A DNA stretch of 32,000 nucleotides, taken from Acaryochloris thomasi RCC1774 (GTDB lineage Bacteria > Cyanobacteriota > Cyanobacteriia > Thermosynechococcales > Thermosynechococcaceae). Below the pieces are notes generated by a model. The model saw nothing but the letters and a program-made list of their open reading frames with translations, was not told where the DNA came from and searched no databases. This document shows, piece after piece, positions 1 through 32,000 of this stretch (its first letter is position 1; every line of letters starts with the position of its first letter). Location of the stretch: NCBI RefSeq assembly GCF_003231495.1, contig NZ_PQWO01000005.1, positions 270,001-302,000 on the forward strand, written 5' to 3'. The translations under genes were made by a program, and so were the position numbers.

Positions 1-382
1 TGGGAACTAGAACAACGTCTCCAGGATTGACGTAGGCCAGCGCTAAATGGGTTAGTCCTTCTTTGGAACCTAGCAGCGGCAGCGCTTCACCGTCTGCGTC
101 AAGCTCGACACCGTAGCGTCGTCGGTACCAGTCTGTGATCGTGTTGCGAAAGCTGGCGGTGCCTTCGAAGGGAGGGTAACCGTGGTACTCCGGGGTTTTG
201 AAGGCTGATATCGCAGCATCAATCACCGGCTGGGGCGCAGAGCCATCGGGGTTGCCCATCCCCAAATCAATCAGATCAATCCCCTGCAGACGCGCTTGAG
301 TTTTCAGTTCATCTAGGCGGGCAAAGACGTAAGGCGGTAAGGCACTGAGTCGTTCTGCAGGCGCAATCCAGTCTAGGCTCAT
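1..382 (-). CDS. PLP-dependent class I/II aminotransferase (AlaT/AspC-like). Only the N-terminal part is present; the gene runs off the left edge.
   Basis: My own minus-strand translation from the ATG at 382-380 gives MSLDWIAPAERLSALPPYVFARLDELKTQARLQGIDLIDLGMGNPDGSAP...LLGSKEGLTHLALAYVNPGDVVLVP. The LPPYVFA-LDELK, DLGMGNPD and GSKEG motifs are typical of this family. It is missing from the ORF track because it is open at the window edge. Its start overlaps the stop of the upstream gene (ATGA). Confidence 0.8.
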   Translation of the reverse strand, partial: MSLDWIAPAERLSALPPYVFARLDELKTQARLQGIDLIDLGMGNPDGSAPQPVIDAAISAFKTPEYHGYPPFEGTASFRNTITDWYRRRYGVELDADGEALPLLGSKEGLTHLALAYVNPGDVVLVP

Positions 383-1524
383 GGGCAGTCCTCGTTCAGC
401 CCGTTCATCTGCTGAGTACAGGAAACACGACCAGGGATAGGGGCTGTCGTGGAGACCATTGCAGCCATTAATTGATCGGGCACAACGGTAAAGGGCAAAT
501 GATGAAGATCGGACTGAGGGGCACAGGCCACGTCTGCGGACTGCATCAAAACTTGCAGAGAGACCTCCGCCATCCCCAGATCTGCGAGCGTTGTGGGCAG
601 GCCAATCTGTCGATAAAACGCTAAAAGCTGGTGTCGCGCCGTCATTGCCAATTGGCTTCCCTGGAGCATTTCTTCGAGTCGAAGCTGCACCAGAATACCA
701 TAGGCAACTTTTTCCCCATGCAAACTGCCTTTGTGGTGAGGTAAATGGGTCAAGCCGTTATGAACTGCGTGGGCAGCAACTGTTCGACATTGAGCGCCGC
801 CCAGCCCGCCGATCACGCCCGCCATTAACACTGAGGCATCAACTACCTGACACCAGATATCGCTGCCGGGACTGGCCAGTGCCTCTGCTGATTTTTGCAG
901 CAAAATATCGCGCAGAACGCGGGCCTGCTGTACGGCAGCAATCACCAAAGTATCTTGAGACTGACCGCTGCTGACGGAGGCTTCATACCACTTGGCTAGA
1001 GCATCTCCGATTCCGGCGACCAGGGTTCGTTGGGGTGCGCTTTCAATCAGCTGGTAGTCAAGAATTAAGAGATTGGGACATTGGGAGAGTGAGACATCGT
1101 ACTCGAAGGTTCCGTTGTCGGAGTAAAGGTTAGAGAGTGCTGTCCAAGCGGCGCAGGTCGCGGCAGAGGTGGGGATGGTCACTACAGGAAGCCGGCAGTG
1201 ATAGCCCACCCACTTGGCTGCGTCTAGGGCTTTACCGCCGCCTGCGCCAATGACTAGGTCGGCCTGATGTGCTTGGACTGCTGAACAGAGTTTTTCTAAG
1301 CTCGCCTCACTGCAGTCTGGGGCGTAGGACGCTTCTTCCCAGCTCAGATGTGCGAGTGCTGTTTGCAATGACGACCGCACTTGATCGAGACCGTGGTTCC
1401 CTCCAATCACGAGGGGGCGTTGACCTAGGGATGAAACCTCAACGCAGCTCTCAAGGATTCCTTTTCCCCGCAGAATCTGAGAGGGGGCAATCGCAGTGGT
1501 TCGGGGACGCGTGACTTGTACCAT
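379..1524 (-). CDS. Iron-containing alcohol dehydrogenase / glycerol dehydrogenase-like oxidoreductase
   Basis: ORF 379..1611. It carries GAGGGKALDAAK (the NAD-binding glycine motif of group III ADH/GldA) and the metal-ligand histidines in AAHAVHNGL and HGEKVAYG. I prefer the internal start MVQVTRP at 1524, because the 1611 start would overlap the upstream gene by 50 nt. Confidence 0.8.
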   Translation of the reverse strand: MVQVTRPRTTAIAPSQILRGKGILESCVEVSSLGQRPLVIGGNHGLDQVRSSLQTALAHLSWEEASYAPDCSEASLEKLCSAVQAHQADLVIGAGGGKALDAAKWVGYHCRLPVVTIPTSAATCAAWTALSNLYSDNGTFEYDVSLSQCPNLLILDYQLIESAPQRTLVAGIGDALAKWYEASVSSGQSQDTLVIAAVQQARVLRDILLQKSAEALASPGSDIWCQVVDASVLMAGVIGGLGGAQCRTVAAHAVHNGLTHLPHHKGSLHGEKVAYGILVQLRLEEMLQGSQLAMTARHQLLAFYRQIGLPTTLADLGMAEVSLQVLMQSADVACAPQSDLHHLPFTVVPDQLMAAMVSTTAPIPGRVSCTQQMNGLNEDCP

Positions 1525-1561
1525 GATCAAAATGAGGGACTGAAACGAGTTTGAAAACCGG

Positions 1562-2089
1562 TTAAGAGTCGTTACTGGCAACCTGTGGAAGCTGAGCGAG
1601 TCGCTCGTCAAATATTTCCACGTTCATATTCTCATCTTCACGAACGGAGAGCGATCGTTTGACTTGGCCTAGGACAACAATTTCTGAGACGCCAGGGTGA
1701 GGATGGATTAAGGCACGTGCTCGAATCGTGAGCTGATCAGCGCCCTGCGAGGTGCGTCCAGGGGAGAATAGATTGCTGGCAGCCTGCTGTAGAGTTGCCT
1801 CCAACTGAGGCTTCGTAATCTCAGACGGCACCACAATTACGGCCTGCGGTCCGGCGGAGTCATAGATTAAGGAGTACCGGACCGCTCCTGGAATTGCGGT
1901 GCGCGTCAGTGGTACTAGGCTGAGGGCAAATAGCCCTGCGGTTAATACACCTAAAAATCCGGTGGCGCCCACGATACGAAAGCGGAAGCCCCACTTAAAC
2001 ATGAAGGCCAGACCCGCGAACACGGCGCAGATCGCCATCAAAATGGCACTCCACTGGCCATACTGCAGGAAGATGCTATTTGGGGTCAT
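1562..2089 (-). CDS. Small membrane protein with two N-terminal TM helices, possibly Ycf51/DUF2518-like
   Basis: 175-aa ORF with two clear hydrophobic helices (SAILMAICAVFAGLAFMF and GATGFLGVLTAGLFALSLV) followed by a soluble tail. It abuts the sufU stop. The family label is from memory and is weak. Confidence 0.55.
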   Translation of the reverse strand: MTPNSIFLQYGQWSAILMAICAVFAGLAFMFKWGFRFRIVGATGFLGVLTAGLFALSLVPLTRTAIPGAVRYSLIYDSAGPQAVIVVPSEITKPQLEATLQQAASNLFSPGRTSQGADQLTIRARALIHPHPGVSEIVVLGQVKRSLSVREDENMNVEIFDERLAQLPQVASNDS

Positions 2090-2557
2090 CTAGGAGGTCT
2101 CCTCGTTGCTGATGAATTCAGATTCGGTCTGCTCCAGTGCCGCCCGCAAGGTATGCCAGGTTAATGTGGCACATTTTATGCGCACCGGGAACTGAGCGAC
2201 TCCCTGCATGACGTTGAGCTTCCGCTGCTCTTTGGGGAACTCGGCCTCACCCTTCATCATTTTCTGGAACTGCTGCACCATTTCTAGGGCCTCAGAAATT
2301 GTTTTGCCCCGCGCAGCATCGGCCATCAGGTCTGCGGAAGACATTGCGATCGCACATCCTTCCCCTTCAAATTTGACATCTTCAATGCTGTCACCGGCCT
2401 CATTGAGCTGCACCGTCAGATCAATTGTGTCGCCGCAGGAGGGATTATGGCCCCGCTGGTGTCGATGAACCGGCTCCGTTATGCCGCGATGCCTTGGCTT
2501 CTTATATCGTTCTAGAATGACCTGCTGATAGAGGGTTCGTAAGTTATCCAGGGGCAT
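2090..2557 (-). CDS. sufU: SUF-system NifU/IscU-family Fe-S cluster scaffold (SufU-type)
   Basis: The three scaffold cysteines sit in canonical contexts: NPSCGD, GEGCAIAMSS and RIKCATL. The likely start is MPLDNLRTLYQQ at 2557; the ORF track extends to 2644. Confidence 0.8.
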   Translation of the reverse strand: MPLDNLRTLYQQVILERYKKPRHRGITEPVHRHQRGHNPSCGDTIDLTVQLNEAGDSIEDVKFEGEGCAIAMSSADLMADAARGKTISEALEMVQQFQKMMKGEAEFPKEQRKLNVMQGVAQFPVRIKCATLTWHTLRAALEQTESEFISNEETS

Positions 2558-2761
2558 AGTTGAAAGGGGGTGCCATTGCGCTTCTGTTATCACTGTAACG
2601 GTTTGGCGGCGGGAATGATCGGGATCTGGCAGTGAAAGCGACACGGATCGTTTAGAGTATTGTGAAGACCGTGATCAGACCGAATAAACACGCTCAACGA
2701 CGTTAACGGTCGTTTTCGGATTCTGTGGGCCTTTGCCAAGGCGAAGTCGAAAGGAGGCTGA

Positions 2762-4015
2762 ATGAAGTGGGTTAGTGCATTATCAATGCGTCCGTCTCTG
2801 GAAGCAGCGCTTGATGACGTGATTGGGCAAGCTCAAAAGTCCCTTGAGATCCAGGCCGACCTCGCACTGTTGTTCATCTCTACGAGCTTTACCAGTGAAT
2901 ATCCTCGGCTACTGCCGCTGCTGCAAGAACGACTGAATGTGCGCCACATTATTGGCTGTGGGGGGGACGGTATTATTGGCCAAGCCTCCCCAGGGCTGAC
3001 CTCAGAAATTGAAGAGCAGCCTGCCGTTTCTCTGACTCTCGCTTCCTTACCTGGTGTGAAGCTGCAGACCTTCCAGTTGATGGCAGAAGACCTACCTGAT
3101 CCCGATAGCGCGCCTGATCGGTGGGTTGATCTGATGCAGGTGGACCCCACCGATCAACCTCACTTCATTCTGCTTGCTGATGCGGCGACTACGAAGGTTA
3201 ACGATCTACTGCAGGGACTGGACTATGCCTATCCTGGAGCCGTCAAAATTGGCGGTCTGACCAGCGGCCCTAACTTAAGCGACGGCAGTGGACTATTCTG
3301 TGACGATCAGCTTTATCGGGAGGGTGCGATTGGGGTTGCTCTCAGCGGCGATATTAAGGTTGAAACCATCGTGGCTCAAGGATGTCGTCCTATTGGGCAG
3401 CCTTACCGCGTTACCGATGCAGAGCGCAATGTTGTCCTGCGGGTGGAAGAGCAGCTTGCACCGCTTGACCTCGACCAGCTGCCTGAAACGGGAAAAGAAC
3501 AGACGCCTCTAGAGGCGCTGCAGAGCGTGGTGGATACTTTAGATGAAGAGGACCGAGCGCTGGCGCAGCACGCGCTTTCGGTGGGCGTCGTTCGCAACGA
3601 GTTTAAGCAAAAGTTGGAACCCGGTGACTTTTTGATTCGGAATCTGATCGGCGTTGATCCTCGGATTGGTGCCGTTGCCATTGGCGATCGCATCCGTTCT
3701 GGTCAGCGGATCCAGTTCCATCTTAGAGACGCAGAAGCTTCTGCTGAAGATTTAGAAGCACTCCTAGAGCAGTATCTTAGGAAGCAAATTGGCGATCACG
3801 CTGCTGCTGGAGTGTTACTTTTTGACTGTCTCGGTCGAGGGGAAGGGTTCTACGATCGGCCTGATTTTGATACTGAGCTCTTTCACCGATATATCAAGAA
3901 CATTCCGGTCAGTGGCTTCTTTTGCAATGGTGAAATTGGTCCCATTGGTGGAACGACCTTCCTACATGGATATACCGCAGCCTTCGGCATTTTCAGCCAA
4001 CCGTCCAGAGATTAG
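2762..4015 (+). CDS. Stand-alone FIST (FIST_N + FIST_C) sensory-domain protein
   Basis: 417 aa. The N-terminus has the pattern 'ADLALLFISTSF...' and the C-terminus has 'GFFCNGEIGPIGGTTFLHGYTAAFGIF', which is typical of FIST_C. A strong SD, AAGGAGG, lies at 2751-2757. Confidence 0.75.
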   Translation: MKWVSALSMRPSLEAALDDVIGQAQKSLEIQADLALLFISTSFTSEYPRLLPLLQERLNVRHIIGCGGDGIIGQASPGLTSEIEEQPAVSLTLASLPGVKLQTFQLMAEDLPDPDSAPDRWVDLMQVDPTDQPHFILLADAATTKVNDLLQGLDYAYPGAVKIGGLTSGPNLSDGSGLFCDDQLYREGAIGVALSGDIKVETIVAQGCRPIGQPYRVTDAERNVVLRVEEQLAPLDLDQLPETGKEQTPLEALQSVVDTLDEEDRALAQHALSVGVVRNEFKQKLEPGDFLIRNLIGVDPRIGAVAIGDRIRSGQRIQFHLRDAEASAEDLEALLEQYLRKQIGDHAAAGVLLFDCLGRGEGFYDRPDFDTELFHRYIKNIPVSGFFCNGEIGPIGGTTFLHGYTAAFGIFSQPSRD

Positions 4016-4062
4016 GTCCTTACTTTCAAAGAGCGTATAGCAACGTTCAGTATGGGTACACC

Positions 4063-4461
4063 ATGAACTCAAAAATCATCAAAACCATTTTTCGAGTCCT
4101 CTTGGCCGTATTTGTGATCGCGGCTGGCGTGGCTCACTGGGTGACGCCCACCCCTTTTGTGCAGATGATGCCCAATTATCTGCCCTATCATCTAGAGCTG
4201 GTGCAAATTAGTGGCGTCTTTGAGATTCTGGGTGGTGTGGGTTTACTGATTCCGTTCGCGAGTCGATATGCCGCCTGGGGCTTGATTCTGCTGTTTATTG
4301 CCGTCTTCCCTGCCAATGTGAATATGGCGGTCAATGATCTTGTGATTGACGGAATGCCTCATAATCTGGTGGCCTACTGGGTACGTCTTCCCTTTCAGGC
4401 TGTGTTGATTGCCTGGGCTTGGTGGTTTACGCGAGTACCTCAAACGGCTGAAGTTAAGTAA
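4063..4461 (+). CDS. DoxX-like small integral membrane protein
   Basis: 132 aa with four hydrophobic helices. The GVFEILGGVGLLIP motif resembles the DoxX/DoxX-like family. Confidence 0.55.
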   Translation: MNSKIIKTIFRVLLAVFVIAAGVAHWVTPTPFVQMMPNYLPYHLELVQISGVFEILGGVGLLIPFASRYAAWGLILLFIAVFPANVNMAVNDLVIDGMPHNLVAYWVRLPFQAVLIAWAWWFTRVPQTAEVK

Positions 4462-4505
4462 GTTACTCGTAGAGAAAGATCTTTGAACCCACTATGACTT
4501 GGGCA

Positions 4506-7500
4506 TTATGCATACTCAGGCGTCTGTGTCGCCACGAAGTTGGCCAGGATTTCCAGTAGTTCTTGCTCGTTGAATGGCTTAGAGAAATAGGCCGAAGCGC
4601 CTAAGTTCATTGCAATCTTACGGTGTTTGTCGTGGCTGCGCGAAGTTAGCATGACAATGGGTAGCTCTTCAAACCGAGACTGACCTTTGAGTTCTTCCAG
4701 CACCCCGTAACCATCTAGGCGAGGCATTTCGATATCACAGACTACTGCCTGCACGACCAAACCACTTTCAAGTTTATCGACGGCATCTTGACCATCCTTG
4801 GCCTGCTCGACCCGATAGCCCGCTTTCTCAAAGGTGTTGGTTAGAAAGCGACGAACGTTGACGGAGTCATCCACCACTAAGATTGTGTTGGTTTGCTGAG
4901 CGGGTACAGAGGATTCGTTGTGAGTGACCTTCTGCAGCGTTAGACCGGCTGCTTTTTGTTCTAGGCACCATTGCAGCACCACGGTGGGGTCTACAATGGG
5001 CACTACACGGCCGTCCCCTAGGACGGTGGAACTGCCAAAGCCGCGTGGTAACGGCAGTGGACTGTCAACTGTGCGAATGGTGACTTCCTGTTCACCCCAG
5101 AATCGGTCAATCTCAAAGCCCCCGATGGTATTCCCTTCACCGACCACGAGCACGGTTGGTTTGTTAATAACGGGCACTCCTTGCATCTCAGAGAACTTTT
5201 GAGCATGGTTAAAGCCCCAATACTGGGCTAGGTCAATGACCGGAATCGGTCTGTTCTGCCAAGTGAGTTGTTGGGATTGCTCAATGTGTTGCAGTTGCTC
5301 TGCGCTGAGACTTAAGAGTTCGCGGATGCTGTTACCGGGAACGGCAAAGATCAGGCCGGAATGCTCTAGCAGCATGACTCTTAGAATTGATAGGGTATAG
5401 GGAACCGCAACGGTAAATGTAGTGCCGACACCAGGCTCCGTCTGCACCTGTACTTCGCCGTTAATCTCATGCAGGTTGGTTCGCACAATATCCATGCCAA
5501 CGCCCCGACCTGAGAGCTCTGTCACCTGATCGGCGGTGCTAAAGCCTGGCTCAAAAATGCAGTCGAGCAGGTCCGGTTCAGACATTTGTGAAACTTCGGA
5601 TGGGGTGAGTCCCATTTCTTGGAGGCGATCTCGCACCCCATCAAGACGAATCCCAGCCCCATCGTCGCTGAGGGTAATGGCTGTTTGGGTGCCTCGGTTG
5701 CGGGCAGTGATGGTAATGGTTCCTTCAGCAGGCTTGCCAATCGATGAGCGGCGTTCTTGACTGCCGATGCCGTGATCAAAAGCGTTTCGCAGGAGCTGGT
5801 TGAGCGTTTGAGATAATGATCCGACGGTAGCCCGGTCAATGAGAGTGTTCTCTCCTTCTATGACCAATCGCACAGGTTTATCATATTGAAGACCCAAGTC
5901 GCGGATTACCCGTGGGAATCGTTTCACAATCTCACCAAAGGGGACCATCTGTGTGCGGGTCATGTTGCCCTGTAAAGAGCGGGTGGTTTGGTTGAGATCG
6001 CGGACGGCCTGTCCCATATCTTGCAGGGTCAGGTCAACGTCAGTGCCGACTTCTTGCAGCTGAACGATTGTTTCGATCTGCTCTTGGGCAATGAGGTGGA
6101 GGTCGGTATACCGGTCCATTTCTAGGGCGTCAAATTGACTAGAGGATTGCTCTTCCGGCGGTTGGGAATCTTTTGCTGTGCTGGGGATCTCAGATACGGA
6201 CCCTTCGGTGGGCACAATCCCTTCCATTGAGGCGCGGTCATACCACTGCTGAAGCTGGGTATTGGATTGCTCTAGCTGGCGAATGCGCTTCCGCATTAGT
6301 TGGGTAAAGGTTTGAAGCTGGTCTAAGCGCAGGTTAACGGTATTGCGCTCTAGGACCAGTTTCCCGAAGAGGGTATTGAATTGCTCCAGTTGCTCTACGG
6401 GAACGCGAACGGTTTTGCCGCTGGTGATGGGGGCTGCCGCAGTAGAAGTAGAGGGTTGGGTGCTGGCCGTTGCCTGCTGTAGGGCCTGGGCTGCACTCTC
6501 GACGGTTAAAAGTTCAGGAATAGCTGCTGGGTCTGTTTCTTGAACTGTTTCAGGTTCGACTTCTTCTAAGGTTTCGGCTTCGGAGAGCGCCTGTAAGGAC
6601 TCTGCGCTGAAGGCATCCTGCAAATCGGCGAATGCTTCTTCGTCAAAATTGCTGAGGGCGTCAGCGAAGACATCAGCATCGGGCGTTTCAATCGTCAGTT
6701 CGTCAGCCAATTCAGCTGAAACAGGGATGGAAAGTGTTTCGAGGTTTTCTTCGGCGGGCAATTCTAGGCTACCGAAATCGGTTTGTAGGGCGTTTAGGTC
6801 AAGCGTTTCGAGGGCATCTGCGAAGGTATCTACTTCGTCTAGATCATTGGCAGGGAGCGCTTCTGATGTGAGACTTGGGGTGAAGTCTTGGAGCTGATTG
6901 GGCAGTTTTTCAAACCGACGGCGTAGCACGAGAGCATGGGAGCGTCGCCAGGTCTTGAGGGCAGCTTGGGATAGCTCAGGAATTTGCTCCGGTGAAACCT
7001 GTTCTGCCCATTGCTGGACCGACTGGCAGAGTTCAATAAAGGCATTAAGCTGAGCCATATGGCCGAAGGCCATTAGCTCTGCGGCGGTGGTGGTCAGTTC
7101 GGTGGCTAGCTGAGGGGCGGACAAGGTCTCGAACTGTGATTCAACCCGATCGAGAACGGCTTCGACCCCGTCTTCAAACAAAATTAAAGCCGGATCGGTG
7201 TCTTCTTCGTCTTGGGTGAGAAGGGCGTCTTCGTCTGCGTCGGTGACGTCGCCTAGGTGTGTCTGGAGCTGGTCAAAGACGGGATGAATGGCTTCTTTGA
7301 GCCAATCTTGATCAATATCGGTGGTTTCTCGATAGCGATTGCCGATTTGCCGTAGACAGTCTAATCCTTGAAGCAGCAGTGTTTCTACTTCTGTTTCAAT
7401 ATTTTTAGCGACGTGATGAACGCGCAACACTTTAAAGGAGTCTTCATAACGGTGCGCCACTGAACTGAGATCGGAGAGGCCCATCATGGCGGCTCCTCCT

Positions 7501-7649
7501 TTGACGGAGTGAGCGGCTCGCAGTGCCTCATCTAGTTTCTTTGCCTCAGCAACGTCCATCGCTAATCCGAGGAGCACACCTTCGATAGTGTCGTAGCAGT
7601 CTTCTGCTTCGTCTAGAAATTTGTACTGGATTTGTCGGTCAGTATCCAT
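4506..7649 (-). CDS. Hybrid CheA-like histidine kinase (Hpt - acidic linker - HATPase - CheW-like - C-terminal receiver), PilL/TaxAY/HmpE type
   Basis: The Hpt motif is AAHSVKGGAAMMGL. The N-box is LLRNAFDHGI, G1 is DDGAGI and G2 is GRGVGMD. A CheW-like region follows, then a REC domain (ILVVDDS...VVCDIEMPRLDG...KP). Confidence 0.9.
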   Translation of the reverse strand: MDTDRQIQYKFLDEAEDCYDTIEGVLLGLAMDVAEAKKLDEALRAAHSVKGGAAMMGLSDLSSVAHRYEDSFKVLRVHHVAKNIETEVETLLLQGLDCLRQIGNRYRETTDIDQDWLKEAIHPVFDQLQTHLGDVTDADEDALLTQDEEDTDPALILFEDGVEAVLDRVESQFETLSAPQLATELTTTAAELMAFGHMAQLNAFIELCQSVQQWAEQVSPEQIPELSQAALKTWRRSHALVLRRRFEKLPNQLQDFTPSLTSEALPANDLDEVDTFADALETLDLNALQTDFGSLELPAEENLETLSIPVSAELADELTIETPDADVFADALSNFDEEAFADLQDAFSAESLQALSEAETLEEVEPETVQETDPAAIPELLTVESAAQALQQATASTQPSTSTAAAPITSGKTVRVPVEQLEQFNTLFGKLVLERNTVNLRLDQLQTFTQLMRKRIRQLEQSNTQLQQWYDRASMEGIVPTEGSVSEIPSTAKDSQPPEEQSSSQFDALEMDRYTDLHLIAQEQIETIVQLQEVGTDVDLTLQDMGQAVRDLNQTTRSLQGNMTRTQMVPFGEIVKRFPRVIRDLGLQYDKPVRLVIEGENTLIDRATVGSLSQTLNQLLRNAFDHGIGSQERRSSIGKPAEGTITITARNRGTQTAITLSDDGAGIRLDGVRDRLQEMGLTPSEVSQMSEPDLLDCIFEPGFSTADQVTELSGRGVGMDIVRTNLHEINGEVQVQTEPGVGTTFTVAVPYTLSILRVMLLEHSGLIFAVPGNSIRELLSLSAEQLQHIEQSQQLTWQNRPIPVIDLAQYWGFNHAQKFSEMQGVPVINKPTVLVVGEGNTIGGFEIDRFWGEQEVTIRTVDSPLPLPRGFGSSTVLGDGRVVPIVDPTVVLQWCLEQKAAGLTLQKVTHNESSVPAQQTNTILVVDDSVNVRRFLTNTFEKAGYRVEQAKDGQDAVDKLESGLVVQAVVCDIEMPRLDGYGVLEELKGQSRFEELPIVMLTSRSHDKHRKIAMNLGASAYFSKPFNEQELLEILANFVATQTPEYA

Positions 7650-7781
7650 GATGTTTTGGCGAGTTGCGATCGCAAACTAAAGAGTTGATAAGGCGAAGGG
7701 ACTGTTAGGCAAATAAGGCAGTGCTCAAGGACACTACGCTGACCCCGTACTGGGGAAGATAAAGGATGCAAAGGCAAGCGT

Positions 7782-10214
7782 TTAGCCCGCAGTCTTTTCT
7801 TCGAGCTTAAACTGAGCGACAGCGGCCTCTAGCTTTTGGGCAATCGTGGCTGTATCTTGCATGGATTTAGCCACTTGGGTCGATGATTCTGACCGCAGCT
7901 CTGACAGAAGTGCCATTTCCGTCATCAGGTCCGTCACCGTTCTGGACGTTTCCGTTTGCGTCGTCGTTGCCTCCGAAATCGACTGCATCAAGGTGTTGAT
8001 CTCTTGAGAACGATTGAGTACATCTGCTAGCTTGGTTTTGGTGTCTTCCACGAGGCGCGTACTATCCACAACTTGAGTGGTGCCGACTTCCATTGCTTCT
8101 GTTACTTCTTTCGTTTCAGCCTGAATCCCGGCTACAATCTGGGCGATTTCTTTGGTCGCAGCCGCAGACTGTTCCGCCAGAGCGCCGACCTGCTCGGCAA
8201 CAACCGTGAAACCTTGACCTTGCTCGCCAGCTCGACTGGCCTCAACACTGGCGTTAATCGCTAGCAGGTTGGTCTTCAGGGCGATTTCTTCAATCAATGA
8301 AACCACCTGAGAAATCTTTTGCGAGGATTCGCCCAACCGCTTAATTTTCTTAGAGGTTTCGCCTACGGTGTTGCGTAGACCGAGAATACTGTCTACTGTC
8401 TGATCCATTGCAGTGCTGCCTTCCTGGACCGTGGCGTAGGCTTCATCTGAAATGGTTGCTGCTTTACTCGCGTTGGCAGAAACATTCGCAATGGACATTG
8501 ACATCTGCTCAATGGAGCTGAGCGTATCTCGGGTCCGTTCCGTTTCTTGAATGGCTTGATCCGCCAGAGTCTGAACTGCATTTCCGTTCTCGTCTAGGGA
8601 GGAATTTACCTTAACCGAGGAATCTTTCACCTGTTCAGCGATGTCTTTAAGGTTGTCGATAATGGCGTTAAACAGGTCAGCAACGGTACTCATTTCCATG
8701 GAACTCAAGCTGGCTCGAACGGTGAGGTCACCATCCACCGCGTCGCCTACTTCGTCAAGGAGCTGGTAAATCTCCATTTCTAGTTTGTCGCGGGCCTCTT
8801 TCTGCTCTTTAGTGGCTTGCTCCTGCTTACCGAGCAGGTCTTTTACCTCGGCCACCATCGTATTGAAGGTGCGAGCCAGGGTTCGGGTTTCAATGGTGCC
8901 TTGCTCTTTGGCCTGCACCTCTAGGTTCCCCTCAGCGGCTTCGTCGGCAACGCCCGTAAGATCCGTGAGTGGCTGAGAGACTGTATTGGAGAGCCAGAAA
9001 ATAACGGCGACTACAACGGCACCCAGCAGTAAACCGATAATCGCAAACAATAGCAACTGGTTTCGGGCAACGGCGGCTTCTTCTGCAGTGGAAACGGATG
9101 CGATCGCAACCAGTTTTGTATTCGGAACAATCGACAGATTATAAAAACGACCTTGGTCGGTAAAGGCAGCAAAGACTAACTTAAACTCACCGGCCTCTCT
9201 TTCCGTTAGTGTGACGTCCTTCATGCCATCAATATTACTAATCTGTGCCTTCGTAGCGTTCAGATCTCCTGACTCTGCCTCGATATAGTCTTCAAGGAGA
9301 TTGGCCGCAGTCAAAATATCTGCGCCCCCAGTGATGTCTTGGTTTTCGGTATCGCTTCCCTCAGCAGAGATCGTATCAACAACCTGATTTGTTTCTAATC
9401 TCGGGTCTACAATTTGGACAATCTCTGTTTCCGTCAAGTTAGGAATAATCAGCTTACTAATCGCTTCATCCAGCTCTGTGGTCGGCAACGTGATTTCCAT
9501 CACACCGATCATGTTGCCCGCAACATCTTTAATTTGCTTAGCAACCCCCAAGACCGGCTCCCCGGTCACCTGATCTAATCTGGGTTCCTCAATGGCCTGG
9601 CCATTGGCTTTAGCCTGTTGCCACCAAACTTTCTCATTTTGGACAAACGTATCCGTGGGGCGACTAAAGCCCACATTAAAACCATCTTTGCTGGTGACGA
9701 CCACTCGGGCTAGATCTGCATTTTCCGTCACCCGCTTAAGGTAGCTATTTAGGGCTGCATTGGGCGTGAGCAGCTTATTTGCGAACTGCTGCTCAACCGC
9801 ATCAACAGGCTTCTGAGCCAGTCCTTCTGCGACCACCTGCTGATTACCCGCTTGGACTGCCTGTAGCAAAATGGGGTCACTGCTAATCAAATCAGGAAAC
9901 TTCAAGGTATCGGTCAAGAAAATCTCACTCGCCTCAGCCGTGAGTAGACTGACTTCTTCGAGCTGTAAAAGTGCCTTTTCCTTTAGCTGTGCTTCTGTTT
10001 GGGTATAGCCAACGGCACTTGCGATCGCCAACGGCGCCAGCGCTACGGGCACAATTGTTGTCAACAAACGACGACGCAGCGTGACTGCAGGCGCGGTCTG
10101 CCTTGCTACCTCTGTGTTGGCTGTTGGTGCCACAGGAGCCTCAACCTGTTCTTCCACAGTGACATGGCCGCTGCTAACCGCATTAGTGGTTACGAAATCC
10201 TTTTGAGTCGTCAT
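7782..10214 (-). CDS. Methyl-accepting chemotaxis protein with a periplasmic Cache-like sensor, HAMP and MA domains (PilJ/TaxD/HmpD type, no GAF/phytochrome)
   Basis: TM helices at about aa 50-70 and 386-408. The periplasmic stretch VVVTSKDGFNVGFSRPTDTFVQNEKVWWQQA...GEPVLGVAKQIKD..GNMIGVMEITL looks like a Cache/PDC fold. The signalling hairpin is conserved: EEIALKTNLLAINASVEASRAGEQGQGFTVVAEQV. Confidence 0.9.
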   Translation of the reverse strand: MTTQKDFVTTNAVSSGHVTVEEQVEAPVAPTANTEVARQTAPAVTLRRRLLTTIVPVALAPLAIASAVGYTQTEAQLKEKALLQLEEVSLLTAEASEIFLTDTLKFPDLISSDPILLQAVQAGNQQVVAEGLAQKPVDAVEQQFANKLLTPNAALNSYLKRVTENADLARVVVTSKDGFNVGFSRPTDTFVQNEKVWWQQAKANGQAIEEPRLDQVTGEPVLGVAKQIKDVAGNMIGVMEITLPTTELDEAISKLIIPNLTETEIVQIVDPRLETNQVVDTISAEGSDTENQDITGGADILTAANLLEDYIEAESGDLNATKAQISNIDGMKDVTLTEREAGEFKLVFAAFTDQGRFYNLSIVPNTKLVAIASVSTAEEAAVARNQLLLFAIIGLLLGAVVVAVIFWLSNTVSQPLTDLTGVADEAAEGNLEVQAKEQGTIETRTLARTFNTMVAEVKDLLGKQEQATKEQKEARDKLEMEIYQLLDEVGDAVDGDLTVRASLSSMEMSTVADLFNAIIDNLKDIAEQVKDSSVKVNSSLDENGNAVQTLADQAIQETERTRDTLSSIEQMSMSIANVSANASKAATISDEAYATVQEGSTAMDQTVDSILGLRNTVGETSKKIKRLGESSQKISQVVSLIEEIALKTNLLAINASVEASRAGEQGQGFTVVAEQVGALAEQSAAATKEIAQIVAGIQAETKEVTEAMEVGTTQVVDSTRLVEDTKTKLADVLNRSQEINTLMQSISEATTTQTETSRTVTDLMTEMALLSELRSESSTQVAKSMQDTATIAQKLEAAVAQFKLEEKTAG

Positions 10215-10307
10215 GATCGTTCCGTTTATAAATCAATAAAGAGTAAAAAAGGGCTAAGTCACATCAACGGCTAGCCAGCAGCTGACGAGTCACGGCGCAG
10301 CCTAGAG

Positions 10308-10886
10308 CTATGCCGTAGAAGAATAGAGAGACGGGGCTTCTGATAAAGTTTGGACGTCTAGGATATAGGTGAGCTGTCCATCTAGCTGACTGGTCCCCAC
10401 GACGTAGGGATTCAAATTGGTTGGGCAAAGCTCTGTTTTAGCCTGGAGCTGATTGGGTTCTAGGCGGACAACACCCTGAATGTGAGACACAGCTAACCCC
10501 AATAAAGTCTCGCCCTCAGCCGCTCCTTGATACTTAGAGCGGGGGACGCGAACAACAATCACAGGATATTGCCGTAGGCTCCCCATCGTAGAGGGATAGC
10601 CCAGCATCTGTGCCAGACTCACAAGACAGAGCACCTGCTCCCGCGAACTCATCAGCCCTATCACTGCTGGTGTCATGTTGGGCAGTGTGGTGACTTGCTC
10701 TGCCGCAACAATCAAAGATTCCTGCACAGCCCCCATCGGCACCAGTGCCCCCACGCCTTCAGTGAGGACAAAACGCAGATAGGGCTGCCCTGGCAGTTGT
10801 GTGGCCTGAAAGAGCTGTGGCAGCAGCTCCTGTAGTCGAGATAGAGAGGCCGTTGAGGCCGTTGAGGGCGCGGGTTGATCCGTCAT
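10308..10886 (-). CDS. CheW-like coupling protein (PilI/TaxW/HmpC type)
   Basis: 192 aa with a CheW-domain pattern (YLRFVL...ALVPMGAVQESL...TTLPNMTPAVIGLMSSREQVLCLVSLAQMLG). Its start abuts the cheY-like stop. Confidence 0.85.
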   Translation of the reverse strand: MTDQPAPSTASTASLSRLQELLPQLFQATQLPGQPYLRFVLTEGVGALVPMGAVQESLIVAAEQVTTLPNMTPAVIGLMSSREQVLCLVSLAQMLGYPSTMGSLRQYPVIVVRVPRSKYQGAAEGETLLGLAVSHIQGVVRLEPNQLQAKTELCPTNLNPYVVGTSQLDGQLTYILDVQTLSEAPSLYSSTA

Positions 10887-11252
10887 TTAGTTCATTGCTG
10901 CCCGAAGGGCGCTCACGAGTTCTTGCTTGGTGCAGGGCTTAGTGACATAGGCTTCAACCCCTTGCTTTGCTGCCCACATCCGATCAACATCTCGATCTTT
11001 CGCGGTGCAGGCCACCACAGGAATATCTGCTGTTTCAGGGTCTTTTCTGAGCTTCCGGGCTAGATCTAAGCCACCCATCTCAGGCATCATCCAATCCGTG
11101 ACAATGGCATCCGGCTTATTCTGCTTCACCTTCTCTAAGGCTTCGGCTCCATTGACTGCTGTCACAATGGTGTATCCCTCTTCCGTTAGATATTGGCAGA
11201 GCAGGTCCAGTTCCGCTTGCATATCATCGACGACTAAGATTTTGGCGCTCAT
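10887..11252 (-). CDS. Single-domain CheY-like response regulator (PilH/TaxY/HmpB type)
   Basis: 121 aa with the receiver signature KILVVDD...DAIVTDWMMPEMGG...KP. Confidence 0.9.
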   Translation of the reverse strand: MSAKILVVDDMQAELDLLCQYLTEEGYTIVTAVNGAEALEKVKQNKPDAIVTDWMMPEMGGLDLARKLRKDPETADIPVVACTAKDRDVDRMWAAKQGVEAYVTKPCTKQELVSALRAAMN

Positions 11253-11343
11253 GGGTTGTCCTTCGTGGTTCTAGATGAGGTTGAGGGAGATTTATAAAGA
11301 AAGCGAGATGTCAAGATCAACGATCACATAAATGTATTCTCAT

Positions 11344-12609
11344 TTACGCTGGCTTAGCATTGTGTGACGATAAATACCGCTCTACAAGACTCAGCAGCTC
11401 TGGTTGTGTAAAAGGCTTGGTGAAATAGTCGGTCGCCCCTGCCAATCTGGCTCGGGCTTTATCAATCAGTCCCGTATTCCCTGTCACCATAATGATGGGT
11501 GTCTCATCGAACATCGCGCTGCTTCTGAGTAAACTGCACAGACGGTAGCCATTGACCCTCGGCATCGTAATATCGAGCAGAATGAGGTCGGGTTTAATAC
11601 GAAAAATAATCGATGATGCCTGAATCGGATCGTTAACCGTGGTCACCGCATATCGAGTGCCTGCTAAAAAGCGCTCGATTTCAGCCAGAATGATGGGGCT
11701 ATCATCAATGCAAATGATCTTCGCAACGGGAGTCTCTTTCGACGGTGCTGCTTGAACAACCGGTGGCTTAGGTGCTCTGGGTATCTTTGGCAATGCATCA
11801 AACGGAGGTTGAGGGTTCCGCAAGAAGATGACGCCCTGTTCGATATAGGGGGCCAGCAGTTGAGCCACATGTAGCTCATCCTGCTTTATCAGGACAGAGA
11901 GCTGCCGGATGCTAAGCCCTCGGCTCATCAACTGCGCTAGTTTGGTTAGCGCCGCCGGCGCTAATTTCCCGCCTTTAACGGGTTTATTAATGTCACGAAA
12001 ATCTAATAAATAGGGACGCTGGTAGGGCGACCAAAGTGATGAACTGCATCCTTGCCAGCCCTTCATTCGCCGCTGCAAAAATTTGATAGTGTCTGCTACT
12101 TCTAAGAGCGGAGTCCCGCTGAGTACTGATGCGACCCATTTGGGTGTACTCGCGCCTTTCTTCCAGTTAGCCTGCCCTTCTCGCAGCCAAAAAAATGATT
12201 CCAAGGCATCTTGGGTTACATCTTCGATGAGCTGTTTAGCCTGCATTGAGTCCAATGCCTGCATCTCATCAAGCCAACACATTGATTGTTGAATTTTCTC
12301 GCGGATATGACTAATGTTGGAGGCTTCGCCAGCGGACTTGGCGACCTGTGGAACCTCTTTTAAGATGGGCAAAGCTCGTTCTAAACCCTGGCGGCAGAGC
12401 AGATAGCTTAGTTGTGCCAGGGTATGGGCGGCACAGTCAGCATATTGAAGATCGCCGTTAGATAGATAAATGTGCCAAACAGCCGAACCATAACTTGCCT
12501 TGAGAACACCCGTGGCCTGAGAACTCGATAACTCAATCAATAGCTCGTAGGGGTTAAAGATATTCCGTTCCATACCTTTGCTGTGTTTTAGGATGTGAAG
12601 GTTGCGCAA
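11344..12609 (-). CDS. PatA-type response regulator (N-terminal PATAN/DUF4388-like domain + C-terminal receiver), PilG/TaxP/HmpA type
   Basis: C-terminal REC domain (KIICIDDSPIILAEIERFL...DLILLDITMPRVNGYRL...KPF). The N-terminus (TGVLKASYGSAVWHIYLSNGDLQYA) looks like a PATAN domain. An alternative start is MERNIF at 12573. Confidence 0.8.
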   Translation of the reverse strand: MRNLHILKHSKGMERNIFNPYELLIELSSSQATGVLKASYGSAVWHIYLSNGDLQYADCAAHTLAQLSYLLCRQGLERALPILKEVPQVAKSAGEASNISHIREKIQQSMCWLDEMQALDSMQAKQLIEDVTQDALESFFWLREGQANWKKGASTPKWVASVLSGTPLLEVADTIKFLQRRMKGWQGCSSSLWSPYQRPYLLDFRDINKPVKGGKLAPAALTKLAQLMSRGLSIRQLSVLIKQDELHVAQLLAPYIEQGVIFLRNPQPPFDALPKIPRAPKPPVVQAAPSKETPVAKIICIDDSPIILAEIERFLAGTRYAVTTVNDPIQASSIIFRIKPDLILLDITMPRVNGYRLCSLLRSSAMFDETPIIMVTGNTGLIDKARARLAGATDYFTKPFTQPELLSLVERYLSSHNAKPA

Positions 12610-13086
12610 GCGTTCTTCTAATTGCCAAGTGCATGAGCATAAAAAGCTCTACTGCTTGCAAAGTTATCGATTTTAAAGGTGTTTCAGCCGCTTAATATAA
12701 GTTTGATTTTTTACGTCTAACATCAATTACCTTTGACTCAATTTACTTTTCTTAGTAAAACGACATAATTTACGCCGTCTGCCTATAATACCCAAAAAAA
12801 GCTGACCTTTATCTATTTTGTCGATTTTTCACATTAAATGTTGCCTGGGCCTCGGAAGCATAACTCTTAAAAAGCTATGACTATCTTTGCCCTGTTGGCC
12901 TCTTTCTAGCTTCTGATTGAGTGAATTTATTTAATTATACTGAGGCACTTTCTCGGAAGATGCGATTTTTTTTGTGAGGGGTGGACTCAAGGATTAATCT
13001 GTGATTGTGTCAGGCTGCAGCCTGACGGATCCTAAAATATTGTGAGAGCTAAAAATGCATAGGATATAGGTTTGTACTGATCGCCT
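12610..13086. promoter_or_regulatory. 477-bp AT-rich divergent intergenic/control region between the chemosensory operon and the ABC exporter
   Basis: This is the longest non-coding stretch in the window and is clearly AT-rich. It contains TATAAT at 12784-12789 (+) and a perfect 18-bp palindrome at 13009-13026. No transcription starts can be assigned from sequence alone. Confidence 0.4.
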
Positions 13087-14709
13087 ATGCCACTGCTTCG
13101 TCTGCTGCTGAAAAACTCAGGTTGGCTAGTGATACTGGCTGCGTTCACAGGATTGCTCGCGGGGGGCAGTAGTGCGGGCTTAATTGCCATCATCAATTTT
13201 GCGCTACTGCATTTGGATCAGCCACCGTCGTGGCTACCCTGGTCGTTCTTAGGCCTCTGCGGACTGCTGTCGGTCACCTATACGGTCTCTCAAGTTGTTC
13301 TGACGTCTTTGGCGCAGGATGTGGTGTATACCCTGCGACTGCAGCTTACCCGTCAGATTCTCAACTGTCCGCTGCAGCATCTTGAGCTGTTGGGGGTGCC
13401 TAAATTACTGGCCACGCTGACAGAGGATGTGGAGGCGATCGCTGCCTCTTCGGCTTCTGTCTCTATTCTGTGCACGAGTTCAGCGATCGTATTGGCTTGC
13501 TGGGTTTATCTCTGTTGGCTTTCACCGCTCCTTTTCTTAATCATGATTGGTGTTTCGGTCGTGATTCTCTACACGCTGCAGTTTTTGATTGCGGAAGGAC
13601 AGCGCATTTTTACTAAGGCTCGCAATGTTCAAGATCGACTCTTTCAGCATTTCCAGGCGGTGACGGTTGGAACGAAGGAGCTGAAGCTGCACTATGTTCG
13701 GCGACAGGCTTTTTTCGCAGAGGAGCTGGTGCTGACTTTGGGGGAGGTACGCAAGTACTGGCTACGGGGAATGGCGATGTATGCCCTTGTTGGAGGTGTG
13801 GGCTTTGCGCTGGTGTTTCTGATGGTGGGTTTGTTCCTTTTTGCGCTCCCTGCCTTTATGACGATTTCTGCATCACTGTTGACCAGTTATGTGCTGACTA
13901 TTTTATTTTTGATTACGCCTATCAATGGAATTTTGGGTTTGCTGCCTCAGGTTGCGCAGGCGAATGTGGCGCTGGCAAAGGTGGAGTCTTTGGGGCTATC
14001 TTTGGCGGCTCAAACAACTGAACGTTTCAAGATGAACGACTCGTCTCAGCCATCGTGGCAATCCTGGATGCTTGAGGGCGTGACTCACACTTATCTTGGA
14101 GGAGACCATCCCTTCTCATTGGGGCCGCTGACGCTTCAGTTCTGGCCTGGAGAGATTGTATTTATTGTCGGTGGCAACGGGAGCGGCAAGTCTACGCTGA
14201 TCAAATTGCTGACGGGTCTATATCAGCCTGAGTCGGGACAGGTTGTTTTTGACGGAGACGTGATTTGCGATCGCAACCGCGAACAATATCGCCAGCAGTT
14301 TTCTGCAGTGTTTGCCGATTTTTATCTTTTCGATCGCTTCTTAGGGTTAGAGGATAACAATGCCCAAACCTATCTGAAACTGTTGGAACTTGACCACAAG
14401 GTCAAAATTGAGAATGGACGGCTCTCGACGCTTAATTTATCCCAGGGACAGCGGAAGCGTCTGGCTTTGTTGACGGCCTATCTAGAGGATCGTCCGATCT
14501 ATATTTTTGATGAGTGGGCCTCTGATCAAGATCCGGTGTTTAAAGAGGTTTTCTATACGCAGTTAGTGCCTGCTCTGAAGCAGCAGGGAAAGACGGTGAT
14601 TGTGGTCAGTCATGATGATCGATATTTTGAGAGTTGCGATCGCATCATCAAGTTAGACTACGGCAAAATTCAGTCAGATGAGTTTAGAGGCAAGATGGAC
14701 AACATCTAG
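13087..14709 (+). CDS. Fused permease/ATPase ABC exporter of the YojI / cyclic-peptide-export family
   Basis: 540 aa: an N-terminal six-helix membrane domain, Walker A GGNGSGKST, signature LSQGQRKRLAL and Walker B IYIFDEWASDQDP. The DEWA(A/S)DQDP context is characteristic of YojI/SyrD/PvdE-type transporters. Confidence 0.8.
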   Translation: MPLLRLLLKNSGWLVILAAFTGLLAGGSSAGLIAIINFALLHLDQPPSWLPWSFLGLCGLLSVTYTVSQVVLTSLAQDVVYTLRLQLTRQILNCPLQHLELLGVPKLLATLTEDVEAIAASSASVSILCTSSAIVLACWVYLCWLSPLLFLIMIGVSVVILYTLQFLIAEGQRIFTKARNVQDRLFQHFQAVTVGTKELKLHYVRRQAFFAEELVLTLGEVRKYWLRGMAMYALVGGVGFALVFLMVGLFLFALPAFMTISASLLTSYVLTILFLITPINGILGLLPQVAQANVALAKVESLGLSLAAQTTERFKMNDSSQPSWQSWMLEGVTHTYLGGDHPFSLGPLTLQFWPGEIVFIVGGNGSGKSTLIKLLTGLYQPESGQVVFDGDVICDRNREQYRQQFSAVFADFYLFDRFLGLEDNNAQTYLKLLELDHKVKIENGRLSTLNLSQGQRKRLALLTAYLEDRPIYIFDEWASDQDPVFKEVFYTQLVPALKQQGKTVIVVSHDDRYFESCDRIIKLDYGKIQSDEFRGKMDNI

Positions 14710-14734
14710 CTCCGAGCGGACAGCTATTCGATGA

Positions 14735-15169
14735 TTACAATACCCTCTGCAACTCCTTTTTCAAAAAGAAACGACTCCTCCCTTCGGGAAAATCTGGCAG
14801 TTCTCCAAAGACAACGTACCCACATTTTTGGTAGAAATCTGGAGCTTGAAAACTGAACGTATCTAAATAGGCATAACGGCAATCTTGCTTTATCGCCTCC
14901 TGTTCAGCAGTGCTTAGGAGAATGCTGCCATAGCCTCTTCTTCGAAAAGTCTCATGTACCCACAGCATGTCAACATGCAGCCACTGTCGAGAAGTTTCTC
15001 CTACTAAACCGCCTACCACCTGCTGCTCTGTATCTCTTAAAAAGATAGCCAAGCGCCGATAGTTGCTCTCACCTGCATGACTTCTGTTGAAATGGGTAAG
15101 CTGTTGCCCCACAAATTCGATTTCGTTGGGTTGCGGATCAAAAGCAACTTCGATTTTTAGGTCCACCAT
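14735..15169 (-). CDS. GNAT-family N-acetyltransferase
   Basis: 144 aa with an acetyl-CoA motif A region (LWVHETFRRRGYGSILL) and a C-terminal FY.K.GY motif. Confidence 0.8.
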   Translation of the reverse strand: MVDLKIEVAFDPQPNEIEFVGQQLTHFNRSHAGESNYRRLAIFLRDTEQQVVGGLVGETSRQWLHVDMLWVHETFRRRGYGSILLSTAEQEAIKQDCRYAYLDTFSFQAPDFYQKCGYVVFGELPDFPEGRSRFFLKKELQRVL

Positions 15170-15268
15170 GCATTCATTCAGGTTTCAATAGACAGCAAGC
15201 GCCAGTATCTGAGTATCTAGAAGAGATTTTGAGAAACTCAGGCTCCAACGAACCGACTCCCCGTCTGA

Positions 15269-16078
15269 TTAATGGGTCTGAGCAGTCGTGCCAGAGAGTG
15301 AAGCAAAATCAAAGACTTTGGAATCGGCAAGTTGAGAGAGTTCAACATTTTGCAGGCTGCTCAAGAGACTCGCAGTCCGCCCCGGATACTCTTGTTCCCA
15401 AGACTGGAGCAACCGCTTCACCTGGACTCGCTGTAGACTGTCCTGTGACCCGCATAGCGTACAGGGAATGATCGGAAACTGTCTCAGATCTGCATAGCGC
15501 TGAATATCTTGCTCAGGGCAGTAGGCCAAGGGCCGAATTACAACATGGCGGCCATCATCGGTGAGTAACTTTGGCGGCATCGCCTCTAGCCTGCCTGCGT
15601 AAAACATATTTAAAAATAGGGTCTCAATTATGTCTTCGCGATGATGCCCTAGCGCAATTTTGGTGGCCCCTTCTTCGTTGGCAACCCGGTAAAGAATCCC
15701 CCGGCGCAGGCGAGAGCAGAGACCGCACATCGTTTTACCCTCCGGGATAATCCGCTTCACCGTGCTGTAGGTATCTTCTTCAACAACGCGGTAGGGAACT
15801 CCCAGCTTCTCTAGATACTCCGGCAGTATATGAGCCGGGAAGTCGGGCTGTTTTTGATCTAAATTGACGGCTAGAATCTCAAAGTCTATGGGGGCGCTAC
15901 GCTGGAGCGCTAACAATAGGTCCAACATTGTATAAGAGTCTTTGCCGCCGGAGAGGCAGACCATGATGCGATCGCCCGCCTCAATCTGGTTGTAGTCTCG
16001 AATGGCTTTACCAACGAGACCCCGCAAACGAGCCTGCAGTTTTTTCAAGCGCTTGGCTGGACTAATAGTCGCTTCCAT
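15269..16078 (-). CDS. ttcA: tRNA 2-thiocytidine(32) synthetase TtcA
   Basis: The PP-loop is [12 protein letters not shown]. The Fe-S cysteines are [10 protein letters not shown] and CTLCGS. Length (269 aa) and overall pattern are typical of TtcA. Confidence 0.85.
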
Positions 16079-16177
16079 TTAGGGGATCTTAAAGAGTACG
16101 AGGCCCATTTTAGCGAACCACCCTTTGACCTGAATATTAGACTTTTTGCATGAAGCCACTAAGGTTTCTACGTTCGC

Positions 16178-16205
16178 CTCCCACCAGATGAGCAGCTGGT
16201 GGGAG
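16178..16205 (-). terminator. Perfect 10-bp stem hairpin just downstream of the GNAT stop (candidate terminator, no U-tract)
   Basis: CTCCCACCAG (16178-16187), an 8-nt loop, then CTGGTGGGAG (16196-16205). It lies 9 nt beyond the stop at 16214 on the minus strand. Confidence 0.35.
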
Positions 16206-16213
16206 AGTAGTCT

Positions 16214-16744
16214 TCAGTAAGCACTCAACACTTGTTTCATCATTTCAATGCATCGGATTCGTAGGCCATCTTTCGTCACAAGATGGGATTCGTCCACGAT
16301 CTGATAGCCCTTAGCCTTATAGAAGGGGAAGGCTGTCAAGGAAGCCGTGACCCGCAAAGTCCTGATGTTTCGGGAGCATGCCAAGTGCTCGACCGCATCA
16401 AGTAACTGGCTTCCTATCCCTTGACGGTTGTAGAGAGGATGGATATAAACAGCACTGATGCGGTGTCCCAACAAAGAGGAGGCTCCAACCACTACATTCT
16501 CTAGCTCAGCAACAAACGTCGTTTCACCCCGATATCCACCGCGGCTGAAGTGGCTAATATTGCGATCAACGAGGGCTTCGATTTGATCTAATGAGTAATC
16601 CTTTACGCAGAGAACCCTCAACGCATCAATCTGGACCCGCAAGATTTTCAAAATCTCATCAGGTTGGGCTTGACGTACCGAAAGTGATGGAGTCAGAGAC
16701 TTGTCCATATTCTCGAATTTAAACGAAATGCTCAGGTTCGACAT
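16214..16744 (-). CDS. GNAT-family N-acetyltransferase, divergent from the ars operon
   Basis: 176 aa with motif A (VYIHPLYNRQGIGSQLL) and FYKAKGY. An alternative start is MDKSL at 16708. Confidence 0.75.
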   Translation of the reverse strand: MSNLSISFKFENMDKSLTPSLSVRQAQPDEILKILRVQIDALRVLCVKDYSLDQIEALVDRNISHFSRGGYRGETTFVAELENVVVGASSLLGHRISAVYIHPLYNRQGIGSQLLDAVEHLACSRNIRTLRVTASLTAFPFYKAKGYQIVDESHLVTKDGLRIRCIEMMKQVLSAY

Positions 16745-16776
16745 CTGCTGTGCTTGCTGACTAATCGCTCTCGGGC

Positions 16777-16808
16777 TTGACCTTATACATAGATATAGGG
16801 TTTACGAT
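16777..16808 (+). promoter_or_regulatory. MerR/CueR-type long-spacer promoter with an imperfect dyad operator
   Basis: The sequence is cTTGACCttatacatagatatagggtTTACGATt. TTGACC at 16777-16782 is the -35. A -10-like TACGAT at 16803-16808 (or TTACGA) follows after a 19-20 bp spacer. The dyad ACCtTATA....TATAgGGT spans 16780-16801. The layout parallels E. coli PcopA (cTTGACCTTccccttgctggAAGGTTTAACCT, quoted from memory). Confidence 0.5.
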
Positions 16809-16841
16809 TAAGCCATCTGCAACTCTCTTCCGGTTTAATTC

Positions 16842-17240
16842 ATGCGCGTCAGCGAAGTTGCCCGTCAATTTGACCTCAACGCTCAGACACTCTATTTCTA
16901 TGAGCGCATTGGCCTGATTCCATCGCCATCTCGCAATGCATCGGGCTATCGAATCTTTGCTGAGCAGGATATTGAACGTTTGTCGTTGATTGAGCGTGCC
17001 AAAGCGCTAGGACTCACCCTTGATGAAATCAAAGAAATTCTGCAGCTACAGGAGGGGCAGGGTTTGACCTGCGGTGAGGTCCATCAACGCTTGCTTAAGA
17101 AGCTCCAGCAGATTGAAACGACGATTGCGCAGCTTCAGAAACTGCGAGAAGAGCTGCTGCCGCTGGTGCAGCGATGTGAAACAGCGATAAGTCAGCAACA
17201 GATAGCCACTGACTGTGGCATCTTTCAGCCCGATGAATGA
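16842..17240 (+). CDS. MerR-family (heavy-metal-responsive subfamily-like) transcriptional regulator with three Cys (C77, C112, C125)
   Basis: N-terminal wHTH (MRVSEVARQFDLNAQTLYFYERIGLIPSPSRNASGYRIF), a coiled-coil dimerisation helix, and cysteines placed as in MerR/ZntR/CueR metal sites. Confidence 0.85.
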   Translation: MRVSEVARQFDLNAQTLYFYERIGLIPSPSRNASGYRIFAEQDIERLSLIERAKALGLTLDEIKEILQLQEGQGLTCGEVHQRLLKKLQQIETTIAQLQKLREELLPLVQRCETAISQQQIATDCGIFQPDE

Positions 17241-17329
17241 ACTGAGATCGAAAATCGCGTTCCCTCTCTCTCAATATTTGAAGCCTTCTATCGTTCCTAA
17301 TTCTCTCTGTACTTGAGGTTTGTATTGTC

Positions 17330-18481
17330 ATGATTCAAGCGCGCTCGCCAAAGAGTAAGGCCGTACAGGCCGGTGGTCAACTGAATATTTTTGAGCGCTA
17401 TCTTACCCTGTGGGTGGCTCTATGTATTTTGATCGGTATCGCTATGGGGCGTTTCTTCCCGCAAGTGGCGGTTACCCTTGATGCCTGGAGTATTTATCAG
17501 GTGTCGGTGCCCATCGCTATTTGTCTGTTTTTCATGATGTACCCGATCATGGTCAAAATTGACTTTGGTCAGGCACGACGGGCAGCCCGGACGCCGAAGC
17601 CAGTGGTCTTAACTTTAGTGGTCAACTGGTTGATTAAACCGTTTACGATGGTGGCCTTTGCCCAGTTTTTCTTAGGTCGCCTCTTTCAGCCGCTGATCAC
17701 AGGGACAGAGGTGATTCGCGGCAGTGAAGTCACTTTAATCGATTCCTATATTGCGGGTGCGATTCTGCTGGGGATTGCGCCCTGTACGGCGATGGTGCTG
17801 ATGTGGGGGTATCTCTCCTATAGCAATCAGGGCCATACGCTGGTGATGGTGGCGGTAAATTCTTTGGCGATGCTGTTCCTTTATGCGCCGTTGGGAAGGT
17901 GGCTACTGGCGTCTAATAATTTGGCTGTACCCTGGCAGACGATTGTTTTATCCGTCCTGATCTATGTTGGATTGCCGTTGGCTGCGGGCATGTATTCCCG
18001 CTACTGGATTTTGAAACACAAAGGTCGTGCTTGGTTTGAGAGTGTGTTTCTCAAGCGGCTCAGTCCGGTGGCTGTGATTGCAATGTTGGTGACCTTGGTG
18101 CTGCTGTTTGCTTTCAAGGGAGAGTTGATTGTTCAGCATCCGCTCCACATCGTTTTGATTGCGGTTCCCTTATTTTTGCAAACGAATTTCATTTTCTTGA
18201 TCAGCTACGTGGCGGCGCAAAAGCTGGGGTTAACTTATGAAGATGCGGCTCCGGCTGCTCTAATTGGAGCGAGTAATCACTTTGAAGTGGCTATAGCAAC
18301 TGCTATAACCCTCTTTGGTCTCAACTCTGGTGCCGCACTTGCAACTGTTGTGGGCGTCCTAATCGAAGTCCCCTTGATGCTGATGTTGGTGGAGCTATGC
18401 AAACGCACCGCCTTTTGGTTCCCGCGCTCGCCAGAAAAGGCGACGTTGACTGACCCTCGCTGTATCCATCCGCTGAATTAA
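17330..18481 (+). CDS. acr3: ACR3-family arsenite efflux transporter
   Basis: 383 aa and polytopic. The N-terminus [27 protein letters not shown] and the overall pattern are typical of ACR3/ArsB(ACR3). Confidence 0.9.
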
Positions 18482-18501
18482 TCAAGATAAGGTGATTGAA
18501 C

Positions 18502-18891
18502 ATGAAACGAATGATGTTTGTGTGTAAGCACAACTCGCGGCGCTCCCATATGGCGGAAGGCTTCGCTCGACAGATGAGTCAGGGGCAGGCGGAGGTTGCC
18601 AGTGCGGGACTAGAGGCCAGTCAGGTCGATCCCCTGACGGTGCAGGTGATGCATGAAGTGGGTGTGGATATTAGTGCTCAGCAGTCCCAGCCGCTAGCTG
18701 ATTTCAAAGCTGAAGACTTTGACGTGGTGATCTCTCTGTGTGGATGTGGCGTGAATTTGCCCGAAGAGTGGGTGACCCGAGAAATTTTTCAAGACTGGCA
18801 GCTCGACGATCCAGCCGGGGAAACGCTAGAAACGTTTCGCCGCGTTCGAGATGAGGTGAAAGCCAATGTTGAAAAGCTTCTTAGTCAGTAA
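18502..18891 (+). CDS. arsC: Arsenate reductase ArsC, LMW-PTPase type (Synechocystis-like hybrid with a C-x-C pair)
   Basis: The P-loop is VCKHNSRRSHMAEG (CX5R). A second cysteine pair, SLCGCG, matches the Cys80/Cys82 pair of the glutaredoxin-coupled cyanobacterial enzyme. I prefer the ATG at 18502, which has the SD-like AAGGTGA upstream; the ORF track starts at TTG 18496. Confidence 0.85.
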   Translation: MKRMMFVCKHNSRRSHMAEGFARQMSQGQAEVASAGLEASQVDPLTVQVMHEVGVDISAQQSQPLADFKAEDFDVVISLCGCGVNLPEEWVTREIFQDWQLDDPAGETLETFRRVRDEVKANVEKLLSQ

Positions 18892-18933
18892 ACTGCTTGC
18901 ATACAGCTCACGACCCTGCGTTGGCCCCCCCGG

Positions 18934-18951
18934 CCCCCCAATTCTGGGGGG
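18934..18951 (+). terminator. G/C hairpin downstream of arsC (candidate terminator, no U-tract)
   Basis: CCCCCCA (18934-18940), loop ATTC, then TGGGGGG (18945-18951). It lies 43 nt after the arsC stop. Confidence 0.35.
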
Positions 18952-19078
18952 AGAGCAACTTCCTCTTGTAGCATCATGGCAACAAATCAGTGCTGTACAT
19001 GCGTACAGTTGCCATCATCAAGCTAGCTGTGAAGGCGGACAAGTAATGCCACCATGACGTTAATTTGCAGTCATTTTT

Positions 19079-19540
19079 TTAGAAACCATAGCGACGCCGT
19101 TCCTTTTTCGGGTCATGTGTCCAACAGTTACACCCATTTTCGTGAAAATACACGCTATCAATATCTGTTTTTATATGGACAGAGCAAGTGCATGGTTGAC
19201 CAAGAGCTGCCCTCCAATGGTGATATTGATGTTGATAAGGGACGTTGAAGCAAAATGTTACTTGTGCCTCTTTGAGCCAGCATTCTGGCATCCTATTCGA
19301 TGCCATCGCTCGATGCAGCGCCTGAGTTAGCAACTGGATAGCTGTGTTCAATGTTTCGCTACCTGCCTCTGGATGTACAGTATTCAATGTCAAATGTAGA
19401 ACTACTGTGTCTGTGTTGTTTTGCTCTGCAACGTTGTATAACTTTCCAATAGCCCAATACCCTTGCAAATCAAAGTTTCTACTGAGTGCCCATTGAGTGA
19501 GATTGTTCGCTATTCCCTTGAATTGCTTTCTCCGTGGCAT
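19079..19540 (-). CDS. Orphan hypothetical protein, Cys/His-rich C-terminal half, low-GC gene
   Basis: 153-aa ORF with no family I recognise. Two 60-nt lines counted by hand gave about 35-38% G+C, against about 55-60% in neighbouring genes. Confidence 0.5.
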   Translation of the reverse strand: MPRRKQFKGIANNLTQWALSRNFDLQGYWAIGKLYNVAEQNNTDTVVLHLTLNTVHPEAGSETLNTAIQLLTQALHRAMASNRMPECWLKEAQVTFCFNVPYQHQYHHWRAALGQPCTCSVHIKTDIDSVYFHENGCNCWTHDPKKERRRYGF

Positions 19541-19651
19541 TTTCGTCTAGCTTCATCTGGAGGAGTTATTCTGCTTCGTCCCAGCTTTATCTGACAATTA
19601 GCTTTTATAATCTCGATGTTCGATGCTTGAGCGATCGTAATCACCCCTTTC

Positions 19652-20506
19652 CTATCGAGAGCCTGAAGGATTGGCTGCCGTTGGAGCCTGTCGCCGCGGC
19701 CATGCCCGGAGAATTCGCAGTAGCCAGTGGGTCAATTCAGGGGCCAGCTTAGGCTTCACCAGCGGGGGCTTTACCTCACCCAGCCGTTGCTCGTGCGCAT
19801 CAAGACAGTACTGAAGCAGTCGTGCAGCGGTGAGCTGGCCCATGAAGATATCTGCTGTTGTGGCTGTTGGGGGTAGGGTTGCATCTTCAATTTGACGACC
19901 AAAGCGGTCAAATAGTCCCAAAAACTGAAGCCCGCGCTCCCACATTGCGCGCAACCGCCGCCAGTTATTGCTAGGGCTAAACGGCTGTCCCGCTGTCCAA
20001 TTGGCGAAGAAAATGCTGTGGCGAGCGTCTTCGTCTAGGATGGGTTCCCAGACCTCAAGCAGGGCTTCAGGCAGATACTGCTGTTCTCTTGCGATCGCAA
20101 ACCAACCCCACAGAATATAGGCGCTGAGGTATTGGTCAAAAGCTAAATCTTGCAGAACGGGGGTCAACTCACCCGGCAAGGGGCGAGCCGGAATGTTGGC
20201 CTTCGGAATTTGGTAGAACGCCATCATTTGCTCCAGCAGCTTCACCTGCCGCTCTGTTTCCTGAGACAGCAAGAGGATCCCCCCCTTCAGCCGCGTCGGC
20301 TTCGTCTGGGCCGCAAGGGCACCGACAATTAGAGCCATCTGCCGCTTTTGCTGCAGCACCTCGGCCCAAAATGGAATCTCGCGGAGTCGCTGCAGCTGAT
20401 CGTCTGCCAGCTGCGGCCAGGGGATCTGGTCGAGATTGTATTTGACATGATGATCCGTCAGAGCGTGACAGAATAGTTTTTGGTGCTCGTAGCTTCCCAG
20501 TTGCAT
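19652..20506 (-). CDS. Hypothetical protein, possibly ferritin-like/di-iron-carboxylate fold
   Basis: 284-aa ORF with host-like GC. It has one E-x-x-H motif in a helical context (ILDEDARHSIFFANW). I did not find a convincing second ExxH. Confidence 0.5.
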   Translation of the reverse strand: MQLGSYEHQKLFCHALTDHHVKYNLDQIPWPQLADDQLQRLREIPFWAEVLQQKRQMALIVGALAAQTKPTRLKGGILLLSQETERQVKLLEQMMAFYQIPKANIPARPLPGELTPVLQDLAFDQYLSAYILWGWFAIAREQQYLPEALLEVWEPILDEDARHSIFFANWTAGQPFSPSNNWRRLRAMWERGLQFLGLFDRFGRQIEDATLPPTATTADIFMGQLTAARLLQYCLDAHEQRLGEVKPPLVKPKLAPELTHWLLRILRAWPRRQAPTAANPSGSR

Positions 20507-20972
20507 ATTTGCTATAGTCTCAGCGAGACCTTGAGTCTAGAAAGATTATAGGGTCAATCCTCCAATCATCCTACAGCGCTGTCTTTCTGCTGTAATTCTT
20601 GATGATTAGAAAGGTTCCTCCTCACATCCATGCCCCCAATTGATTCGCTAGACGCTGCTCACTTAAGCCCTAAATCACTCCCTTCATAAGAGGTTGCCAA
20701 CGAAGTTAATCGTGCGTTAATATTGGTTAACATATGTTCACGAACAGTTATTTGACCATGTGGGATTCGTTTCTAATCCAGCTCTTCAGCTTCTGGGTGA
20801 TCACCTGCGCCTTCGGCTGTTATTTCTCTCTCCAGTCTCCTCATCAAGACTGGTAAGGTTACGCCTCTTTGTTTATGGGTTGTCCACGCTACCTGTGGAG
20901 ACCGTTTAGGTTTTAGTTGGCGACTCCGCAGATCCTCTACAGTGGAACAGTACTCTGAGTTTTGACGCCACC

Positions 20973-22925
20973 GTGGGTTACGAGCCGCTGCATCATAAGT
21001 ATCGTCCCCAGACCTTTGCCGATCTGGTGGGACAAGATGCGATCGCAACTACCCTCACTAACGCCATCGACTCTCAGCGGATTGCTCCGGCCTATCTGTT
21101 CACAGGCCCTAGGGGCACCGGAAAGACCTCTAGCGCCCGCATTTTAGCCAAGTCTCTCAACTGTCTCAATAGCGAAAAACCCACGCCCAGCCCCTGCGGT
21201 ACCTGCTCTGTCTGCAGAGAGATAGCTTTGGGTACCTCTCTAGACGTGATTGAAATCGATGCCGCCAGCAATACCGGCGTTGATAATATCCGCGAGCTGA
21301 TTGAGCGGGCCCAGTTTGCCCCCGTCCAGTGTCGGTTTAAAATCTACTGCCTCGACGAAGTACACATGCTGAGCACGGCAGCCTTTAACGCCCTGCTCAA
21401 GACCTTAGAAGAGCCGCCTGCTCAAGTCGTCTTTATTCTAGCCACCACCGATCCCCAGCGGGTTTTGGCCACCATTATTTCTCGGTGCCAGCGCTTCGAC
21501 TTCCGCCGGATTCCCCTGGCGCCGATGGTGTCCCATCTCACTCATATTGCTGAGCAGGAGTCGATCCCCATCACTGGTGCTGCCGTCGAACTGGTGGCGC
21601 AACTGTCTCAAGGTGGGCTGCGCGATGCCGAAAGCCTGCTTGATCAGCTCAGCCTGCTATCGGGCGAGATTGCCCCTGAACAAATCTGGGATCTCGCGGG
21701 ATCTGTGCCTGAACGCGAACTGCTGTCGCTAGTGCAGGCAATTATGGCCCAGCAGCCGGATGCGTTACTCAGTCAAACACACCAGCTTCTCAATCGCGGT
21801 CGAGATCCGCTGATCGTCTTGCAGAATCTGACGGGCTTTTATCGGGATTTGCTGATTGCTAAAACCGCACCTGATCGACGTGATTTAGTCACAATTACCG
21901 AAGCAACCTGGGCAGAACTGTGTGATGTGGCCCAACAATTAGAGATGGCAACCATCCTGACGGGCCAGCAGCATCTGCGCACCTGTGAGCCGCAGGTCAA
22001 AAACACAACGCAGCCCCGCCTGTGGCTAGAGGTGGCCCTGCTCGGGTTGTTGCCTGGTGCAACCGCTCCTGTGGCAGCCTCTCCCGTTAATTCTTTTGTA
22101 CAGCGTCCGCCGCAAGCTGCGCTCCCGCTTACCGTTCAAGCACATGCTGCCTCTCCTCTCCCGGCCTCTCCTGCGCCCGCTGCTGTGCCCGCCGCTGTAC
22201 TAGAGGAGCCTCCTGTACAGCAGCCTGCTACCGTGCCTCAGCCTGCTGTGTCTCAGTCTGCGGCTGCTCCACAATCTCAGCCCCAAGCTGATCCCCCCGT
22301 TCAAGAGAGTCCTGTCGCATCAAGTCCGGCCCCTGCTAGCCCACCCCCTGCAGCAGAGCCGTCTAGCGATCTTGCTCAGGTGTGGCAGCAAATGCTCGGC
22401 CAGCTTCATCCCGCAGGCCGCGCGCTTTTTAATCAGCACGGACAGCTCCTGTCGTTCAGCGGTAACCAAGCCAGAATTGGCGTCCCGAAGGGACTAGTCC
22501 CCACCGCCCAGAGGAAGCTCGAAGAAGTGGAATCTGCATTCCAGACCCTGTTTCATCGACCTATTAAAGCTAACTTAGTCATTAATACGCCCACGGCTCA
22601 GCCACCCGCAGCTCCGGCGCACTCTCCCCAATCATCGCCAGCACCGTCATTTTCTTCACAGCCTGCAGCCCCGACCCAAGCAGCCGCTCCTGAGTCATTG
22701 AGAGAGCCGCTCCCCTCGCCTGCGGCTCCCCCTTCTCCTGTCTCCCCACCTCCTGAGTCATCGATGGCAGCAGCGATGCCTGCCAAGGCTGATTTAGGCC
22801 CTGCACCTGTTCTCTGGGAAACTGAGGATGAGCTGACCCAAACGACCCGTAGCTTTGCGAACTTCTTTGGTGGAGCGATCGTGGCGGATGCTCCCGAACC
22901 TGAACCCCTTTCAGAAAAAGCTTAA
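20973..22925 (+). CDS. dnaX: DNA polymerase III subunit gamma/tau
   Basis: GTG start. The N-terminus is YEPLHHKYRPQTFADLVGQD, Walker A is GPRGTGKTS, the zinc module is CGTCSVC, Walker B is YCLDEVHML and the SRC motif is ISRCQRFDF. Two long Pro/Ala/Ser-rich linkers follow. Confidence 0.9.
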   Translation: MGYEPLHHKYRPQTFADLVGQDAIATTLTNAIDSQRIAPAYLFTGPRGTGKTSSARILAKSLNCLNSEKPTPSPCGTCSVCREIALGTSLDVIEIDAASNTGVDNIRELIERAQFAPVQCRFKIYCLDEVHMLSTAAFNALLKTLEEPPAQVVFILATTDPQRVLATIISRCQRFDFRRIPLAPMVSHLTHIAEQESIPITGAAVELVAQLSQGGLRDAESLLDQLSLLSGEIAPEQIWDLAGSVPERELLSLVQAIMAQQPDALLSQTHQLLNRGRDPLIVLQNLTGFYRDLLIAKTAPDRRDLVTITEATWAELCDVAQQLEMATILTGQQHLRTCEPQVKNTTQPRLWLEVALLGLLPGATAPVAASPVNSFVQRPPQAALPLTVQAHAASPLPASPAPAAVPAAVLEEPPVQQPATVPQPAVSQSAAAPQSQPQADPPVQESPVASSPAPASPPPAAEPSSDLAQVWQQMLGQLHPAGRALFNQHGQLLSFSGNQARIGVPKGLVPTAQRKLEEVESAFQTLFHRPIKANLVINTPTAQPPAAPAHSPQSSPAPSFSSQPAAPTQAAAPESLREPLPSPAAPPSPVSPPPESSMAAAMPAKADLGPAPVLWETEDELTQTTRSFANFFGGAIVADAPEPEPLSEKA

Positions 22926-23050
22926 GTTTTTCTCAGGGGGTTTTTCAGTCCGCCTCACGTTGGTCCCAGCAGAATCCGGTAGGCTAATTGAGTCGTGGAC
23001 AGGCTTGGCAGGGTATGTCTGACTGCACCCGTTCTTCTTGTTGATTGTTT

Positions 23051-24226
23051 ATGGTTTCTCTAGCGCGCAAAAATCTGTTTCAAGATCTGCCTCGTTTTAT
23101 CGTGGCCCAGGCTGGCATTATGTTTGCCGTGGGTTTGGTTACCATCCAGACGGGGCTGCTCAATGGGTTTACGAAGTCCACAACCCTGCTGATTGACAAT
23201 GCCAATGCCGATTTGTGGGTTGCCTCAGAGGATATGCGCTATCTTGACCTGACGCTGCCGATGCCCTACGAGCGAGTGGCCCAGGCTAAAGCCGTTGAGG
23301 GGGTGAAGACGGCTGAGGCGCTAATCTCTCAGGGATCTGTCTGGCGCTATGCCTCTGATCAGATTGCGCCAATCAAAATTGTGGGGTTCGATCCAGACGG
23401 TGAACTCTTTCGGCCTGCTCCCCTGATTGAGGGTGATTTCAACCAGGTCAAGCAGCCCTATCACATTATTGTGGATGAACTTGAGTTAGGTTCGCTAGAT
23501 ATCGAAGGCGTTGGGGCCACGGCTGATATTGGCTCCTTCGAGGCGCAGGTGTCTGGAATGACCTCAGGGCTTAGTTCTATCGTATCGAGTCCGTACGTGT
23601 TTACGTCGCTGCCTAATGCGCTGGCCTATCTGGAGTCTCCCGTCGCTTCTCCTGAAGCCAATCCTGCAGATCCGCCAGCGCTAACGCCGGAGGGACGCAT
23701 TAATTTTGTGCTGGTGCGAGCTGAACCGGGTCAGAATTTGCAGGTTCTCAAGAAACGGCTGGAGTCTGAGCTGCTCGATGTGCGGGTATTGACGCAGCCT
23801 GAGCTAACTGAATTAACCCAAACTTACTGGCGCAACAGTACGGGTGTGGGCTACATCTTGGGCTTAGGGGCTGCGGTGGGTGTCGTGGTCGGGACTGTTG
23901 TAGTGGGCCAGATTCTCTATTCTTCGGTCAGCGATCACCTGAAGGAGTTTGGAACGCTGAAGGCAATGGGCTCGCCGGACTGGTATATCTACCGGGTGAT
24001 TTTAGAGCAAGCGCTCTGGATGGCGGTTTTAGGATACGTGCCCGGTATTGCTCTATCTGCGGGTTTGGGGGCTTGGACAGCTCAGGCCCAGGCGATCGCA
24101 ATCTTGATTAATCCTGGTATTGCGGCGGGGGTGTTCTTGATTACGGTGGTGATGTGCAGTGGAGCGGCGATCTTTGCTATTCAAAAGGTGACGCGTCTGG
24201 ATCCGGCGATGGTGTTCAAGTCGTGA
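23051..24226 (+). CDS. FtsX/MacB-type ABC exporter permease (DevC-like)
   Basis: N-terminal TM helix, a large periplasmic domain and a C-terminal three-helix FtsX-like domain (GTLKAMG motif). The start is probably ATG 23051 (MVSLARKNLF); the ORF track begins at TTG 23045. Confidence 0.8.
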   Translation: MVSLARKNLFQDLPRFIVAQAGIMFAVGLVTIQTGLLNGFTKSTTLLIDNANADLWVASEDMRYLDLTLPMPYERVAQAKAVEGVKTAEALISQGSVWRYASDQIAPIKIVGFDPDGELFRPAPLIEGDFNQVKQPYHIIVDELELGSLDIEGVGATADIGSFEAQVSGMTSGLSSIVSSPYVFTSLPNALAYLESPVASPEANPADPPALTPEGRINFVLVRAEPGQNLQVLKKRLESELLDVRVLTQPELTELTQTYWRNSTGVGYILGLGAAVGVVVGTVVVGQILYSSVSDHLKEFGTLKAMGSPDWYIYRVILEQALWMAVLGYVPGIALSAGLGAWTAQAQAIAILINPGIAAGVFLITVVMCSGAAIFAIQKVTRLDPAMVFKS

Positions 24227-24296
24227 GCGATCACGGCTCCAGAACGCCGATCTTTGCCGGACTATTAAGTTGTAAGCTTTGAGCTGAAGGTATTGT

Positions 24297-25067
24297 ATGC
24301 CAGTTTCATTCATGACAGAAACTCAGCCTGATCGTTCGCCTCCTGCGTCACCCCCTGCGATTGTGGCCCAAAATTTGCAGATGACCTATCAGGCGGGAGA
24401 GCAGAAGTTTCAGGCTCTCAAGGGGATTGATCTCGAAATTCTTTCGGGGGATATTGAGTTGTTGATGGGGCCTTCAGGCTCGGGCAAGACGACGCTGCTT
24501 TCTATCTTGGGCGGTATTTTAACGCCAACAGCAGGGCGAGTCTCGCTTCTAGGGCAGGAGATTACGGGCCTATCGCGGCCTAAGCTTTCAAAGTTTCGCC
24601 TGCAGCAGATCGGCTTTATTTTTCAGGGCTTTAATCTGTTTCCTGCCCTGAGCGCAGCGGAAAATGTAGAGGCAGCGCTCAATCTCAAGGGCGTGCGCGG
24701 TAAGGCAGCGAAGGAAGAGTCGCGGCGGCTGTTAGATCAGGTGGGGCTGTCAGATAAGGAGCGGAATCTGCCCCGTGATTTGTCTGGGGGGCAAAAGCAG
24801 AGAGTTGCGATCGCACGTGCCCTAGCGGCCAACCCTCGGTTGATTTTCGCCGATGAACCCACTGCAGCCCTAGACTCTCAGCGCGGGCGCGCCATCATCG
24901 AACTGCTACGTAAGCTGGCAAAAGAAGAGGGCTGTACCGTTTTAATGGTTTCCCACGATCCGCGCATTATTGACGTGGCAGATCGCGTTGTATACCTCGA
25001 AGATGGCATGATCACGCCAGCATTAAATTCAACTGCCCATGAGCAAAGTTCAGTGAAGATGGCATAA
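24297..25067 (+). CDS. ABC transporter ATP-binding protein (DevA/MacB/LolD-like)
   Basis: Walker A GPSGSGKTT, Q-loop, signature LSGGQKQRVAIARAL, Walker B LIFADEPT and H-loop VSHD. Confidence 0.9.
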   Translation: MPVSFMTETQPDRSPPASPPAIVAQNLQMTYQAGEQKFQALKGIDLEILSGDIELLMGPSGSGKTTLLSILGGILTPTAGRVSLLGQEITGLSRPKLSKFRLQQIGFIFQGFNLFPALSAAENVEAALNLKGVRGKAAKEESRRLLDQVGLSDKERNLPRDLSGGQKQRVAIARALAANPRLIFADEPTAALDSQRGRAIIELLRKLAKEEGCTVLMVSHDPRIIDVADRVVYLEDGMITPALNSTAHEQSSVKMA

Positions 25068-25110
25068 TCACACCAGCGTTAAATTCGACCTCCCATGAGC
25101 AAAGTCCAGT
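24999..25110 (+). repeat. Two tandem copies of a 56-bp unit spanning the stop codon of the ABC ATPase
   Basis: Unit 1 (24999-25054) is gaagatggcatgatcacgccagcattaaattcaactgcccatgagcaaagttcagt. Unit 2 (25055-25110) is gaagatggcataatcacaccagcgttaaattcgacctcccatgagcaaagtccagt. They differ at 7 positions by eye. Confidence 0.85.
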
Positions 25111-25137
25111 TCTCCATCATTACTGAGGCCAACTGAC

Positions 25138-26133
25138 GTGCAGGTATTTGTGACGGGGGCAACAGGATTTGTCGGCGCTAATTTAGTCCGGTTACTGCTC
25201 AAGCAGGGCTATCAGGTGCGCGTATTGGTTCGTCCCGAGAGCCTGAGAACGAATTTGCAAGATCTTGATGTCGAGATCGTCACGGGTGATTTACTTGACC
25301 CCGGCGTGGTCAAGCATCTGCGTGGCTGTCAGGTGCTGTTTCATGTGGCAGCCCACTACAGTCTTTGGCGGACGGAGCGAGATCAGCTCTACCGCAATAA
25401 TGTGCTGGGTACCCGCAATATTCTGAAGGCTGCACGCGATGCCAGCATTGAACGGACGGTTTATACCAGCTCTGTCGCGGCCATTGGGGTGCCAGACTCA
25501 GGGGCCATTGCCAATGAGACCTATCAAAGCTCCATTGAAAAACTGATTGGGGCCTACAAGCAGTCCAAGTATTTAGCTGAACAGGAGGCTTTCCACGCCA
25601 TCAGCATTGGTCAGGATATTGTGATCGTCAATCCCAGTACTCCCATCGGTCCTTGGGATCTAAAGCCCACGCCAACGGGAGATATGATTCTGCGGTTTCT
25701 CCGGCGTCAGATGCCTTTTTATCTGAATACGGGGCTGAATCTGATCCATGTGCGAGACGTTGCTCAGGGGCATCTATTAGCCCTGGAAAAAGGCAAAACT
25801 GGAGAGCGCTATATCCTTGGCAACCGCAACCTGACACTACAGGAAATTCTGGCGCAGCTCTCTGAGATTACGGGACTCCCAGAGCCGCGTAGTGGTCTGC
25901 CGGCCTGGATTCCGCTGACGGCTGCCTGGATTGATGAATGTGTGCTGGCTCCCTTGGGCAAAACGCCCTCTGTGCCTTTAGCTGGCGTAAAAATGGCGAA
26001 ACAGAAGATGTTTTATGACGCCTCTAAAGCCGTGCAGGATTTGGGACTGCCGCAGACCGATGTGAGGGTAGCGCTCCGTGAGGCCGTGGACTGGTTTATT
26101 CATCACGATTATGTGCCCAACTGGCAGGGCTAA
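25138..26133 (+). CDS. NAD-dependent epimerase/dehydratase, HpnA-like (hopanoid-associated sugar epimerase / dihydroflavonol reductase-like SDR)
   Basis: GTG start. The Rossmann motif is VFVTGATGFVGANLVRLLL and the catalytic motif is YKQSKYLAE (YxxxK). Overall it matches the cyanobacterial HpnA-like family as I remember it. Confidence 0.8.
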   Translation: MQVFVTGATGFVGANLVRLLLKQGYQVRVLVRPESLRTNLQDLDVEIVTGDLLDPGVVKHLRGCQVLFHVAAHYSLWRTERDQLYRNNVLGTRNILKAARDASIERTVYTSSVAAIGVPDSGAIANETYQSSIEKLIGAYKQSKYLAEQEAFHAISIGQDIVIVNPSTPIGPWDLKPTPTGDMILRFLRRQMPFYLNTGLNLIHVRDVAQGHLLALEKGKTGERYILGNRNLTLQEILAQLSEITGLPEPRSGLPAWIPLTAAWIDECVLAPLGKTPSVPLAGVKMAKQKMFYDASKAVQDLGLPQTDVRVALREAVDWFIHHDYVPNWQG

Positions 26134-27077
26134 CGCGCCTCGATTTTGTTCGCCAGCCGCTGCACTGCCCGCAGATAGGAGGTCTGACCCGGACGGTAGA
26201 TACGGTAATGGGTCCGGTCGGGGACGAGCAGCAATTCCTTTGGGGTTTGGGTTGGCGTTGCCTTATAGAGCTGTTCGCTCATAAAAGCCGGTACGATCTG
26301 ATCGGCGGTGCCGTGCAGGTAGAGAACGGGCATCTGGAGCGATCTCACCTTGGCAATGGAGTCAAACCGCTGGGTCAGCAATAGATCAATGGGCAATAGA
26401 TTCAGCCATTCGAACTGCTTGATCGCCGCTGACATCGAGGTAAAACTGCTCTGCACGATCAGACCCGCCGCCTGGGGCTGCTGCGTCGCCAGATCGATAG
26501 CAACTGCGCCGCCCATCGATTCGCCGTGGATCACGATCTGCTCTGGTAGAATTCTGCGAACCTGGGTTAAGTAGTGCCAAGCCGCTTGGCTATCTTGATA
26601 TAGATTTGCTTCGCTGGGCAGATCGCCGTCGCTATCACCGTAGCCACGATAGTCCACAAGCAGAACCGCAAACCCGAGCTGTCGGAGTCCTTTGGTTCTG
26701 GCGAGATGGCTGCGAGAGCTGCGATTGCCTCCCCTGCCCTTCAGCATTAGAACCACCATTGGCGATGAAAGGATGCGAGTCGGTTCGTTGGGGATCGCTT
26801 CAATGGCTTCATCTGCGGTGGGTGCTGGAATCCACCAGCCCTGCATTTGCTGCTGATCACCGACTGGAATCGTAATGTCTTCGTAGGGCAGTTTGAAGGT
26901 GGGGTCGTTGGGCAGTGTGGTGATGGGACGATTGGGGTCGAAGACGATGGTGCGCTGCTGCTGGAAAAGATAAAGGCAGAAGAGGATATATGCGATCGCA
27001 ACTCCCATTGACCCCATCAGCATCCATCGCGGCGCTAACCGACGTACTCGACCCACGAATTGGTAACCCTCAGACAA
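26130..27077 (-). CDS. Alpha/beta-fold hydrolase with an N-terminal membrane anchor
   Basis: The nucleophile elbow is GESMGGAVA. The N-terminal TM helix is MLMGSMGVAIAYILFCLYLF. A late HG.AD motif (LHGTADQIVP) is present. It converges on the epimerase gene with a 4-nt overlap. Confidence 0.8.
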   Translation of the reverse strand: MSEGYQFVGRVRRLAPRWMLMGSMGVAIAYILFCLYLFQQQRTIVFDPNRPITTLPNDPTFKLPYEDITIPVGDQQQMQGWWIPAPTADEAIEAIPNEPTRILSSPMVVLMLKGRGGNRSSRSHLARTKGLRQLGFAVLLVDYRGYGDSDGDLPSEANLYQDSQAAWHYLTQVRRILPEQIVIHGESMGGAVAIDLATQQPQAAGLIVQSSFTSMSAAIKQFEWLNLLPIDLLLTQRFDSIAKVRSLQMPVLYLHGTADQIVPAFMSEQLYKATPTQTPKELLLVPDRTHYRIYRPGQTSYLRAVQRLANKIEAR

Positions 27078-27287
27078 TGATAAAAGCTCAAGAGAAGCTG
27101 ACCCTAACGGTTTTGCCGTTGCCCCCTACGGCAAGAAAGACGGAGTAGATACCGCGAGAGTTCCCCCGCTCACAGGCATAGACTCCTGAAAATTATGACG
27201 TGTAGCCATCACTTCAAAAATATCGATAGCGTCCTGTGATTCACCATAGGAAGATTGCACTAATCCTTATGATTGCTTAGCTGCGCT

Positions 27288-27656
27288 CTAGTCTTCGACC
27301 ACTTGAGCTGTGACCTCAACCGCTTGGACATCGACTGTTCCTGGAGGAGTGGATCGCTTAAAATGCTGTCCTTCTACTTCAAGGCTCTCGCCGCATTGGG
27401 GACATTGGGTCACTCGATTTTTGAGTCCCACCGCCGCTGTGCCACAGGAAGGACAAGGTTCCTGCACCAGATTGCGATTGATCCACCAGCGAATGCCAAA
27501 GAAGGCAATGATGGGGGTGATGAACAATAGCGCCAGCAACACAAAGAAAGACTTCACCAGCCAGCCCAAGCCCACAACGCTGAGCAAGCAGATAAATGCG
27601 ATCGCAAACATCCACGAGCGCAAAGCTGGGAAATTAATAACGTAGCGCTGGTTCAC
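27288..27656 (-). CDS. Small membrane protein with a C-terminal zinc-ribbon (CPSC...CPQC)
   Basis: 122 aa with two TM helices, then CPSCGTAAVGLKNRVTQCPQCG. Confidence 0.6.
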   Translation of the reverse strand: MNQRYVINFPALRSWMFAIAFICLLSVVGLGWLVKSFFVLLALLFITPIIAFFGIRWWINRNLVQEPCPSCGTAAVGLKNRVTQCPQCGESLEVEGQHFKRSTPPGTVDVQAVEVTAQVVED

Positions 27657-27844
27657 AAAAGCCTCCTAAAGACCGCCAAGCTGGAGTTCACTATAGTTTA
27701 TTTTAACAAGCCCCCGTAGGGCGTCTATGCAGCAGCAGTACGGATCTCCGCTAGCTAGCCTTCGCTCTGGGCCTCAGCAAGTATTAAGATAAATCTTGTC
27801 ATTCTTTATCGGTCAAGCTCTTTCTGCCCTGTCACCCCAAATCT

Positions 27845-28648
27845 ATGGCTACTATCGACGATAAAACCATTGTTCAGAATTACTTCAATGCAGAAGGCTT
27901 CGACCGCTGGCGGCGCATCTATGGTGGCGGAGAGGTCAATAAGGTTCAGCTTGATATCCGGGAAGGCCATCAGCAGACCGTCGATACGGTTCTCGGCTGG
28001 TTCCGAGCCGACAATAATTTAGAGGGCCGCACCATTTGCGATGCTGGGTGTGGAGTCGGGAGCCTCAGCATTCCGCTGGCTCAAATGGGAGCCAAGGTTT
28101 CCGGCAGCGATATCTCGGCCAAAATGGTGGGTGAGGCCGAAGATAGAGCTAAACAGGCATTGGGAGAGGCCAATTTGCCGCAGTTCTCTGTGCAGGATTT
28201 GGAGCAGCTATCGGGACAGTATGACACCGTGGTCTGCCTCGACGTCTTGATTCACTATCCGCAGGAAAAAGCGGCGGAGATGATCAAGCACCTGAGTTCT
28301 TTGGCCACTAACCGGGTGATTTTGAGCTTCGCGCCTAAGACAGTGGCGTACACGCTGCTCAAAAAGGTGGGCGACTTCTTCCCTGGGCCGAGTAAAGCGA
28401 CGCGGGCCTATCTGCATCGAGAGCAGGATGTGGTGGCGGCTCTGCAGGCTGCAGGTTGGCAGGTGGAACGCACCGGCATGACCAAGACCAGCTTTTATTT
28501 CTCTCGGATATTGGAGGCTAAACGTCTCCCGGAGGGCGTGACTGCACCTGCTTCTACTATGGAGTCACAATCTTCTGCTACCCTAGCTTGGGCCATTTTT
28601 GTCTTGATCGCTGGGCTAGCTGCACTGGCCTTCTGGAGTGCTCTTTAA
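27845..28648 (+). CDS. chlM: Mg-protoporphyrin IX methyltransferase ChlM with a C-terminal extension of about 40 aa ending in a TM helix
   Basis: The N-terminus is YFNAEGFDRWRRIYG. The SAM motif is CDAGCGVGSLSIPLAQMGAKVSGSDIS. The tail is ...LPEGVTAPASTMESQSSATLAWAIFVLIAGLAALAFWSAL. Confidence 0.9.
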   Translation: MATIDDKTIVQNYFNAEGFDRWRRIYGGGEVNKVQLDIREGHQQTVDTVLGWFRADNNLEGRTICDAGCGVGSLSIPLAQMGAKVSGSDISAKMVGEAEDRAKQALGEANLPQFSVQDLEQLSGQYDTVVCLDVLIHYPQEKAAEMIKHLSSLATNRVILSFAPKTVAYTLLKKVGDFFPGPSKATRAYLHREQDVVAALQAAGWQVERTGMTKTSFYFSRILEAKRLPEGVTAPASTMESQSSATLAWAIFVLIAGLAALAFWSAL

Positions 28649-28657
28649 GCACCCAGA

Positions 28658-28789
28658 ATGTTTGATAATGTTTGCCGATTCTTGGCGGAAAATTTCACCA
28701 CGGATCTTGCAGCTGTTGGTGAGCCAATCGCTTTAACAGACCTCCAGCTCTCAGAACTGTCGCTAGAGCCAATTCGGGCAGAGGGCTAA
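28658..28789 (+). pseudogene. 43-codon remnant of an Rpn/YhgA-like (PD-(D/E)XK) recombination-promoting nuclease / putative transposase gene
   Basis: My own translation gives MFDNVCRFLAENFTTDLAAVGEPIALTDLQLSELSLEPIRAEG*. This matches the conserved N-terminus of the multicopy cyanobacterial family (MFDNVCKFLAE.F..DFA.WLLGEPI.LTEL.PSELSLEPIRAD..., from memory) but stops before the nuclease core. Confidence 0.55.
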
Positions 28790-28805
28790 TATTACTGTCT
28801 GCACT

Positions 28806-29342
28806 ATGACTCAGCTTTTCGAATTGCAGCCCTTTTTGTGTTCAAGCGCCCTATCCTCCATTCAGGTTAAGGGAGAGCTGACGCGCAACCCCGAATGCCT
28901 GCGTATCCGTTATGTTGTCGTTGATCCCTTGGGTGAGGTTGTGGCTTTGCCCCCTAGCGATGCGCCGTCTCGACAGGATGACCTGTGGGCAACCACCTGT
29001 TTGGAGCTCTTTTTTGGGCCGGCCGGTTCTGAGAATTACTGGGAGATCAACTTATCAACCGCTGGTCACTGGAATGTCTATCGGTTTGATGCCTATCGTT
29101 CCGGGATGCGGGAAGAAGCTTCTGTGACGGTCCTTCCCTTTAAGGTGGAACGCCCAGCCGGTCGACTACATTTGTCGCTAGACCTTGATCTAACGCTGCT
29201 TGGGATTGGGGAGGGGGAGTTGGAGGTTGCGATCGCAACCGTTCTCCAATCCAAAAACAACCTAATGAGCTACTGGGCACTGACGCATCCGGGGGCCGAA
29301 GCAGACTTCCATCGGCGGGATAGCTTCATCCTCAAAGCGTAA
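28806..29342 (+). CDS. DOMON-like / carbohydrate-binding-family-9-like domain protein
   Basis: 178 aa. The pattern LWATTCLELFFGP...NYWEINLSTAGHWNVYRFDAYR matches what I recall for cyanobacterial DOMON-like proteins. I have no motif-level proof. Confidence 0.5.
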   Translation: MTQLFELQPFLCSSALSSIQVKGELTRNPECLRIRYVVVDPLGEVVALPPSDAPSRQDDLWATTCLELFFGPAGSENYWEINLSTAGHWNVYRFDAYRSGMREEASVTVLPFKVERPAGRLHLSLDLDLTLLGIGEGELEVAIATVLQSKNNLMSYWALTHPGAEADFHRRDSFILKA

Positions 29343-29471
29343 ACACGATTTTCTGAAAGATTAACCCTCGATCGCTAGCAGGCAGAGGCAGTGATTCTAT
29401 TGCTCGTTTCGGTATTATCAGGGTAGCTGCTTCACCCGCTCCGTAAATTAGCCCACTTTGTGACACGTTAT

Positions 29472-30764
29472 ATGGCTCCAAGCGACCGATACGAGCGCTT
29501 TATGCAAGCATCCCGGAACCTGGGGCTGTTTCCATTATTGGCACCTCAAGAAATTGAAGACTTTAGGGTGCAGTATGGTCGTCGGACGTTAGCGCGCTTG
29601 AAGCAGGAGGTACAAGCCTCTGAAGCCAACGGCAAAGTCATCTTTACGGGACATCGGGGCTGTGGAAAATCAACGCTCCTGTACGAACTCAATATCTTGA
29701 TGCAAAAGCAGCAGCACTTTGTCGCGCTGTTTTCAATTGCTGACATGGTGGAAATGTCGGATGTTAACCACATCAATATTCTTTATGCTATTGCCTTGAC
29801 GCTGTTGAGCAAGGCTTCAAAAAGCGGCGTCTCTATTCCTGAGCCTACAAAAGAGCAGCTACTGAACTGGTTTATAACCACGAAGAGTGAGACATATACC
29901 GACCAATTCAAGCAGGAAGTGGGAGCGGGTGGCGATCTCTTAAGTTTCCTGTCTGCAAAGCTCAAAAAGGAAGATACGTTCCGAGAAGAGATCAAGATTA
30001 CCTTTGAGCGTCGCGTGTCTGAGTTGACCAATATGATCGATCGGATTGCTGCGGCAATTCAGGTCGCTACTAAAAAAGAAGTGTTGGTTATTATTGATGA
30101 TCTTGACAAGCTTGATTTGTCTGTTGTTGAAGCTATCTATCGGGATAATATCAACGCTCTTTTCTCGCCGAATATTCGCATAGTGTTCACCATTCCTATC
30201 TCTGTGGTCAGAGAGCCAAGGCTGTTGGCAACTTTGCAATCTTTTTGTCAGATTGTTCTGTTATCGGTCACAAAGTTTTATCCTCAAGACCAAGCGCATC
30301 TACCCAACGGTAAAGCCATTGCCGAGAATGTTGAGATCTTGCAAAAAATCTTGGCAAAACGCATCCCTCAGGATTTGATTGACCCCAATGTGATGCAGCA
30401 ATTGGTGCTGTTGAGTGGTGGCGTGTTGCGAGAACTGATCCGCTTAGGGCAAGAATGCTGCCGTGAATGCATGCTGGAGCTAGAGCTGGAGCCAGATCAG
30501 CCTGATTTGGTGATCAATACGGACATTCTAGATTCAGCCGTCAAAACGTTGCGGAATCAGTTCGCTCGCAGTTTAGGGAGCGAACTCTATGATCTGTTGG
30601 TGAAGATTTACGCAGGCTTTACGCCACCCGATGCTCGGAGTCCAGAATTTCTAGAATTGCTGCATGGGCTCTATGTTTTGGAATATGAGAATGATGATTT
30701 ATGGTATGACCTGCATCCATTTGTGACTGATTTATTACAACGCAAGAAGTTGTTGACGCCATAG
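29472..30764 (+). CDS. Stand-alone P-loop NTPase, AAA+ Orc1/Cdc6- or STAND-like (no repeat or effector domain of its own)
   Basis: Walker A is GHRGCGKST (29649-29675), Walker B is VLVIIDDLDKLD and a sensor-1-like strand is RIVFTIP. The lid-like segment LQKILAKRI...GGVLRELIRLGQEC is reminiscent of Orc1/Cdc6 (..IL..R...GDAR.A..LL). The start is ATG 29472, or GTG 29460 as in the ORF track. The gene is AT-rich. Confidence 0.75.
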   Translation: MAPSDRYERFMQASRNLGLFPLLAPQEIEDFRVQYGRRTLARLKQEVQASEANGKVIFTGHRGCGKSTLLYELNILMQKQQHFVALFSIADMVEMSDVNHINILYAIALTLLSKASKSGVSIPEPTKEQLLNWFITTKSETYTDQFKQEVGAGGDLLSFLSAKLKKEDTFREEIKITFERRVSELTNMIDRIAAAIQVATKKEVLVIIDDLDKLDLSVVEAIYRDNINALFSPNIRIVFTIPISVVREPRLLATLQSFCQIVLLSVTKFYPQDQAHLPNGKAIAENVEILQKILAKRIPQDLIDPNVMQQLVLLSGGVLRELIRLGQECCRECMLELELEPDQPDLVINTDILDSAVKTLRNQFARSLGSELYDLLVKIYAGFTPPDARSPEFLELLHGLYVLEYENDDLWYDLHPFVTDLLQRKKLLTP

Positions 30765-30772
30765 GTGCTGTC

Positions 30773-32000
30773 ATGGTGATGCAAACAGAATTAAGTTCTC
30801 TCAATCAGCGCGAACTGACCAAGCTAGTGCTTTCGATTCGGGCCAGTGTGCAGAAGCTCGATTTGTTTTTAGCGATTTGTGATCATCGCGATCTTCGAGA
30901 AACGCTTATCCACGAATATGAAACGACTCTTTCTGATCAGGGGATTACCCCCTATCGAACGGGACTTAATCCCAAGGCCCCTAGCCTCAAAGTAGCCTTA
31001 GAGACGTTAGTCAGCTGTAACCCGGCCCTTAAATCAGAGGTCTCTGCCGTAGTGACCGTTCTGGGGGCGTCGCAGTTGTTTGAGGTCCGCTTAGCTGAGG
31101 ATAAGTCTGAACAGGAAAAGTTTTTTTTCTCGCTGCAGTGGACTCGGGAATCCCTACGGCAATTCGATTTCCCGGTGGTGATTTGGTTGTCTGATGCTGT
31201 CGCTACGGGTTTAGCCAAGCAGGCACCCGATTTCTGGAGCTGGCGCAGTGGGGTTTTTGAGTTTGAAGCTAATAAGAGTGAAATTGACCAAACTTTCTAC
31301 CCTGTGCCATCAGGCCATCATGTCTCCAGTGAACAGAATCTAGACAACCAGGCAGCTCGTAAAATCGAAGACTTAAAGCAACAAATTGCTGAGCTACGTC
31401 ACCAAAATCAGCAATCTCCCCTTTTGACAACGCTCTATCGCAACCTAGGAGATGCCTATCATCAGCAGGCAGCCTATGCGTTAGCCCTTGATGCTTACGA
31501 ACAGGTACTCAAACAGGCAAGGATTCATAAGCAGCGCTCAACAGAAGCTGAGACTTTTTTCAAACTGGGAGGCATACTCCTCGATTGCCGACGCTATCAA
31601 TCAGTGCGGACTTATTACCAACAAGCCCTCGAGATCGCTATTGAAACCAATAATCGTAATCTACAAGCTATCACCTTCCATCAGCTAGGCATAGTTGCCC
31701 AACAGCTACGAGAATATGAGCAAGCTCGTGCCTATTACCAACAAGCTCTCAATATCGAGATCGAAACCAATAATCGTAATGGACAAGCGATCACCAACCA
31801 CCAGTTAGGTATAGTGGCCCAACAGTTGCGGGAATATGAGCGAGCTTGTGCCTATTACCAACAAGCTCTCAATATTGAGATCGAAACTAATAATCGCAAT
31901 GTACAAGCAAGCACCTACCATCAGCTAGGCATGGTGGCCGAAGAGCTACGAGAACATGAGAAAGCCCGTGCTTATTACCAACAAGCCCTCAAGATCGCCA
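30773..32000 (+). CDS. Protein with an unassigned N-terminal domain (about 165 aa), a coiled-coil linker and an array of 40-aa TPR-like repeats; 3' end truncated by the window edge
   Basis: It is absent from the ORF track because it is open at the right edge. My own translation from ATG 30773 gives MVMQTELSSLNQRELTKLVLSIRASVQKLDLFLAICDHRDLRETLIHEYE...PDFWSWRSGVFEFE...KIEDLKQQIAELRHQNQQ... followed by repeated YYQQAL.I.IETNNRN.QA.T.HQLG.VA..LRE.E.A.A units. It starts 8 nt after the ATPase stop. Confidence 0.8.
   Translation, partial: MVMQTELSSLNQRELTKLVLSIRASVQKLDLFLAICDHRDLRETLIHEYETTLSDQGITPYRTGLNPKAPSLKVALETLVSCNPALKSEVSAVVTVLGASQLFEVRLAEDKSEQEKFFFSLQWTRESLRQFDFPVVIWLSDAVATGLAKQAPDFWSWRSGVFEFEANKSEIDQTFYPVPSGHHVSSEQNLDNQAARKIEDLKQQIAELRHQNQQSPLLTTLYRNLGDAYHQQAAYALALDAYEQVLKQARIHKQRSTEAETFFKLGGILLDCRRYQSVRTYYQQALEIAIETNNRNLQAITFHQLGIVAQQLREYEQARAYYQQALNIEIETNNRNGQAITNHQLGIVAQQLREYERACAYYQQALNIEIETNNRNVQASTYHQLGMVAEELREHEKARAYYQQALKIA
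31493..32000 (+). repeat. Tandem 120-bp (40-codon) repeats inside the TPR gene
   Basis: Unit boundaries fall at 31493 (divergent unit), 31613, 31733, 31853 and 31973, each beginning TATTACCAACAAGC. I counted about 20 mismatches in 120 between units 31613 and 31733. Confidence 0.85.

Follow-up and report, generated by a model that had tools for sequence, protein, structure and literature searches.

A MerR-family regulator heads acr3-arsC in a cyanobacterial lineage and is a candidate As(III)-responsive activator

In the genome of Acaryochloris thomasi RCC1774, the genes for an Acr3 arsenite efflux permease and an ArsC arsenate reductase stand behind a gene for a MerR-family protein. We think that the three genes probably form one positively autoregulated unit, switched by an As(III)-responsive MerR-type activator that replaces ArsR. 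Arsenic sensing in bacteria is commonly ascribed to repressors of the ArsR/SmtB family. The first-pass annotation of this DNA had regarded the regulator class as uncharacterised, and in line with this our searches of the literature outside subscription journals found no characterised MerR-type As(III) sensor; the ars-gene review that we checked does not mention MerR. We lean towards the view that the regulator and its closest relatives are the first MerR-family metalloid sensors, for As(III)/Sb(III), that activate ars genes and displace ArsR within one cyanobacterial family.

Results

The operon and its regulator

The window, meaning the whole stretch of 32,000 nucleotides that was analysed, holds the operon on its forward strand (Table 1). 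Both the open reading frames and the domain matches confirm a MerR-family gene of the annotated length and distance directly before acr3-arsC and co-directional with it. Profile searches of the regulator return MerR-family domains only (MerR_1, MerR-DNA-bind and MerR). A MerR-type N-terminal winged helix-turn-helix (PF13411, 68.6 bits; PF00376, 53.5 bits) is present, as are the dimerisation helix and C-terminal effector loop of the heavy-metal MerR subgroup (PF09278, 66.7 bits). The regulator does not qualify as an ArsR/SmtB protein, a family marked by the PF01022/HTH_5 winged-helix domain with an ELCVCDLC-type As(III) site. Against the TIGR equivalogs for CueR, CadR-PbrR, MerR and ZntR the regulator scores 90-100 bits, under all of the cut-offs (143-168); with TIGR02051, the equivalog of the true Hg(II)-responsive MerR, it reaches 96.9 bits against a cut-off of 150.85.

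Table 1. Coordinates of the promoter and genes of the operon within the window
Feature	Position	Strand	Description
MerR-type promoter	16777..16808	+	-35 TTGACC 16777-16782; 20-bp spacer; -10 TACGAT 16803-16808
merR-like regulator gene	16842..17240	+	132 aa; first operon gene; heavy-metal-type MerR family
merR-acr3 spacer	17241..17329	+	89 nt
acr3, ACR3-family arsenite efflux permease	17330..18481	+	383 aa; TIGR00832
arsC, LMW-PTP-type arsenate reductase, glutathione/glutaredoxin-coupled	18496..18891	+	TIGR02689

The two downstream genes are assigned above their family cut-offs. Acr3, which is encoded by the only acr3 copy in the genome, scores 422.8 bits for its family (cut-off 282.8). ArsC is of the Synechocystis ArsC type (213.2 bits, cut-off 157.6), and its translation carries a CX5R loop (CKHNSRR) and a CGC pair (LCGCG); the ATG at 18502, preceded by an AAGGTG Shine-Dalgarno sequence, is its likelier start. 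The GNAT gene at 16214-16744, which is divergent to the operon, does not belong to the unit: a search of three syntenic loci (L007-L009) returned no counterpart, and as ArsN2 it scores 22 bits against a cut-off of 125. Nor is recent horizontal transfer indicated, the G+C content of the operon being 0.51-0.53 and that of the window 0.515.

The translated regulator has exactly three cysteines, C77, C112 and C125, as annotated. In the AlphaFold model of the monomer (pLDDT 82), C77 is the first residue of a long helix (residues 77-117), C112 is near its end and C125 is in the C-terminal tail that follows, a predicted placement that agrees well with the one proposed earlier. With this model as the query, Foldseek matches CadR, CueR and PbrR at a TM of ~0.7. 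The three cysteines had been likened to the metal ligands of MerR-family proteins, with a longer loop between the last two. Alignment with PbrR691 (5gpe) bears this out, since all three align with its three metal-ligand cysteines and the C-terminal loop of the regulator is 4 residues longer than that of PbrR. C77 and C112 also align with cysteines in Bacillus MerR (4ua1) and CadR (6jgv), where the alignments end before C125. Among 57 sequences of the cyanobacterial clade to which the regulator belongs, C77 and C125 never vary, and conservation of C112 reaches at least 90%.

A conserved promoter with a unique operator

The dyad ACCTTATAC-N4-ATATAGGGT (16780-16801) lies inside the promoter spacer, and between the end of the promoter and the start codon of merR there are 34 nt. 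A 19-20 bp spacer with a dyad is what defines the target promoters of the heavy-metal MerR subgroup, and this is what is found here. A like promoter, mostly 51-66 nt upstream of merR, is present across the cyanobacterial clade. In the 5.9-Mb genome the dyad occurs only once, even with up to 2 mismatches allowed. With a conserved MerR-type promoter and an operator that recurs nowhere else in the genome, the protein is supported as the local, operon-specific regulator.

Control of a different regulon had been named as an argument against a role in arsenic sensing. When a wider regulon was sought in this genome (G000) and in four relatives of the same order (G401, G403, G408 and G426), additional operator-like sites were no more frequent than in a control search with the reversed pattern; extra 2-mismatch matches in five relatives were likewise at control level. 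Two extra operator-like sites were inspected and neither is in promoter context, one being inside a coding region and the other having no -35 element. In the merR-acr3 spacer a second operator, a sigma-70-like promoter and a terminator-like site were sought and not found. This spacer is not conserved among relatives. No cis-element other than the MerR promoter is conserved at the operon, and the three genes are probably co-transcribed from this promoter.

MerR and ArsR before the same genes

Conservation of the gene order in cyanobacteria, which had been proposed as a check, is found in 8 of the 48 genomes of the order. Besides G000, merR-acr3-arsC is present in G431, G401, G403, G406, G408 and G426, and also in G402, where acr3 is split by the transposase gene of a mobile element. 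The cultured strain Acaryochloris marina MBIC11017 (locus L009) carries the arrangement. In the phylogeny, the subclade of the window regulator has a support of 99/89. Its members are the eight acr3-linked regulators, one regulator heading the genes for an ArsJ-associated GAPDH and ArsJ, both above their NCBIfam cut-offs, and one orphan.

The window had been described as free of arsR-like genes. A genome-wide search extends this to the whole contig, where no ArsR-type (PF01022) gene is found; the genome has six ArsR/SmtB-type genes, all of them on other contigs. Orthologous acr3 clusters in G422, G424 and G430, with Acr3 proteins 78-83% identical, are headed by ArsR, carrying the motif ELCVCDLC in the first two and ELCACDIA in the third. 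G410 has a second acr3 type, and the ArsR of its cluster carries ELCVCELC. Among the ArsR loci that were fetched, the eight genomes with merR-acr3-arsC have only an unlinked ArsR that reads CVGELC, with the central cysteine replaced. The MerR in place of ArsR before orthologous acr3 genes looks like a regulator swap, and this swap is the strongest argument that the MerR responds to As(III).

The wider clade is associated with other cargo. Of the 27 clade members in the phylum sample, 21 stand at the head of a gene pair for a thioredoxin-like protein and an ArsP_1 permease of uncertain substrate; such operons headed by the wider clade occur in ~7% of the sampled cyanobacterial genomes. Metagenomic data hold 24 protein clusters that are 63-86% identical to the regulator. 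A metagenome scan returned almost only distant soil homologs (30-35% identity), together with one close locus whose cargo is thioredoxin/ArsP.

Discussion

We suggest the following mechanism. A dimer of the MerR-type protein would occupy the dyad in the promoter of its own gene, where the 20-bp spacer is over-long. The dimer would bind As(III), and probably Sb(III) as well, at a three-thiolate site. By homology, that site may take Cys77 from one subunit and Cys112 and Cys125 from its partner. With the metalloid bound, the dimer would untwist the promoter and thereby activate transcription of merR and of the genes for the Acr3 pump and the ArsC reductase. In this lineage, MerR has the position that an ArsR repressor occupies in front of these genes in sister genomes.

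Coordination by three thiolates is the one that As(III) favours, as is known from R773 ArsR, and the first-pass annotation had argued from this preference to arsenite as the effector. This part of its argument is weakened. Judged by the alignments, the three-cysteine pattern is not arsenic-specific; MerR, PbrR and CadR have it as sensors of Hg, Pb and Cd, and any three-cysteine site will bind Hg(II) too. Nor does the 13-residue C112-C125 spacing point to arsenic, since all of the cyanobacterial clade has it, with any kind of cargo. A third point against the proposal is that the clade includes Slr0701 of Synechocystis sp. PCC 6803, the sole characterised member, which is reported to be Hg(II)-induced and to show enhanced DNA binding with Hg(II) (Singh et al. 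2019; PMC6741143). The prevalence of thioredoxin-like/ArsP_1 cargo in the clade, and the position of this genome's own such pair among sulfur genes, also count against it. What stands in favour is the operon-specific regulator, the conserved promoter, the unique operator and the alternation of MerR or ArsR in relatives, together with the conserved gene order, the arsenic-linked subclade, the conservation of all three cysteines and the thiolate preference of As(III).

We consider it unlikely that the regulator is an Hg(II) or broad soft-metal sensor like Slr0701 and that its position before acr3-arsC is unrelated to arsenic sensing. Induction by arsenic would then be absent or due to another factor. 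Slr0701 shares the operator of the clade, and is reported to control merA and itself (PMC6741143). Locus L059 is an exact match to the SPR oligonucleotide and the 3' primer of that publication. The window promoter is of the same sequence type as the oligonucleotide bound by Slr0701 in that study. In addition, a sister-group regulator (L010) heads MerT/MerP-like genes. However, Slr0701 is only 46% identical to the window regulator, lies on a long branch and has a different cysteine pattern (CC...CC, 5 Cys), and arsenic was not among the effectors tried on it. The cargo of the subclade consists of arsenic-specific genes only, either acr3-arsC or gapdh-arsJ. The operon here has no mer genes, and an operator site was sought at the merA-like gene of the genome and not found. 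The regulator also misses the NCBIfam MerR equivalog cut-off and has a cysteine spacing of 13, not the 9 of Hg(II)-responsive MerR proteins.

An ArsR elsewhere in the genome had been raised as a further objection, and this one is partly justified, since one of the six unlinked genes, at 2992-3336 of contig C30, is related to ars-linked ArsRs. It is improbable, in our judgement, that this ArsR is the real arsenic sensor and the MerR a second input or a basal control, on the model of Synechocystis, where the ars operon is reportedly controlled by an ArsR (Sll1957) that is unlinked to it. The C30 protein shares 63-68% identity with the ArsRs at the front of the ars clusters of G410, G422, G424 and G430. 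But its site (ELCVGELC) has two of the three motif cysteines and lacks the central one of ELCVCDLC, and no ars gene adjoins it. Genes of this type are present in 40 of the 48 genomes, with or without acr3, and therefore likely have another role. Against it as well stands the cis-element evidence, in which the MerR promoter has no conserved companion at the operon.

Hardly credible is the idea that the clade senses a non-metal thiol-reactive signal, such as sulfane sulfur or persulfide, via cysteine bridging and that the arsenic genes follow: many clade operons do carry a TIGR01244-like sulfurtransferase-type domain, a thioredoxin-like protein and a permease, and the genome's own thioredoxin-like/ArsP_1 pair, which is not under a clade regulator, sits among sulfur genes (MBL-fold, rhodanese, TauE and YeeE-like), but the specific replacement of ArsR before acr3-arsC and gapdh-arsJ is left unexplained, and the fold and cysteine geometry are those of metal-sensing MerRs.

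If the regulator is an As(III)-responsive activator, a new effector would be added to the well-studied allosteric MerR family, and ars operons would have a second regulatory logic, namely activation with positive autoregulation. The wider clade that heads thioredoxin-like/ArsP_1 operons might then sense arsenicals too. Close relatives that have the same acr3 cluster behind either an ArsR or a MerR offer a natural comparative system. MerR promoters are also attractive for arsenic biosensors, being tight and highly inducible.

Comparison with known systems

Slr0701 belongs to the same cyanobacterial clade, and its gene is preceded by an operator of the same type, with the dyad CCTTATAC-N4-GTATAGGG; it also has a cysteine that starts the dimerisation helix and C-terminal cysteines. 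Its gene is followed by a 448-aa ORF that has no family match, whereas ars genes follow here, and it is missing from the arsenic-regulated gene lists in the Synechocystis microarray supplements. In the mer operons of Gram-positive bacteria, merR stands first among the genes that it activates (PMC6741143). The window operon resembles them in the co-directional first-gene regulator, the long-spacer promoter with a dyad and the three-cysteine putative effector site, and it differs from them in the cargo, which is acr3-arsC and not merT/P/A, as well as in cysteine spacing and TIGR02051 score.

The Pb/Cd/Zn regulators of the PbrR691, CadR and ZntR type are the best matches in sequence and structure. 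The three aligned cysteines and the 22-bp dyad type are held in common with them, but the regulator here falls below every equivalog cut-off, has the longer loop and heads no P-type ATPase or CDF cargo. With the ArsR/SmtB-controlled ars operons (E. coli R773 ArsR; Synechocystis arsBHC with ArsR Sll1957), the operon has in common an arsenite pump and an arsenate reductase, a presumed inducer and an As(III) chemistry based on three thiolates. The fold and the logic are unrelated, since in place of a winged-helix repressor that is released by As(III) we predict a MerR activator working on a distorted promoter.

We suggest that the 132-aa MerR-family protein at the head of acr3-arsC is probably a MerR-type activator responsive to As(III)/Sb(III), positively autoregulated, in a form of the ars operon that is confined to one lineage. 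In response to As(III)/Sb(III), it would activate a unit that includes its own gene. The first-pass annotation was aware of no characterised arsenic-sensing MerR class; the literature that we searched, with subscription journals outside its coverage, likewise yielded none, and MerR is absent from the ars-gene review that we checked.

The operon and its promoter

ORF calling places merR, acr3 and arsC on the + strand. The MerR-family assignment of the regulator and the 89-nt gap before acr3 are as first described, and Cys77, Cys112 and Cys125 are indeed the only cysteines in its translation. Against the TIGR equivalogs for CueR, CadR-PbrR, MerR and ZntR the regulator scores 90-100 bits, under the cut-off each time, and is thus a heavy-metal-type MerR outside the named specificity groups. 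The genome search found no second acr3 in the 5.9-Mb genome. The reported absence of an arsR-like gene from the window holds for its whole contig, where PF01022 (ArsR) has no match. The divergent GNAT gene adjoining the operator is unmatched in the three syntenic loci checked; it was considered as an ArsN and rejected. The ORF after arsC is without a family match.

An over-long spacer with a dyad within it is the hallmark of MerR-family promoters. Here, the imperfect dyad ACCTTATAC-N4-ATATAGGGT lies inside the promoter spacer. Because this promoter is upstream of merR itself, the regulator would be the first gene of a unit under its own control. Neither a sigma-70-like promoter nor a terminator-like hairpin was found between merR and acr3, and we infer that the three genes are co-transcribed. 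Among relatives the merR promoter is near-identical base for base, and the merR-acr3 spacer is unconserved. A genome-wide pattern search found the dyad once at <=2 mismatches in the window's genome, where the few 3-mismatch sites lack promoter context. Additional 2-mismatch matches in five relatives are at the level of the reversed-pattern control, and the two that were inspected look like chance. The unique operator and the conserved promoter together mark the protein as a dedicated, local regulator.

Features of the operon and of the compared loci (window coordinates unless a contig or locus is named)
Feature	Location	Strand	Remarks
GNAT gene	16214-16744	-	
-35 element TTGACC	16777-16782	+	upstream of merR
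-10 element TACGAT	16803-16808	+	20 bp from -35 element
MerR-family regulator, 132 aa	16842-17240	+	MerR HTH and MerR dimerisation/DNA-binding domains
Acr3 permease, 383 aa	17330-18481	+	above equivalog cut-off
ArsC, glutaredoxin-coupled Synechocystis type, 131 aa (or 129 aa)	18496/18502-18891	+	above equivalog cut-off
ORF, 153 aa	19079-19540	-	
Orphan ArsR-family gene (loci L002 / L179)	G000:C30:2992-3336	-	ELCVGELC instead of ELCVCDLC
Thioredoxin-like/ArsP_1 pair of the window's genome (locus L084)	G000:C21:17000-25000		
Regulator fused to MerF-like segment	L010:3998-4597		P0035, Gloeomargaritales
ORF behind slr0701, 448 aa	L059:1913-3259		

Cysteines of the regulator

The best solved relatives by sequence are PbrR691, Bacillus MerR, CadR and CueR. 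The alignment pairs each of the three cysteines with one of the three cysteine metal ligands in PbrR; it also pairs Cys77 and Cys112 with cysteines of MerR and CadR. In an AlphaFold model (pLDDT 82), built on 57 sequences of the cyanobacterial clade that shares this operator type, a long helix spans residues 77-117, with Cys77 in its first turn, Cys112 near its end and Cys125 in the tail; Foldseek matches it to CadR, CueR and PbrR (TM ~0.7). Alignment and model thus agree with the positions in the first-pass annotation. However, the pattern is the one found generally in soft-metal MerRs and is no arsenic signature. Similarly, the C-terminal loop is truly longer, by 4 residues relative to PbrR, but the 13-residue cysteine spacing predominates across the whole clade, whatever the cargo.

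Any three-cysteine site would bind Hg(II), and Slr0701, a Synechocystis regulator of the same clade and operator type, is reported to be Hg(II)-responsive (PMC6741143). A sensor of Hg or another soft metal is nevertheless an unlikely reading of the window's regulator, since Slr0701 is only 46% identical to it, is placed apart from it in the tree, at the end of a long branch, and has a different cysteine pattern.

Distribution and phylogeny

Regulator homologs (E<=1e-25) occur in 28 of 401 evenly drawn cyanobacterial genomes and in 26 of 156 genera; none of the 27 outside the window's genome has acr3 behind it. The synteny check proposed earlier was run on 48 genomes of the order, and merR-acr3-arsC is conserved in seven others: G431, G401, G403, G406, G408, G426 and, interrupted, the Acaryochloris genome G402 (L063 / L176), where a 408-aa transposase-like ORF splits acr3. 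The merR gene and operator of G402 are intact despite this disruption. Under NCBI names, the arrangement occurs in a Thermosynechococcaceae MAG, Acaryochloris sp. and Acaryochloris marina MBIC11017. G407 carries a 63%-identical regulator ahead of ArsJ-associated GAPDH and ArsJ, and both of these genes score above their cut-offs. In the maximum-likelihood tree, eight distinct acr3-linked regulators, one ArsJ-linked and one orphan form a well-supported subclade (99/89), and the window's regulator is nested in a 7-member acr3 group (100/93).

Some other clade members are fusions. In several cyanobacteria the merR frame continues stop-free into a thioredoxin-like PF13192 domain (L038, L054, L055; also P0075, P0080, P0083), giving proteins of 217-235 aa. 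The L010 regulator carries a fused MerF-like membrane segment (PF11431), and behind it lie a MerT-HMA fusion and a zf_CopZ / 2Fe-2S 'CopZ_Nterm_CC' protein; the sister branch of the acr3 subclade thus includes mercury-type cargo.

Apparent replacement of ArsR by MerR

We also searched acr3 in the same 48 genomes and read its flanks. Window-type acr3 (78-83% identical) lies within ArsR-headed clusters in three of them: G422 (arsR-pstS-gapdh-arsJ-acr3-arsC), G424 (arsR-pstS-arsC-acr3) and, from the window's own genus, G430 (arsR...gapdh-arsJ-acr3). A second G430 contig begins within a partial acr3 and continues arsC-pstS-merR-trx-arsP_1. In close relatives, what stands at the head of these arsenic genes is either a canonical ArsR or the window-type MerR. 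The MerR would thus perform the job of ArsR, and this swap is the strongest computational argument for arsenic sensing. Separately, a classic ArsR-headed cluster in a sister genus (genome G410; L155, G410:C132) reads arsR-glutaredoxin-arsC-acr3-PTP-like-arsH, with a second acr3 type (35% identical), so that within one cyanobacterial family both acr3 and its regulator come in two types.

Alternatively, an unlinked ArsR could control the operon. The closest ArsR-family gene of the window's genome is 63-68% identical to the cluster-heading ArsRs, but the central cysteine of their motif (ELCVCDLC in G422 and G424, ELCVCELC in G410; ELCACDIA in G430) is replaced in it. No ars gene adjoins it, and it is 93-94% identical across the genus. 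CVGELC is kept in the orthologs of the other merR-acr3 genomes checked (EFCVGELC in G426), and orphans of this type occur in 40 of the 48 genomes, irrespective of ars content. Control by an unlinked ArsR is therefore, in our view, very unlikely.

The thioredoxin-like/ArsP_1 cargo

Of the 27 homologs, 21 precede genes for a thioredoxin-like protein assigned to TIGR00412 ('MTH895/ArsE family') and for an ArsP_1 permease (PF03773); in some loci a TIGR01244-like phosphatase/sulfurtransferase-type domain intervenes. The pair goes by the name ArsE/ArsP, and arsenic induces it in Pseudodesulfovibrio (bioRxiv 10.1101/2022.10.17.512643). At the window genome's own pair neither MerR nor operator was found; its flanks hold an MBL-fold hydrolase, a rhodanese, TauE and two YeeE/YedE-like half proteins, which suggests a sulfur-related, not arsenic-related, role for this permease type. 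Because a MerR-less pair sits amid sulfur-type genes, we leave the majority cargo out of the evidence for arsenic and base the case on the acr3/arsJ subclade together with the ArsR swap. That the window's regulator, at the head of acr3-arsC, senses sulfur species is most improbable.

Comparison with Slr0701

The SPR oligonucleotide of PMC6741143 exactly matches the upstream region of locus L059 (G184) and the 3' cloning primer its C-terminus; thus, L059 is slr0701. In that report, Hg(II) induces slr0701 and merA, induction is lost in the mutant and Hg(II) strengthens DNA binding by Slr0701; the phenotyping used Fe, Cu, Zn, Co and Hg, and arsenic is unmentioned. Among the entries listed as arsenic-regulated Synechocystis genes Slr0701 is absent, which is weak evidence for setting it apart from the window's regulator. 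According to PMC6741143, the region upstream of slr1849/merA carries a common cis-element and gives a gel shift. We found no operator-like dyad <=400 nt upstream of this gene (L091, G184), where the best candidate has 7 mismatches, so the published element is not obvious there. The ORF starting 14 nt past slr0701 has no Pfam or NCBIfam match; it would be the cargo of the published Hg-responsive regulator. The clade therefore holds at least one reported mercury sensor, and its branches may not all share one effector specificity.

Follow-up and report, generated by a model that had tools for sequence, protein, structure and literature searches.

A conserved cyanobacterial gene pair encoding a P-loop ATPase and a predicted pseudo-ATPase/TPR protein

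The ATPase/TPR gene pair described here is a previously uncharacterised module of two genes, found at the end of a 32,000-nucleotide stretch of Acaryochloris thomasi RCC1774 DNA (the whole of which is referred to below as the window). Gene 1 encodes a stand-alone P-loop ATPase with intact Walker motifs; gene 2, which begins 8 nt further on, encodes a protein that combines a predicted degenerate AAA+/P-loop-like core with an array of TPRs. The active ATPase and the pseudo-ATPase/TPR scaffold are probably two halves of one nucleotide-driven, split AAA+/STAND-like assembly.

Layout and base composition of the locus

The features of the locus are the following:

29343..29471, + strand: upstream intergenic region, expected site of the operon promoter
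29460, + strand: alternative start of gene 1 (GTG)
29472..30764, + strand: gene 1, stand-alone P-loop ATPase of the KAP / Orc1-Cdc6 / STAND neighbourhood, 430 aa from ATG
29649..29675, + strand: Walker A / P-loop GHRGCGKST, residues 60-68, from the orthologue alignment
30081..30116, + strand: Walker B VLVIIDDLDKLD, residues 204-215, from the alignment and model strand 203-209
30177..30215, + strand: strand beta-4 with sensor-1-like Thr240, then Arg247, from the alignment and model
30414..30470, + strand: lid helix SGGVLRELIRLGQECCREC, residues 315-333, from the alignment and model helix 319-339
30660..30719, + strand: C-terminal motif LHGLYVLEYENDDLWYDLHP, residues 397-416, the best-conserved C-terminal stretch
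30765..30772, + strand: spacer of 8 nt between the gene 1 stop (TAG) and the gene 2 ATG
30773..31282, + strand: N-terminal domain of gene 2 (residues 1 to about 170), modelled as an alpha/beta core of degenerate AAA+/P-loop-like type
30857..30892, + strand: would-be P-loop position LDLFLAICDHRD, residues 29-40, with no glycine-rich loop and no lysine
31223..31264, + strand: signature APDFWSWRSGVFEF, residues 151-164, just before and within the last strand
31283..31417, + strand: gene 2 linker and putative short coiled coil, residues about 171-215
31418..32000, + strand: gene 2 TPR array, cut by the window edge, from Pfam TPR_12 and the tandem repeat

The spacing of the two genes given in the initial annotation is exact, from the TAG of gene 1 to the ATG at 30773, from which gene 2 runs for 409 codons to the window edge; judged from relatives, about 90-110 of its residues lie beyond. 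A consensus scan of 29343..29471 finds no sigma-70-like site on the + strand and one on the - strand, and Rfam has 0 matches within 26000-32000. Both genes are indeed lower in G+C (46.0% for gene 1 and 47.5% for gene 2) than the other 27 genes of the window (mean 52.2%, sd 3.2), but the contrast is mild, and two further genes in the window lie below both genes of the pair. The hand-counted figures of the initial annotation (33-48% versus 60%) therefore overstated a difference that computes as 46-47.5% versus 52%. The case for a nuclease/transposase remnant at 28658-28789 is also weakened, since the 43-aa open reading frame there has 0 matches in Pfam and NCBIfam searches.

The ATPase

The gene 1 product is 100% identical to Acaryochloris thomasi RCC1774 C1752_02131, and its N-terminus, counted from the ATG, matches the orthologue alignment. 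Walker A and Walker B, noticed at the outset as intact, have core residues that are invariant in 20 orthologues: G60, H61, G63, C64, G65, K66, and T68 of Walker A are unchanged in 20/20, as are L205, V206, D209, D210, L211, K213, and L214 of Walker B. Among distant representatives of the ATPase family, GH.G[CS]GK[ST] is the dominant form of Walker A. In the beta-4 region, where the model has a strand (236-242) and then a helix (243-247), residues T240, I241, P242, I243, and R247 are likewise invariant; from general knowledge of AAA+ proteins, we take Thr240 to be sensor-1-like and Arg247 to be a candidate box-VII arginine finger. The lid has nine residues invariant in the same orthologues (S315, G316, G317, R320, E321, R324, C329, C330, and C333), of which R320 and R324 are candidate sensor-2 arginines. 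Almost all residues of LHGLYVLEYENDDLWYDLHP are invariant as well, including His415 of WYDLHP, a possible analogue of the nucleotide-contacting His of the STAND MHD/LHD motif. This stretch looks like the wing of a winged helix, with a fold that is uncertain because its pLDDT is low (47-65).

In the AlphaFold model of gene 1 (pLDDT 81.6), an alpha/beta core is combined with a helical lid and a C-terminal region that is likewise helical. Residues 100-200 form an all-helical insert between Walker A and Walker B, in which inspection by eye finds no long hydrophobic (membrane-spanning) stretch. The best structural matches in the PDB are Cdc6/Orc1 (2qby_A, E = 1.9e-6), RdrA, TnsC, and RuvB; the similarity to archaeal Cdc6/Orc1, assessed over the core, lid, and putative winged-helix domains, comes with modest TM-scores (0.43/0.50 for 2qby_A) and includes 1fnn_A (E = 7e-6). 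A single-sequence search of the PDB yields one match, chain 8fnu, whose deposited name is KAP NTPase domain-containing protein.

At the level of sequence, all P-loop matches of gene 1 in Pfam and NCBIfam are sub-threshold. This holds for the STAND models (NACHT, 23.8 bits versus 26.7; nSTAND3, 19.1 versus 27.2), for the ORC-CDC6-like model (17.2 bits versus a cut-off of 27, with no Orc/Cdc6 match in NCBIfam), and for KAP (PF07693; 17.2 bits, under the gathering cut-off of 20), a threshold that is passed by the relatives P0273 (34.0), P0171 (31.8), and P0190 (25.8). All 20 of the 20 orthologues match NACHT, at E >= 3e-8 only and beside generic AAA models, and neither gene 1 nor gene 2 matches nSTAND2 at E <= 1. 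With structural matches to Cdc6/Orc1 and weak profile similarity of STAND type, the label first given to this protein (“Orc1/Cdc6- or STAND-like”) is a fair one.

The ATPase family comprises 3263 representatives at E <= 1e-3, and in almost all of the best 150 of these the ATPase is a stand-alone protein of about 405-440 aa. Across cyanobacterial orders it is 50-89% identical to the window protein, with a mean column identity of 68% in the alignment. Such conservation is unusually high for an immune gene; it speaks against an anti-phage role and, together with the co-inheritance of the two genes, in favour of a housekeeping one.

The predicted pseudo-ATPase/TPR protein

The N-terminal domain of gene 2 (N-domain) was initially described as unassigned. 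As regards families this holds, in that residues 1-170 fall outside all Pfam, NCBIfam, and PADLOC families and 0 of 31 members have a Pfam match, but the predicted fold is a degenerate AAA+/P-loop-like core. The model (pLDDT 85.9) contains five strands, and its best Foldseek matches are A. pernix ORC2 (1w5t, E = 1.5e-5), TnsC (7rzy, TM 0.64), CbbX, and IstB, with TM-scores that are modest throughout (0.47-0.64). No profile-level similarity to gene 1 is found, and sequence similarity to AAA+ families is not detectable. In the model, strand 31-36 is followed by helix 39-55; LAICDHRD occupies the P-loop site, VVTVLG lies on the Walker B strand, GK[ST] is absent, and A34, C36, and D37 are nearly invariant. 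As modelled, the N-domain is thus a pseudo-ATPase, a P-loop-like fold that has lost both Walker A, with its lysine, and the acids of Walker B. Because it appears to be a degenerate AAA+ core, the module would pair an active ATPase with a pseudo-ATPase/TPR protein, rather than being simply a STAND protein cut in two.

Within the signature APDFWSWRSGVFEF, A151, D153, F154, and W155 are invariant, and S156, W157, R158, G160, F162, and F164 are at least 90% conserved. Arg158 is a candidate trans-acting arginine finger; the motif is kept in two distant pairs (L085 and L087), and the Arg is replaced in a distant homologue (L088). The linker that follows (171-215) varies in length and sequence, save for a DLxQQIxxL-like stretch.

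The 40-aa TPR-like repeats first seen by eye are real: Pfam TPR_12 matches gene 2 with E = 5.2e-29 (100.7 bits; cut-off 30.1), TPR_1, TPR_2, TPR_7, TPR_8, and TPR_10 are also above their Pfam thresholds, and the DNA contains a 120-bp tandem repeat (31613-31997, 83% matches). Orthologues of gene 2 have a median length of 578 aa (range 344-795 aa); those of the closest relatives measure 498-522 aa, and that of the very closest (498 aa as called on its contig) stops after the TPRs. The near-identity of the TPR units at the DNA level (83%) and the variable length of gene 2 reproduce the pattern of NLR-like sensors, in which a conserved NTPase is joined to a diversifying repeat array, and count in favour of an anti-phage sensor.

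Gene 2 orthologues are made up entirely of the N-domain, the linker, and the TPRs, to which some add a hydrophobic tail. An effector had been expected past position 32000; relatives have none, and complete orthologues end in a TPR or a hydrophobic tail. A hydrophobic tail anchor at the C-terminus of at least 10 of 59 complete orthologues suggests a membrane location, which agrees with a housekeeping role. Neither protein has an effector domain, an absence that tells against defence, and the module has no recognisable output domain, which counts against the split assembly proposed here.

Pairing across genomes and operon variants

Operon linkage of the two genes is near-obligate. The pair stays together in hundreds of cyanobacterial species. 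In 75 of 76 informative genome loci, the next gene downstream of the ATPase, in the same orientation, is the N-domain gene. The intergenic spacer has a median of 23 nt (75 loci), and overlaps of 1 or 4 nt are common. Three distant family members, whose ATPases score 168-277 bits against the ATPase profile, have the same downstream, same-strand N-domain gene. Synteny had been named beforehand as the test on which the idea of a split pair could fail, and it passes both in the 75 of 76 loci and in these three distant members. Pairwise identities of the ATPase track those of the N-domain (r = 0.84, Mantel p = 0.001); linkage and co-divergence are also expected of any co-inherited pair.

Operon variants also occur, among them domain fusions that count in favour of one joint assembly. 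In two loci (L089 and L090) the second gene is a fusion of the N-domain to a second ATPase of the family, with Walker motifs intact and no TPRs, and in another (L050) two ATPase genes precede the N-domain-TPR gene.

The flanks of 80 loci share no conserved third gene family, so that neither an effector for a defence system nor a pathway for a housekeeping factor is indicated by a conserved neighbour. Because neither a transposase nor any other third family recurs beside the ATPase in these loci, the possibility that gene 1 is the TniB/TnsC of a transposon, also raised at the outset, is rejected. A TnsC or TniB of Tn7/Tn5053 type and an IstB of IS21 were considered as candidates and set aside, no transposase or TniQ/TnsD recurring in the same flanks. 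The only transposase encountered had inserted into one locus (L017), interrupting it.

Genomic context and distribution

In the window and in two other loci (L001 and L004), the pair has housekeeping genes as neighbours, for example chlM, dnaX, isocitrate dehydrogenase, and queF. The pair is confined to chromosomes, with no plasmid or phage copies found. Both observations favour a housekeeping role over an anti-phage one. Among the 80 loci kept there are at most two pairs per assembly (two in three assemblies), which also tells against defence. The distribution is patchy, mainly in filamentous cyanobacteria, as a defence gene might be; the pair is not universal, and no Nostoc PCC 7120 protein is among the top 120 matches to a Nostoc query, which weighs against a housekeeping function.

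The best matches in PADLOC-DB v2 are PtuA (E = 4.4e-5, 30 residues), PifA (7e-4), AriA, and generic TPR models. They could be read in favour of defence, but all amount to sub-family P-loop or TPR noise, with no cognate partner genes, and the pair does not belong to a known defence system of that database. Hints of conflict biology come from distant relatives only: P0273 has an N-terminal TIR domain (TIR_2, E = 5.5e-24), and a restriction enzyme gene adjoins one distant pair. The TIR-fused relative is without an N-domain partner. Of the split NTPase/TPR-sensor conflict pair first proposed, synteny upholds the split architecture, but the weak PADLOC matches, the absence of mobile copies, and the housekeeping neighbours do not favour the conflict role.

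Relationship to known systems

The pair shares a P-loop NTPase, a lid, a small C-terminal domain, and a TPR array with STAND/NLR-like NTPases that have TPR sensors (e.g., MalT, AfsR, Avs, and bNACHT), as well as the combination of a conserved NTPase with variable repeats and a weak HMM similarity to NACHT, NPHP3_N, and nSTAND3 (all STAND Pfam scores being sub-threshold). STAND proteins carry the NTPase, repeats, and effector or adaptor on one polypeptide, whereas here the TPRs are encoded by the next gene and there is no effector. In further contrast to STAND/NLR-like proteins, the TPR protein has its own degenerate P-loop core, and gene 1 shows an AAA+-type sensor-1-like Thr and lid arginines.

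KAP NTPases (PF07693; e.g., RdrA of RADAR and PifA) have in common with gene 1 a long helical insertion that separates the two Walker motifs; gene 1 has RdrA as one of its best structural matches, and some members of the ATPase family pass the KAP threshold. The KAP family typically has transmembrane helices inserted within the NTPase domain. The partner of RdrA is an RdrB-type deaminase, whereas that of gene 1 is a pseudo-ATPase/TPR protein.

Orc1/Cdc6 provides the best structural match for both proteins (2qby_A for gene 1 and 1w5t for gene 2). ORC and clamp loaders combine catalytically active and inactive AAA+ protomers, and this mixture in ORC is the concept proposed for the pair. The pair differs in having no sequence-level homology to these proteins, gene 1 being sub-threshold for the ORC-CDC6-like model, and in that its pseudo-ATPase is a core domain only, followed by TPRs.

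The nSTAND2 operon also comprises two genes, for an active and an inactive STAND NTPase that are proposed to form a hetero-oligomer (Kaur, Iyer, Burroughs, Aravind 2021, PMC8195603). In its inactive protein the NTP-binding motifs are eroded and GT4 or HEPN effectors are attached, and the authors describe the operon as mobile (PMC8195603). The present pair resembles it as a two-gene operon of an active NTPase and a partner with eroded motifs and a variable module, and is unlike it in the TPRs attached to the inactive core, in the chromosomal location and wide conservation of the operon, and in its sub-threshold scores with the nSTAND Pfam models. Assignment to nSTAND2 was rejected, the profile being unmatched and the inactive partner being a core domain with TPRs and without GT4 or HEPN.

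In Anabaena PCC 7120, the TPR protein All4981 (about 650 aa) is co-transcribed with the upstream All4982 through a 4-nt ATGA overlap, binds the product of that upstream gene, and forms filaments (Springstein et al. 2020, PMC7002697). The operon logic is that of the ATPase/TPR pair. Neither the N-terminus of All4981 as derived from primers (MNSELFQKLAKA) nor a fragment of All4982 matches the invariant motifs of the ATPase/N-domain family.

Possible functions of the pair

As two halves of one split assembly, the proteins would divide the work as follows. Gene 1 would be a catalytically competent AAA+-like ATPase whose core holds a long helical insert and is joined to a lid and a small C-terminal domain, and gene 2 a scaffold or sensor in which the pseudo-ATPase N-domain precedes a variable, internally repetitive TPR array. 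The pseudo-ATPase domain may dock on the ATPase as a non-catalytic protomer, as in ORC and clamp loaders, and the conserved WRSG arginine of gene 2 may enter the gene 1 active site. By binding and hydrolysing ATP, gene 1 would set how the TPR platform oligomerises or which conformation it adopts; the platform would bind a partner or ligand and, in some lineages, may be tethered to the membrane by its hydrophobic tail. For the cyanobacterial clade, we lean slightly toward a cellular regulatory or assembly role over defence.

A housekeeping or cell-biological factor of cyanobacteria is a tentative reading. The pair might, for instance, use ATP to assemble or chaperone a membrane or photosynthetic complex, or form a cytoskeleton-like TPR scaffold that the ATPase loads or remodels, a role for which the filament-forming All4981 offers a precedent, although the primer-derived termini of All4981 and All4982 do not resemble the present family. 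The variable number of TPRs and the TIR-fused relatives fit a sensor better.

It is rather unlikely that the pair is a split NLR/STAND-type anti-phage sensor, in which the TPRs would recognise an invader protein and the ATPase would oligomerise to cause growth arrest or death, the output being an effector encoded elsewhere or the assembly itself. The proximity of the ATPase family to the KAP, NACHT, and nSTAND models, the structural match to RdrA of RADAR, and the active/inactive precedent of nSTAND2 (PMC8195603) are consistent with it, as are the TIR fusion and the restriction-enzyme neighbour. As an anti-phage system the pair is nevertheless not supported.

A transposition or replication AAA+ protein acting on DNA (a TnsC/TniB/IstB-like selector or an Orc1/Cdc6-like initiator) with a TPR accessory is very improbable: the two proteins have structural or profile matches that include TnsC, IstB, DnaC, DnaA, and Orc/Cdc6, and the gene 1 C-terminus resembles a winged helix, but the IstB, ORC-CDC6, and DnaA-type matches are far below thresholds (IstB in NCBIfam, 16.5 bits versus a cut-off of 200), transposase, TniQ, and integrase are not conserved nearby, inheritance of the module is stable and no copy was found on a plasmid or phage, and a transposition role is largely refuted by the neighbourhood analysis.

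A wider and more speculative reading, which we regard as possible but doubtful, is that the pair represents an undescribed, phylum-wide split NLR-like receptor. The dead AAA+ core and the rapidly diversifying TPRs would sense a ligand and co-assemble with the conserved ATPase, and assembly itself would be the signal. Such a receptor could be immune, because TIR-fused relatives exist, or it could be a regulatory machine peculiar to cyanobacteria, with redox gating perhaps provided by the invariant Cys64 and Cys329/330/333. If this reading is true, it describes a new principle by which STAND/AAA+ sensors are organised.

A conserved two-gene module

The ATPase gene (gene 1) and the TPR gene downstream of it (gene 2) form a two-gene module that is real, strongly conserved and so far unnamed. 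A split AAA+/STAND-like switch is the description that fits it best, with gene 2 as the pseudo-ATPase/TPR partner; residues 1 to ~170 of gene 2 (the N-domain) precede the repeats.

Features of the module and of the region upstream of it
Upstream of gene 1: chlM (BchM-ChlM, E = 2.7e-79)
Upstream of gene 1: 178-aa ORF with a faint CBM9-like match only
28658-28789: 43-aa ORF, no Pfam or NCBIfam match, permissive thresholds included
29460 (GTG) or 29472 (ATG) to 30764, + strand: gene 1, ATPase, 430 aa from the ATG
Gene 1 residues 60-68: Walker A, GHRGCGKST, core residues invariant in 20 orthologues (55-89% identity)
Gene 1 residues 204-215: Walker B, VLVIIDDLDKLD, core residues invariant in the same 20 orthologues (55-89% identity)
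Gene 1 C-terminal motif: LHGLYVLEYENDDLWYDLHP, nearly all positions invariant in the 20 orthologues
From ATG 30773, + strand: gene 2, 8 nt past the TAG stop of gene 1, 409 codons with the frame still open at base 32000

The ATG is taken as the start of gene 1 because residues 2-10 align with orthologues. The protein matches C1752_02131, a hypothetical protein of Acaryochloris thomasi RCC1774, at 100% identity, so the window is part of a cyanobacterial chromosome. Its upstream neighbors (chlM, the 43-aa ORF and the 178-aa ORF) are unrelated.

The initial annotation proposed that the NTPase and the TPR protein are split into an operonic pair, and the distribution of the two genes bears this out. 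A locus scan, in which each species was represented by one genome, turned up at least 498 loci with a relative of the ATPase, and all 80 loci kept are cyanobacterial. A tblastn search with the N-domain places it downstream of the ATPase and on the same strand in 75 of the 80 loci; in four of the remaining five the sequence runs out less than 210 nt past the ATPase, and the sole true exception (L082, 5640-6789) lacks gene 2 and keeps a TPR_12-like fragment. The spacer between the two genes has a median length of 23 nt, with many overlaps of 1 or 4 nt. The pairwise identities of the N-domain track those of the ATPase (r = 0.84, Mantel p = 0.001), which is evidence of co-inheritance rather than of contact. 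An exhaustive profile search returned 3263 ATPase cluster representatives at E <= 1e-3 (371 at E <= 1e-30), almost all of them stand-alone proteins of 405-440 aa, and in three of three distant members of the family (P0191, P0184 and P0300) an N-domain gene begins within 5 nt of the ATPase stop. At two further loci (L089, 4715-7758; L090, 86-3150) the second gene fuses the N-domain to a second ATPase of the family with intact Walker A and B motifs, overlaps the upstream ATPase by 4 nt and lacks TPRs. Given the linkage in 75 of 80 loci, the distant pairs and these fusion variants, the ATPase family of gene 1 has in the N-domain a dedicated companion.

Other arrangements occur at single loci. Two tandem ATPase genes precede an N-domain-TPR gene at L050 (2377-6359), two N-domain genes are present at L074, and an insertion sequence with a 457-aa transposase-like ORF on the opposite strand lies between the two genes at L017 (8309-9682). 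The 811-aa protein P0182, from a single Logan contig, is an in-frame chimera in which ATPase residues 1-245 run into the latter half of the N-domain and then into a long TPR array, apparently through a deletion that fused the two genes or through an error of assembly.

The ATPase

No curated family contains gene 1, and its best Pfam matches, all under gathering scores, are G-alpha, AAA_16, AAA_22, NACHT, NTPase_1, DAP3, nSTAND3, ATPase_2, ORC-CDC6-like and KAP_NTPase. The top NCBIfam match is to the "Sll1717 family P-loop ATPase" (34 bits vs a cut-off of 75), and PADLOC matches are short and cover the P-loop only. Searched by sequence, the PDB yields only 8fnu (deposited as a KAP NTPase domain-containing protein, E = 0.04), THEP1 and DnaC; a sequence-profile search yields only THEP1 (1ye8, E = 1e-3) and DnaC. 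The AlphaFold model (pLDDT 81.6) has a five-strand core and a lid, an all-helical insert (~100 residues) that separates strand 2 from Walker B, and a low-confidence C-terminal region. Archaeal Cdc6/Orc1 ranks first in Foldseek (2qby_A, E = 1.9e-6), followed by ORC subunits, RdrA of RADAR, TnsC, RuvB and DnaA, all with TM-scores near 0.4. The sub-threshold profile matches, the model and the PDB matches together place gene 1 in the KAP / Orc1-Cdc6 / STAND neighborhood as a divergent AAA+-like NTPase, and the earlier label of an Orc1/Cdc6- or STAND-like ATPase with intact Walker motifs was a fair description.

Beyond the Walker motifs, the alignment of 20 orthologues has invariant residues at Thr240 (at the end of strand 4), at Arg247 and in the lid motif SGGVLRE..R. 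Cysteines are also invariant in these orthologues: Cys64 lies within the Walker A loop (GHRGCGKS; window 29661-29663), and Cys329, Cys330 and Cys333 form a CC..C cluster in the lid helix (ECCRECM; window 30456-30470). Together these cysteines could form a redox- or metal-sensitive site beside the nucleotide pocket. In distant ATPase representatives the P-loop cysteine is frequently serine.

The N-domain and the TPR array

In the window protein and 30 homologues, residues 1-170 of gene 2 have no match in Pfam, NCBIfam or PADLOC. Their alignment is well conserved, with the motifs LxLLxAxCDD, PSL, VVTVLG, LQWTRE, FPxVxW and APDFWSWRSGVFEF, and returns TPR matches only in a sequence-profile search of the PDB. 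In the predicted structure (pLDDT 85.9) the domain has an alpha/beta fold with five strands, and AAA+ cores are its best matches in the PDB: Aeropyrum ORC2 (E = 1.5e-5), Tn6677 TnsC (TM 0.64), CbbX, ORC subunits and IstB. The P-loop position reads AICDHRD and the Walker B strand reads VVTVLG; a glycine-rich loop, a lysine and an acidic pair are all missing. Because its structural matches are AAA+ cores and the catalytic motifs are missing, the N-domain is read from the model as a degenerate, apparently catalytically dead AAA+/P-loop core. An origin as a duplicate of gene 1 was rejected, as hhalign detects no similarity between the ATPase and N-domain profiles (probability 0.3%).

From residue ~216 onward gene 2 consists of TPRs (TPR_12, E = 5e-29), which at the DNA level (window 31613-31997) form a 120-bp tandem repeat with 83% matches between units; the closest relative carries the same 120-bp-type tandem TPR repeat in its DNA (L005, 9135-9676). 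Such near-identical units imply recent unit duplication or homogenization, and repeat identity is a likely reason why metagenome assemblies show broken or incomplete TPR gene calls.

Complete orthologues of gene 2 are 344-795 aa long (median 578). Among near relatives the lengths are 498-500 aa (L004 and L005) and 522 aa (L007); the gene 2 of the closest relative, 498 aa as called on its contig, ends in TPRs and a short conserved tail, and the next gene, convergent with it, encodes a methyltransferase. From the length and ends of these closest relatives, the gene 2 of the window therefore lacks ~90-110 residues, very probably more TPR plus the tail. The initial annotation had placed an effector in this unseen end or in downstream genes. 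None is found in the orthologues: 59 complete C-termini consist of TPR, a short conserved tail or (in at least 10) a hydrophobic tail anchor, and all-against-all clustering of flanking ORFs gives no third conserved gene family.

At ten loci (L018, L025, L026, L031, L038, L042, L045, L047, L048 and L071) a conserved linker (..APTIGE..PDWL.KS.P..) leads into a hydrophobic stretch of ~20 residues at the C-terminus of gene 2, which suggests that this clade comprises tail-anchored, membrane-tethered TPR proteins. The clade of the window's gene 2 ends instead in a LARFY..PDD..AQ.LN tail.

Proposed mechanism

Beyond domain identity and linkage, we infer the mechanism as a whole. The active ATPase would assemble with the pseudo-ATPase core into a hetero-oligomer, on the pattern of the active and degenerate AAA+ subunits of ORC and of clamp loaders, and the state of the TPR platform would depend on ATP turnover by gene 1. 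The N-domain has a conserved R-x-G-x-F-[DE] stretch immediately ahead of its last strand. Classical AAA proteins carry arginine fingers at the corresponding place, in the AAA second region of homology, and by position the arginine of this stretch, Arg158, is a candidate arginine finger; it is lost in one distant homologue (in the pair at L088).

Cellular role or conflict system

The split architecture is real, and a conflict role for it is unproven. For the clade of the window, a cellular regulatory or assembly role is somewhat more likely than a role in conflict, which the initial annotation had put forward as a candidate. The pair has no effector, no match to a PADLOC defense model and no plasmid or phage copies that could be found; it lies among housekeeping genes, is strongly conserved, and occurs at most twice per assembly among the 80 loci kept. 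The case for conflict draws on the proximity of the ATPase family to KAP and NACHT, with RdrA as a structural neighbor, on TPR arrays that are near-identical internally and variable in number, and on a patchy distribution, mostly in filamentous cyanobacteria. A distant relative, P0273 (L086, 55-1719), has an N-terminal TIR_2 domain (E = 5.5e-24), but the gene downstream of it encodes a CxxC-rich 168-aa protein rather than an N-domain. The only defense-like neighbor seen is an Eco57I/BsuBI-PstI-type restriction enzyme gene, ~1.2 kb upstream of the distant pair at L088 (357-2876).

Composition likewise gives conflict little purchase. The module was first described as visibly AT-rich, and both genes do fall below the gene mean of the window (46.0% and 47.5% G+C vs 52.2%, sd 3.2), but by only ~1.5-1.9 sd, with two other window genes lower still; horizontal transfer was rejected as a reading of this deviation. 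The two lower genes are small (14735-15169 and 19079-19540, both on the - strand), with G+C of 45.1% and 43.7% and GC3 of 44% and 42%, the latter also below the values of the module. Scans for promoters, terminators and Rfam families gave nothing useful. A transposon or IS origin is dismissed, as the flanks hold no conserved transposase and plasmid and phage searches were empty. Nor does any Pfam or NCBIfam HMM recognize the supposed nuclease/transposase remnant at 28658-28789, whose ELS.EPIRA stretch may resemble cyanobacterial Rpn-family putative transposases.

Relation to known systems

Inactive STAND modules (iSTAND and iSTAND2) are covered in the Aravind-lab surveys, as is an nSTAND2 two-gene system of an active and an inactive STAND NTPase (PMC8195603). 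This system is the closest concept and belongs to a different family: its inactive NTPase bears GT4 or HEPN effectors, whereas here the inactive core bears TPRs and no effector. The terms searched in that paper and in a 2020 paper on conflict systems from the same laboratory (PMC7159879) brought up no matching pair. The same operon logic is seen in Anabaena PCC 7120, where all4982 and the downstream gene for the TPR protein All4981 (BAB76680.1) are co-transcribed and the two products bind each other (Springstein et al. 2020, PMC7002697). The primer-derived N-terminus (MNSELFQKLAKA) and C-terminus of All4981 and an internal fragment of All4982 are unlike the family, and the top 120 matches of a search with a Nostoc query include no PCC 7120 protein; the link is set aside as unproven rather than refuted.

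No Pfam, NCBIfam or PADLOC family accommodates the ATPase, with its more than 3000 cluster representatives, or the ~170-residue domain of its partner, and databases label the pair only as "P-loop NTPase fold protein" and "tetratricopeptide repeat protein." With an apparently dead AAA+-like core in an operon with an active ATPase, in cyanobacteria and beyond, these anonymous genes become a tractable two-component system. As an immune sensor, the pair would carry NLR-like logic over to a split form that has no effector. As a cellular machine, it would add a new conserved component to the cell biology of cyanobacteria.
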